Shown in pieces: positions 1 to 41,743 of a stretch of 41,743 nucleotides of DNA (position 1 is the first letter of the stretch; each line of letters starts with the position of its first letter). The stretch lies in IMG/VR virus record IMGVR_UViG_3300017647_000007, positions 1-41,743 of that record. One strand, given 5' to 3'. This DNA comes from a virus (taxonomy: Duplodnaviria > Caudoviricetes). The translations under genes were made by a program, and so were the position numbers. The notes under the pieces are model-generated. The model was not told the DNA's origin. It ran no database searches and was given only the letters and a program-made list of their open reading frames with translations.

Positions 1-99
1 GAGGTGACACCGAGGACCGAGTCTTCAAACCGGTTGGGCACGTGTTGGGCATGACCCCAGGCCTGTAGCTAGAAAACTTGCTCTGACCTGCAAAAATGA

Positions 100-123
100 T
101 GGTGCGCGATACTGGGATTGAAC
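100..123. repeat. att core, integrase-proximal junction (duplicated tRNA-Val 3' end)
   Basis: 24-bp identity with 41621-41644; similarity extends over 81-123 vs 41602-41644 with 2 mismatches. Confidence 0.95.
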
Positions 124-246
124 TTGTACCAGTCTTACGTTTCGAGTAACCGTTCTGAAGTGCATCAACAGGCGTTCTACCTGCTGATGAGCGAAACAGT
201 ACCAGCGGACAGCAAAAGACACAAGAGTCCTTGTTCAGACTTGCTT

Positions 247-268
247 GTTGCATGAAAGTTGCATGAAA
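247..268 (+). promoter_or_regulatory. Putative integrase arm-type sites (GTTGCATGAAA x2)
   Basis: Perfect 11-bp tandem repeat; related pair GTTGCATGGA/CTTGCATGGA at 41555-41575 beside the other att. Confidence 0.75.
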
Positions 269-276
269 CTGGGGGC

Positions 277-1416
277 ATGCCACCCCGCAGGAAGTTCGGT
301 CGCATCCGCAAGTGTCAGCCGTCCGGTCGGTTCCAAGCCTCCTACACGGGACCAGACGGGCGGCTGTACAAAGCAGAGCGGACGTTCGCCGCCCGTGAAG
401 ACGCTGAGGGCTGGCTACATGAGCGGCGCAGGGAGATAGATCGGGAACTGTGGTCATCACCCGCGACCGAGGAACAGAAGAGGACGGCCCAGCGGAAGAG
501 AGCGGGGGAGGAGCTATTCGCGCCGTATGCGCGCCGCTGGCTGGAGAGCCGCACCGTCAAGGGCCGACCACTCAAGCCGCGCACCACGGCGCACTATCGA
601 AGTCTGCTGGACGACTATCTGATTCCGGCGTTCGGCTCAAAACAGGTACGCGATATCACGATGGAATCCGTTGACCGCTGGTACGCGCGGACGCTCAAGG
701 ACGCGCCGACCATGCGGGCTCACGCTTACTCACTGCTGAGAACGATCCTCGAAACGGCCCGCACCCGTGACCGAATCATCGAGTCAAACCCGTGCCTGGT
801 GCGCGGTGGCGGGTCGGCCCCCCGGAAGATCAAGCCTCAGCCGGCAACCCTGGAACAGCTCGCAACGGCCACGAACGCGATGCCCGAGAGGCTGCGGTTG
901 ATGGTGCCGCTTGCGGCCTTCTGCGCGCTCAGGTTTGGGGAGTTGATCGAGCTGCGCCGCAGCGACATTGACGCCAAGGAAGGCGTGATCCGAATTCGCC
1001 GCGCAGCCGTCAGGGTTGATGGGAACTTCGTGGTTGGCGATCCGAAGTCTGAGGCAGGCGCGCGTGACGTCGCCATCCCGCCGCATCTGATGCCGATGGT
1101 TGAGAACCACCTCAAGGCGCTGCGCCGTGACGACCTGCTGTTTCCGGCCGCGAGTGGCGGGCATATGCAGCCCTCGACGCTATACCGGCATTGGTACCGG
1201 GCACGCGCGGCCGCTGGTCGGGAGGACTTGCGCTGGCACGACCTACGTCACAGCGGCGCGGTTATGGCCGCGCAGACCGGGGCCACCCTCGCCGAACTAA
1301 TGGCGCGCCTTGGGCATTCGACCCCGCAGGCCGCGATGCACTACCAGCACGCAGCCCAGGGGAGGGACAAGCAGATCGCAGAGGCACTGTCGGCGATGGC
1401 TGAAGACGTTTTGTGA
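277..1416 (+). CDS. int: Tyrosine integrase, L5-like
   Basis: N-terminal RRKFGRIR..SGRFQASY arm-binding domain; catalytic LRFGEL, HDLRH, LGHS..A.HY; ATG at 277 preferred over TTG at 259, which lies inside the arm repeats. Confidence 0.96.
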   Translation: MPPRRKFGRIRKCQPSGRFQASYTGPDGRLYKAERTFAAREDAEGWLHERRREIDRELWSSPATEEQKRTAQRKRAGEELFAPYARRWLESRTVKGRPLKPRTTAHYRSLLDDYLIPAFGSKQVRDITMESVDRWYARTLKDAPTMRAHAYSLLRTILETARTRDRIIESNPCLVRGGGSAPRKIKPQPATLEQLATATNAMPERLRLMVPLAAFCALRFGELIELRRSDIDAKEGVIRIRRAAVRVDGNFVVGDPKSEAGARDVAIPPHLMPMVENHLKALRRDDLLFPAASGGHMQPSTLYRHWYRARAAAGREDLRWHDLRHSGAVMAAQTGATLAELMARLGHSTPQAAMHYQHAAQGRDKQIAEALSAMAEDVL

Positions 1417-1645
1417 CCAACGGCATAAGGATTTTTCAGACGACGCCGGTCATCGGGGCAAACATCGAATAGCAGCCCGAAAGGTTAACACCGGGCTTGC
1501 CGTGTCGGGGAGAGTTCGCCCGAGAGTGTCGGTGATTTTTGCTCTCATGGACATCGCGGGCCACGAGGTAGCGGGACGGCCATCCCGATGCCACACCGTG
1601 GCCCGCGAGCCGATCACAACAACCCGCAGAGGAGTTGCCTTGTCC

Positions 1646-1804
1646 ATGCTAACCGCCGAAGAGGTTGCCGCCGAGCTTGGCGTCTCGATCCGAACCGTCC
1701 GCCGATACGCTGCCCGGGGGATTCTCCCCGGCCGCAGGATCGGCCCCCGACTCATCCGCTTCCGTCGTGAAGACGTTGAGGCCCTGAAGGGCGGCACGCT
1801 GTGA
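1646..1804 (+). CDS. xis: Excisionase / MerR-like HTH (recombination directionality factor)
   Basis: MLTAEEVAAELGVSIRTVRRY..G.LPGRRIGPRLIRFRREDVE; GGAG RBS upstream; C-terminal part of the 1310..1804 ORF. Confidence 0.88.
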   Translation: MLTAEEVAAELGVSIRTVRRYAARGILPGRRIGPRLIRFRREDVEALKGGTL

Positions 1805-2223
1805 AGGGCGCGATTGCATACCAGTCCTACGAAGAGCTCCGCGAGCGGGGATTCTCCAAGGGGGAGGTTGACCGCGCGGTCAAGGGCCTACTTCGGGAAC
1901 ATCAGCTCCCCGTGGGAAGCGCACTCGAGAATCGGGTGACGCTACTGCTCCACAAGTTCGGCGCACTGCCCGAGTGCGAACCTCAATACCGCGTCGGCAG
2001 GTACCGACTCGATTACGCATGGCCCCGCACGCGGGTGTGCCTCGAAGTCGATGGCCCGCACCATTGGCAACCTGATACCGCTGTCCGTGACCGTATGCGC
2101 GACTCGGAGTTGCGCGCGGCCGGATGGCTCACGCTTTGGGTTGACGACCAGGCCGACAACCTTGCGGAGCAAGTCGTCACGGCATTGCAGGTGATTCGCG
2201 CCGCCGAGGAGTGGCGCCGCTGA
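1801..2223 (+). CDS. DUF559/Vsr-like PD-(D/E)XK endonuclease
   Basis: PQYRVGRYRLDYAWP..VCLEVDGPHH..RDRMRD..L.AAGW; GTGA overlap with xis. Confidence 0.82.
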   Translation: MKGAIAYQSYEELRERGFSKGEVDRAVKGLLREHQLPVGSALENRVTLLLHKFGALPECEPQYRVGRYRLDYAWPRTRVCLEVDGPHHWQPDTAVRDRMRDSELRAAGWLTLWVDDQADNLAEQVVTALQVIRAAEEWRR

Positions 2224-2311
2224 CCGCCTAGAAGTCGGCTTCCGTTAACCTGCCGTTCACGATGAAGCATGGCATTATAGCGGAACACCCCTCAATATGA
2301 GACATCTTTAG

Positions 2312-2327
2312 TGTGATCTCCCTCACG
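2312..2327. promoter_or_regulatory. CRP-family binding site candidate
   Basis: TGTGA-TCTCCC-TCACG, 9/10 match to TGTGA-N6-TCACA, in a long non-coding region. Confidence 0.5.
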
Positions 2328-2785
2328 TTGGTTTTCCCAAGCATGCAGGTAGAGACGTTTCGGGCTCCGTAAGTCCAGTAATGGTCCACACTCTGGGCCA
2401 GAAATCGCCCTCCCGGAGACTCTTGACAGCCGTCAAGAAGCTATTTCCGCAGGTCGGTATTCAACTCCGTATGGAACACATTCGGACCACTATAAAACGG
2501 TGGGACCGGGCGCCTTTATCAATTACTCGCATTTATGCAGGTTAAAGGGTGTTTTCCCAATCGAAGTTGCAATCGCTCCCCCACAGCGTAAGGGGGGAGA
2601 CATTTTCTTCGACCTGCCGATAGTGGGGGAGTAGTAATAATTTCTACGTCACAGCGTCGGGATAACCGCAGATCAAATCGCCGACCCCCAATTCTCCATA
2701 GTATGGAGAGGATTGTAGCGCTACCAACTGAATATACGCCACCTCTCGGGCGATAAGGCGAGGGGAGGAAGAGGCTTGGAAGCCA

Positions 2786-3376
2786 GTGGAAAGGACGCCG
2801 GATGATCCGGCAGAAGACAAAGAAATGCCTCTGCGCTATGGCAGGGACGAGAAGCTCGAGGCTGACGCCGACGAACTCCTCGGCGAGAAGTCGAGGAGGT
2901 CGGACGACCGACTCACAGAGAAACTCCTATTCGAGGCCGGAATGATCTCAGAAGACGATCTGACGGTCTTTGATCCCGCCGACGACTGGAATACCCAGTG
3001 GAGCGCCTACACGCTTTATATGGAGTCCATAGACGGCATTACCCCGTCATTGTGCGGGGAAGGGGATGGGAATGTCCGGGCTCGCGCCCGCGAGGACCCG
3101 TCGCTCCCTCCGGGGAAGTGGGGAGTGATCGGAATTGAGGCCCGCAAAAAGCTGACGCGGCGCACTGACGACGAAATGGACTGGGGTTCGACGCACGAAG
3201 ATATCCCACTCCTCGGCTCGCCCGGTGAGCGTAAGACTTGCGCCTTATGCCAGAGGTCGAAACGACTCGAACAGTTCTCTCTTGACGCCCGAGGAAAGCG
3301 CGGTGTCGATAACTGGTGCAGGATGTGCCGCCGCGAACGCATGAGAGAACGCAGACGAAAGAACAGAGAGCAATGA
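2786..3376 (+). CDS. Hypothetical protein with C-terminal CxxC..CxxC zinc ribbon and basic tail
   Basis: KTCALCQRSKRLEQF..WCRMCRRERMRERRR; acidic N-terminus; start uncertain. Confidence 0.7.
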   Translation: MERTPDDPAEDKEMPLRYGRDEKLEADADELLGEKSRRSDDRLTEKLLFEAGMISEDDLTVFDPADDWNTQWSAYTLYMESIDGITPSLCGEGDGNVRARAREDPSLPPGKWGVIGIEARKKLTRRTDDEMDWGSTHEDIPLLGSPGERKTCALCQRSKRLEQFSLDARGKRGVDNWCRMCRRERMRERRRKNREQ

Positions 3377-3379
3377 ACC

Positions 3380-3523
3380 ATGGGTAAACCCACACCGATC
3401 CTACTGAGTCGCCGCCCCGGTGGTGGCGTGCTCATTTGTCAGGGGCGCAGCTACGTCCAGATGAGCCGCGAAGAAGCGGAGCAATTACTGGACGATCTCG
3501 ACCACCTACTCGACAACGAATAG
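3380..3523 (+). CDS. Small hypothetical protein (47 aa)
   Basis: Own translation MGKPTPILLSRRPGGGVLICQGRSYVQMSREEAEQLLDDLDHLLDNE; fills the gap in the operon. Confidence 0.6.
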   Translation: MGKPTPILLSRRPGGGVLICQGRSYVQMSREEAEQLLDDLDHLLDNE

Positions 3524-3537
3524 ACCGATAGAACGGA

Positions 3538-3846
3538 ATGGAAATGACATTGGAAAAGATCATGGAGCAACTTTTGCGCCCGATTGAGCAAGTCAAGGTG
3601 GACATCGTCGCCGGGCTGGCCCGTGGGATACGGGAGCAGGTCCAGTGCGATTCCCTTGAGTATGCGCTCTACGAGGATGTGGTGCCCCACAGCTTCGCGC
3701 AAGCCATTGACGAACTTGTCGAGGCGGGAATTGTCAACCACTACGGATACGCCTCCTCCGGCTGCCGCATCTACGACCTCAGCGAGGACGTGGAGAGGGC
3801 GATGGACGAGGCGGTCCAGGATGCCGCTAAGGGGGTGCTGGCATGA
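3538..3846 (+). CDS. Hypothetical protein (possible winged helix)
   Basis: 102-aa ORF in operon; AIDELVEAGIV helix. Confidence 0.65.
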   Translation: MEMTLEKIMEQLLRPIEQVKVDIVAGLARGIREQVQCDSLEYALYEDVVPHSFAQAIDELVEAGIVNHYGYASSGCRIYDLSEDVERAMDEAVQDAAKGVLA

Positions 3847-3992
3847 GCGAGATGAAGACCGACTTTTCGACCTTGCCGCTCGATGTCATGCAATACATAG
3901 TGCGGCTCCGCAAGGAGGCCGCGCACTATCGCCTTCAGCGTGACGGTGCACGAAAAGAAGCTGAGGAACTCCGCGCCCAATTGGGCAAATAA
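3843..3992 (+). CDS. Small coiled-coil protein (49 aa)
   Basis: ATGA overlap; MSEMKTDFSTLPLDVMQYIVRLRKEAAHYRLQRDGARKEAEELRAQLGK. Confidence 0.65.
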   Translation: MSEMKTDFSTLPLDVMQYIVRLRKEAAHYRLQRDGARKEAEELRAQLGK

Positions 3993-4042
3993 CCCGATGC
4001 GCTCACCCCAGGAGGGAGGCGCTCAATCCACGAAGGAAAACA

Positions 4043-5044
4043 ATGGCCAAGCCACCACCATTCTTTATCCAGTTGCTGAACGCCCTGGATGGATCTGACC
4101 TATCGGTCAATGCGCGAGCCGTACTGGTTGCCCAGTTCAAGTTCGCCACCCATGCCACGGGGCGCGACTCCCGTCCCAGTGAGGCGCGGTTGATGGAGTT
4201 CCTCGGGCCAGATATGAGTCAGTCCAGGTTGCGGCGCGCCCGCAAGGAACTCCGAGACAAGGGCTGGCTGATCGAGCGCAAGCGGGGCCACAACGGCAAG
4301 ACGGAGGACAGCGCGTCGATGTACGACGTCGTCATCCCGCCAGCACGCGTTCCGGCGCGCCCCAAGCCAAAGCGCGCCACGAACAACCCCGGCGGCTACA
4401 ACGGCCGGAAGAAGAAGTTTGAGGTCACCGGTGACCTGAAGCTTGAGGTCAAATCATCCTCTTTCCCCAGCAAGTTTGAGGTCACCGGTGACCACCTACC
4501 AGGGGAACCATTACGAGGGTCTAAAGACCACTCGTTAATGAATGAGGAACAGGAACTGGTCAGCACCGAGGAGTCTCCTCGGGTGCCTGGTCTCTCTTCC
4601 GGATCGGCTGACGCCGACCGGGAGGGGGCTGGGGATTCTGTGGCTGGCGTCAAGAGAATGGCCCGCCATCTTCTCGTTGGTTGCGACGCTTGCAGAAAGA
4701 CGCTGGATAGCGAGTGCCGCGTGACCGCCGATAACCGTTGGTTCTGCATAGGTTGCTGGTCGGACCCTTTCGGTAGCGACCAGATTTTCAGGATCGAGGT
4801 TGTTGACGTCCTGGTGAGCGAACCGGCCGTAAAGGGCGATCCATGGGCTGGTAATCCCGAGGAAGTGCCCGGTGACCCTGTGGTCGGCCAAGAGCAGAGT
4901 TCCGCCCGCCGCTCGCCCGACGGTCTCGTTGACGACGACTATCTGAGCGCGGTGATGTCCGAGAACGTAGAGATCTGCGACATCCCAGAGTCGGACGCAT
5001 GGGAGTCCTACGAGGCCCCAGAGGACCCATGGGTGGCCGCCTAG
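4043..5044 (+). CDS. Putative replication initiator (N-terminal winged HTH)
   Basis: LSVNARAVL..SRPSEARL..RRARKELRDKGWL..Y pattern of phage initiators; internal DNA repeats; AAGGA RBS; two CxxC motifs in the C-terminal half. Confidence 0.7.
   Translation: MAKPPPFFIQLLNALDGSDLSVNARAVLVAQFKFATHATGRDSRPSEARLMEFLGPDMSQSRLRRARKELRDKGWLIERKRGHNGKTEDSASMYDVVIPPARVPARPKPKRATNNPGGYNGRKKKFEVTGDLKLEVKSSSFPSKFEVTGDHLPGEPLRGSKDHSLMNEEQELVSTEESPRVPGLSSGSADADREGAGDSVAGVKRMARHLLVGCDACRKTLDSECRVTADNRWFCIGCWSDPFGSDQIFRIEVVDVLVSEPAVKGDPWAGNPEEVPGDPVVGQEQSSARRSPDGLVDDDYLSAVMSENVEICDIPESDAWESYEAPEDPWVAA
4415..4493. repeat. Iteron-like repeats, candidate replication origin
   Basis: AAGTTTGAGGTCACCGGTGACC at 4415-4436 and 4472-4493, with a partial copy at 4439-4451. 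Confidence 0.6.
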
Positions 5045-5120
5045 CCAACTACCCGCCAAACGCATAAACGTCGCCCTGGGCCCCTTATGCGGGCCCGGGA
5101 ATGCGGCACCTAATCCAACC

Positions 5121-5150
5121 AACCCCGAGGGAAATTCCCCGGGGTTTTTT
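5121..5150 (+). terminator. Intrinsic terminator ending the early operon
   Basis: AACCCCG..CGGGGTT stem followed by a T run. Confidence 0.8.
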
Positions 5151-5185
5151 CATGCCAATTTTCAGAAAGGACACGAGACAGGAAA

Positions 5186-5578
5186 ATGGCAATTACTTAC
5201 TTCCCCGTGGTTGGGGAAATCATCGCGGTTATCGCAGACCGCTCGAATGACGATGACGGCACACCTACCGAGCAGCCCGTCAGCTCGCTCGTGACCTTCA
5301 CCCCGAGCGTCAAAGAGGTCCGCTTCGAGGGCCAGATCGTTCGGCTCAGGCCGATCACCGCCCGCACCGAAGAGGACGGCGTCCTCAAGACCATCGACGG
5401 CAACCAGGTCGAACTGGCTGCCAACTGCTTCGGCCTGGACGAGTTGAGCTACTTGGTCGAGTTCAGCAAGGCCACGATCGACGGCGAGCGCGACCAGCGG
5501 ATCGACCCCTTCCGCTTCTTGGCCCCGGAGGACGACACCGAGATCGACCTCGCCACGGTCGAGCGGAGGGCCATCTGA
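5186..5578 (+). CDS. Putative virion accessory protein (resembles N-terminal domains of mycobacteriophage minor tail proteins)
   Basis: VTFTP..PITAR..DGVL..VELAAN..YLVEF..F.APEDDTEIDLA beta-rich acidic pattern; AGGA RBS. Confidence 0.55.
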   Translation: MAITYFPVVGEIIAVIADRSNDDDGTPTEQPVSSLVTFTPSVKEVRFEGQIVRLRPITARTEEDGVLKTIDGNQVELAANCFGLDELSYLVEFSKATIDGERDQRIDPFRFLAPEDDTEIDLATVERRAI

Positions 5579-6051
5579 TGAAGACGGCAATGACGATCCG
5601 CGAACGCTTGCTCTCCAACATCAAGGAAGAGGCTCACCCGCGCCTGCCCGACCCTTGCTGGGTTTGGACCCTGTCGCTCAACAGCTACGGATATGGACAG
5701 GCCTTCTGGGGTGGTAAGAACATCGCCGCCCACATCCGGTCCTACCGGGAGTTCGTCGGCGAGATTCCCCAGGGGATGCAGGTGGATCACCTGTGCCATC
5801 GACGCGACTGCATCAACCCGGCGCACTTGCGGGCTGCCAGCCGCGCTGTCAACGCTGCAAACCGCAAGGGCCCGACCCGCTCCAATAAGCTCGGCGTCCG
5901 CGGCGTCCATGAGACACCTGAAGGCACCTTCAGGGCTCAGGTATGGGCCGGAGGGCGCAAGGTGTTCCAGCGCAGCTTCAAGACCATCGCAGAGGCCGAG
6001 GCCGCGGTGATCGAGGCGAGGCGCATCCACCTCCCCGGGAGCGTGCTGTAG
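5578..6051 (+). CDS. HNH homing endonuclease with AP2-like C-terminal domain
   Basis: CWVWT..GYG..AAHIRSY..VDHLC..CINPAHLR..N; then GVRGVH..FRAQV..FKTIAEAEAA. Confidence 0.88.
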   Translation: MKTAMTIRERLLSNIKEEAHPRLPDPCWVWTLSLNSYGYGQAFWGGKNIAAHIRSYREFVGEIPQGMQVDHLCHRRDCINPAHLRAASRAVNAANRKGPTRSNKLGVRGVHETPEGTFRAQVWAGGRKVFQRSFKTIAEAEAAVIEARRIHLPGSVL

Positions 6052-6351
6052 ATGGTGTGGGAGCGCGGAAGAGAGTCCAGCAAGATCCCGGCGCGAGTGA
6101 AAGCCTTCGTTCGGGCGCGGGACAAGGTATGCCAACTCGGTTATCCAGATATTTGTACGGGCTCCATAGATGAGATTGACCATATCGTCGGGATTGCGGA
6201 GCTACGCGTGGAGCGTAAGCATGCGAATGACGCGAGCAACTTAAGAGGGGTATGCGTTCCATGCCATAAACGGCGTACCCAAGAGCAAAGTATGGCCGGC
6301 CGAAGGAAGCACCTACGCCCGCCGCCCCCGCCACCTGGATTGGCGAAATGA
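6052..6351 (+). CDS. Small HNH endonuclease (packaging-associated type)
   Basis: VRARDKVCQL..C..EIDHIV..NLRGVCVPCHKRRT with Pro-rich tail. Confidence 0.88.
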   Translation: MVWERGRESSKIPARVKAFVRARDKVCQLGYPDICTGSIDEIDHIVGIAELRVERKHANDASNLRGVCVPCHKRRTQEQSMAGRRKHLRPPPPPPGLAK

Positions 6352-6449
6352 AGAGCGACTTTGTCGGCCAGTCGGTTCCGACGAATTTATGCCATTGCCA
6401 GCAGTGGGACTGCGAAGCCTGCACCTGGTGGCTAGACGACGAGGATTAG
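6348..6449 (+). CDS. Tiny Cys-rich protein (33 aa)
   Basis: ATGA overlap, and its stop abuts the next start; MKSDFVGQSVPTNLCHCQQWDCEACTWWLDDED. Confidence 0.45.
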   Translation: MKSDFVGQSVPTNLCHCQQWDCEACTWWLDDED

Positions 6450-6740
6450 ATGTTCACCAAAGAATTGACGGTAACCACCCCGATCACCCCGGACATGTCC
6501 GAGCAGAAGATCGAAGAACTGCGGTGGTACACCCGTGAGAGTTTCGAGAAGCGTGCAGCCGATCTTGGTTTGACGCTGATCGACTATCGAGAGATCGACG
6601 TTCCCGCGAAGGAGCTTCCACCAAAAACTGTTGGACTGTTCCCCGAAAAAACTCGGTGGATCCGCTTCGTGGGCGTCGGTCGCTACTCGCCTGAAGTCGA
6701 GGCGATCTTGGAACAACGGCAGGGAATCGTCAACGAATGA
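6450..6740 (+). CDS. Hypothetical protein
   Basis: 96-aa ORF, GAGG RBS, ATGA-coupled to the first glycosyltransferase. Confidence 0.7.
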   Translation: MFTKELTVTTPITPDMSEQKIEELRWYTRESFEKRAADLGLTLIDYREIDVPAKELPPKTVGLFPEKTRWIRFVGVGRYSPEVEAILEQRQGIVNE

Positions 6741-7366
6741 TCGCCATCGGCATTGTTGCCCACCCGGCACGGGAGGCAATGGCCGAGAAGCTCGCACAGG
6801 CGGTGGACGCAGACATCGTGATGGTGGACGGCGCTGGTATGGGCTGTACCCCGAACCACATTGCGACATGGCGCGCTACCGCCGAGAGGGGACAGGGGTG
6901 GACCCTCATTCTCGAGGATGACGCCATCCCCGTCCACGGGTTCCGGGAGCAGCTGAGCCTGGCACTGGCGGCTGCCCCGGACCCGGTCGCATCCATGTAC
7001 CTCGGCCGGAGGATGCCCCCTCAGTTCCAGGCACGTATCGGTGCTGCGGTCCAGCTGGCGGAAAGACAGAGCGCCTGCTGGATTCGCTCCGTGGAAGGTC
7101 TTCATGCCGTGGCACTCTGCATGAAGACTGACCTCGTAGAGGACTTCCTGGCCCGCCGCCACCCGCAGCTCCCCATCGACCAAGCCGTTGGGCGATGGGC
7201 CCGGGGCCGAGGACTTCAAATCAGTTACTCGGTTCCTTCCATCGTCCAACATGCCGACCCGCCCACCCTGGTGAGCCACCCAGACGGAATCCCCCGCAGA
7301 CCGGGCCGCGTGGCCTGGCGCTTGGGGACACGAGACGAATGGACGAGCGACTACGTCCAACTGTAA
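6737..7366 (+). CDS. Glycosyltransferase (GT-A, GT25-like)
   Basis: IGIVAHPAR start; NH..W; LILEDDAIP metal-binding motif; PID; PSIVQH. Confidence 0.85.
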   Translation: MIAIGIVAHPAREAMAEKLAQAVDADIVMVDGAGMGCTPNHIATWRATAERGQGWTLILEDDAIPVHGFREQLSLALAAAPDPVASMYLGRRMPPQFQARIGAAVQLAERQSACWIRSVEGLHAVALCMKTDLVEDFLARRHPQLPIDQAVGRWARGRGLQISYSVPSIVQHADPPTLVSHPDGIPRRPGRVAWRLGTRDEWTSDYVQL

Positions 7367-7375
7367 GGACATGAA

Positions 7376-8089
7376 ATGATCGGAGTGGCCATCTCCACCC
7401 GCAACCGCAGGGACACCCTGTTGGAAGCACTCAAACATTGGACCCAACACCTCCCCGAGGGTGCGGCTCTCGTCGTGGTCGATGACCACAGCGAGCAGCC
7501 CTTCACCTCCGACGGGGTCACGGTCATCCGGCACGAAGCCCGCAGGGGCATTGCCGCCACCAAGAATTCGGGTATCGCCGCCCTGATGGATCGCGGCGTC
7601 GAGCACCTGTTTCTGGCTGACGACGACACCTGGCCGATCACCGGCGACTGGTGGCGGCCGTACGTTGAGAGCGACGAGAAATACTTCACCTATTGCTGGA
7701 CCCATTTTGCCAAGGACGGCGCGCCGGTCCCCAAGATGAAGAGCGTTTACCGGGATTCCAAGCTCGTCGCCTACCAGTGGAGCATGGGGTGCCTCCAGTA
7801 CGTGCACCGCGACGTCATCAACACGGTCGGCGGAGTCAACCCCGCTTTCGGGCTGGCGTTCGAAGAACATGCCGAGTGGGCCAACCGTATTCACAACGCC
7901 GGGTTCACCTCGTTCATACACCAGGACCACCCCGACATGAAGGGGCGGATCTACGCCGGGGATGAGCACTACGCCGTCCAGCGGTCCTTCGCCATGCAGT
8001 CGAGGAGCTGGAAGCAACGCCTGATTGATAAGAACACCGCTTTGCGGGAGAGCCTGAAGGATTCCACCCAGTTTGTCGAATACCGCTAA
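7376..8089 (+). CDS. Glycosyltransferase family 2
   Basis: IGVAISTRNR, VVVDDHS, GIAATKNSGI, LFLADDD, EEHAEWANRI. Confidence 0.9.
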   Translation: MIGVAISTRNRRDTLLEALKHWTQHLPEGAALVVVDDHSEQPFTSDGVTVIRHEARRGIAATKNSGIAALMDRGVEHLFLADDDTWPITGDWWRPYVESDEKYFTYCWTHFAKDGAPVPKMKSVYRDSKLVAYQWSMGCLQYVHRDVINTVGGVNPAFGLAFEEHAEWANRIHNAGFTSFIHQDHPDMKGRIYAGDEHYAVQRSFAMQSRSWKQRLIDKNTALRESLKDSTQFVEYR

Positions 8090-8717
8090 CGTCGTTCTCA
8101 CATCATTCTTCACCGGCCACATCGACCCGCAGCGCAAGACCGCCCCAGAGCCCGACTCGAGCCTCATCGCCGACCTCTACCAGTCTGTAAAGGGGCGCTT
8201 CGTCCTCTTGCACAACTGTTTCGGGGAATTGCCCTACGAGAACTACCGCGTAGAGGCCCCTCAGATGGCCTACAGGCAGAGGTGGTTGTCGCAATGGCAA
8301 TGGCTGCGCAACCACCCCGAAGTCGAATGGGCGTGGCTGGTGGATGCCACGGACACCGAGATGCTGCGGGAACCCTGGGAGCACATGCGGCCGGGGATTC
8401 TCTACACCGGCTGGGAGCCCGCGAAGGTCGGCATCCCGTGGATTCGGAAGCACTCTTCGAAGGTGCTGGACTGGATCGACAAACACGCCGACGAGCCGTT
8501 GCTCAACTGCGGGGTAGTTGGGGGAGACCGGGACACGGTGATGACGCTGTGTCGTCGCATGACCGATCTGTGGGCCGAAACCGGCGCCGAACCGCTCCAC
8601 GAAATGGCATTTTTCAATATGTCCGCCCGCAAGGCCGAGTACATCACCGGCCCCAGGGTCACGACGACGTTCAAGGCCTTTCAGGACAACGGCCAAGCCT
8701 ATTTTCGCCATAAGTAG
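8073..8717 (+). CDS. Putative glycosyltransferase domain (GT-A-like)
   Basis: WLVDATD (DxD-like), LLNCGVVGG, HEMAFFN, YFRHK; TTG start uncertain. Confidence 0.7.
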   Translation: MSNTANVVLTSFFTGHIDPQRKTAPEPDSSLIADLYQSVKGRFVLLHNCFGELPYENYRVEAPQMAYRQRWLSQWQWLRNHPEVEWAWLVDATDTEMLREPWEHMRPGILYTGWEPAKVGIPWIRKHSSKVLDWIDKHADEPLLNCGVVGGDRDTVMTLCRRMTDLWAETGAEPLHEMAFFNMSARKAEYITGPRVTTTFKAFQDNGQAYFRHK

Positions 8718-8719
8718 CG

Positions 8720-9229
8720 ATGAGCCACTACGCCAAGGTCGAATTCACCGACTCCCTCATAGTGAAAACCTATCTGCCCGAGGGGGCCGATCGCTTCCAT
8801 GCTGAGGTCGCCGCCTACACGGCGGTGCCCTGGGCCGCGCCACGCCTGCTGGACGCCGACGAGAGCCAGCTGCGCCTCGTCATCGAGCGCCACATACCCA
8901 TCCTGTACCTACCGAAAGAAGAGACCGCCCAACTCCGACAACCGCTGTGGGAGTTGGTCACCAGCCTGCACGGGGCAGGCTGGTGGCACAGGGACATCTG
9001 TTTGGTCAACGTCGTCGTGGACCACGGACAGCCCCTGCTGATTGATTTTGAGAACGCCACCCCGGCAGTCGGCCCCGTCGCCTACGACCTTTTCGGAGCC
9101 GTACGGGCGGGAGTGACGTCGGCGTGGGGGCACCCGTATTCCGTGCATTGGTTCAACGACTGCGGACAGTGCCCAGAAAGATACTGGAGAGACATTGGAC
9201 ATCGAGACCCAGGCCGCAGCTTGGACTGA
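8720..9229 (+). CDS. Minimal protein-kinase-like phosphotransferase (Kdo/RIO/APH fold)
   Basis: IVKTY (beta-3 Lys), EVAAY (helix C Glu), HRDICLVN catalytic loop, LIDFE metal loop. Confidence 0.88.
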   Translation: MSHYAKVEFTDSLIVKTYLPEGADRFHAEVAAYTAVPWAAPRLLDADESQLRLVIERHIPILYLPKEETAQLRQPLWELVTSLHGAGWWHRDICLVNVVVDHGQPLLIDFENATPAVGPVAYDLFGAVRAGVTSAWGHPYSVHWFNDCGQCPERYWRDIGHRDPGRSLD

Positions 9230-9803
9230 GATCCGCGAACGATTCACCGGCTGGGTGGAGACACCGAATGGCCCCGGCAGCACGCTGGAAGCCACGCAGA
9301 ACACCCGTAGGGAACTGCCCGCACTCCTTACCCGCCATAACATCCGAAAGCTTCTGGACGCGCCGTGTGGCGACTGGAACTGGCTCTCGAAGACGGTCCT
9401 GCCCAAGGGCCTGTCCTACATCGGTTGGGACATCGACGAGACGTTCATCGCCCGCAACAAAGAGGAGTACGGCAAGCGCGGCCGGAAGTTCGAGAACGCC
9501 AACCTGCTGACCGTGGAAGCCATCCCGGAGGTCGACGCAGTGATGTGCCGGGACTTTTTGATCCACTTGCCCAACGAGAACATCCTCGCGCTCCTGGAGA
9601 AGTTCCGCGCCGGCGCAAAGTACCTGATCGCCACGCACAGCCCGGGCAAGGGCAACGCCCGCCCATGCCCAGAAGAAGGGCACGACGGCCGCCCCGGCTA
9701 CTGGTGCCACCGCACCGACCTGGAAGCTGAACCGTTCGGCCTCACCAAGATTGACGGATTCACCGAGTATCGACACTCCGAACTCGCGTTGTTCGAACTT
9801 TAG
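9195..9803 (+). CDS. Class I SAM-dependent methyltransferase
   Basis: GPGS, LLDAPCGDWNW (motif I), YIGWDID, DAVMCRDFLIHL. Confidence 0.88.
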   Translation: MDIETQAAAWTEIRERFTGWVETPNGPGSTLEATQNTRRELPALLTRHNIRKLLDAPCGDWNWLSKTVLPKGLSYIGWDIDETFIARNKEEYGKRGRKFENANLLTVEAIPEVDAVMCRDFLIHLPNENILALLEKFRAGAKYLIATHSPGKGNARPCPEEGHDGRPGYWCHRTDLEAEPFGLTKIDGFTEYRHSELALFEL

Positions 9804-9814
9804 AAAGACACGAC

Positions 9815-9964
9815 ATGACCTTCGCCATCGGCGCACTCTTCCTCCTGGCCACCGGAACCGTTTTCGGCATGGTGGTTCAGCGCGACGTTGATCTCGCCGA
9901 GATCGCCTCCCTAGAGGCCCAGCTCACGCTCGCCCGCGCCGAGCAGGTAGACCCTCGCCCGTAG
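9815..9964 (+). CDS. Small single-TM protein (49 aa)
   Basis: Own translation MTFAIGALFLLATGTVFGMVVQRDVDLAEIASLEAQLTLARAEQVDPRP; GAAAG upstream. Confidence 0.6.
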   Translation: MTFAIGALFLLATGTVFGMVVQRDVDLAEIASLEAQLTLARAEQVDPRP

Positions 9965-9976
9965 AAAGGCTCTCAA

Positions 9977-10924
9977 TTGACTGTCACAGTCTCTGCGGTG
10001 CTCCGCGACGCCGGGTCGAACCCCGACAACCGGGGTATCCGATTCACCTCGTTCATCCATGAGTCCGTGGACGGCACAGCCATCATCACGTCGAAGGCCG
10101 TCAGCGTCTCTCCGGTTGATGGTGTTGTCTCTGTCGAGCTGGAACCTGGCCCCGCCATGGTGAAGCTCGACGGCAAGTCCTACCAGGTCGTTATCCCTGA
10201 AGAGGATTGCGATCTGTGGGACCTGATCGAGGTCGCCGTCACAATCCCTCCGGAGACCCCGCAGGACACGCTGGCCGCAGCGATCGAGGCATACCTGGAC
10301 GCCTACACCGCGGAGAACCCCTTAACCCAAGGCCCCAAGGGCGAACAAGGCCCGCAAGGCGAGAAGGGTGATCCCGGTGAACAGGGTCCCCAAGGCGAGA
10401 CTGGACCGCAGGGTGAGAAGGGTGATCCCGGTGAACAGGGCCCGCAGGGCGAGAAGGGCGACCCTGGTGAACAGGGTCCCCAAGGCGAGACTGGACCGCA
10501 GGGTGAGAAGGGTGATCCCGGTGAACAGGGCCCGCAGGGCGAGAAGGGCGATCCCGGCGAACAAGGGCCCCAGGGTGAAACCGGCCCCGAGGGGCCCAAA
10601 GGCGATACCGGCGAGCAAGGCCCCGAAGGCAAGTCAGCCTACGAGGTGGCCGTCGATAACGGCTTTGAGGGCGACGAGGAGGCCTGGCTCGCCTCCCTGG
10701 TAGGACCGGAAGGCCCGCAGGGTGAAACTGGCCCACAGGGCGAGCAGGGCCCACAGGGCGAGGCCGGAGAGCAAGGCCCGCAAGGTGAACAGGGCCCGCA
10801 GGGTGAAGAAGGTCCCGCAGGCGCTGATGGGGACTCCCGTGTCGTGATCGTCGCCTCGGAATCGGCCTACAACGCGATCTCGCCGAAAGATCCGACGAAG
10901 TTTTACGTCTGGCCGTCCTCATGA
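9977..10924 (+). CDS. Collagen-like fibre protein
   Basis: Beta-rich N-domain; 34 + 15 G-X-Y triplets split by [19 protein letters not shown]; C-terminal [18 protein letters not shown]. Confidence 0.9.
10331..10838 (+). repeat. Collagen-coding tandem repeats including a near-exact 90-bp duplication
   Basis: Units starting at 10385 and 10475 both encode [30 protein letters not shown]. Confidence 0.9.
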
Positions 10925-11655
10925 GGATCGGCTCAGCAGAATTCGGCGGGGGAGCGATCGGCGACGATCCGCTCGGCGGCATGGCCCTCGGTGACGAGAT
11001 ACTTTGGCCCAACGAGCCGATCCCCGATCCGCCGGTGCATGTGGCATCCGGAACCGTTACTCCGCGCAGCCAAGCCAACGCCGTCCAGGTCCCGATTCCC
11101 ACGTCGGGCGGTATAGCGGCGGGAACTGTAGACGTGGTGTTCATTGCATTCTCCAGCGCCCTCCCGATTATCACCATGCCGTCCGGAATGAACTTCCTCG
11201 GCAAGGTGGAAGGCCATGACGGGGGCGCTCGCAACACCGCCCTGCACGTGTTCTGGCGGAGACCGGTCGCCAGCAGTGGTAACTATTCGTTCACCTTCAA
11301 CGGTACCTACACCCGCAGGGGTCTAGCGTTTCGGTTCACCGGTTGCGCGACCGAGGGAAATCCGTTCGAGGCCAGCCACTTCCCTCCCTATGGCGATTAC
11401 TCCGACGCCCCCGCGACCTCGTTGTCCACCGAGGGTGCCAATAGGCTTTTGCTTTGGGCGGCGATGTCCTGGGATACCAATAACATCAACAGGCCCTCGG
11501 GGACGACCCAGCTCTACATGACTAGCGGTGACTCTCCCAGCTTGACGGTCGCATACAGGGTGCAGGAGACGGCCGGCGCAACGGGGAGTATCACAAGCAG
11601 CACCATCAACGCATCCTCGATCAACGCATGCCTGGCGGCACTGAAACCCGCCTAA
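10921..11655 (+). CDS. Putative fibre-tip / receptor-binding protein
   Basis: N-terminal IG..P.GGMALGDEILWP docking motif, Pro linker, S/T/G-rich beta domain; ATGA-coupled to the collagen gene. Confidence 0.65.
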   Translation: MRIGSAEFGGGAIGDDPLGGMALGDEILWPNEPIPDPPVHVASGTVTPRSQANAVQVPIPTSGGIAAGTVDVVFIAFSSALPIITMPSGMNFLGKVEGHDGGARNTALHVFWRRPVASSGNYSFTFNGTYTRRGLAFRFTGCATEGNPFEASHFPPYGDYSDAPATSLSTEGANRLLLWAAMSWDTNNINRPSGTTQLYMTSGDSPSLTVAYRVQETAGATGSITSSTINASSINACLAALKPA

Positions 11656-11768
11656 ACAAGAAGAGGGCCGGGGAGCCTCAACAACGGATAATAGGTTTGT
11701 ACCACTTCGAGACAAGAAGTCGTATAGCAAGCCAACCGACTCCCCGGCCGACGACATGAAAGAAACGA

Positions 11769-12404
11769 ATGAAGACTTGGATTGTTTGGGCCCATGACGG
11801 CGGCCTGGACTTTGAAGAATGCACCAGCAAAGGGGACGCCTTCCTTACCGCGTACGCAATCGGGGAGGGGGGCTACCGGACTCTCTGCTGTATCGAGCAG
11901 CCGGACGGCACGATCGTCACCGACGACGAGTTCGACGCTTGGGCCGAGGAGCGGCGCGCCACTACAAAAGAATCCCAGCATCCGCCGCGGCCACCGTACG
12001 CCACCATCGCCGTCACCTCACCGCATGGAGAACCCTCCTTCGGGGATGTGTACTACGAGAACTACATGGGGCACTACGAGTACCTGGTGGCACGATTCGG
12101 GCCAGACCGGGTGACCATGAAGGTCCACCCTCGGGTCGAGCTGGTTTGGCGGGGACGCTACAAGCTGGTCGCAAGAGTCGATTACAAGCAGCGCCGGATC
12201 AACGAATCCCGGGAACACTTCGGCAAGCCGATCCTCCAGTCCGACACCACGTACGAGCCGCGGTTCGAATACGACCGCATCTGGACGGATCGCCTCGGCC
12301 AACACCCCTCCGAGATCTTCATGGGTGAACAAATCGACGGAGATCACTGGGAGAGCTGGGGGTCACCCACTAGATCGGTAACCGAGACGGGGGAAAGACA
12401 TTAG
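11769..12404 (+). CDS. Hypothetical protein
   Basis: 211-aa ORF on the coding strand, GAAAG upstream. Confidence 0.65.
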   Translation: MKTWIVWAHDGGLDFEECTSKGDAFLTAYAIGEGGYRTLCCIEQPDGTIVTDDEFDAWAEERRATTKESQHPPRPPYATIAVTSPHGEPSFGDVYYENYMGHYEYLVARFGPDRVTMKVHPRVELVWRGRYKLVARVDYKQRRINESREHFGKPILQSDTTYEPRFEYDRIWTDRLGQHPSEIFMGEQIDGDHWESWGSPTRSVTETGERH

Positions 12405-12426
12405 CGACTTCTACGGCGAACTCAAG

Positions 12427-12618
12427 GTGTTCATCGCCACCCACGACTACTCCGGTCGCAGACTCCCCAAGTCCAGGCACTACCCACTGATCAGCGACGG
12501 CCGATACGGCGAGCTGTACGAAGGCGACGCCAACGGTGCACGCGCACTGGCCGCCGATCTCCTCGCGGCAGCCGACGCGTACGACAGGCTGTCGGCCGAA
12601 CTCCGAGACGCCGAGTAA
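12427..12618 (+). CDS. Hypothetical protein
   Basis: Ends ARALAADLLAAAD, a common actinophage helix; the frame is open back to an ATT at 12400 behind GGGGAAAG. Confidence 0.6.
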   Translation: MFIATHDYSGRRLPKSRHYPLISDGRYGELYEGDANGARALAADLLAAADAYDRLSAELRDAE

Positions 12619-12741
12619 CCCAAGACCCGGGCCTCAACTTGCCAAGGCCCCGAGTCCTGGCGGTGTGAGCGCCACTTCATCGAAGACATCGGCCCCCGGT
12701 GACTAAGAGAGTAAGAGAACTCTGACGAATAAGTCAGACTT

Positions 12742-12942
12742 ATGAAAGATGAGAATTTGAAGAACGACTTAACCGAGCTGGAGATGCTTTGGCTCAGGGA
12801 GATGCACGGCTGGCCCATGCGGCTCATGATCCCCAGTGTGGAACTCCACGGCATGCACCAATGGGCCGTGGGAGACAAGCGCTGGGACGACGAGGTACTC
12901 GCACAATCCGACTGCACCTACTGCCAGGAGGCGCGCGCATGA
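12742..12942 (+). CDS. Hypothetical protein with C-terminal CxxC
   Basis: 66 aa, ATGA-coupled to the next gene. Confidence 0.55.
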   Translation: MKDENLKNDLTELEMLWLREMHGWPMRLMIPSVELHGMHQWAVGDKRWDDEVLAQSDCTYCQEARA

Positions 12943-13181
12943 CACCAGGTGAATGGCTCGACCAGACCACCGTCATCAGCCGCGAGGGCGTCCGCATCGG
13001 TGAACACCAGGTGCCGGGGCTAATCGCCGAGGGCGGGGTTACCGTCCACGCCAACTTCGACGGCTCTGACTACAACCTCGTCACCGTCCAGCTGTTGGTG
13101 GGACGGGTGGAGATAGACGACACCTCCGTGATGCCGGTCAACACGGCCGGGGATCTCACCACGTATGGGACTAAACGATGA
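12939..13181 (+). CDS. Hypothetical protein
   Basis: MTPGEWLDQ.. with GGAGG RBS; C-terminal part of the 12789..13181 ORF. Confidence 0.65.
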   Translation: MTPGEWLDQTTVISREGVRIGEHQVPGLIAEGGVTVHANFDGSDYNLVTVQLLVGRVEIDDTSVMPVNTAGDLTTYGTKR

Positions 13182-13205
13182 GCCCCATGGCTTAAGGAGA
13201 ACCAG

Positions 13206-13355
13206 ATGAAGCACATCACTGAATGGGTGTGCTTCATCTTCCTCGACCATCAGGTACGCCTGGCATACGTCATCGAGATGACCCGCGATGCCGGGAAAAG
13301 CCTGGTCAACAAGGCCCGACACACCGTGGCCTTACACGCAGGTGCCCGTCTGTAA
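13206..13355 (+). CDS. Small hypothetical protein (49 aa)
   Basis: AAGGAG RBS; MKHITEWVCFIFLDHQVRLAYVIEMTRDAGKSLVNKARHTVALHAGARL. Confidence 0.55.
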   Translation: MKHITEWVCFIFLDHQVRLAYVIEMTRDAGKSLVNKARHTVALHAGARL

Positions 13356-13512
13356 GGGTGTCGAACGCATAAGCCCCTGACCTGCGGATACCCCGGGGTC
13401 ATGCCCCCCACCTGCGGTTTTGCCGCCGCGGCCGCCCTAGGGCCCGACAGCCAATATGAGTTTCAAACCTTTTGGCGGTTTTTGATTCTTGATTCTTGAA
13501 TAGAGGTGATTG

Positions 13513-13959
13513 ATGGCTGCCCGCGGTACGAAGCCCACGGCGGGACCGAAACGGTTCACCGGCCAGGCAATGACCGAATGGACCGATGTGGAGAATGTCC
13601 CTTTCGAGGACGCTCCCGAATTGCCGCCCCGCGCCCCGCAAGAAGTCCTTATGGACAACGAGCGTCTGATGGTTGCGCGGGAATGGCCCAAAGAAGCTTT
13701 GCGCAAATGGCGCGCCTGGTCCCGGATGCCTCACTGCAAATTGTGGGGAGAGACCGATTGGGAATTCGCTTTCGACTGCCTGGAGGTGGCGGCGAAATTC
13801 CTGGAGACCTCCGGCGTTGGCCTCGCCACGGAATTGCGCAACCGAGAAAAGCTCCTCGGCACGACGGCTGAGTATCGCCGCGATCTGCGCATCCGCTATG
13901 TCGAGCCAGAGCAGAAAGCGAAGCTGACGGTTGTCCGAGACGACTTCAACGATCTCTGA
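13513..13959 (+). CDS. terS: Terminase small subunit
   Basis: Directly before TerL; W.AW..MPH..LW.ETDW.FA..ELRNREKLLGTT.E.RRDLRIRY; GAGG RBS. Confidence 0.88.
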   Translation: MAARGTKPTAGPKRFTGQAMTEWTDVENVPFEDAPELPPRAPQEVLMDNERLMVAREWPKEALRKWRAWSRMPHCKLWGETDWEFAFDCLEVAAKFLETSGVGLATELRNREKLLGTTAEYRRDLRIRYVEPEQKAKLTVVRDDFNDL

Positions 13960-16735
13960 GCTGCCGCCCGGGTACTGGGTTGATCCAGTCACCGGGGCCT
14001 GGTGCTCGATCCCCTGGCCGACCGATCCGGCCGAGAAGAAACACCTGATCGAGAACTCCCTCGGGCCCCTGGTGATCCGGTGGGCGGAGAACAACCTTAC
14101 CGACGAGGAGTTCGAGCAGTTCGGCCCCGGGCTGATCCACCACCTCACTGGCGAGCCCTGGAAGTTCACCCCGGGCCAGAAACGCTTCCTGATCCTGTAC
14201 TACGCCTACGACGAGAACGGCCGGTACATCTACCGATCGGCCGTGAAGCGTGGCGCGAAAGGCGTCGGCAAGGACCCCGCTGCCGCAGCTCACGGGAACA
14301 TCGAGCTCGCCGGCCCTTCTCACCTGGTGTGGGACGACGAGCTCGGCTGGACCGGTGTCCCGCACCGCATGCCCCTGGTGCAGGTCGCCTCCAACAGCGA
14401 AGCCCAGTCCAAGGACGTCCTCAGAGTCGCCAACGCGATGTGGAGCGACGAGGCTCGCGCCTGGCACGACCTGAACTGTGGCGAGACCCGCACCCTCGTG
14501 AGAGGTGGCCGCGGGCGCTTCGAGGTGCTGACCGCTTCAGAGTCGAGCGCCGAAGGTGACCCCGCTTCGTTCATCATCCTGAATGAGGCGCTGGCATTGG
14601 ACACCCCCGTCCCGACGCCGAATGGGTGGACCACGGTCGGCGACATTGAGGTGGGCGACACCGTCCTCTCTCCCGACGGCCTACCCGTGGCGGTCACCAA
14701 GACCACCGAGGTCTTTCATGATCGCCCCTGTTATCGGGTCACGTTCCGAGACGGCGACAGCATTATTGCCGATGCGGGACATCTATGGGCAGCGAAGCGC
14801 AGCGGATACCCCGAGCCTGCCAACCCTCTTAGGGTTATGACGACCGAGCAGATGCACGCATCGGGTGTGCGCTGGAAGGTGCCCGTCACCGAGCCTGTGA
14901 AGCTGCCGGAGGCAGACCTTCCCATTGACCCGTACGTACTCGGTGCGTGGCTGGGCGACGGATGCAAGAACTCGCTGATGGTTACCACGAGCCTGGCCGA
15001 TTTGCCCTGGTGGCTGGAGGAATTTGAACGCATTGGTGTACCGACTAGGCATCTTCCCAATCGGTCGCGCGAAACCGGAGAACAGTTTACGTTCGCGGGC
15101 GCGGCTCATTCGTGGGATGGTCGCGGTACAGGCATGCGCGCGGCCTTGGTCGAACTCGGAATATACGCCGAGAAGAGCATTCCGGCCGCATACCTTCGGG
15201 GCAGCTTGGATCAGCGACTAGCGCTACTGCAAGGGCTTGTCGATACGGATGGCTGTGTCGACAAGAACGGCCGGGTCATTTTCGTAAACACGAATGAGAA
15301 TCTTGCCAAAGGCGTAGCCGAGCTGGCCCAATCACTGGGGCATATCGTGCACACAAGCGTCGGCGAAGATACCCGCAAGGATTCATATCTCCCCGTCTGG
15401 CGGATCGAATGGCAGGGCGACGCTGATCTCCCTTCGGCTCGAATGCCTCGCAAGCGGGAGCGTCTGACGCCCCTCAAGCGCGGGTATCACTGGAGCTATA
15501 TCACGTCCATCGAGCCCGTCGATTCGGTGCCGGTTAAGTGCATTGGGGTCGACTCCCCGGATCATCTATTCCTCGCCGGCCAGTGGAAGGCCACGCACAA
15601 CACGCACCACATGCTGGCCTCGAATGGTGGCCATCGCGTGGCTGAGGTGGCACGCCGCAACGTCGGCAAGTCCCCGGAGTCGATCCAGGCGCGCCTGGTG
15701 GAGTACACGAACGCTCACAGCATGGGGACTGACTCGATCGCTGAGCAGTCCTTCAACGGCTGGCTCAAGCAGCAGTCGGGCCAGTACGAGAACCTCCTTC
15801 AGGACATCTTGTACGACTCGATCGAGGCTGACCCGTCCCTCGACATCAACGATCCCGAGCAGGTGGCCATTGCCCTCCGCCAGGCCTACAGTGACGCCCC
15901 CTGGGCCGACCTGCAACGCCTCCGGGCGGAAGTTATGGACCCTCGCCTGAGCCAAGCCCAGGCGATCCGCTTCTACTTAAACGGCCTCGCCTTGCGGGAG
16001 GACGCCTGGATGGACCCGCGGTGCTGGGACACGCTCGCCCGGACCCAAGAGGTCGCCGAGGGCGAGAAGATCACGATGTTCCTCGACTGCTCCAAGAGCG
16101 AGGACGCGACTGGCCTCGTCGGCGTCAGACTCTCCGATGGCTACACGTTCGTACTGGGGCTGTGGCAGCCGCCGAAGGGCGAACGCGGCAAGACCTACCT
16201 AGTGCCCCGCCACGAGGTGGACGCGGCCGTACGCGACGCCATGGACCGGTACAAGGTCATGTGGTTCGGGGTGGACCCGTCCCCGGCCCGCGACGACGAG
16301 ACCGAGGCCTTGTATTGGGCCGACCTCATCGACCAATGGCACCGGGACTTCAACAAGAAGTTGCCGATGTGGGCTTGCTCGAAGCACTCGGTCAAGTTCG
16401 ATATGCGCCTCTCTGAACAAGGCGCGGCCGATCGGCTGAAGGCCTTCACCGAAATGGCCGAACAATGCGTCCAGTGGGTGGAAGAAGAATCCGACCAGGA
16501 GAATCCTCCGCTCACTCACGACGGCAATCCCGCATTACGCCTTCACGTCCATGCCGCCCGCGCTCGGGCCAACAAGTGGGGCGTCTCCCTGGGCAAAGAA
16601 TCTCGTGACAGTAAAAAGCTTGTCGATCTCGCCGTGTGCATGGTCGGCGCACAACTAGGCCGCAGGCTAGTGCTGAATAACCCCAAGCTTCGCACTAAGC
16701 CCACCGGGCCAAGGAAAGTAGTGGTGACCTGGTGA
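13931..16735 (+). CDS. terL: Terminase large subunit with intein
   Basis: Walker A GAKGVGKD, Walker B FIILNE/THH, nuclease FLDCSKSEDATG and VDLAVCM. Confidence 0.95.
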   Translation: MSETTSTISELPPGYWVDPVTGAWCSIPWPTDPAEKKHLIENSLGPLVIRWAENNLTDEEFEQFGPGLIHHLTGEPWKFTPGQKRFLILYYAYDENGRYIYRSAVKRGAKGVGKDPAAAAHGNIELAGPSHLVWDDELGWTGVPHRMPLVQVASNSEAQSKDVLRVANAMWSDEARAWHDLNCGETRTLVRGGRGRFEVLTASESSAEGDPASFIILNEALALDTPVPTPNGWTTVGDIEVGDTVLSPDGLPVAVTKTTEVFHDRPCYRVTFRDGDSIIADAGHLWAAKRSGYPEPANPLRVMTTEQMHASGVRWKVPVTEPVKLPEADLPIDPYVLGAWLGDGCKNSLMVTTSLADLPWWLEEFERIGVPTRHLPNRSRETGEQFTFAGAAHSWDGRGTGMRAALVELGIYAEKSIPAAYLRGSLDQRLALLQGLVDTDGCVDKNGRVIFVNTNENLAKGVAELAQSLGHIVHTSVGEDTRKDSYLPVWRIEWQGDADLPSARMPRKRERLTPLKRGYHWSYITSIEPVDSVPVKCIGVDSPDHLFLAGQWKATHNTHHMLASNGGHRVAEVARRNVGKSPESIQARLVEYTNAHSMGTDSIAEQSFNGWLKQQSGQYENLLQDILYDSIEADPSLDINDPEQVAIALRQAYSDAPWADLQRLRAEVMDPRLSQAQAIRFYLNGLALREDAWMDPRCWDTLARTQEVAEGEKITMFLDCSKSEDATGLVGVRLSDGYTFVLGLWQPPKGERGKTYLVPRHEVDAAVRDAMDRYKVMWFGVDPSPARDDETEALYWADLIDQWHRDFNKKLPMWACSKHSVKFDMRLSEQGAADRLKAFTEMAEQCVQWVEEESDQENPPLTHDGNPALRLHVHAARARANKWGVSLGKESRDSKKLVDLAVCMVGAQLGRRLVLNNPKLRTKPTGPRKVVVTW
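14588..15601 (+). mobile_element. Intein (338 aa), class-3 signature, with LAGLIDADG homing endonuclease
   Basis: Starts ALALDTPVPTPNGW, ends KATHN followed by Thr; block B HLW, block F VKCIGV; LGAWLGDG and LQGLVDTDG. Confidence 0.93.
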
Positions 16736-18237
16736 GTCAATTGATGGCTTTCGGCGCGCTCGGTGCCATTTCCGGCTTGACCGAGGATGAAACCGCAATT
16801 CTCAGTGAATTGTGGAAGACGTGGTTGACGAAGCTGCGGAGAAACACCCTCCGCGCGACGTACTACGATCACAAAAACATCCTCAAGGATCTCGGCATCG
16901 CCATTCCTCCCCACCTCACGAATATCGAGGCAGCGCTGGGGTGGCCCGCCAAGGCGGTAGATGTGCTGACGCGTCGCTGCAAGTTGGAGCGGTTCACGAC
17001 CACGGCCGAGGGTGACCCGCTGGGCATCGAGCCCATGCTTCAGGACAACGACTGGGCCATGGTTTTGCCGCAGGTGCTCACCTCGACCTTCGTTCACTCC
17101 TGCTCGTTCCTCATGGCGACGCAGGGTGATACGTCGGCCGGTGAGCCGGAGGTCCTGATCTCCACCCAGAGCGCGATGTACGCCTCCGGGCTGTGGGACT
17201 ACCGCCTGCGCCGCCTCAAGGCCGTGTTCTCGGTGACCAACATGGACCCGATGGGCCGCGTCACCGAGTGGCTGATGTTCCTGCCCCGGATGACCATCCG
17301 CGGCGTCTGGGACCGCCACTGGGCGATCCATCGCTACCCGCACACCCTTGACCGTCTGCCGGTGGAGGTGCTGCCGTACGCGCCGCGCCTGGACCGCCCC
17401 TTCGGCAAGTCCCGCATCACCCGCTCGGTGATGAGCCTGACCGACAGCGCGCTCCGCACTCTGGTGCGCATGGAGGTCGGCGCGGAGTTCTTCTCCTCGC
17501 CGCAGAGATGGATTATGGGCGCGGACGAGAGCATGTTCCAGGACGCCGACGGTAAAAAGGTGTCGCAGTGGACGGCCCTTATCGGACGCATCTGGGCGGC
17601 TCCGGTCGATTCGGAGAACCCGGACGCTCCTCTGCCGCAGGTCGGGCAGTTCAACGCCGCCTCGCCGACGCCGCACACCGAGCAGCTGCGCACGCTGGCC
17701 GCGATGTTCGCCTCGGAGACGTCTCTTCCGCTGTCGGAGTTGGGCATCGTCCACGAGAACCCGTCTTCGGCCGAGGCGATCGAGGCTGCCGAGCGCTCCC
17801 TCATCATCGAGGCCAAGCACACGATGGACACCAGCTTCACACCGCGCCTGGTCCGATTCATGCAGACTTGCCTACAGATCCGCGACGGCTGGGACGAGAT
17901 GCCCGACGAGGTACGCAATCTCGGGGCCCGCTGGTCCAAGCCGGAGAACCCGCCCGCCTCGGTCGCAACCGACTCGATGGTGAAGCTTCTGGCCGCGGTC
18001 CCGCGGCTGGCCGACTCGGATATTCCTTTCGAGATGCTCGATTGGGACGACGCGACGATCAAGCGTGCCCGTGCCGACATGCGCCGTGCGGACACCCGTT
18101 CCATCATTCAACGCCTAACCAACGGAGCCGCCAATGGCGATATCGCCAACGGAGCGGCAGTTCCTACTCCGCCAGGTGCAACTGGAAGCGAGCAGGGACC
18201 TGCAAACGCTATGGAATCAGGCGGCGAGGCTCTCTGA
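16732..18237 (+). CDS. Portal protein
   Basis: After TerL; YYD..GIAIPP..LGWPAKAVD, RPFGKSRI, EFFSSPQR, NPSSAEAI. Confidence 0.93.
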   Translation: MSQLMAFGALGAISGLTEDETAILSELWKTWLTKLRRNTLRATYYDHKNILKDLGIAIPPHLTNIEAALGWPAKAVDVLTRRCKLERFTTTAEGDPLGIEPMLQDNDWAMVLPQVLTSTFVHSCSFLMATQGDTSAGEPEVLISTQSAMYASGLWDYRLRRLKAVFSVTNMDPMGRVTEWLMFLPRMTIRGVWDRHWAIHRYPHTLDRLPVEVLPYAPRLDRPFGKSRITRSVMSLTDSALRTLVRMEVGAEFFSSPQRWIMGADESMFQDADGKKVSQWTALIGRIWAAPVDSENPDAPLPQVGQFNAASPTPHTEQLRTLAAMFASETSLPLSELGIVHENPSSAEAIEAAERSLIIEAKHTMDTSFTPRLVRFMQTCLQIRDGWDEMPDEVRNLGARWSKPENPPASVATDSMVKLLAAVPRLADSDIPFEMLDWDDATIKRARADMRRADTRSIIQRLTNGAANGDIANGAAVPTPPGATGSEQGPANAMESGGEAL

Positions 18238-18847
18238 CGTAGAGTTCGCCGCCTTCATCGCAGAGGCATTCCCCGAACTGCTGGACCCGTTCATCGCGCT
18301 GTCAGCTGATCTGGCCGCCACATGGTTTGAGCAGTCTGAGCCGGCGTCCCGGTACATCGCCGTAACGGCCCCTCCGCCGCCCACAGAACGCTTCCACGAG
18401 TCCGCTTTGTGGGCGCTAAGGGGATTGGGTACCGAGGGTCTCGACAGGCTCCAGGGAGTCGCTCAGAGGGCCATTTTCGACGGGGCCCGGGACACCACGC
18501 TCATCAACGTGGAGCGGACCAACTCCCGCTGGGCCCGTTACGCATCGGCGAATGCCTGTGCCTTCTGCCAACTGCTGTCCACCCGCACCAAGAACCTCTA
18601 CTCCAGCGAGGAGGCTGCCACCCGCGTGGTCGGCCGCCGAGGATCTCGCAAAGTGGGGGACAAGTACCACGACCACTGCCACTGTGTAGCGGTCGAGGTG
18701 CGGGAAGGTCAGACCTACGAACTCCCTCCTCACGCCGAACAGTTTGAGGAGACCTACAAGTCAGCCCTGGACGCCATTCCTGATGGCACCGAGGACTACG
18801 CGCAAGCTCTGCTGTCGCAATGGCGGCAGATCAGTGGCGCTCGCTAA
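18134..18847 (+). CDS. Capsid maturation / MuF-like minor head protein
   Basis: WARYASANACAFCQLLSTR..YHDHCHCVAV. Confidence 0.85.
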   Translation: MAISPTERQFLLRQVQLEASRDLQTLWNQAARLSDVEFAAFIAEAFPELLDPFIALSADLAATWFEQSEPASRYIAVTAPPPPTERFHESALWALRGLGTEGLDRLQGVAQRAIFDGARDTTLINVERTNSRWARYASANACAFCQLLSTRTKNLYSSEEAATRVVGRRGSRKVGDKYHDHCHCVAVEVREGQTYELPPHAEQFEETYKSALDAIPDGTEDYAQALLSQWRQISGAR

Positions 18848-18936
18848 GCGCCTTACATACCTGACCGCATCCGTGGTCGCCCACTGTGCCGGAACGGCCC
18901 AGTCCATTCACCCAACCCGAAACGGGAGCAACAACA

Positions 18937-19524
18937 TTGCCTGAAGAGCAGACGGAAGCTGTAGAAGCCGAAACGGCCGAGCAGACCACCGAAGCGACTG
19001 AAACCACCGAGGTCACCGAAACCGCCGAAACGGAGGAGACGGAAGACGCCGAGGTGAAGCCGACCGAGACTGTCGAGTTTTGGAAGGCGCAGGCGCGGAA
19101 GCAAGAAGAGCGCGCAAAGGCCAACGCAGCGGCAGCCAAAGAGCTAGCCGAACTGAAGGCCGCGCAAGCCTCTAAAGAGGAGCAGGACACCGAGGAGAGG
19201 GCCACCTTCGAGCGTGAGCGCGACGAAGCCAAGGCCGAAGCCCTGAAGTGGCGCGTCGCCGCCAAGCATGGCATCTCCGAGGAAGACGCCGAATTGTTCC
19301 TCACCGGTACTGATGAAGACGCCCTGACCAAGCAGGCCCAGCGATTCAACGTCCTGGTGCCGAAGACGCCTGGCAAGGGAAATGTCGTTCCCGGAGCGGG
19401 AAATCAGCCGGATAAGCCTCCGTCACTCCAGGAACAGATCCGCCTCGCTGAGCAGTCCGGGGACAAGGCTCTCGCCGCATCTCTCAAGGCGCAGCAGCTC
19501 TTCGAGATCGCCCAGCAGCAGTAA
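18937..19524 (+). CDS. Scaffolding protein
   Basis: Acidic N-terminus, WKAQARKQE.RAKAN coiled coil; GGGAG RBS before TTG at 18937. Confidence 0.88.
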   Translation: MPEEQTEAVEAETAEQTTEATETTEVTETAETEETEDAEVKPTETVEFWKAQARKQEERAKANAAAAKELAELKAAQASKEEQDTEERATFERERDEAKAEALKWRVAAKHGISEEDAELFLTGTDEDALTKQAQRFNVLVPKTPGKGNVVPGAGNQPDKPPSLQEQIRLAEQSGDKALAASLKAQQLFEIAQQQ

Positions 19525-19562
19525 TTCAACCCGCGCATTAAGCGCGCCCGAAAGGACTAAAC

Positions 19563-20516
19563 ATGGCCGGTATCACCGGACAGGGCAACACCTACAACCT
19601 GCCCAACTACGTCGGAGAACTGTTCTCCGCGTCTCCCGAGGACACCCCGTTCCTCTCCGCCATCGGTGGCCTGACTGGCGGCGAATCCGCCAACAGCACC
19701 GTGTTCACGTGGCAGTCGTACGACCTGCGTGACGCCGAGGACGATCGTCAGGCGCTTGAGGGTGCCGCCGCCCCGGACGCCGAGGCGCGTGTCCGCGTCA
19801 ACGGCTCGAACGTCGTTGAGATCCACCACGAGGCCGTTGAGGTCAGCTACACCAAGCGTGCCGCGACCGGCCTGTACGCCGCGACTGGCACCGGCGTGAA
19901 CCCGGTGCAGGACGAGCTGGGCTGGCAGCTGACCCAGGCGTTCAAGCAGATCGCCCGCGACGTCGAGAAGTCGTTCATCACCGGCACCTACAACCTGCCT
20001 GCGAACAACAGCACCGCTCGCCGCACCCGCGGCCTGCTGGAAGCCATTTCGACCAACGTGGTGGATCTGGACAGCGAGGCCCTGTCGGCCGACGACGTGC
20101 TCGACCTGATGCAGACCGTGTGGGAAGCCGGTGGCATCCAGGAAGGCGAGACCCGCACCCTGATCTGCGGCGCGTCGGTCAAGCGCCAGCTGAGCAAGCT
20201 GTTCATCACGGACAAGAACTACCGTGAGGAAGCCCGCAACCTCGGTGGCGTCGCCGTCGAGACCATCATGACCGACTTCGGTCGCGTCAACGTGATGCTC
20301 GATCGTTACGTCCCGGCCACCGACCTGGTCGTCGTGTCGCTCGAGGAATGCGCTCCCGTGTTCCTGGCGCACCCGGAGAAGGGCCACTTCTTCGCCGAGC
20401 CGCTCGCCAAGACCGGCGCTGCGGACCGCGTCCAGATCTACGGCGAGATCGGCCTGAAGTACGGCAACGAGCGCAAGCACGGCCGCATCAAGGAAATCGG
20501 CGTCGCCGGTAGCTAA
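19563..20516 (+). CDS. Major capsid protein
   Basis: TYNLPNYVGELF..DTPFLSAIGG..RTRGLL..IYGEIGLKYGNE; strong codon bias, AAGGA RBS. Confidence 0.93.
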   Translation: MAGITGQGNTYNLPNYVGELFSASPEDTPFLSAIGGLTGGESANSTVFTWQSYDLRDAEDDRQALEGAAAPDAEARVRVNGSNVVEIHHEAVEVSYTKRAATGLYAATGTGVNPVQDELGWQLTQAFKQIARDVEKSFITGTYNLPANNSTARRTRGLLEAISTNVVDLDSEALSADDVLDLMQTVWEAGGIQEGETRTLICGASVKRQLSKLFITDKNYREEARNLGGVAVETIMTDFGRVNVMLDRYVPATDLVVVSLEECAPVFLAHPEKGHFFAEPLAKTGAADRVQIYGEIGLKYGNERKHGRIKEIGVAGS

Positions 20517-20531
20517 CACTAGGAGCCATTC

Positions 20532-20900
20532 GTGACCGTCACTCTCACTGTCGATGACCTGACGCCTTTCGCGCCAGACATCGACGAATCCAAGGCCGAA
20601 CTCATGATTGAGGACGCTATGGCCTTGGCGGCACGAGTGGCACCCTGCATCAACGACGAGGACTTCGCGTACCCGGGAGCTGCGAAAGCTGTTCTCCGGG
20701 GCGCGATCCTGCGTTGGAATGAGCAGGGCACTGGTGCCGGCCCCGCGCTGGTCGCGGGCATTTTCCAGCAGACCCCCAACTCTCAGCCGAGGCGGAACCT
20801 GTTCTACCCGTCTGAGATTGCGGAGTTGCAGTCGATGTGCGGCGGTGGTCGCGGTAAGGCTTTCGCGATCGACACATTTCCTCCGGTGGAGGATGAATGA
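20532..20900 (+). CDS. Head-to-tail adaptor
   Basis: Position; IEDAMALAARVAPCI, AKAVLRGAILRW. Confidence 0.82.
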   Translation: MTVTLTVDDLTPFAPDIDESKAELMIEDAMALAARVAPCINDEDFAYPGAAKAVLRGAILRWNEQGTGAGPALVAGIFQQTPNSQPRRNLFYPSEIAELQSMCGGGRGKAFAIDTFPPVEDE

Positions 20901-21235
20901 CCTTTCCGACCCCTTTCACGGTCGGGCATGCGAAGTTCACTGGTACAGGCATAGACAACCTCGGCAATGACGTCGAGACCTGGGCCTCGCCAGTGGACGT
21001 GGCGGTGATCGGCTGGCATGCGAGCTTCCTCGAAACGCTGGCCGGTCACACCTCACAGGTGGAGTCGGACATCGACCTGATGATCCCGCCCACCTTGACG
21101 GTGTCCGTCCAGGACCGATTCTCCCTGCCCGGCTACAACCACCTGTTCGAGGTGGTGGCCATCGAGGACTACAACCACGGCTTCCACCAATGGAAACCGG
21201 GCTCGGTGGTCAAGCTGAAGAAGGTGACTGGCTAA
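20897..21235 (+). CDS. Head-to-tail stopper
   Basis: D.LGN...W..P motif, DRF.LPG..FEV, LKKVTG end. Confidence 0.82.
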   Translation: MTFPTPFTVGHAKFTGTGIDNLGNDVETWASPVDVAVIGWHASFLETLAGHTSQVESDIDLMIPPTLTVSVQDRFSLPGYNHLFEVVAIEDYNHGFHQWKPGSVVKLKKVTG

Positions 21236-21510
21236 TGGCGAAATCCAAGATCACGTTCAACAAGGCGGCTTGGAACGCCCTCGCCAAGGAGGTTGTCGAG
21301 ACCGAAGGCGTCAGGCGCATGAAACGTGTTGCCGACGCCTGCAACGGCAACGTCGAGGAAGACGGGTACAAGGTGAGCGTCGAGGGCGACGAACCGCTGA
21401 ACAAGCGGGACTATCGCGCCACGGTCATCACGTCCGACTACGAGTCGATGCGGGACAACGCTGAGCACAACCGTCTGGTCTCCGAATTCCACCAGGCCGG
21501 AGGCGACTGA
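21235..21510 (+). CDS. Neck / tail completion protein
   Basis: TAATG coupling; MAKSKITFN..YRATVIT..DNAEHNRL. Confidence 0.75.
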   Translation: MAKSKITFNKAAWNALAKEVVETEGVRRMKRVADACNGNVEEDGYKVSVEGDEPLNKRDYRATVITSDYESMRDNAEHNRLVSEFHQAGGD

Positions 21511-21884
21511 TGCCCATTCCCTACGCCCCCAAGGTCGTTAGGGAGTACCTCGCGTCGGTTCTGCCTGCGGATGTGCGGGTCGCCACCAAGGTGCCCGCCA
21601 ATCGTCCCGCGAAGCTGGTGACCATCACCACCGTCCCGACAGGCGACTCCAACAACCTTGTCCTCTCGCCGCGCCGCCTGATTATCCAGGTGTGGCACGC
21701 CGACGAGGAGACCGCTGGCGAGCTGGCCGAAACGGTCTGCGCCCACATGCGAAACGCACGATTCATCCCCGGCAATGGAATACGCAACGTAACCATCGTC
21801 GGCACACCAGGTCGGTTTGACGCCCCTAACGACCCCACGCCTCGTTTCCAAATGACCGTGGACGTCCTTCTGCGCTCTGCCTAA
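21510..21884 (+). CDS. Tail terminator
   Basis: VATKVPANRP, LIIQVW, PRFQMTV; precedes the major tail gene. Confidence 0.82.
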   Translation: MPIPYAPKVVREYLASVLPADVRVATKVPANRPAKLVTITTVPTGDSNNLVLSPRRLIIQVWHADEETAGELAETVCAHMRNARFIPGNGIRNVTIVGTPGRFDAPNDPTPRFQMTVDVLLRSA

Positions 21885-21942
21885 AGACCTCCCAAACCCT
21901 TTCAGGCCCTGGCTGCAACTTGTGCCCGGAAAGGGGCCCTAA

Positions 21943-22527
21943 ATGGCGTCTGACGTCAGCAATGTTTACGCGGCCGAACCGCTCGCGACCGGCTCTGCCC
22001 TGGTTGCGCCGCTCGGCACCACCCTGCCCACCTCTGCCACCGATGCCCTGGACGAAGACTTCGTCGATCTCGGCTACGTCGGCGAGGACGGCTTCACCGA
22101 GACCATGGAGCGCACGACCGAAGAGAAGAAGTCCTTCGGTGGCGACACGGTCAAGGTTCTCCAGACCGAATACAACCACAGCTTCAGCTTCGTTCTGCTT
22201 GAGTCCACGAATGCTGATGTGCTGAAGGCCGTTTACGGCGCTTCGAACGTCGAGGTCGCCCCGGCCAACGGCGTGCACGGCACGCAGATCTCGATCAAGA
22301 AGAACAGCAAGAAGCTGCCGCACATGTCGTGGGTGATCGACACCCAGGACTCGGAGCTGGGCGCTCGCTACCGCACCGTGATCCCCGATGGGCAGATCAC
22401 CGAGGTTGGCGACGTCACCATCGTTCACTCGGACACCATCTCGTACGAGGTGACGGTCAAGTGCTTCAAGAACGACGCCGGTGACTACGTCTACACCTAC
22501 ACCGATGACGGCGTTCTCGGCTCCTAA
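21943..22527 (+). CDS. Major tail protein
   Basis: APLGTTLPT..LGYVGEDG..FGGDTV..VIPDGQITE. Confidence 0.93.
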   Translation: MASDVSNVYAAEPLATGSALVAPLGTTLPTSATDALDEDFVDLGYVGEDGFTETMERTTEEKKSFGGDTVKVLQTEYNHSFSFVLLESTNADVLKAVYGASNVEVAPANGVHGTQISIKKNSKKLPHMSWVIDTQDSELGARYRTVIPDGQITEVGDVTIVHSDTISYEVTVKCFKNDAGDYVYTYTDDGVLGS

Positions 22528-22534
22528 GTAAGCC

Positions 22535-22596
22535 CCGGCGGGGGATGTTCTCTACACGCAGCCAGGGCCGCATCCCCCGCCGGCCACACTGGCTGC
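22535..22596 (+). promoter_or_regulatory. Intergenic hairpin / H-type pseudoknot candidate
   Basis: 13-bp stem 22535-22547/22571-22583; loop GCAGCCAG complementary to CTGGCTGC at 22589-22596. Confidence 0.65.
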
Positions 22597-22616
22597 CCCC
22601 AAATCTGAAGGGTCGC

Positions 22617-23258
22617 ATGTTCGTTTACAGATTCGAACACGACGGCACCCAGCACTCTGTTGAGCTAAAGCCGTTCGACCAGATCCCCATGGAAGCGCTC
22701 GTCAACGATCAGCTGGCGATGCTGGAGTGGGCCATGACGCCGGAGGGCATCGCCCTCATGGACGTCCTCCCCACCCGTGTGGTGAAGGGACTCATCAAAG
22801 AGTGGCAGAAGGAAATCGGCCTCAGCGAGGTCCTCGGTCTCGTGGACCTGATCTCGAATCACAAGGATGCCCTCGCGGCCGACCTGATTAACGCGGGAAT
22901 GCGTCTGCGGGACTTCCCGTCCGAACGGCACACCTGGTACGACCTGAAGGTCTTTGTGAGGCACCTGGACCGCGATTCCGCGCTGTTCCGGGAGATGTAC
23001 CCCGACAAGGCTGACTGGACGATGACCAACCGCCTTCTGGCCATGGTCGTCAACTGTCTGCGGTTGATGATGTGGTTCAAGACGAAGGACGGCCAGAAGG
23101 GGCGGAAGCGCCCGCCCATGATCGGCCCCGACTGGGCCGAGAAGAACACGAAGCGTCCCGGCTCCGACTGCAAACCGACGCCGATCTCACAGATCAAGAA
23201 GCCCGAGATCGCGAAGCCGGAGGGGCGCATGAGAAAGCTCAGAAATCTCTTCAAGTAA
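22617..23258 (+). CDS. Tail assembly chaperone, in-frame G-T-like fusion
   Basis: G-like N-half ending IKEWQ; T-like C-half ALAADLI.AG.RLRD..TW.DL..WT..LLA..W.KTKDGQKGR.RP. Confidence 0.78.
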   Translation: MFVYRFEHDGTQHSVELKPFDQIPMEALVNDQLAMLEWAMTPEGIALMDVLPTRVVKGLIKEWQKEIGLSEVLGLVDLISNHKDALAADLINAGMRLRDFPSERHTWYDLKVFVRHLDRDSALFREMYPDKADWTMTNRLLAMVVNCLRLMMWFKTKDGQKGRKRPPMIGPDWAEKNTKRPGSDCKPTPISQIKKPEIAKPEGRMRKLRNLFK

Positions 23259-23267
23259 AGGCTGCAA

Positions 23268-23528
23268 ATGAGTTTCAAGTACACCGTCCAGATCCCGAAT
23301 GAAGACGGCGAAGGCGTCGAGGACGTCGAACTGGTTTTCAAAGACATTAAGGATCTGCCGGTCGGCATCATCCGCCGCCACCGCCGCGACGTCGAGGCCC
23401 AGATGTGGGCCACCTTCGAGTGGGGCCTCTCGCCCGAACACCTGGAGCTGTTCGACCGCATGCCCGCGAGCGGTTTCCGCGACGTTCTGAAGGCCTGGCA
23501 AGAGTCGGAAGACGCCGAAGACGAATAA
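23268..23528 (+). CDS. Tail assembly chaperone, G-like
   Basis: LPVGIIRRHR..FEWGL..FDRMP..LKAWQ; precedes the tape measure gene. Confidence 0.72.
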   Translation: MSFKYTVQIPNEDGEGVEDVELVFKDIKDLPVGIIRRHRRDVEAQMWATFEWGLSPEHLELFDRMPASGFRDVLKAWQESEDAEDE

Positions 23529-23564
23529 CCCAACACCTGGCCTTAGCCGGGGAGGAGTCCAGTA

Positions 23565-26500
23565 GTGTCAACCGAACTCGCCTCGGGTTACATCTCCCTA
23601 TCCGTCAAGTATGGCGACGCGATGGAGCAGATCACCAAAGATCTGCTTGGTCTCGACAAGACCGCCAAGCGTGCCGGTGATGATGCGGGGAAGTCCCTCA
23701 ACAAGTCCCTGAGCAAGTCCATGAAGGTGGACTCCGGGGACGCCAAGCGCGGCCTGTCCGGTATCACCAACGCGGCCGACGACACCGGCAAGAAGGCTGG
23801 CAAGAGGCTCGGCTCCGGCATGCTGGACGGGGCCAAGACGCAGTTCAAGTCCGGAGCCAGCAAGATCACTGGCGGCCTCGGCTCTGCCGGAACCGATGCG
23901 GCACAGAACTTCCTGGACGGCTTCGGTGGCCCGATCGGCAAGATCGGCAGCAAGGCTGGGCCCATCGGTCTGGCCTTGACCGCCGCGGTCGGCCTCGGCT
24001 TCAGCGCTGGTGCTCTGATCGCCAAGCAGGTCTTCGCGGGCATGGAGAAGGAGCAGCAGCAGGCGAACTTCGCCGCCAAGCTCGGCCTCACCCCGGAGCA
24101 GGCTGCACCGCTCGCCAAGGGCGCTGGAAAGGCCTACGCCAACAACTTCGGCGAGAGCATCGCCGACAACATGACTACTGCCGAGCAGGCCGTTCAGGGC
24201 GGTCTACTGAGGGCCACGGCCTCGGCCGAAGAGAGTCAGAGGGTCATCGAGGGCGTCAACACCGTCTCTCAGGTGACGGGTGCCGACAGCCAGGAGATCA
24301 TCCGGGCTACCGGCCAGCTGCTGCGTACCGGGCTCGTGAAGGACTACGACGAGGCGTTCGACCTCATCGTCAAGTCTCAGCAGAAGGGCCTGAACAAGTC
24401 GGAGGATTTGTTCGACACCATCAACGAGTACGGCACCCAGTGGCGCAAGCTCGGCCTCGACGGCGAAGAAGCCATGGGCCTCATCAACCAGGCCGTCCAG
24501 AACGGTGCCCGTGACTCCGACGTTGCAGCCGACGCCATCAAGGAATTCTCCATCCGGGCCATCGACGGCTCGAAGACCACCACTGAGGCATACGAGGCGC
24601 TCGGCCTGAACGCCGAGGAGATGGCGCAGAACTTCGCCAAGGGCGGAGATGACGCCAAGCGCTCCTTCGGCCAGGTGCTCGACAGCCTCCGCAAAATCGA
24701 AGATCCGGTCAAGCGCAACGCCATTGCCGTGGCACTGTTCGGCACGCAAGCCGAAGACCTCGGTGACGCACTCAACCACATGGACCTCGACACCGCCACG
24801 GCGGAAATGGAGGGGCTCGAAGGGGCAACCCAGCGGGCTGCCGACACCATGGGCGGAACGGCCGCAGGTTCTTTCGAGTCTGCGAAGCGCACCATTGAGG
24901 TCGCAGTCGGGGACATGCAGAAGCAGCTCGCCGACGTGCTGGCCCCGACCCTCCAGAAGTTCGCTGACTGGTTTGTCGCTCACGAGGATGACGTCGTCAA
25001 CTTCTTCACGAAGGTCGGCCAGGGTGCCCTGTGGGCCGTGGAATCGGTGGTTCGCTTCGTCGGTGACGTGATCGACGCTGTCGCCGACCTTGTTGGCGCC
25101 TTCGGTGATGTCCAGGGTTGGGTTCTCAAGTTCCAGGCGTGGCAGGCGGATCTCCGTGGCGACCATGAGACCGCCAACGAGTTTCGCGCTCAGGCGGAGG
25201 AGGCCTTCGGCCTTGGCGAGAGTCTGCACAAGACCGCCGCCGAGTGGAAGGGGTATGCCGACGGTCTCGCCGAATCCCGCGAAGAGATGGGCAAGAACCA
25301 GGAGCAGGCGCAGAAGGTCAGCGAGGCCCTCAAGGTCCTCAAGAACGATCTCGTCACACTGCCCGATGGCAAGACCATTGTCCTCAAGGACAACTCTGAA
25401 GAGACCAAGAGGCGCATGGAGGAACTCGGCTTCGCGGTCGAGCGCCTCCCCGATGGCAACCTCACGATCCGTGTGGCCTACAAGGACCAGAACGGCAACA
25501 ACATTGACCCGGGCCAGCTGGGAGTCTCTCAGAGGCAGCAGTCGGCTGCGCAGGGCAACGAGGGCCCCCGTGGCGCATACGCCAGTGGTGGCGTCGTCCG
25601 TGGCCCGGGTACCGGCACATCGGACTCGATTCTGGCCTGGCTCTCCAACGGCGAGGGCGTTGTTACCGCCAAGGCGATGCGTAATGGTGGCGCGGCCCTC
25701 GTCGCGGCGCTAAACGCTGGCTGGACCCCTCCGGCCGAGATGCTGCACGGCATGATCCCCGGTTTCGCCGAGGGTCTAAGTCCCGGTGCGGATTTCCTGC
25801 GCTCAACAGTGTTGCGCATGTGGCCGCAGATCACCACGATCGGCGGCCGGCGCTCCGAGGATGGCTACGGCGAGCACTCGTCGGGCAACGCTTTGGACAT
25901 CATGATCCCGGGCTACCAGGGGGCCGAGGGTGTCGCTCTCGGCAACTCGATCCTGGCCTTCCTCCAGAAGAACGCCTCGGCGCTCGGCGTGGACGGAATC
26001 ATCTGGCGGCAGACGTCTTACGGCTACGGCGGGTCACTAACCTCCGGCAAGCAGATGTCCGATCGCGGCAGCGACACCCAGAACCACATGGACCACGTCC
26101 ACGTCATCCTGGGCAAGGGCCGTGGCGTCGGCGCTGAGCCGGTGCAGGCCCCCTCCGTGGCGCTCTCCGCGCCTGGCAGCGTGTCTCCCTCTGGCAACGG
26201 CAGTGTGAAGCTGCGCGAGGCCAGCGACAAGGTCACCGACCTGGAGAGCCGCGTCAGCGTTGCTGAGCAAGAGCTGTCGGAGATCGAAAGCGATCCCAAA
26301 GCCAAGGAAAGCGCCAAGCAAAAGAAGCGCAACGAGGTTGAGAAGCTCAAGCGAGATCTTCAGCAGGCCAAGGACGACAAGGCCACGCTCGAACAAGAAC
26401 TCGCCAACGGCGACGGCGAAAGCGGCGGCGGCAGGAACTCTGGCGACGACCCGTTCTCGAAGATCACCGATGGCCTGAGCGATTTGGCAGACCTCGCCAT

Positions 26501-26945
26501 GGGCGGCATCAAGGAAACTCTTCTCCCGGAGGGTTTCTCCGATCCGACCCAGTGGGGGATTCTCCAGGCCGCCTCCGGCATCTTCGGCTTCGCCAGTGGG
26601 CTGGTTCAGGACCCGGGCGCACGCGCTGCACTCGGCGCGGTCTCTGCGGGCCTCGGCGGTGACGCCGGGGGAGTGGTGGACGCTCTCGGAACCTTGATTC
26701 CTCGGCCGTTCGAAGCTGGCACGACAACCGATGTGGGCCCTGCGCCTTTCGAGCCGCTGAACCTGGCTCCCGGGTCAAGCGCTCCGACCGCAGTCGAGCC
26801 TGCCGCGCATCAGGGCAACGGCCAGCAGCCGGGTCCTACGACGAACATCAACCAGAACATCGTGGACCCGAAGAACGCGACCGACGCCATCAAGGCCACT
26901 CAGACCAATGGCTTTCGCAATAACTTCGGGACGGCAAGGGTTTAA
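23565..26945 (+). CDS. Tape measure protein with embedded peptidase-like domain
   Basis: 1126 aa, Ala/Gly-rich; ELASGYISL start; DTINEY..KLG core; GPGTGTSDSI; EHSSGNALD..HMDHVH. Confidence 0.95.
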   Translation: MSTELASGYISLSVKYGDAMEQITKDLLGLDKTAKRAGDDAGKSLNKSLSKSMKVDSGDAKRGLSGITNAADDTGKKAGKRLGSGMLDGAKTQFKSGASKITGGLGSAGTDAAQNFLDGFGGPIGKIGSKAGPIGLALTAAVGLGFSAGALIAKQVFAGMEKEQQQANFAAKLGLTPEQAAPLAKGAGKAYANNFGESIADNMTTAEQAVQGGLLRATASAEESQRVIEGVNTVSQVTGADSQEIIRATGQLLRTGLVKDYDEAFDLIVKSQQKGLNKSEDLFDTINEYGTQWRKLGLDGEEAMGLINQAVQNGARDSDVAADAIKEFSIRAIDGSKTTTEAYEALGLNAEEMAQNFAKGGDDAKRSFGQVLDSLRKIEDPVKRNAIAVALFGTQAEDLGDALNHMDLDTATAEMEGLEGATQRAADTMGGTAAGSFESAKRTIEVAVGDMQKQLADVLAPTLQKFADWFVAHEDDVVNFFTKVGQGALWAVESVVRFVGDVIDAVADLVGAFGDVQGWVLKFQAWQADLRGDHETANEFRAQAEEAFGLGESLHKTAAEWKGYADGLAESREEMGKNQEQAQKVSEALKVLKNDLVTLPDGKTIVLKDNSEETKRRMEELGFAVERLPDGNLTIRVAYKDQNGNNIDPGQLGVSQRQQSAAQGNEGPRGAYASGGVVRGPGTGTSDSILAWLSNGEGVVTAKAMRNGGAALVAALNAGWTPPAEMLHGMIPGFAEGLSPGADFLRSTVLRMWPQITTIGGRRSEDGYGEHSSGNALDIMIPGYQGAEGVALGNSILAFLQKNASALGVDGIIWRQTSYGYGGSLTSGKQMSDRGSDTQNHMDHVHVILGKGRGVGAEPVQAPSVALSAPGSVSPSGNGSVKLREASDKVTDLESRVSVAEQELSEIESDPKAKESAKQKKRNEVEKLKRDLQQAKDDKATLEQELANGDGESGGGRNSGDDPFSKITDGLSDLADLAMGGIKETLLPEGFSDPTQWGILQAASGIFGFASGLVQDPGARAALGAVSAGLGGDAGGVVDALGTLIPRPFEAGTTTDVGPAPFEPLNLAPGSSAPTAVEPAAHQGNGQQPGPTTNINQNIVDPKNATDAIKATQTNGFRNNFGTARV

Positions 26946-26948
26946 GCA

Positions 26949-28046
26949 TTGGTTAACTACAGTCTGCATGGTCCGCCGGACACAGACTTCTACGGGTTGC
27001 CGGATTACCTCCGGGCGACCACCACGAAGATCGTCTATGTCGGCGTACCGCATCCGACAACCAAGGAGCGCTACAGGTTCACGCTGAGCGGCACGGGGGC
27101 AGGTAAGGAAGGTCTGATCCTTGCCCCCGTGCTCTCGGGCATGATGCACGTTCCCTTTGAGCAACTGATGTCTGAAGGTCCCTACACGGTCGGGGCGATC
27201 CCCGAGCGCACGGACTGGAAAAAGCGCGTCATCAACATGGCCGTCCAGGTGAACCCGGACATCGCTCCTCACATCTCCGGAAACTCCGGCCGCCTGGTCG
27301 ATACCCCGTTCCGCTACCGCGTCCTGGAGGACCGTTGGTGGGGCTCGTGGTCGGCCACAGAGGACGGCTATCTGGGCGTCTGGACGCGCACCACAGGGTG
27401 GCGCTGGCTCCGGGTGCGCCTGGCCTCCGATCCCAAGACAGCGTTCCAACTGGACCCCACTGCGCATGGGAACAATTTCATGGAGTGGGAGATGGAGATC
27501 GTTGCGACCCAGCCGTACTGGGCCAAGCGCATGGAGTTCGCCACCTGGAACAACAACGCTGACACCTCCACCGTGTGGGACAAGATCGAGGATCTGCTCA
27601 ACGAGTTCATCCCCGGTCTCGACGTCGGCGAGGGTGCCATCAAGATTGCCAACCGCGGCGATCAGTGGGCGTATCCGAAGTTCATCGTGTCGAGCCCCGG
27701 TAAGGCGTGGATCAAGGAAGGCGACCACTGGGTGGAGCTTCCGCTCCTCACCCCGAAGGACGGCTACGTCCTGGTCGATACCGACCCCAACGCCCGGACG
27801 CTGACGGCCTCCACCGATCCGGTGGACCCGCTGCTGTTCCGCATCCTGCGCAACTCCCAGTTCGCGGATCTCATCCTGCACGACCTCCTGGCCACTGGCC
27901 TGCCGGTGTGGCGGCGCATGAAGGGTTCGTTCTCCGAGGCTTCGAAGATCCCCCCCAAGACGCTCACCACCCTGCACGTCCGCCATTCAAATGCCAACGG
28001 CTCGATCACCGCGATCATGCCGCAGCGCTACGCAATGGCTTACTGA
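26949..28046 (+). CDS. Minor tail protein (distal tail, Dit-like)
   Basis: Follows tape measure; GWRWLRVRL, NRGD..AYP, VDTDP. Confidence 0.85.
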   Translation: MVNYSLHGPPDTDFYGLPDYLRATTTKIVYVGVPHPTTKERYRFTLSGTGAGKEGLILAPVLSGMMHVPFEQLMSEGPYTVGAIPERTDWKKRVINMAVQVNPDIAPHISGNSGRLVDTPFRYRVLEDRWWGSWSATEDGYLGVWTRTTGWRWLRVRLASDPKTAFQLDPTAHGNNFMEWEMEIVATQPYWAKRMEFATWNNNADTSTVWDKIEDLLNEFIPGLDVGEGAIKIANRGDQWAYPKFIVSSPGKAWIKEGDHWVELPLLTPKDGYVLVDTDPNARTLTASTDPVDPLLFRILRNSQFADLILHDLLATGLPVWRRMKGSFSEASKIPPKTLTTLHVRHSNANGSITAIMPQRYAMAY

Positions 28047-28082
28047 TTCGAGGTATCCCTAAATGAAGGCTCTGATTATTCG

Positions 28083-29969
28083 ATGAGCTGGTCGGTCGAT
28101 TTGACCGACTTCACCGACCTTAACAGGTTGCTTGACCGGGTTATTGCGGATACGCAAGCCCCGACTGTTGGCGACCCTCTGGAAGCTTATCGCTATCTAG
28201 AGGGTCGTCGGCGGATGTATGCCGAACAAGCCCACCAGCGCCCGCTTCTGCGGCTGTGGGACAAAAACATGCAGTATGTCGGCACCATTGCTCAAGAGAA
28301 GTCGTGTCGCGTTGAAGAACTAATGACGGACTCTGGCACTGCCAATGTCGTGATTCGTCGCGATAACTGGCTGTCGGATTTCATTCTGTACGATCGCCGC
28401 GCCGAAGAAGACCTCCATTTCACCCTCGACCCTGATCCGCTCAATAGGTCATGGCGAACCAGGTGGGGCGGAAAGATCACGGCGGTTAGCGCGAAACGTA
28501 CAGCCGCAGGTCTCCATGAAGTGGAATTGGAGGCCATCCACAACCGAGAGCACCTGAAGCATATTCTCGGCGGCGCCAACCCTATCTTCCCTCCGGAAAT
28601 TCAGTTTCCGAAGATGTTCCTGCTCCCGTGGAACTGCCGGACAGCCGTTTCGATGATGCTTTTCATCAACTTGGCGCGGCAATTCTTCCCGTTGCTGTCC
28701 ATTCCCACCAACATATTCAACCCTGGCGCATGGCTGGGTGTTGCAGGCATTGTTGGCGGGCTCGATCCGCTGGCCTGGCCAATTCAGGTGCAATTCCTGA
28801 ACCCGCTATTCGACCAGTCCCGGACCGAGATTCTGACGGCCCGCTGGAACGACATGCACACCATCACCGCGGAAGCCCTCGAGGACGCCGGGTGCATGGT
28901 CCGCGCCTACACGTGGCTCACCGAGGACAAGGACTCCCCACACCCCGAGCTCCACCTGGGGCTCAAGGACGCCCCGGTGGTGGGCCCGGTGCTCCGGAAG
29001 ATCTCCGAGACCACCGGCCTGCCCACTGACCTGGACGAACTCGCTCGCCCGCATCGCAACTGCGTGATCCTGGCGGTGGAGGACAAGTCGGGCGTCACCG
29101 GCCCCACGGGCACCCTGCTGGACGGTCCGATCAACCTGATCGCCTCCACGGCCGACGACCTCATCACCGAGACCTTGGCCAGTGTCCTAGACCTCGACAA
29201 GGACAACGACGGCGAGACCGATCCGCTGATTCGTAAATGGCTGGGCGTCGCTCCTAAACCGCCTTGGGTGGTTTTCAAGGACGGCCAGTATTCGCAGATC
29301 ATTGAATCGCAGCGCACAATGCACGGCGCTACTGCGAAGACAATTATGATCGGCGGTAAATCACCGTCCTGGGTTAACCAGCTCCAAACATTCGCCATCA
29401 AGTATGGCCTGTCGCAATTATCCTCGCTCATTCAATATGTGGCCGCCGGCGGCCTTGCTGCATATCAGGGCGCGGTCCAGGTTCCGGGCACTCCGGGCTT
29501 GGAGGAAATTTACCAGGGCCAATTGGATGACACGCTTTTGGCTTGGCAGCGGTTTACCGATCCGGTGCGTGCTCTGCGAATGGGTGACTTCGGATTCTTG
29601 GAGCATTTCGAGACCGGTGGCGGTGGTACCGCATATACCGTTTCGGGTGTCATGAATTTGCGAAGTGGGCATTGGAAGACCCGTGCCTACACGTCGTTCA
29701 AGACGTCCGTCTCGAACCTTGCGGGACCGTATTACCTGGACGTGGATTACACCCTGGGGGACCGACTCGGTTTCCAGATGGGAAATGTTATCCACGTCGA
29801 TCAGCTGTACGGGTATCGCCGGTACTACGACGAGAACACGCCAATGACAATCGAGCTCACCATTGGCAACGACGCAGAGGAACAAGACCCATTCGCCCGC
29901 GGCATGAGAGTGCTGCAAGGCGCGTGGAACATGATCGGGGCGATTCTAGGGTCACAGGACCTATTTTGA
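28083..29969 (+). CDS. Minor tail protein (baseplate hub)
   Basis: PLLRLWDKNM, RWGG, GGKSPSWVN, DYTLGDR. Confidence 0.87.
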   Translation: MSWSVDLTDFTDLNRLLDRVIADTQAPTVGDPLEAYRYLEGRRRMYAEQAHQRPLLRLWDKNMQYVGTIAQEKSCRVEELMTDSGTANVVIRRDNWLSDFILYDRRAEEDLHFTLDPDPLNRSWRTRWGGKITAVSAKRTAAGLHEVELEAIHNREHLKHILGGANPIFPPEIQFPKMFLLPWNCRTAVSMMLFINLARQFFPLLSIPTNIFNPGAWLGVAGIVGGLDPLAWPIQVQFLNPLFDQSRTEILTARWNDMHTITAEALEDAGCMVRAYTWLTEDKDSPHPELHLGLKDAPVVGPVLRKISETTGLPTDLDELARPHRNCVILAVEDKSGVTGPTGTLLDGPINLIASTADDLITETLASVLDLDKDNDGETDPLIRKWLGVAPKPPWVVFKDGQYSQIIESQRTMHGATAKTIMIGGKSPSWVNQLQTFAIKYGLSQLSSLIQYVAAGGLAAYQGAVQVPGTPGLEEIYQGQLDDTLLAWQRFTDPVRALRMGDFGFLEHFETGGGGTAYTVSGVMNLRSGHWKTRAYTSFKTSVSNLAGPYYLDVDYTLGDRLGFQMGNVIHVDQLYGYRRYYDENTPMTIELTIGNDAEEQDPFARGMRVLQGAWNMIGAILGSQDLF

Positions 29970-29983
29970 CCCCCTAAACGAGC

Positions 29984-30020
29984 GAGGGCCCGGGAAGCAG
30001 TTCCCCTTTCCCGGGCCCTC
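29984..30020 (+). promoter_or_regulatory. Intergenic GC-rich hairpin
   Basis: 13-bp stem GAGGGCCCGGGAA/TTCCCGGGCCCTC, loop GCAGTTCCCCT, no U-tract. Confidence 0.6.
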
Positions 30021-30045
30021 CGCCATGGATAGATAAAGGCTGCAA

Positions 30046-30534
30046 ATGGGCTTCATTGATTTCACCAAGACCGACGCCGCCCAGCAGTTGTTCGCCGAGC
30101 AGAACGACGACGCGGCGCGCAAGCAGGAAATGGCTGCGGCACTCGCCGACTTCATCAAAGACTGCCATTACCCCGTGGCGAAGGACGGCTCCATTATGGA
30201 CGCCTCCTACTTCGTGGCCATCGTCGGTTACCACATGGTCCGCTGCGGCTGGCGTCGCGCGGCCGACCCCGTCATCAAGAAACGCAAAGTCCTCGGCCCC
30301 GGCGTTATCGAAGACGCCGTGGAATGGGTCGGAGTTGACGAGCCGGATGACGAATTGGCGAATCTCGCCACCATGACATTGCAGGAAGTCGCTGCACTTT
30401 CCCCCGCCGCCAAGGCGGAGGCCATTCGCCGAATGGGTGGCGAATACGACCACGATCTCCCGGAGCCCGAAGTCGCCTGGCAGGTCACTCCCAATATCAC
30501 CATCACCGACGTTCCTAGCGCCGAAGATTTCTAA
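30046..30534 (+). CDS. Minor tail protein (DUF2744-like)
   Basis: Position after hub; YHMVRCGWR..IKKR..WV.VDEPDD. Confidence 0.72.
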   Translation: MGFIDFTKTDAAQQLFAEQNDDAARKQEMAAALADFIKDCHYPVAKDGSIMDASYFVAIVGYHMVRCGWRRAADPVIKKRKVLGPGVIEDAVEWVGVDEPDDELANLATMTLQEVAALSPAAKAEAIRRMGGEYDHDLPEPEVAWQVTPNITITDVPSAEDF

Positions 30535-30547
30535 TGGAGAGGCTTAA

Positions 30548-31630
30548 ATGACCCAACCTGGTGACAGCGTTTACCTGGGCTCCGTCCTGACCAATATGCA
30601 CTTCTGGGGATACGTTTCCGACCTGGACGTCCCCGCAGGCGTGACGGGCACCTTCGAGGTGGCGCAGAACGACGGCGCGATCACGCTCGACGCTCTGGTC
30701 GGCCCGCAGGGTGTGCCCGGTGAGAACGCCCCCATCGTCAAGATGCAGTACCAAAGCTCCATTGACGACCCGGACGACCTGCCCGACAACCTGACCGACG
30801 ATCCGGCCGACATCGGCAAAGCCTGGTGGGTGGGCAACATCGTCTACCTGTGGGACGGGGAGCACTACGTCCCCAAGCAGATGGGTACGCAGGGCCCTCC
30901 GGGACCCGTGCCGAACATAACCCCCTCGGTGCAGCTGCTGGACCCTGACGACGACGACCTCTCCTCGGAGATCGTGGTCTCGGGTACCGCGACCAACCCG
31001 GGCTGGCTGCTGAAGCTGAAGTGCCCCAAGGGTCCTAAAGGCGACAACGCCACCATCCGCGACGCCACCGACTACGACGATTCGACCCCGCCGGCCACTG
31101 GCCAGGTGATCGCGTGGAACGGCACGGACTACGCACCGCGTGACTTCAACCCGCTGGCGACGAAGATCTACTCGATCCCCGAGGCGGCCTTCACGAACTT
31201 CACCGGCCTCTCGACGCGACAGACAATCGCCACCTTCGAGGTTCCCCCGCAGGAGTTCGACTGGCAGCCGATCGTGTTCGGTCACGTCAAGGCGCACGGT
31301 ATCGAGCTGGACTCTGATCCATTCATTATCGGTATGGAAGTCCGTATCGGTGATGCAACATCTGGTGAATTGATCGGCCGCGGCTTCGGCAACAACTCGT
31401 CCTGGACGACTGTCGTTCCCCACTACTCGACCCCCGGATCGCCGACTCGAGCGGTCACCCCGGATAACGGCGTCGGTGTTGTCCCCGCTTATCACTCGGG
31501 CACGGCCGGGACGATTTACGTCAACCTTTACAACGACGGCCTGACCGGCATTTATCAGTTCAATAAGACGAATGCACAGCTGACCATCATGGTGGTGCCT
31601 GTGTCGCCGGTGGTGGAAGCAGGTAGCTAA
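30548..31630 (+). CDS. Minor tail protein (baseplate, short collagen segments)
   Basis: GPQGVPGE, GTQGPPGP, GPKGD; VPPQEFDWQPIVFG. Confidence 0.82.
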   Translation: MTQPGDSVYLGSVLTNMHFWGYVSDLDVPAGVTGTFEVAQNDGAITLDALVGPQGVPGENAPIVKMQYQSSIDDPDDLPDNLTDDPADIGKAWWVGNIVYLWDGEHYVPKQMGTQGPPGPVPNITPSVQLLDPDDDDLSSEIVVSGTATNPGWLLKLKCPKGPKGDNATIRDATDYDDSTPPATGQVIAWNGTDYAPRDFNPLATKIYSIPEAAFTNFTGLSTRQTIATFEVPPQEFDWQPIVFGHVKAHGIELDSDPFIIGMEVRIGDATSGELIGRGFGNNSSWTTVVPHYSTPGSPTRAVTPDNGVGVVPAYHSGTAGTIYVNLYNDGLTGIYQFNKTNAQLTIMVVPVSPVVEAGS

Positions 31631-33402
31631 TGCCGAGAGCGTTCGATCGCCTCACCCCGATTGCGGATATGGACCCCACAAAGGGGTTCGAATTCGATCC
31701 TGGTCGCTTTGCGATCCAATTGGGCGATGTATGGGGGCTGGTATTCCGTGCCCTTATGGAGGGCATCGAGAACTCGTTCAAGGCCATTCTCCGGGCCCTG
31801 TTGCCTTTCGCGGAGAACTTCGAGGAATTGGCCTTCGATGATCTGATCCCCCTCCTGGGGGCGTTCATCTCAGGCCTTCCTTTGGTGGAAGATGTCGTCG
31901 CCACCATCAAAAGCATTTTGTCGCACATCTTCGGTGGCATCGACCTCACCGACCTGCCGTCTCCCGAGGAGATCTGGCGAGCGGCGATCAACACGGTCAT
32001 CGCGCCGTTCAACCTGCTGCTGGGGCCGAACTCCCCGCTGAACCTGGCCAACGCCGTGGGATGGCTCACGCACATCGACCTCGGCAGCATCGGGCGGTTC
32101 TCGCCCAACCTGCTGCACGGTGGCGACTTCAACGACGGCACCATTGACGAGGGCACGGGCTTCACCCGGGAGGACGGCGGCATCGTCGCCGTCACGGCCG
32201 ATGGGTCGGACTTCCTGCTGACCTCGGAAGTGATCCGGGTGAGCAAAGACCAGGTCATCTCGGCCGGGGCCTCCGCCCGCTTCGCCGACGCGCTCAGCAC
32301 TGGCGACGCCATCGCCGTGGAGCTGGTGGCCGTGGTCGCCGACGTCGATGACGACGAGGTATGGGTCCCGGTCTCTACGGAGACGCTGGGCACCCTGGAG
32401 CCTGACGGAACCTCCGGGACCTGGACGGTCCTGGAGGACGAGTACACGGTCCCCGAGGGCGTGGATGGCGTAGCGCTTCAGCTGCACGTCACCCCGGACA
32501 TGACCTCCGGCACGGCACGATTCAAGTCAGCGTTCATCAAGAAGACGCAGCGCCTGCCGATCCCGTTCGTGGATCAGCTTCAGACGGTGCTGGACGCTGC
32601 CGCCTCGGTGGTGCAGGGGATTATCGACCGGATCATCAATGCCTTCAACAACCTCGGCGAGCTGGTTGACATCAACCTCGACGTCGGTGGCGTTCTGGAC
32701 GCGATCTTCGGCATCTTCGATGTGGGCCTCGGCGCACGGTCGCAGACCTCGGCTCTGGCCGCCCGCATCCGTGCCCTGGAGTCGGCCGCCAACTCGATCG
32801 TCCTGGACTTCGAGGGACCCTCGACCACGAGCATGCCCGGCTGGACCATCACGTCCAGTGGTGGTGGGGCAGGGGCTATGGGGCCCAACGGCAAAGGCAA
32901 CCTGATGTGGCATCCCAGCGGCTTCGGTAACCGCACCCAGATCGGCCGCTACGACGGTGGCGCACTGAGTGTGGACAACGGCCGCATGGAGTGGATTCTG
33001 GCCACCAGCCCGCAGTCCTACGTCTTCGATGACGCCTACACCTACATCTGCTTCCGCATGAAGGACTCTTCGAACTACATGCGGGTGCGCAGTGGCTACA
33101 ACGGGATTCGCATCCAGTCGGTGGTCTCAGGTGTGGTGACGAACGTCGGGTCGGGCTGGGAAGGTAACCCCAAGGCGGGTGACGCTTTCGTGCTGGAGTT
33201 CGGCGAGGCCGGGGACTCCGCCCACCGACACTTCGTGCTGTACCGCAACGGCGCTCCGATCATCGACACCGAAGACGAGACGTCCCCGTACGGCGCGGAC
33301 TACCGCCGCATCGGCGCAGGAATGGAGACCGGCAACCGTCTGGTCATCACCCAGAACATACCGGCAGGGCTCGGCGTCCTGACCGCTTCGGAGGTTTTGT
33401 GA
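31630..33402 (+). CDS. Minor tail protein with carbohydrate-binding-like domains
   Basis: PNLL.GGDF..YTVPEGV CBM-like segment; C-terminal beta domain YGADYRRIG. Confidence 0.8.
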   Translation: MPRAFDRLTPIADMDPTKGFEFDPGRFAIQLGDVWGLVFRALMEGIENSFKAILRALLPFAENFEELAFDDLIPLLGAFISGLPLVEDVVATIKSILSHIFGGIDLTDLPSPEEIWRAAINTVIAPFNLLLGPNSPLNLANAVGWLTHIDLGSIGRFSPNLLHGGDFNDGTIDEGTGFTREDGGIVAVTADGSDFLLTSEVIRVSKDQVISAGASARFADALSTGDAIAVELVAVVADVDDDEVWVPVSTETLGTLEPDGTSGTWTVLEDEYTVPEGVDGVALQLHVTPDMTSGTARFKSAFIKKTQRLPIPFVDQLQTVLDAAASVVQGIIDRIINAFNNLGELVDINLDVGGVLDAIFGIFDVGLGARSQTSALAARIRALESAANSIVLDFEGPSTTSMPGWTITSSGGGAGAMGPNGKGNLMWHPSGFGNRTQIGRYDGGALSVDNGRMEWILATSPQSYVFDDAYTYICFRMKDSSNYMRVRSGYNGIRIQSVVSGVVTNVGSGWEGNPKAGDAFVLEFGEAGDSAHRHFVLYRNGAPIIDTEDETSPYGADYRRIGAGMETGNRLVITQNIPAGLGVLTASEVL

Positions 33403-33647
33403 GCGTTCTAGATTCAGGGCCCGTCGAACTCGACGGCCCGCAGACAATGCTGGCGGTTCTGACCGAACTCGTCGGCGACGATGCCACCAACTGGCGTGGC
33501 CAGATCGACGTGTGGGACACCGGCAACGGTGCCACCTGGCGCGTGGAACTCAACGACGACAAGGGCAACCGCGTCTCGGCCGTGCAGGGCCAGTATCTGG
33601 TCTTGACTTACGGGCGACTGCTGGTCCTGGACGCCAATGAGGTCTGA
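33399..33647 (+). CDS. Small tail-region protein
   Basis: Coupled at both ends; beta-rich. Confidence 0.7.
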   Translation: MSVLDSGPVELDGPQTMLAVLTELVGDDATNWRGQIDVWDTGNGATWRVELNDDKGNRVSAVQGQYLVLTYGRLLVLDANEV

Positions 33648-35128
33648 TGTCATGGTCATCGGAGCTGCCCTCCCGGCCTAACCTTTCAGGGATCGGCTGG
33701 TACGCAGGGCTCCCGGCTCGCCGTATCGTCCAGTCCTACCACGTGGTGTGGACGTCCGACAGGGCGCAGGCCAGCATCCCGCGAGCACTGGCCACAGCCG
33801 CCCTCGTCGGGCCTGGCATCGCGTCGTCGGCCACGGTCTACATGCCTGCTTCGGGCGACAGCTTCCCGCACGAATTCCCTTGGGAGTTCGTCACGGAGCG
33901 TGGTTCCATGCTCGCCAAGGCGTCGATGTTCGCGCCGGCGGTTGGCATTGGCCCGAACGCCTACCAGGTTCCCCTCATCGGTGCTGCGGCCGAGATGTAC
34001 GCACCCAGCATCGAATACAGCATCGTCATCCACATGCCCGATGCTGCGGGCTTTCCTCACCAGTTCCCCTGGGAGATGCTCAAGGCGCAAGGCTCGATGG
34101 GCGCCAGGGGCGAGATCATGGTCCCCGGCGCTACGGCGGACGCCATCCTGACCGCAGCTGTCATGGCGGCCGAGGGCGACAACCCGACCCCGGAGATCAT
34201 GTCCGGGGCGAAGATCGCGGCCGAGATCATGGAAGCCGTAGCCGGGATGGAGATCCCGGACATCTCGCACACCAGCCAGGAAGACGCTCACGCAGACGTT
34301 CCGACCATGGCCGCCTCGGCGGAGAGTGTCGGGCTGGCGTACCAGTTCCCTTGGGTCTTCCTGCCGAACAGCGGTATGCACAAGCCCAAGATCGAACTGA
34401 TCTGGCCCGCAGACGCTGTGACGTCCGCGGCGGGCGGTGAGATGGCCTCTCCGGGCATCAGTGTCAGCTATGCGGCGCAGGTACCCACCGCGCTCGCCAG
34501 TGGCGTTCTCGTCGCTCCTGGGGTCACTTCCGGGGCGTCTGACACGGCGTCCAGCGCAGGCGGTGAGGCGGAGGTTATCGCCCCCACCGTCATCTGGGAG
34601 CAGCCGCCCGTCTTGACCACCTTCAATGACAGTGGCTCGTTCGACGTCTCCGCGGTGCGGGGTTGGGCAACCCACCTTGTTCTGGTTGGTGTTGGTGGCG
34701 GCGAGGCTGGCGAGAACGGCCAGTTCCTCACGATCGGTGACGGCGGCGACCACGGCGACTGGAATGACCGGATCATTGCTCTCGCTGACTATCCCAGCTT
34801 GACGAGCATCACGGTCACGGTCGGTAACGGCGGCGCATCCAACGGTGCCAACGGCCAGGCAACCACGTTCACAGGCAACGGCTCCATGCCGTCGCTGTCG
34901 TGCGCTGGCGGCGACGGCCTCAACCCCTCCGGAAGCGCTACGGGCCTGGGCCCCGGCAACCACGCAGTGGATGGAGACACCTACACGGGTGGCGCTGACC
35001 GCACGGGCGGCAACGGCTTGGCCGGTAACGCCCCTGGCGGTGGCGGCACTGGCGGTGGCATTCCACTCGGTTCTGGCGGTGCCGGTGCAAAAGGTCGGGC
35101 CTGGATCAAGGCCAAACGAGTCAACTAG
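33647..35128 (+). CDS. Minor tail protein with glycine-rich C-terminal domain
   Basis: MSWS start, Ala-rich repeats, VGGG..GNAPGGGG.GG..GGAGAKG. Confidence 0.8.
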   Translation: MSWSSELPSRPNLSGIGWYAGLPARRIVQSYHVVWTSDRAQASIPRALATAALVGPGIASSATVYMPASGDSFPHEFPWEFVTERGSMLAKASMFAPAVGIGPNAYQVPLIGAAAEMYAPSIEYSIVIHMPDAAGFPHQFPWEMLKAQGSMGARGEIMVPGATADAILTAAVMAAEGDNPTPEIMSGAKIAAEIMEAVAGMEIPDISHTSQEDAHADVPTMAASAESVGLAYQFPWVFLPNSGMHKPKIELIWPADAVTSAAGGEMASPGISVSYAAQVPTALASGVLVAPGVTSGASDTASSAGGEAEVIAPTVIWEQPPVLTTFNDSGSFDVSAVRGWATHLVLVGVGGGEAGENGQFLTIGDGGDHGDWNDRIIALADYPSLTSITVTVGNGGASNGANGQATTFTGNGSMPSLSCAGGDGLNPSGSATGLGPGNHAVDGDTYTGGADRTGGNGLAGNAPGGGGTGGGIPLGSGGAGAKGRAWIKAKRVN

Positions 35129-35151
35129 ATTTCAAGTAAGGAGATGGCCAC

Positions 35152-35598
35152 TTGGCTATCAGCGCTCACTACTACACGAGCTTCTTCAAGTCAGCGTTCA
35201 ACAAAGAGGTGGACCTCGATGAGGCCAGCAAGATCAAGCTGATGCTGTGCAACGAGGACTACTCGCCGAACCAGGACACTCACCGCTACAAGAACTCGGT
35301 GACCAACGAGGTCTCGGGTACCGGCTACACGGCTGGCGGCAAGGCCCTCACTAGCGTCACGGTTACGGTCGGCACCAAGACGATCACCATTGATGCAGAC
35401 GATGTTTCGTGGACCAACGCAACGCTTGTCAGCGACAACGCACCGCGCTACGGGGTCCTCTACTACGACACGGGCACGAGCTCGACGTCGCCCCTGATCG
35501 GCTACATCGACTTCGGCGACTCCACCTACGCGCCCAACGGCGGCACGCTGTCGATCGCGTGGAACTCGGCCGGTATTGCGACGGTGACGGTCTCTTGA
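35152..35598 (+). CDS. Virion structural protein
   Basis: NEVSGTGYTAGGKAL, DADDVSW, LIGYIDFG; AAGGAG RBS. Confidence 0.78.
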   Translation: MAISAHYYTSFFKSAFNKEVDLDEASKIKLMLCNEDYSPNQDTHRYKNSVTNEVSGTGYTAGGKALTSVTVTVGTKTITIDADDVSWTNATLVSDNAPRYGVLYYDTGTSSTSPLIGYIDFGDSTYAPNGGTLSIAWNSAGIATVTVS

Positions 35599-35702
35599 GA
35601 ATTCAGTTTCAGACCGGGGTTGAGGTCGAGTTCATGGCTCCCACAATCACGGTCACGAATCCCGAGCCTGTCGAGGGGGAGTTAGATGCCACTGAAGAAT
35701 GA
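35595..35702 (+). CDS. Possible tiny protein (35 aa)
   Basis: TTGA overlap; MRIQFQTGVEVEFMAPTITVTNPEPVEGELDATEE fills the gap. Confidence 0.35.
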   Translation: MRIQFQTGVEVEFMAPTITVTNPEPVEGELDATEE

Positions 35703-36144
35703 TTGGGAAGAGGGCGACTTCTTCGGGGCCGACGATCAAAACGAGGTCTCGGACGCGGTCAACGCGAATACCGAGGCCGTAGCCGACCTTGAGAGCGACA
35801 AGGCGGAGAAGTCAACGACCATCTCGGCGGGCACAGGCCTGACCGGTGGTGGCGACCTCTCGGCCAACCGCACCATCTCGGTGAACTTCGGCACCAGCTC
35901 GGGGACGGTTTGTCAGGGCAACGACACCCGCTTGTCGAATGCCCGAACCCCCACCTCTCACACGCATTCCGGCTCGGACATCACCTCCGGCACTGTGGCG
36001 TTGGCGCGTCTGGCCACCGGTCACGTCCGAGGGTCGGTCAACGGCACGGCCACCACACTCACCGTGTGGATCGGCACCGAGGCGCAGTTCGAGGCTCTCG
36101 GCTCCCTAGACAACAACACGATCTACCTGTTCACGGAGGATTAG
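35686..36144 (+). CDS. Short tail fibre protein
   Basis: AGTGLTGGGDLSANRTI, GNDTRLSNARTPTSHTH; C-terminal WIGTEAQFEAL..DNNTIYL. Confidence 0.8.
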   Translation: MPLKNDWEEGDFFGADDQNEVSDAVNANTEAVADLESDKAEKSTTISAGTGLTGGGDLSANRTISVNFGTSSGTVCQGNDTRLSNARTPTSHTHSGSDITSGTVALARLATGHVRGSVNGTATTLTVWIGTEAQFEALGSLDNNTIYLFTED

Positions 36145-36993
36145 GTGGGAATCGTCATCCGCGGCAATCCTTTGACAGGTGGCGTGTTCCGGGACAAGCC
36201 GCTGATCGGGGCCATCTACCAAGGGCAGGACCTGTTCACCGCCGGTGAGTTCGTAATCTATGTAACGGAATTCTGGGACGACAAGCTGCACGTCTGGGAC
36301 GGCGAGACGCTCACCACGCTGGTTACAGACCCGGATGAAAGCGGCCCGATCGGCGAGGCCATCGGCTCGTACTTCGCCGATGTGGACGACGACGGAAACG
36401 TCTACTTCGCCCACACGTCAGGCAAGGTTTACCGCTGGGACGGCTCCTCTTTGACGGCAGTCATCACTGGTCTCGCTACCTGTAATGGCGTGGCCGTGGA
36501 CAACGTAAATGGGTACGTGTACGCCACTGCTGGCAACAACATTGTCAGATGGAATGGCTCGGCTACCGCCACAGTCCTCACCGACCTGGAGAGTCCGCGC
36601 GGCCTGGCCTTCAACCCGAGTACCGGGGACCTCTTCATCGCCCTCTCCGCGGCGGACAAGGTGGTCCGCTGGAACGGCTCGACGATCACCGACGCCGTAA
36701 CCGACCTCATCGCCCCCCTCGACGTGGCTGTTGACCCCGGGCGGGGCAACATTTGGGCCACATCTGTCACCGGAAGGATCTATCGCTGGGACGGTTCGGA
36801 CCTCGACCTCATCATCCCCGATACCAATGGGGCGTACGGGATCTCTGTTGACCGGCGCTCAGGTGCTGCCTACATCGCATTGGACGGCGACAAGGTCGTC
36901 CGATGGGACGGCGGCGCTAGCGCTACGGATGTAATCACCACCGGCATCGACCGACCCCTGGGCGTCGCAGTCACATACCGCCGTCCCGAGTAG
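36145..36993 (+). CDS. Beta-propeller protein (NHL/Vgb-like), putative receptor-binding tip
   Basis: About six ~40-aa repeats GVAVD..Y...V.RW(D/N)GS. Confidence 0.8.
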   Translation: MGIVIRGNPLTGGVFRDKPLIGAIYQGQDLFTAGEFVIYVTEFWDDKLHVWDGETLTTLVTDPDESGPIGEAIGSYFADVDDDGNVYFAHTSGKVYRWDGSSLTAVITGLATCNGVAVDNVNGYVYATAGNNIVRWNGSATATVLTDLESPRGLAFNPSTGDLFIALSAADKVVRWNGSTITDAVTDLIAPLDVAVDPGRGNIWATSVTGRIYRWDGSDLDLIIPDTNGAYGISVDRRSGAAYIALDGDKVVRWDGGASATDVITTGIDRPLGVAVTYRRPE

Positions 36994-37002
36994 GAGATCC
37001 CA

Positions 37003-37143
37003 GTGTCCGACCATCCTTCTCGGTATCGCTTTGGTATTGAGAAGCCGATCCTCCCGGTCCTCGTGATGCTGGCCTTGCTTGCGCCGGCGCGCCTGGTGGA
37101 CTGGCTCGCAAGACGTTTCGAGGAACGGCTTTACCACTTCTGA
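37003..37143 (+). CDS. Small hydrophobic protein (46 aa)
   Basis: AGGAG RBS; MSDHPSRYRFGIEKPILPVLVMLALLAPARLVDWLARRFEERLYHF. Confidence 0.55.
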   Translation: MSDHPSRYRFGIEKPILPVLVMLALLAPARLVDWLARRFEERLYHF

Positions 37144-37146
37144 TTG

Positions 37147-37181
37147 AAAGGGCCCCTGGTTTTCGGACTGGGGGCCCTTTT
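37147..37181 (+). terminator. Intrinsic terminator before the lysis cassette
   Basis: AAAGGGCCCC..GGGGCCCTTTT. Confidence 0.75.
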
Positions 37182-37205
37182 GCATTTCCCCGAAAGGATG
37201 CCCTG

Positions 37206-37502
37206 TTGGGATTTTTCAAGGGCCTCATCGAGACGGTCGGCGACGCCATCTGGTCCAAGCTGGAGCCGAAGATCGACCAGCGCCTCGACAACATCGAGCA
37301 GCTCGCCAAAGAGCAGCTGGACGCCTGGCGCACCGAGTCGCTACAGATGCTGTCACAGGCCTTGCCCGCCATGGCCGGTGAGGTTGCAGAGCAGACCGTC
37401 AACACCGTATTCGCACACACTCAGGTGGACGAGGCCGCCGACGCCGTCTCTGGCGTCATCACGGACATCGTCAACCGCATCCGCTTTCCCTTCCTGCGAT
37501 GA
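37206..37502 (+). CDS. Helical protein preceding lysin A
   Basis: AAGGA RBS; amphipathic; ATGA-coupled to lysA. Confidence 0.7.
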   Translation: MGFFKGLIETVGDAIWSKLEPKIDQRLDNIEQLAKEQLDAWRTESLQMLSQALPAMAGEVAEQTVNTVFAHTQVDEAADAVSGVITDIVNRIRFPFLR

Positions 37503-38779
37503 GCTTCACCTGGTTTCGGCCAGAGGGCCCATTGCGCACCCGCGAGCAGATCGCCCGCGAGGTTCACGCCGTCTCCCTGGCGCGTGGACTGGACGAACTC
37601 GCCACAGTCATCGCTCTGATGACCGTCTCCACAGAGGTCGGTGCCAACGACCGCGACGGCAACCGCCAGTGGTGGTGTCCCGCCAACGACCGCGTCCCTG
37701 CCACCCGCGACTTCGAGCACGACTCAAAGAGCGACGACAACCGATCGTCGGGCTACTTCCAGCAGCAACCCGGCCCGAACGGTGAACCGTGGTGGGGGAC
37801 ACCTGAAAACATGATGACCCTGTCGCAGGCGGCGAACACCTTCCTCACGCGTCTCGCCGACGATTACGGCCGCGCGCAGGGCAACCCGCGTCTCGCCGGT
37901 GAGTTCGCGCAGCGCGTGCAGCAGTCCGCCTTCCCCGATCGCTACGCCGAGAAGTGGGACGAGGCCTGGACGGTCCTGCGCCGCGCCCTCTCCGGGCAAG
38001 AACCCCCCAAGGAGCATCCTGTGACCTGGACTGGTGACCCTGTATGGCTTGAGGACGTTCTGCGTCCCGCCCTCGGTGACCGCCTTCGTGTCCTCCCCGG
38101 CTGGCAGAACCGCGGCCACGGGGACTTCAAAGACATCCGTGGGGTCATGGTGCACCACACGGGTAATCGGCGCGCCACAGCCGAATCCATCCGTGACGGA
38201 CGCCCCGACCTCCCGGGTCCGCTCTCCAACATCCACATCGCCACCGACGGCACCGTGACGATCGTCGCCGTGGGTGTGTGCTGGCACGCCGGGGCGGGCT
38301 CGTACCCGTGGCTGCCGACCAACAACGGCAACTGGCACATGATCGGCATCGAGTGCGCCCACGACGGCAACGAGGAGTGGCCCGCCGCTCAGATCATCGC
38401 CATGCGCGACACATGCGCAGCGCTCGCTCTGAAGCTCGGTCATCCCGCAACCCGGGTGATTGGCCACAAGGAGTACGCCGGGGCCTCACAAGGCAAATGG
38501 GACCCCGGAAACCTCGACATGTCGTGGTTCCGCGCCGAGGTCCGCAAGGACATGGAGGGCTTCGTCTTTCCCGGCGAGCATCCGCCTGTTGCACCGCCGC
38601 CCCCGGCCAAGAAGGACTTCCCGGACGGCTGGAGTGACCGCGACGTCCAAGTGGAGATCCTGCGCCAGCTCCGTGGCTTCAGCCTCAACGGCTGGGAGCA
38701 GCTCGACGGCAAGTCCCTGGTGGACTCGGTGGCCGATCTGCACCGCAAGCTGGACCTCATCATCGAGAAACTCTCGTGA
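37499..38779 (+). CDS. lysA: Endolysin (lysin A) with N-acetylmuramoyl-L-alanine amidase domain
   Basis: SSGYFQQQ/QRVQQSAFPDRY N-domain; VMVHHTG, CWHAG, IGIEC, IGHKEY..KWDPG amidase; GWEQLDGKSLVD tail. Confidence 0.93.
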   Translation: MSFTWFRPEGPLRTREQIAREVHAVSLARGLDELATVIALMTVSTEVGANDRDGNRQWWCPANDRVPATRDFEHDSKSDDNRSSGYFQQQPGPNGEPWWGTPENMMTLSQAANTFLTRLADDYGRAQGNPRLAGEFAQRVQQSAFPDRYAEKWDEAWTVLRRALSGQEPPKEHPVTWTGDPVWLEDVLRPALGDRLRVLPGWQNRGHGDFKDIRGVMVHHTGNRRATAESIRDGRPDLPGPLSNIHIATDGTVTIVAVGVCWHAGAGSYPWLPTNNGNWHMIGIECAHDGNEEWPAAQIIAMRDTCAALALKLGHPATRVIGHKEYAGASQGKWDPGNLDMSWFRAEVRKDMEGFVFPGEHPPVAPPPPAKKDFPDGWSDRDVQVEILRQLRGFSLNGWEQLDGKSLVDSVADLHRKLDLIIEKLS

Positions 38780-39801
38780 GGATCGACGGCGTCTACGTCG
38801 GGCTCGGCGAGGGGGACAGCTCCGACGAGATCGCCAAGATCAAGGTGCACCTCCGCAGGAAGTACACCCCGGCCCGCCTGACGCTGGACGAGGGCCCGGT
38901 GTTCACCCCGGAACTCACCGTCGAGGTGAAGCGCTGCCAGGAGATCTTCAAGAACGAGGGCCGGATGCGGCCGGAGGAGATCATCCCCGGCGTTATCAAC
39001 GTCGCCTTCAAGTACGCCTGCGGCTACCTCAAGAAAGAGGTTCTGCTGCCGCTGCACTTCTCCGTCGAGGGCCACGCGTCCAACATGTGGGTGGGGCCAG
39101 CGGCCTGGGTCGGTGAGGTGCTGCGGGCCGAAGGGCGTGCCATCCACTTCCCGACCGACTACAACCGCCACGCCATCCCGTTCGACAACGCTTCGGGTGT
39201 GCGGGAGCTGGCTCGGCGCATCGGATCGACGGTCATCCATGACCCGGGCATGCCGGAGCCGGTGAAGTTTCCCGAAGGCACCCCGTGGACGGCGAGCTGC
39301 TTCTCGCAGGGGGCCATGATCTGGTTCGACTTCTACCGGCAGTACCTCATGCCGGGGAAGCCTCTGCATTGGCGCCTGAAGGACCTTCGCGGCGTCGTCT
39401 CGTGCGGCTCCCCGGTCCGCGAGAAGGGTGTCGTGGCCTCGTGGATTCCTGACCCGCCCGGGCCCGATCGGCAGGGCATCATGGACGTCCGCATGGAGAA
39501 CACCCCGTGGTGGTGGCTAGAGATCGCCCGCAAGGGTGACCGGTACACCGACAACGAATCGACGGGGGAGGTCGGCCTCTACAAGACGGCCGTCGCCAAG
39601 ATCGTCACCGAGAACAAATGGACGGGCGGACCTGCTTCGATGCTGGCCCGCGTAATAGACGTCCTGACGCCGGCCGATGACCTTATTCCGATCACGATGG
39701 CGATCATTCAAATGATTATGTTCGTCGGAAACATGGGCACGCACGGCATTTACCCGTTAGATCCGGCAGTCCAGTTCCTTCGGGAGCGACTCGCCGAATA
39801 A
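38776..39801 (+). CDS. lysB: Lysin B (mycolylarabinogalactan esterase, cutinase-like)
   Basis: N-terminal PG-binding segment; FSVEGH, CFSQGAM nucleophile elbow, GSPVR, GDRY, HGIY. Confidence 0.9.
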   Translation: MRIDGVYVGLGEGDSSDEIAKIKVHLRRKYTPARLTLDEGPVFTPELTVEVKRCQEIFKNEGRMRPEEIIPGVINVAFKYACGYLKKEVLLPLHFSVEGHASNMWVGPAAWVGEVLRAEGRAIHFPTDYNRHAIPFDNASGVRELARRIGSTVIHDPGMPEPVKFPEGTPWTASCFSQGAMIWFDFYRQYLMPGKPLHWRLKDLRGVVSCGSPVREKGVVASWIPDPPGPDRQGIMDVRMENTPWWWLEIARKGDRYTDNESTGEVGLYKTAVAKIVTENKWTGGPASMLARVIDVLTPADDLIPITMAIIQMIMFVGNMGTHGIYPLDPAVQFLRERLAE

Positions 39802-39815
39802 TCCGAAAGGCCACA

Positions 39816-40064
39816 ATGCTTACCCGAGCATTCTGGGAAGATGCCCTGACTCGGGCGGCTAGGACGTTCGCTCAGAGCGCCCTGGCCACCTTGGGTACGG
39901 GGGCTATCGACCTACTCAGCGTCAATTGGGAGGGTGTCCTCTCCATCGGCGGTGGCGCGGCTGTCATCTCCATCCTCATGAGCCTGTCCAAGGTTCGGTC
40001 GAAGACTGAGGGAGAGGATGACGACCCGCCCACCGACCGCATTCCCAAAGTAGATAATCCGTGA
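39816..40064 (+). CDS. Holin (r1t-like)
   Basis: FW.DAL.RAARTFAQ..VNW..SILMSL; two TM segments. Confidence 0.9.
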   Translation: MLTRAFWEDALTRAARTFAQSALATLGTGAIDLLSVNWEGVLSIGGGAAVISILMSLSKVRSKTEGEDDDPPTDRIPKVDNP

Positions 40065-40468
40065 CCCAGGAGTTGCTCCACCTCATCAGCGAGCGCTGGC
40101 CGTGGCTGATCCTGGTGGGCCTCGCGATTATCGGAACACCTCACGCGATCAAATCCCTCAAGGCATTGAAAGGGTTCTTCTGGGACCCGTTTGTCGCCCA
40201 CGTCCGTGGAGTGATGCCGCGTGAGGATGTGGAGGTCCGAATTGCCGACCTGGAAGAGCAGGTCAAATTCCTCGTAGAGCAGGTCGCCGATCTCCGATAT
40301 CGGGACCGGATGTACTGGGCCTGGGTCCTTAAGGACCAGGAATGGCACCGGGAAACCGAACTGCTCGCCGTGGAAATGGGCTGGCCCCTCCCCAAGCATC
40401 AATCATTCGATGACTTCTACGAGCACTGGACCGAGAAGCATCCCCCACCCCGTGAAAGTGAGAATTGA
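40061..40468 (+). CDS. Membrane-anchored coiled-coil lysis accessory protein
   Basis: WPWLILVGLAIIG then IADLEEQVKFLVEQVADL. Confidence 0.7.
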   Translation: MTQELLHLISERWPWLILVGLAIIGTPHAIKSLKALKGFFWDPFVAHVRGVMPREDVEVRIADLEEQVKFLVEQVADLRYRDRMYWAWVLKDQEWHRETELLAVEMGWPLPKHQSFDDFYEHWTEKHPPPRESEN

Positions 40469-40686
40469 TCCGCCTTTACTCGAAACCCGGATGTCAGCCG
40501 TGTAAAGCAACCAAGCGTGCATTGGACAAGCTTGGGATTGAATATGAGCAGTTCGACGTGACCACCGATCCTTCGGCCGCGGAAGCCGCCGCTGGATACG
40601 GCTACACCTCGCTCCCCATCGTCGTGGTGGATGAGAACACGCACTGGGGTGGGCATTGCCCCTCCAAACTCGAAAAGCTCGCCTGA
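40465..40686 (+). CDS. nrdH: NrdH-like glutaredoxin
   Basis: LYSKPGCQPCKATKRALDK.GI.Y..GYTSLPIVV..HWGG. Confidence 0.92.
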   Translation: MIRLYSKPGCQPCKATKRALDKLGIEYEQFDVTTDPSAAEAAAGYGYTSLPIVVVDENTHWGGHCPSKLEKLA

Positions 40687-40689
40687 TAC

Positions 40690-40739
40690 AAAGGGCCCCC
40701 GCGCTCCCCTGAATGGGTTGTAGCGCGGGGGCCTCTTTT
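40690..40739. terminator. Bidirectional terminator between convergent operons
   Basis: 12-bp stem GGCCCCCGCGCT/AGCGCGGGGGCC flanked by AAA and TCTTTT. Confidence 0.8.
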
Positions 40740-40747
40740 GGCGTGTT

Positions 40748-40975
40748 CTAGTAGTACTCGGAGCAGTTGTTGATGACGGCGTAGTTCATCAGGAGCAGCC
40801 AGTCGCTCTCCGAGTGACCGGGCATGCGGGCGTCGAGCCCGTCGATGATCTGGTCCCGTGTCATCCCGGCGTCCAGCTGGGCGCAGACCACATCCCACAG
40901 GTGCTTGTTGTCGGCCGGGTCGGCGTTGGCCACCGGGGCGAACATGATGGGCAGCAGCAGTAGCAGTTTCTTCAT
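40748..40975 (-). CDS. Secreted DUF732-like protein
   Basis: Signal peptide MKKLLLLLPIMFAPVANA; VCAQLDAG..AVINNC.EY two-Cys pattern. Confidence 0.75.
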   Translation of the reverse strand: MKKLLLLLPIMFAPVANADPADNKHLWDVVCAQLDAGMTRDQIIDGLDARMPGHSESDWLLLMNYAVINNCSEYY

Positions 40976-41187
40976 TCCGGCACCGCCTCGAAAAGAATGT
41001 TCAGCCACGAAGGACCAAGGGCGGTGACCGCCCCGGCGATCAAGCGGGCGGAGACTTCCTGCCCACCGTGGGCAACCCGGTGCATCGTGGCCGGGTCCAC
41101 ACCCAGGCGCTTAGCAATCTTGCGGTCAGAACCGTGCAGCTCTTTGAGCGCTGCATAGCCCTCGGGGCGCAACTTGAAGTAGGCCAT
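40972..41187 (-). CDS. Small XRE-like HTH protein
   Basis: SDRKIAKRLGVDPATMHRVAHGGQEVSARLIA; coupled at both ends. Confidence 0.8.
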   Translation of the reverse strand: MAYFKLRPEGYAALKELHGSDRKIAKRLGVDPATMHRVAHGGQEVSARLIAGAVTALGPSWLNILFEAVPE

Positions 41188-41513
41188 CACGCCTGCCCCG
41201 AGTCGCGCCGCTGGGCCCACGCGATCAGCTGATCGATGTTGCTCACCCCGGCCGCACGCAACAGTTCGGCATCGGGAACCGCGTGGCGGGCCAGCAACTC
41301 AACGATGAGTTCATAGGTGCTGATGAAGTCGGTCAGCGGCGCGACCTCGTCAAGGTGGACGATGTCGGTGCAGCTCTCGCCGAACTCGTCGTACTCAACC
41401 TCGGCGCGCCCACCTTCGAGCATCCGCGTGACGCGGTACTTGGTGGCTTCGCGGAAGCCGTAGCGGTCAGCGAAAGAGCTGTCCACGACGACGGTGCCGA
41501 TTTTGATGGCCAT
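41187..41513 (-). CDS. Hypothetical protein (SH3-like beta N-terminus)
   Basis: AAGGGAG RBS; first gene of the reverse operon. Confidence 0.72.
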   Translation of the reverse strand: MAIKIGTVVVDSSFADRYGFREATKYRVTRMLEGGRAEVEYDEFGESCTDIVHLDEVAPLTDFISTYELIVELLARHAVPDAELLRAAGVSNIDQLIAWAQRRDSGQA

Positions 41514-41554
41514 TTGCGTTCGCTCCCTTGAGGAAAGGGGTTACGCGAAACGCT

Positions 41555-41575
41555 GTTGCATGGATCTTGCATGGA
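41555..41575 (+). promoter_or_regulatory. Putative integrase arm-type sites
   Basis: GTTGCATGGA and CTTGCATGGA with 11-bp period, matching 247-268. Confidence 0.72.
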
Positions 41576-41620
41576 GACTAGCGAGAAGCTCTAACTAGTA
41601 TCTCTGACCTGCGAAAATGC

Positions 41621-41695
41621 TGGTGCGCGATACTGGGATTGAACCAGTGACCTCTTCCGTGTCAGGGAAGCGCTCTCCCGCTGAGCTAATCGCGC
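41621..41695 (-). tRNA. tRNA-Val(GAC), containing the att core 41621-41644
   Basis: Reverse complement GCGCGATTAGCTCAGCGGGAGAGCGCTTCCCTGACACGGAAGAGGTCACTGGTTCAATCCCAGTATCGCGCACCA folds as a cloverleaf with anticodon GAC and CCA end. Confidence 0.97.
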
Positions 41696-41706
41696 TGGTC
41701 GAACTT

Positions 41707-41743
41707 TGGAGGTGGAGACGGGAATCGAACCCGTGTGCACGGC
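41707..41743 (-). tRNA. 3' part of a tRNA, probably tRNA-Cys (cut by window edge)
   Basis: GCCGTGCACACGGGTTCGATTCCCGTCTCCACCTCCA; anticodon lies outside the window; identity from the mycobacterial Gly-Cys-Val cluster. Confidence 0.8.

What the first reader, a model, noticed from the sequence alone, without database searches (positions are those of the whole stretch)
21907..23270. One hairpin loop can pair with three different gene leaders in the tail operon
Seen: the loop of the 13-bp hairpin after the major tail gene contains GCAGCCAGGG (22558-22567). It is complementary to CCCTGGCTGC in the major tail leader (21907-21916, 10 bp), CTGGCTGC in the G-T leader (22589-22596, 8 bp, H-type pseudoknot) and GGCTGC in the RBS region of the G gene (23260-23265). 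Inference: mutually exclusive RNA pairings that set tube : G-T : G stoichiometry, possibly substituting for the missing frameshift.
Basis: partly seen in the sequence, partly recalled or inferred. Interest (0 to 1): 0.7.

Follow-up and report, generated by a model that had tools for sequence, protein, structure and literature searches.

The report
Shared-loop RNA switch around tail-tube gene
A hairpin right after this phage's tail-tube gene has a loop that matches, base for base, the tube gene's own leader and sites in front of the tail-chaperone gene, and loop and partners change together across many related phages, so it is likely an undescribed RNA switch that would balance tube against chaperone production; it does not replace the chaperone frameshift.

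Summary
The matches are real. The loop (22558-22569) complements the tube leader over 12 bp (not 10) and the site 5 nt behind the hairpin over 8 bp. Among 89 dereplicated relatives with a post-tube hairpin, 43 match their tube leader at 8 bp or more (background 1.6%). Of 86 with a chaperone start, 64 match its ribosome-binding region at 6 bp or more (17 of 311 other starts). Loop and partners switch among 12 sequence words with compensatory changes, use the same loop bases, and the leader site lies inside a Shine-Dalgarno-hiding hairpin. No Rfam family or paper was found. Most likely this is a translation-initiation switch; no experiment supports it yet. Corrections: 61 of 68 element-bearing loci keep the -1 overlap typical of frameshifting, so it does not replace the frameshift. 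In this phage the copy at the first chaperone gene has decayed. The 6-bp site at G probably arrived with an acquired G gene, and its function is unproven. This scan noted similar elements before on other genomes (e1-6025091, e1-7983037).

The parts
21897..21935 (+). Tube-gene leader hairpin: CCCUUUC (21897-21903) is predicted to pair with GAAAGGG (21929-21935), hiding the Shine-Dalgarno sequence
   Evidence: a predicted Shine-Dalgarno-hiding stem in most of the 40 leader-site relatives folded
21905..21916 (+). Leader site, 12 nt complementary to the post-tube loop; lies in the upper stem and loop of the leader hairpin
   Evidence: I19; covariation
21943..22527 (+). Major tail (tube) protein gene, 194 aa
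   Evidence: phrog_117; PF25681
22535..22583 (+). Post-tube hairpin, 13-14 bp stem starting 7 nt after the stop codon, 21-nt loop, no U tract
   Evidence: I15
22558..22569 (+). 3' part of the loop, shared by all partner sites
22589..22596 (+). Proximal site, 8 nt complementary to the loop (predicted pseudoknot), ending 21 nt before the G'-T start
   Evidence: 72 of 86 loci have such a site at 6 bp or more
22607..22616 (+). Ribosome-binding region of G'-T, where relatives carry a loop-complementary copy; decayed here (3 bp Watson-Crick run)
22617..23258 (+). In-frame fused chaperone G'-T, 213 aa, no X_XXY_YYZ slippery heptamer
   Evidence: (phrog_1326); same letters in other assemblies
23260..23265 (+). 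GGCTGC between Shine-Dalgarno and start of the free G gene; same position as the ribosome-site copy in relatives; function here unproven
23268..23528 (+). Separate short chaperone G, 86 aa, closest to G of L196

Best explanation
The loop of the hairpin behind the tail-tube gene is complementary to the tube gene's own leader and to sites before the tail-chaperone gene, with matched changes across relatives; these pairings likely form in the mRNA one at a time and would set how often ribosomes start on the tube and chaperone genes. Shown by sequence comparison: the complementarity, its fixed positions, the compensatory changes, and the shared loop bases. Inferred steps: (1) Core device, in most relatives. 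The loop toggles between a copy lying between the Shine-Dalgarno sequence and the start codon of the chaperone gene, which would block initiation, and a proximal copy of similar strength, which would act as a decoy. (2) Add-on, in about half, this phage included. The strongest partner lies in the upper stem and loop of a hairpin that hides the tube Shine-Dalgarno sequence. Pairing there would loosen that hairpin and draw the loop off the chaperone sites, so an intact transcript favours both genes, and ribosome traffic on the tube leader or at the tube stop codon (median 8 nt from the stem) would shift the balance. (3) In this phage the device is probably reduced to leader site against proximal site; the 6-bp copy at the free G gene is likely inherited with that gene and at most a weak partner.
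For: Loop versus tube leader: 43 of 89 at >=8 bp and 38 of 89 at >=10 bp, against 1.6% and 0.06% of 10,395 same-locus windows and 0 of 89 in a same-sense control (the 89 include the window's own sequence, L001). Loop versus chaperone ribosome-binding region: 64 of 86 at >=6 bp against 17 of 311 other starts. The copy ends within 5 nt of the start codon in 60 of 64. All three sites occur in 30 of the 41 loci with a leader site. Twelve word classes; loops tested on leaders of another class reach 9 bp in 6 of 1,432 pairs. In 20 disjoint pairs, 36 of 63 changed cells are compensatory, and 13 of 20 pairs have at least one. Window against L002/Nebkiss: one base changes together in leader, loop and proximal site. 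Shared loop bases: 37 of 37, 31 of 32 and 52 of 62 site pairs overlap by >=4 nt. Internal mismatches at the ribosome site are G-U 19 times and A-C 7 times, as expected for sense-strand RNA. Leaders with the site have more occluded Shine-Dalgarno regions (9.8 against 6.2 kcal/mol), and blocking the site lowers the cost by >=1.5 in 21 of 40, against 3 of 40 control blocks. Downstream copies are not yet transcribed when a terminator would act, which points to a step after transcription (logic).
Against: No expression, probing or mutant data. In this phage the predicted opening of the tube Shine-Dalgarno region on binding is only 0.3 kcal/mol (10.4 to 10.1), the 7-bp lower stem persists in most folds, and 19 of 40 relatives fall by less than 1.5. 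The G-U test gives no signal for the leader site (4 against 4). In the 20 pairs, 23 of 63 changed cells break a pair, some through alignment register shifts. 46 of 89 lack a leader match of 8 bp, and 11 of 100 loci had no qualifying hairpin, so the device is dispensable. The linker to the proximal site is 5 nt or less in 15 of 63, the window included, which is tight for a classic H-type fold over a 13-bp stem. The direction of the effect on each gene is not fixed by these data. Rows are related, which inflates counts (51 distinct loops among the 64).
Confidence: 0.55

Rival explanations
1. RNA stability or processing device: the hairpin is the protected 3' end of a processed tube mRNA, and loop-leader pairing closes that mRNA into a ring that resists nucleases or recycles ribosomes; downstream copies set cleavage or decay of the chaperone part.
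For: The leader pairing is the strongest in 37 of 41 loci and brings the stop codon close to the start codon; the stem is long and GC-rich; lambda needs about 192 tube subunits per tail (PMC5009743, passage).
Against: One copy sits exactly between Shine-Dalgarno and start codon in 60 of 64, which fits control of initiation; about half of the loci have no leader site.
Confidence: 0.17
2. Autogenous control by a protein: free chaperone G or tube protein binds and stabilises one pseudoknot state, as ribosomal protein S15 or T4 gp32 do on their mRNAs (recalled).
For: Stem length, loop layout and position are kept while the paired word varies; in this phage the ribosome-site copy sits with the free G gene and not with G'-T.
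Against: No invariant nucleotide column in the 20-sequence alignment (a poor alignment); inheritance with an acquired G gene explains the G copy; no binding was tested.
Confidence: 0.1
3. Transcription attenuator: the hairpin is a terminator or pause site, and pairing of the nascent loop with the tube leader changes read-through into chaperone and tape-measure genes.
For: A hairpin behind the major tail gene of Cluster O phages was called a likely terminator (PMC4351075, passage); the leader site exists before the loop is made.
Against: Five or more T in the 8 nt after the stem in 1 of 89; no + strand terminator-like site in 19000-24500; downstream copies cannot act at the termination step; Corndog's U-tailed hairpin lacks the pairings.
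Confidence: 0.08
4. One reading: a three-way switch sets tube: G-T: G and stands in for the lost frameshift.
For: The window lacks the frameshift, and the 6-mer at G sits where relatives carry their ribosome-site copy.
Against: 61 of 68 element-bearing loci keep the -1 overlap; L257 and L260 have the same two-gene order without the element; the G site gives -13.3 kcal/mol against -29.4 and -17.1 for the other two.
Confidence: 0.05
5. DNA-level or mutational origin: inverted repeats kept alike by template switching, or sites for inverting the tube gene, with no RNA role.
For: Leader site and loop are inverted repeats flanking the gene; nearby repeats can be homogenised without selection (general knowledge).
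Against: Fixed functional positions across 12 words; G-U excess at the ribosome site; 0 minus-strand chaperone hits among the 87 of 100 loci with a hit; no joints in 4 DNA runs (contigs only, low depth).
Confidence: 0.05

Closest known systems
MS2 Min Jou long-range interaction (PMC12143590, passages seen; its role in coat-replicase coupling known from a reference title there and from recall)
   Same: A short long-range helix inside one phage mRNA that is thought to gate a downstream start site.
   Different: There the partner lies in the coding sequence and is 7 bp. Here one intergenic hairpin loop has up to three non-coding partners on both sides of a whole gene, up to 15 bp, in dsDNA phages.
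repZ/repA activator pseudoknot of IncI-alpha and IncB plasmids (recalled; no paper read)
   Same: A hairpin loop pairs with a sequence beside a ribosome-binding site, in competition with a structure that hides it.
   Different: No antisense RNA or leader peptide was looked for or seen; the loop here also has a copy inside the Shine-Dalgarno-to-start spacer and a partner 640 nt upstream.
Lambda gpG/gpGT programmed -1 frameshift (PMC5009743, passages)
   Same: Same operon and the same problem of fixing ratios among tube, G and GT; this phage encodes G-like and T-like domains.
   Different: The RNA element acts at gene boundaries and coexists with the frameshift; this phage has separate G'-T and G genes.
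[quoted passage not shown]
   Same: Chaperone forms made without frameshifting.
   Different: Here an actinophage-type siphovirus with G'-T before G, apparently assembled from two lineages.
Terminator-like hairpin behind the major tail gene of Cluster O mycobacteriophages (PMC4351075, passage)
   Same: A 12-13 bp hairpin at the same place in the operon.
   Different: That one has a U-rich tail and no loop partners (Corndog); this one has no U tract and a 21-nt loop with covarying partners.

Membership tests
Any Rfam family | Match to a covariance model at its gathering score | tested here: not met
   Window 21400-23700: only a chance hit, E 2.8; 8 related loci: 0 hits
Intrinsic terminator | GC-rich stem followed by a U tract | tested here: not met
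   Stem present; CCACACTG follows; 1 of 89 relatives has >=5 T in 8 nt. U-less actinobacterial terminators are not excluded.
H-type pseudoknot | Loop pairs with a sequence 3' of the stem, with covariation | tested here: met
   71 of 89 at >=7 bp within 60 nt against 5.5% background; words change together
H-type pseudoknot | Both helices coexist in three dimensions | not testable with these tools
   Linker of 5 nt over a 13-bp stem here is tight; needs probing
Long-range translational coupling (Min Jou or repZ type) | Pairing covers or frees a translation start region | tested here: inconclusive
   Position met in relatives (60 of 64 end within 5 nt of the start); predicted freeing of the tube site is modest, 0.3 kcal/mol in this phage
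Long-range translational coupling (Min Jou or repZ type) | Translation of one gene changes initiation of the other through the pairing | not testable with these tools
   Needs reporters with compensatory mutants
Lambda-type G/GT frameshift pair | G stop with T in the overlapping -1 frame and a slippery heptamer | tested here: not met
   G'-T is one 213-aa frame without a heptamer; same letters in other assemblies, which may share the source sample
   61 of 68 element-bearing loci keep the -1 overlap

The most novel reading that the evidence does not exclude
A natural closed-loop mRNA in a bacterial cell. The hairpin loop 30 nt behind the tube stop codon docks 26 nt before the tube start codon, opens the ribosome-binding site and hands finishing ribosomes back to the start. 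The chaperone gene's ribosomes control the docking by displacing the loop from their own start site, so a downstream gene switches on the gene upstream of it.
Probability: 0.15. Interest if true: 0.88.

Novelty: new variant of a known kind. Interest (0 to 1): 0.68.

Why it matters
How long-tailed phages balance hundreds of tube subunits against their assembly chaperones is explained so far only for the G : GT ratio. This element offers a testable RNA mechanism for the tube : chaperone ratio. It occurs in cultured M. smegmatis and Gordonia phages (full form in Nebkiss, Soul22, BritBrat, Phabuloso; downstream-only form in D29, Bxb1, Che8, Angel), so a few point mutants can test it. It would be a new cis-regulatory RNA family whose paired word is free to change, which may be why sequence-based screens could miss it. 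It also matters for phage engineering: moving tail genes without their matched leader and loop could upset tail assembly.

Tried and rejected
Rfam: nothing. Nine paper searches found no description of the element. The library lacks most subscription journals, and I opened no supplement of the large structured-RNA screens, where it could stand as an unnamed candidate. Sequencing runs: no RNA holder listed; four DNA runs of at most two samples, possibly the source, show no differences or joints. A plain MAFFT alignment of 20 post-tube regions misaligned several rows, so I built no covariance model and made no count on it. The broad tube alignment A1 was too diverse for locus scans; the narrower A2 was used. 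The genome scan gave only 2 loci. The careful tube tree did not finish; the quick tree was used. The automatic hairpin picker chose by stem strength only and took another hairpin than the loop-bearing one in a few loci (L115, L124, L259 by eye), so counts are probably low. Xu 2013 was not held. Of six well-known phages fetched by accession, three had the 8-bp downstream pairing, none had the leader site, Corndog had no pairing, and Cjw1 and phiC31 gave no qualifying hairpin. Rejected: frameshift substitute, classic terminator, invertible segment.

Full report
Observation. The region is the tail operon of an uncultured actinophage-type siphovirus: tail terminator, major tail protein (21943-22527, phrog_117, PF25681), a 213-aa chaperone (22617-23258, phrog_1326), an 86-aa chaperone (23268-23528) and tape measure. 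Its closest named tube protein is that of Mycobacterium phage Nebkiss, 83% identical. A hairpin of 13 perfect pairs (22535-22583) starts 7 nt after the tube stop. Its loop bases 22558-22569 complement the tube leader at 21905-21916 over 12 bp, the longest partner in the window; 22589-22596 over 8 bp; and 23260-23265 over 6 bp. The duplex energies are -29.4, -17.1 and -13.3 kcal/mol. In the window alone the 6-mer is at chance level (37 against 37), and other 12-13 nt inverted repeats exist, so the case rests on relatives.

Comparative set. Of 269 loci, 262 had a tube hit, 248 had enough flank, 133 were distinct, and 100 remained after clustering on the flanks; L001 is the window's own sequence. 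The hairpin was picked by stem strength alone, blind to partners: 89 had one and 11 were dropped.

The loop pairs with the tube leader. The longest Watson-Crick run between loop and the 60 nt before the tube start was >=8 in 43 of 89 and >=10 in 38 of 89. Background was 1.6% and 0.06% of 10,395 windows from the same loci, and a same-sense control gave 0 of 89. The site mostly ends 21-30 nt before the start. The 42 loci with >=9 bp fall into 12 word classes that I defined from the words. Loops tested on leaders of another class reach 9 bp in 6 of 1,432 pairs, and the own leader is the best or joint best of 89 in 36 of 42. In 40 of these loci, aligned separately for leader and hairpin, a scan of all column pairs returned this helix first: 96% paired against a mean of 66% and a maximum of 74% in 200 row shuffles, with up to four Watson-Crick pair types per column. 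These 40 were selected for having the match, so this shows covariation, not frequency. In 20 disjoint pairs chosen by tube identity, 156 of 220 cells were unchanged, 36 compensatory, 4 kept by a wobble, 23 broken and 1 a gap; 13 pairs had a compensatory change. Against L002, whose flanks read the same as those of Nebkiss, the window differs by one base changed together in leader, loop and proximal site. L089 and L090, 86% identical in tube protein, differ by four compensatory changes.

The loop pairs with the chaperone leader. A run of >=7 bp within 60 nt behind the hairpin occurs in 71 of 89, against 5.5% background and 6 of 89 in the sense control. With a chaperone start assigned blind to pairing in 86 of 89, a copy at -18 to +3 reaches >=6 bp in 64, against 17 of 311 other starts; a proximal copy reaches >=6 bp in 72; all three sites occur in 30 of the 41 with a leader site. 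The ribosome-site copy spans about -9 to -3 and ends within 5 nt of the start in 60 of 64; these 64 hold 51 distinct loops. The partners use the same loop bases: overlap of >=4 nt in 37 of 37, 31 of 32 and 52 of 62 comparisons. Mean energies in leader-site loci are -26.6 (leader), -20.5 (proximal), -18.4 (ribosome site) and -10.0 (tube ribosome site, control); without a leader site, proximal and ribosome copies are about equal, -14.0 and -14.6. Internal mismatches favour G-U over A-C at the ribosome site (19 to 7) and overall (32 to 16, p 0.03) but not at the leader (4 to 4). D29, Bxb1 and Che8 have the 8-bp downstream pairing and, read by eye, a wobble-containing copy over the ribosome site in D29 and Bxb1; none of the six phages fetched has the leader site.

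The leader site lies in a hairpin that hides the tube Shine-Dalgarno sequence. The predicted cost of opening -17 to -5 averages 9.8 kcal/mol in 40 leader-site loci (2 of 42 skipped because the site overlapped the window) and 6.2 in 47 others. Blocking the site lowers it to 7.9; the drop is >=1.5 in 21 of 40, against 3 of 40 for control blocks. In this phage the drop is only 0.3, and the lower stem persists in most folds. Activation of the tube gene is therefore suggested, not shown. A 12-15 bp duplex exceeds one helical turn, so forming it between two closed loops probably needs the weaker leader stem to open at least briefly (inference).

Not a classic terminator, not a frameshift substitute. 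Only 1 of 89 hairpins has a T-rich tail; the stem begins a median 8 nt after the stop, within 14 nt in 72 of 89. Downstream copies cannot affect termination at the hairpin. Of 68 element-bearing loci with a T hit, 61 have the -1 G/T overlap, 1 (this phage) is fused, and 6 are otherwise. Nebkiss, Soul22 and BritBrat are annotated with joined chaperone frames and carry all three sites.

The third site in this phage. The 213-aa gene is an in-frame G'-T with no slippery heptamer, identical in other assemblies (these may share the source). Its ribosome-site copy has decayed to 3 bp. In a quick tree of 33 G domains, G' groups with L002 and L003 (support 98), while the free G groups with L196 (support 92; 69% identity against 44% to Nebkiss G). 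The tape-measure start is also closest to L196 among the loci whose flank reached it. L196 carries a GGCTGC-class loop and ribosome-site copy. The simplest reading is a mosaic in which G, its ribosome site and the tape measure came from such a relative. The 6-mer is then at a homologous position, but no close relative with the same order was found to test whether it is maintained; L257 and L260 have the order without the element.

Mechanism. I commit to a translation-initiation switch (0.55). One loop is shared between a blocking site at the chaperone start, a proximal decoy and, in about half the phages, a site in the tube leader whose binding would loosen the tube ribosome site and free the chaperone start. 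Complementarity, position, covariation and shared bases are shown; pairing in the cell and every effect on expression are inferred.

Known systems. It works like the MS2 Min Jou interaction (PMC12143590, passages) and the repZ pseudoknot (recalled), but is a member of neither and matches no Rfam family. The lambda G: GT ratio of 30:1 and about 192 tube subunits come from passages of PMC5009743. A hairpin at this place in Cluster O phages was called a likely terminator (PMC4351075, passage). Frameshift-free chaperones are reported for T4-like phages (title only). Nine searches found no description; subscription papers and the supplements of structured-RNA screens were not seen. This scan reported like elements on other genomes (e1-6025091, e1-7983037, e1-9899677). 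Those are unchecked notes on DNA I could not see and are not counted as support.

Verdict. Observation confirmed; interpretation partly supported; new variant of a known kind; interest 0.68.

Noticed in passing
L053, L112, L196, L197, L198 (G stop at about +384 to +459 after the tube stop); L115: A G gene is followed directly, in the same frame and after a single stop, by a G'-T frame with no obvious Shine-Dalgarno sequence and, in L196 and L197, no nearby ATG (L115 is offset by one base): candidate stop read-through or re-initiation.
   Followed up: partly
L257 and L260, behind the tube gene; window 22617-23528: G'-T followed by a separate G, as in the window, so the frameshift-free two-gene layout occurs in at least two orders in this tube family.
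   Followed up: partly
window 13931-16735: A 934-aa terminase-like frame holds a LAGLIDADG domain at residues 427-478 (PF14528), probably an intein; splice motifs not checked.
   Followed up: no
L061 (Phabuloso) 1873-2016 and L079: A 47-codon frame is inserted between the tube stop and the hairpin; the hairpin again starts 3 nt after a stop codon and keeps its 12-bp match to the tube leader.
   Followed up: partly
L140 clade (16 rows), L071 (Angel), L070 (Paola): About three tandem copies of the loop complement lie before the chaperone start, with no leader site; Paola has two hairpins and was dropped by the picker.
   Followed up: partly
window 22990-23005 and 23583-23598: A 16-nt, 94% inverted repeat links the G'-T coding sequence to the first codons of the tape-measure gene (I8); conservation not tested.
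   Followed up: no
window 23536-23551: A small hairpin in front of the tape-measure Shine-Dalgarno sequence; folding is not better than shuffles (z -0.36).
   Followed up: no
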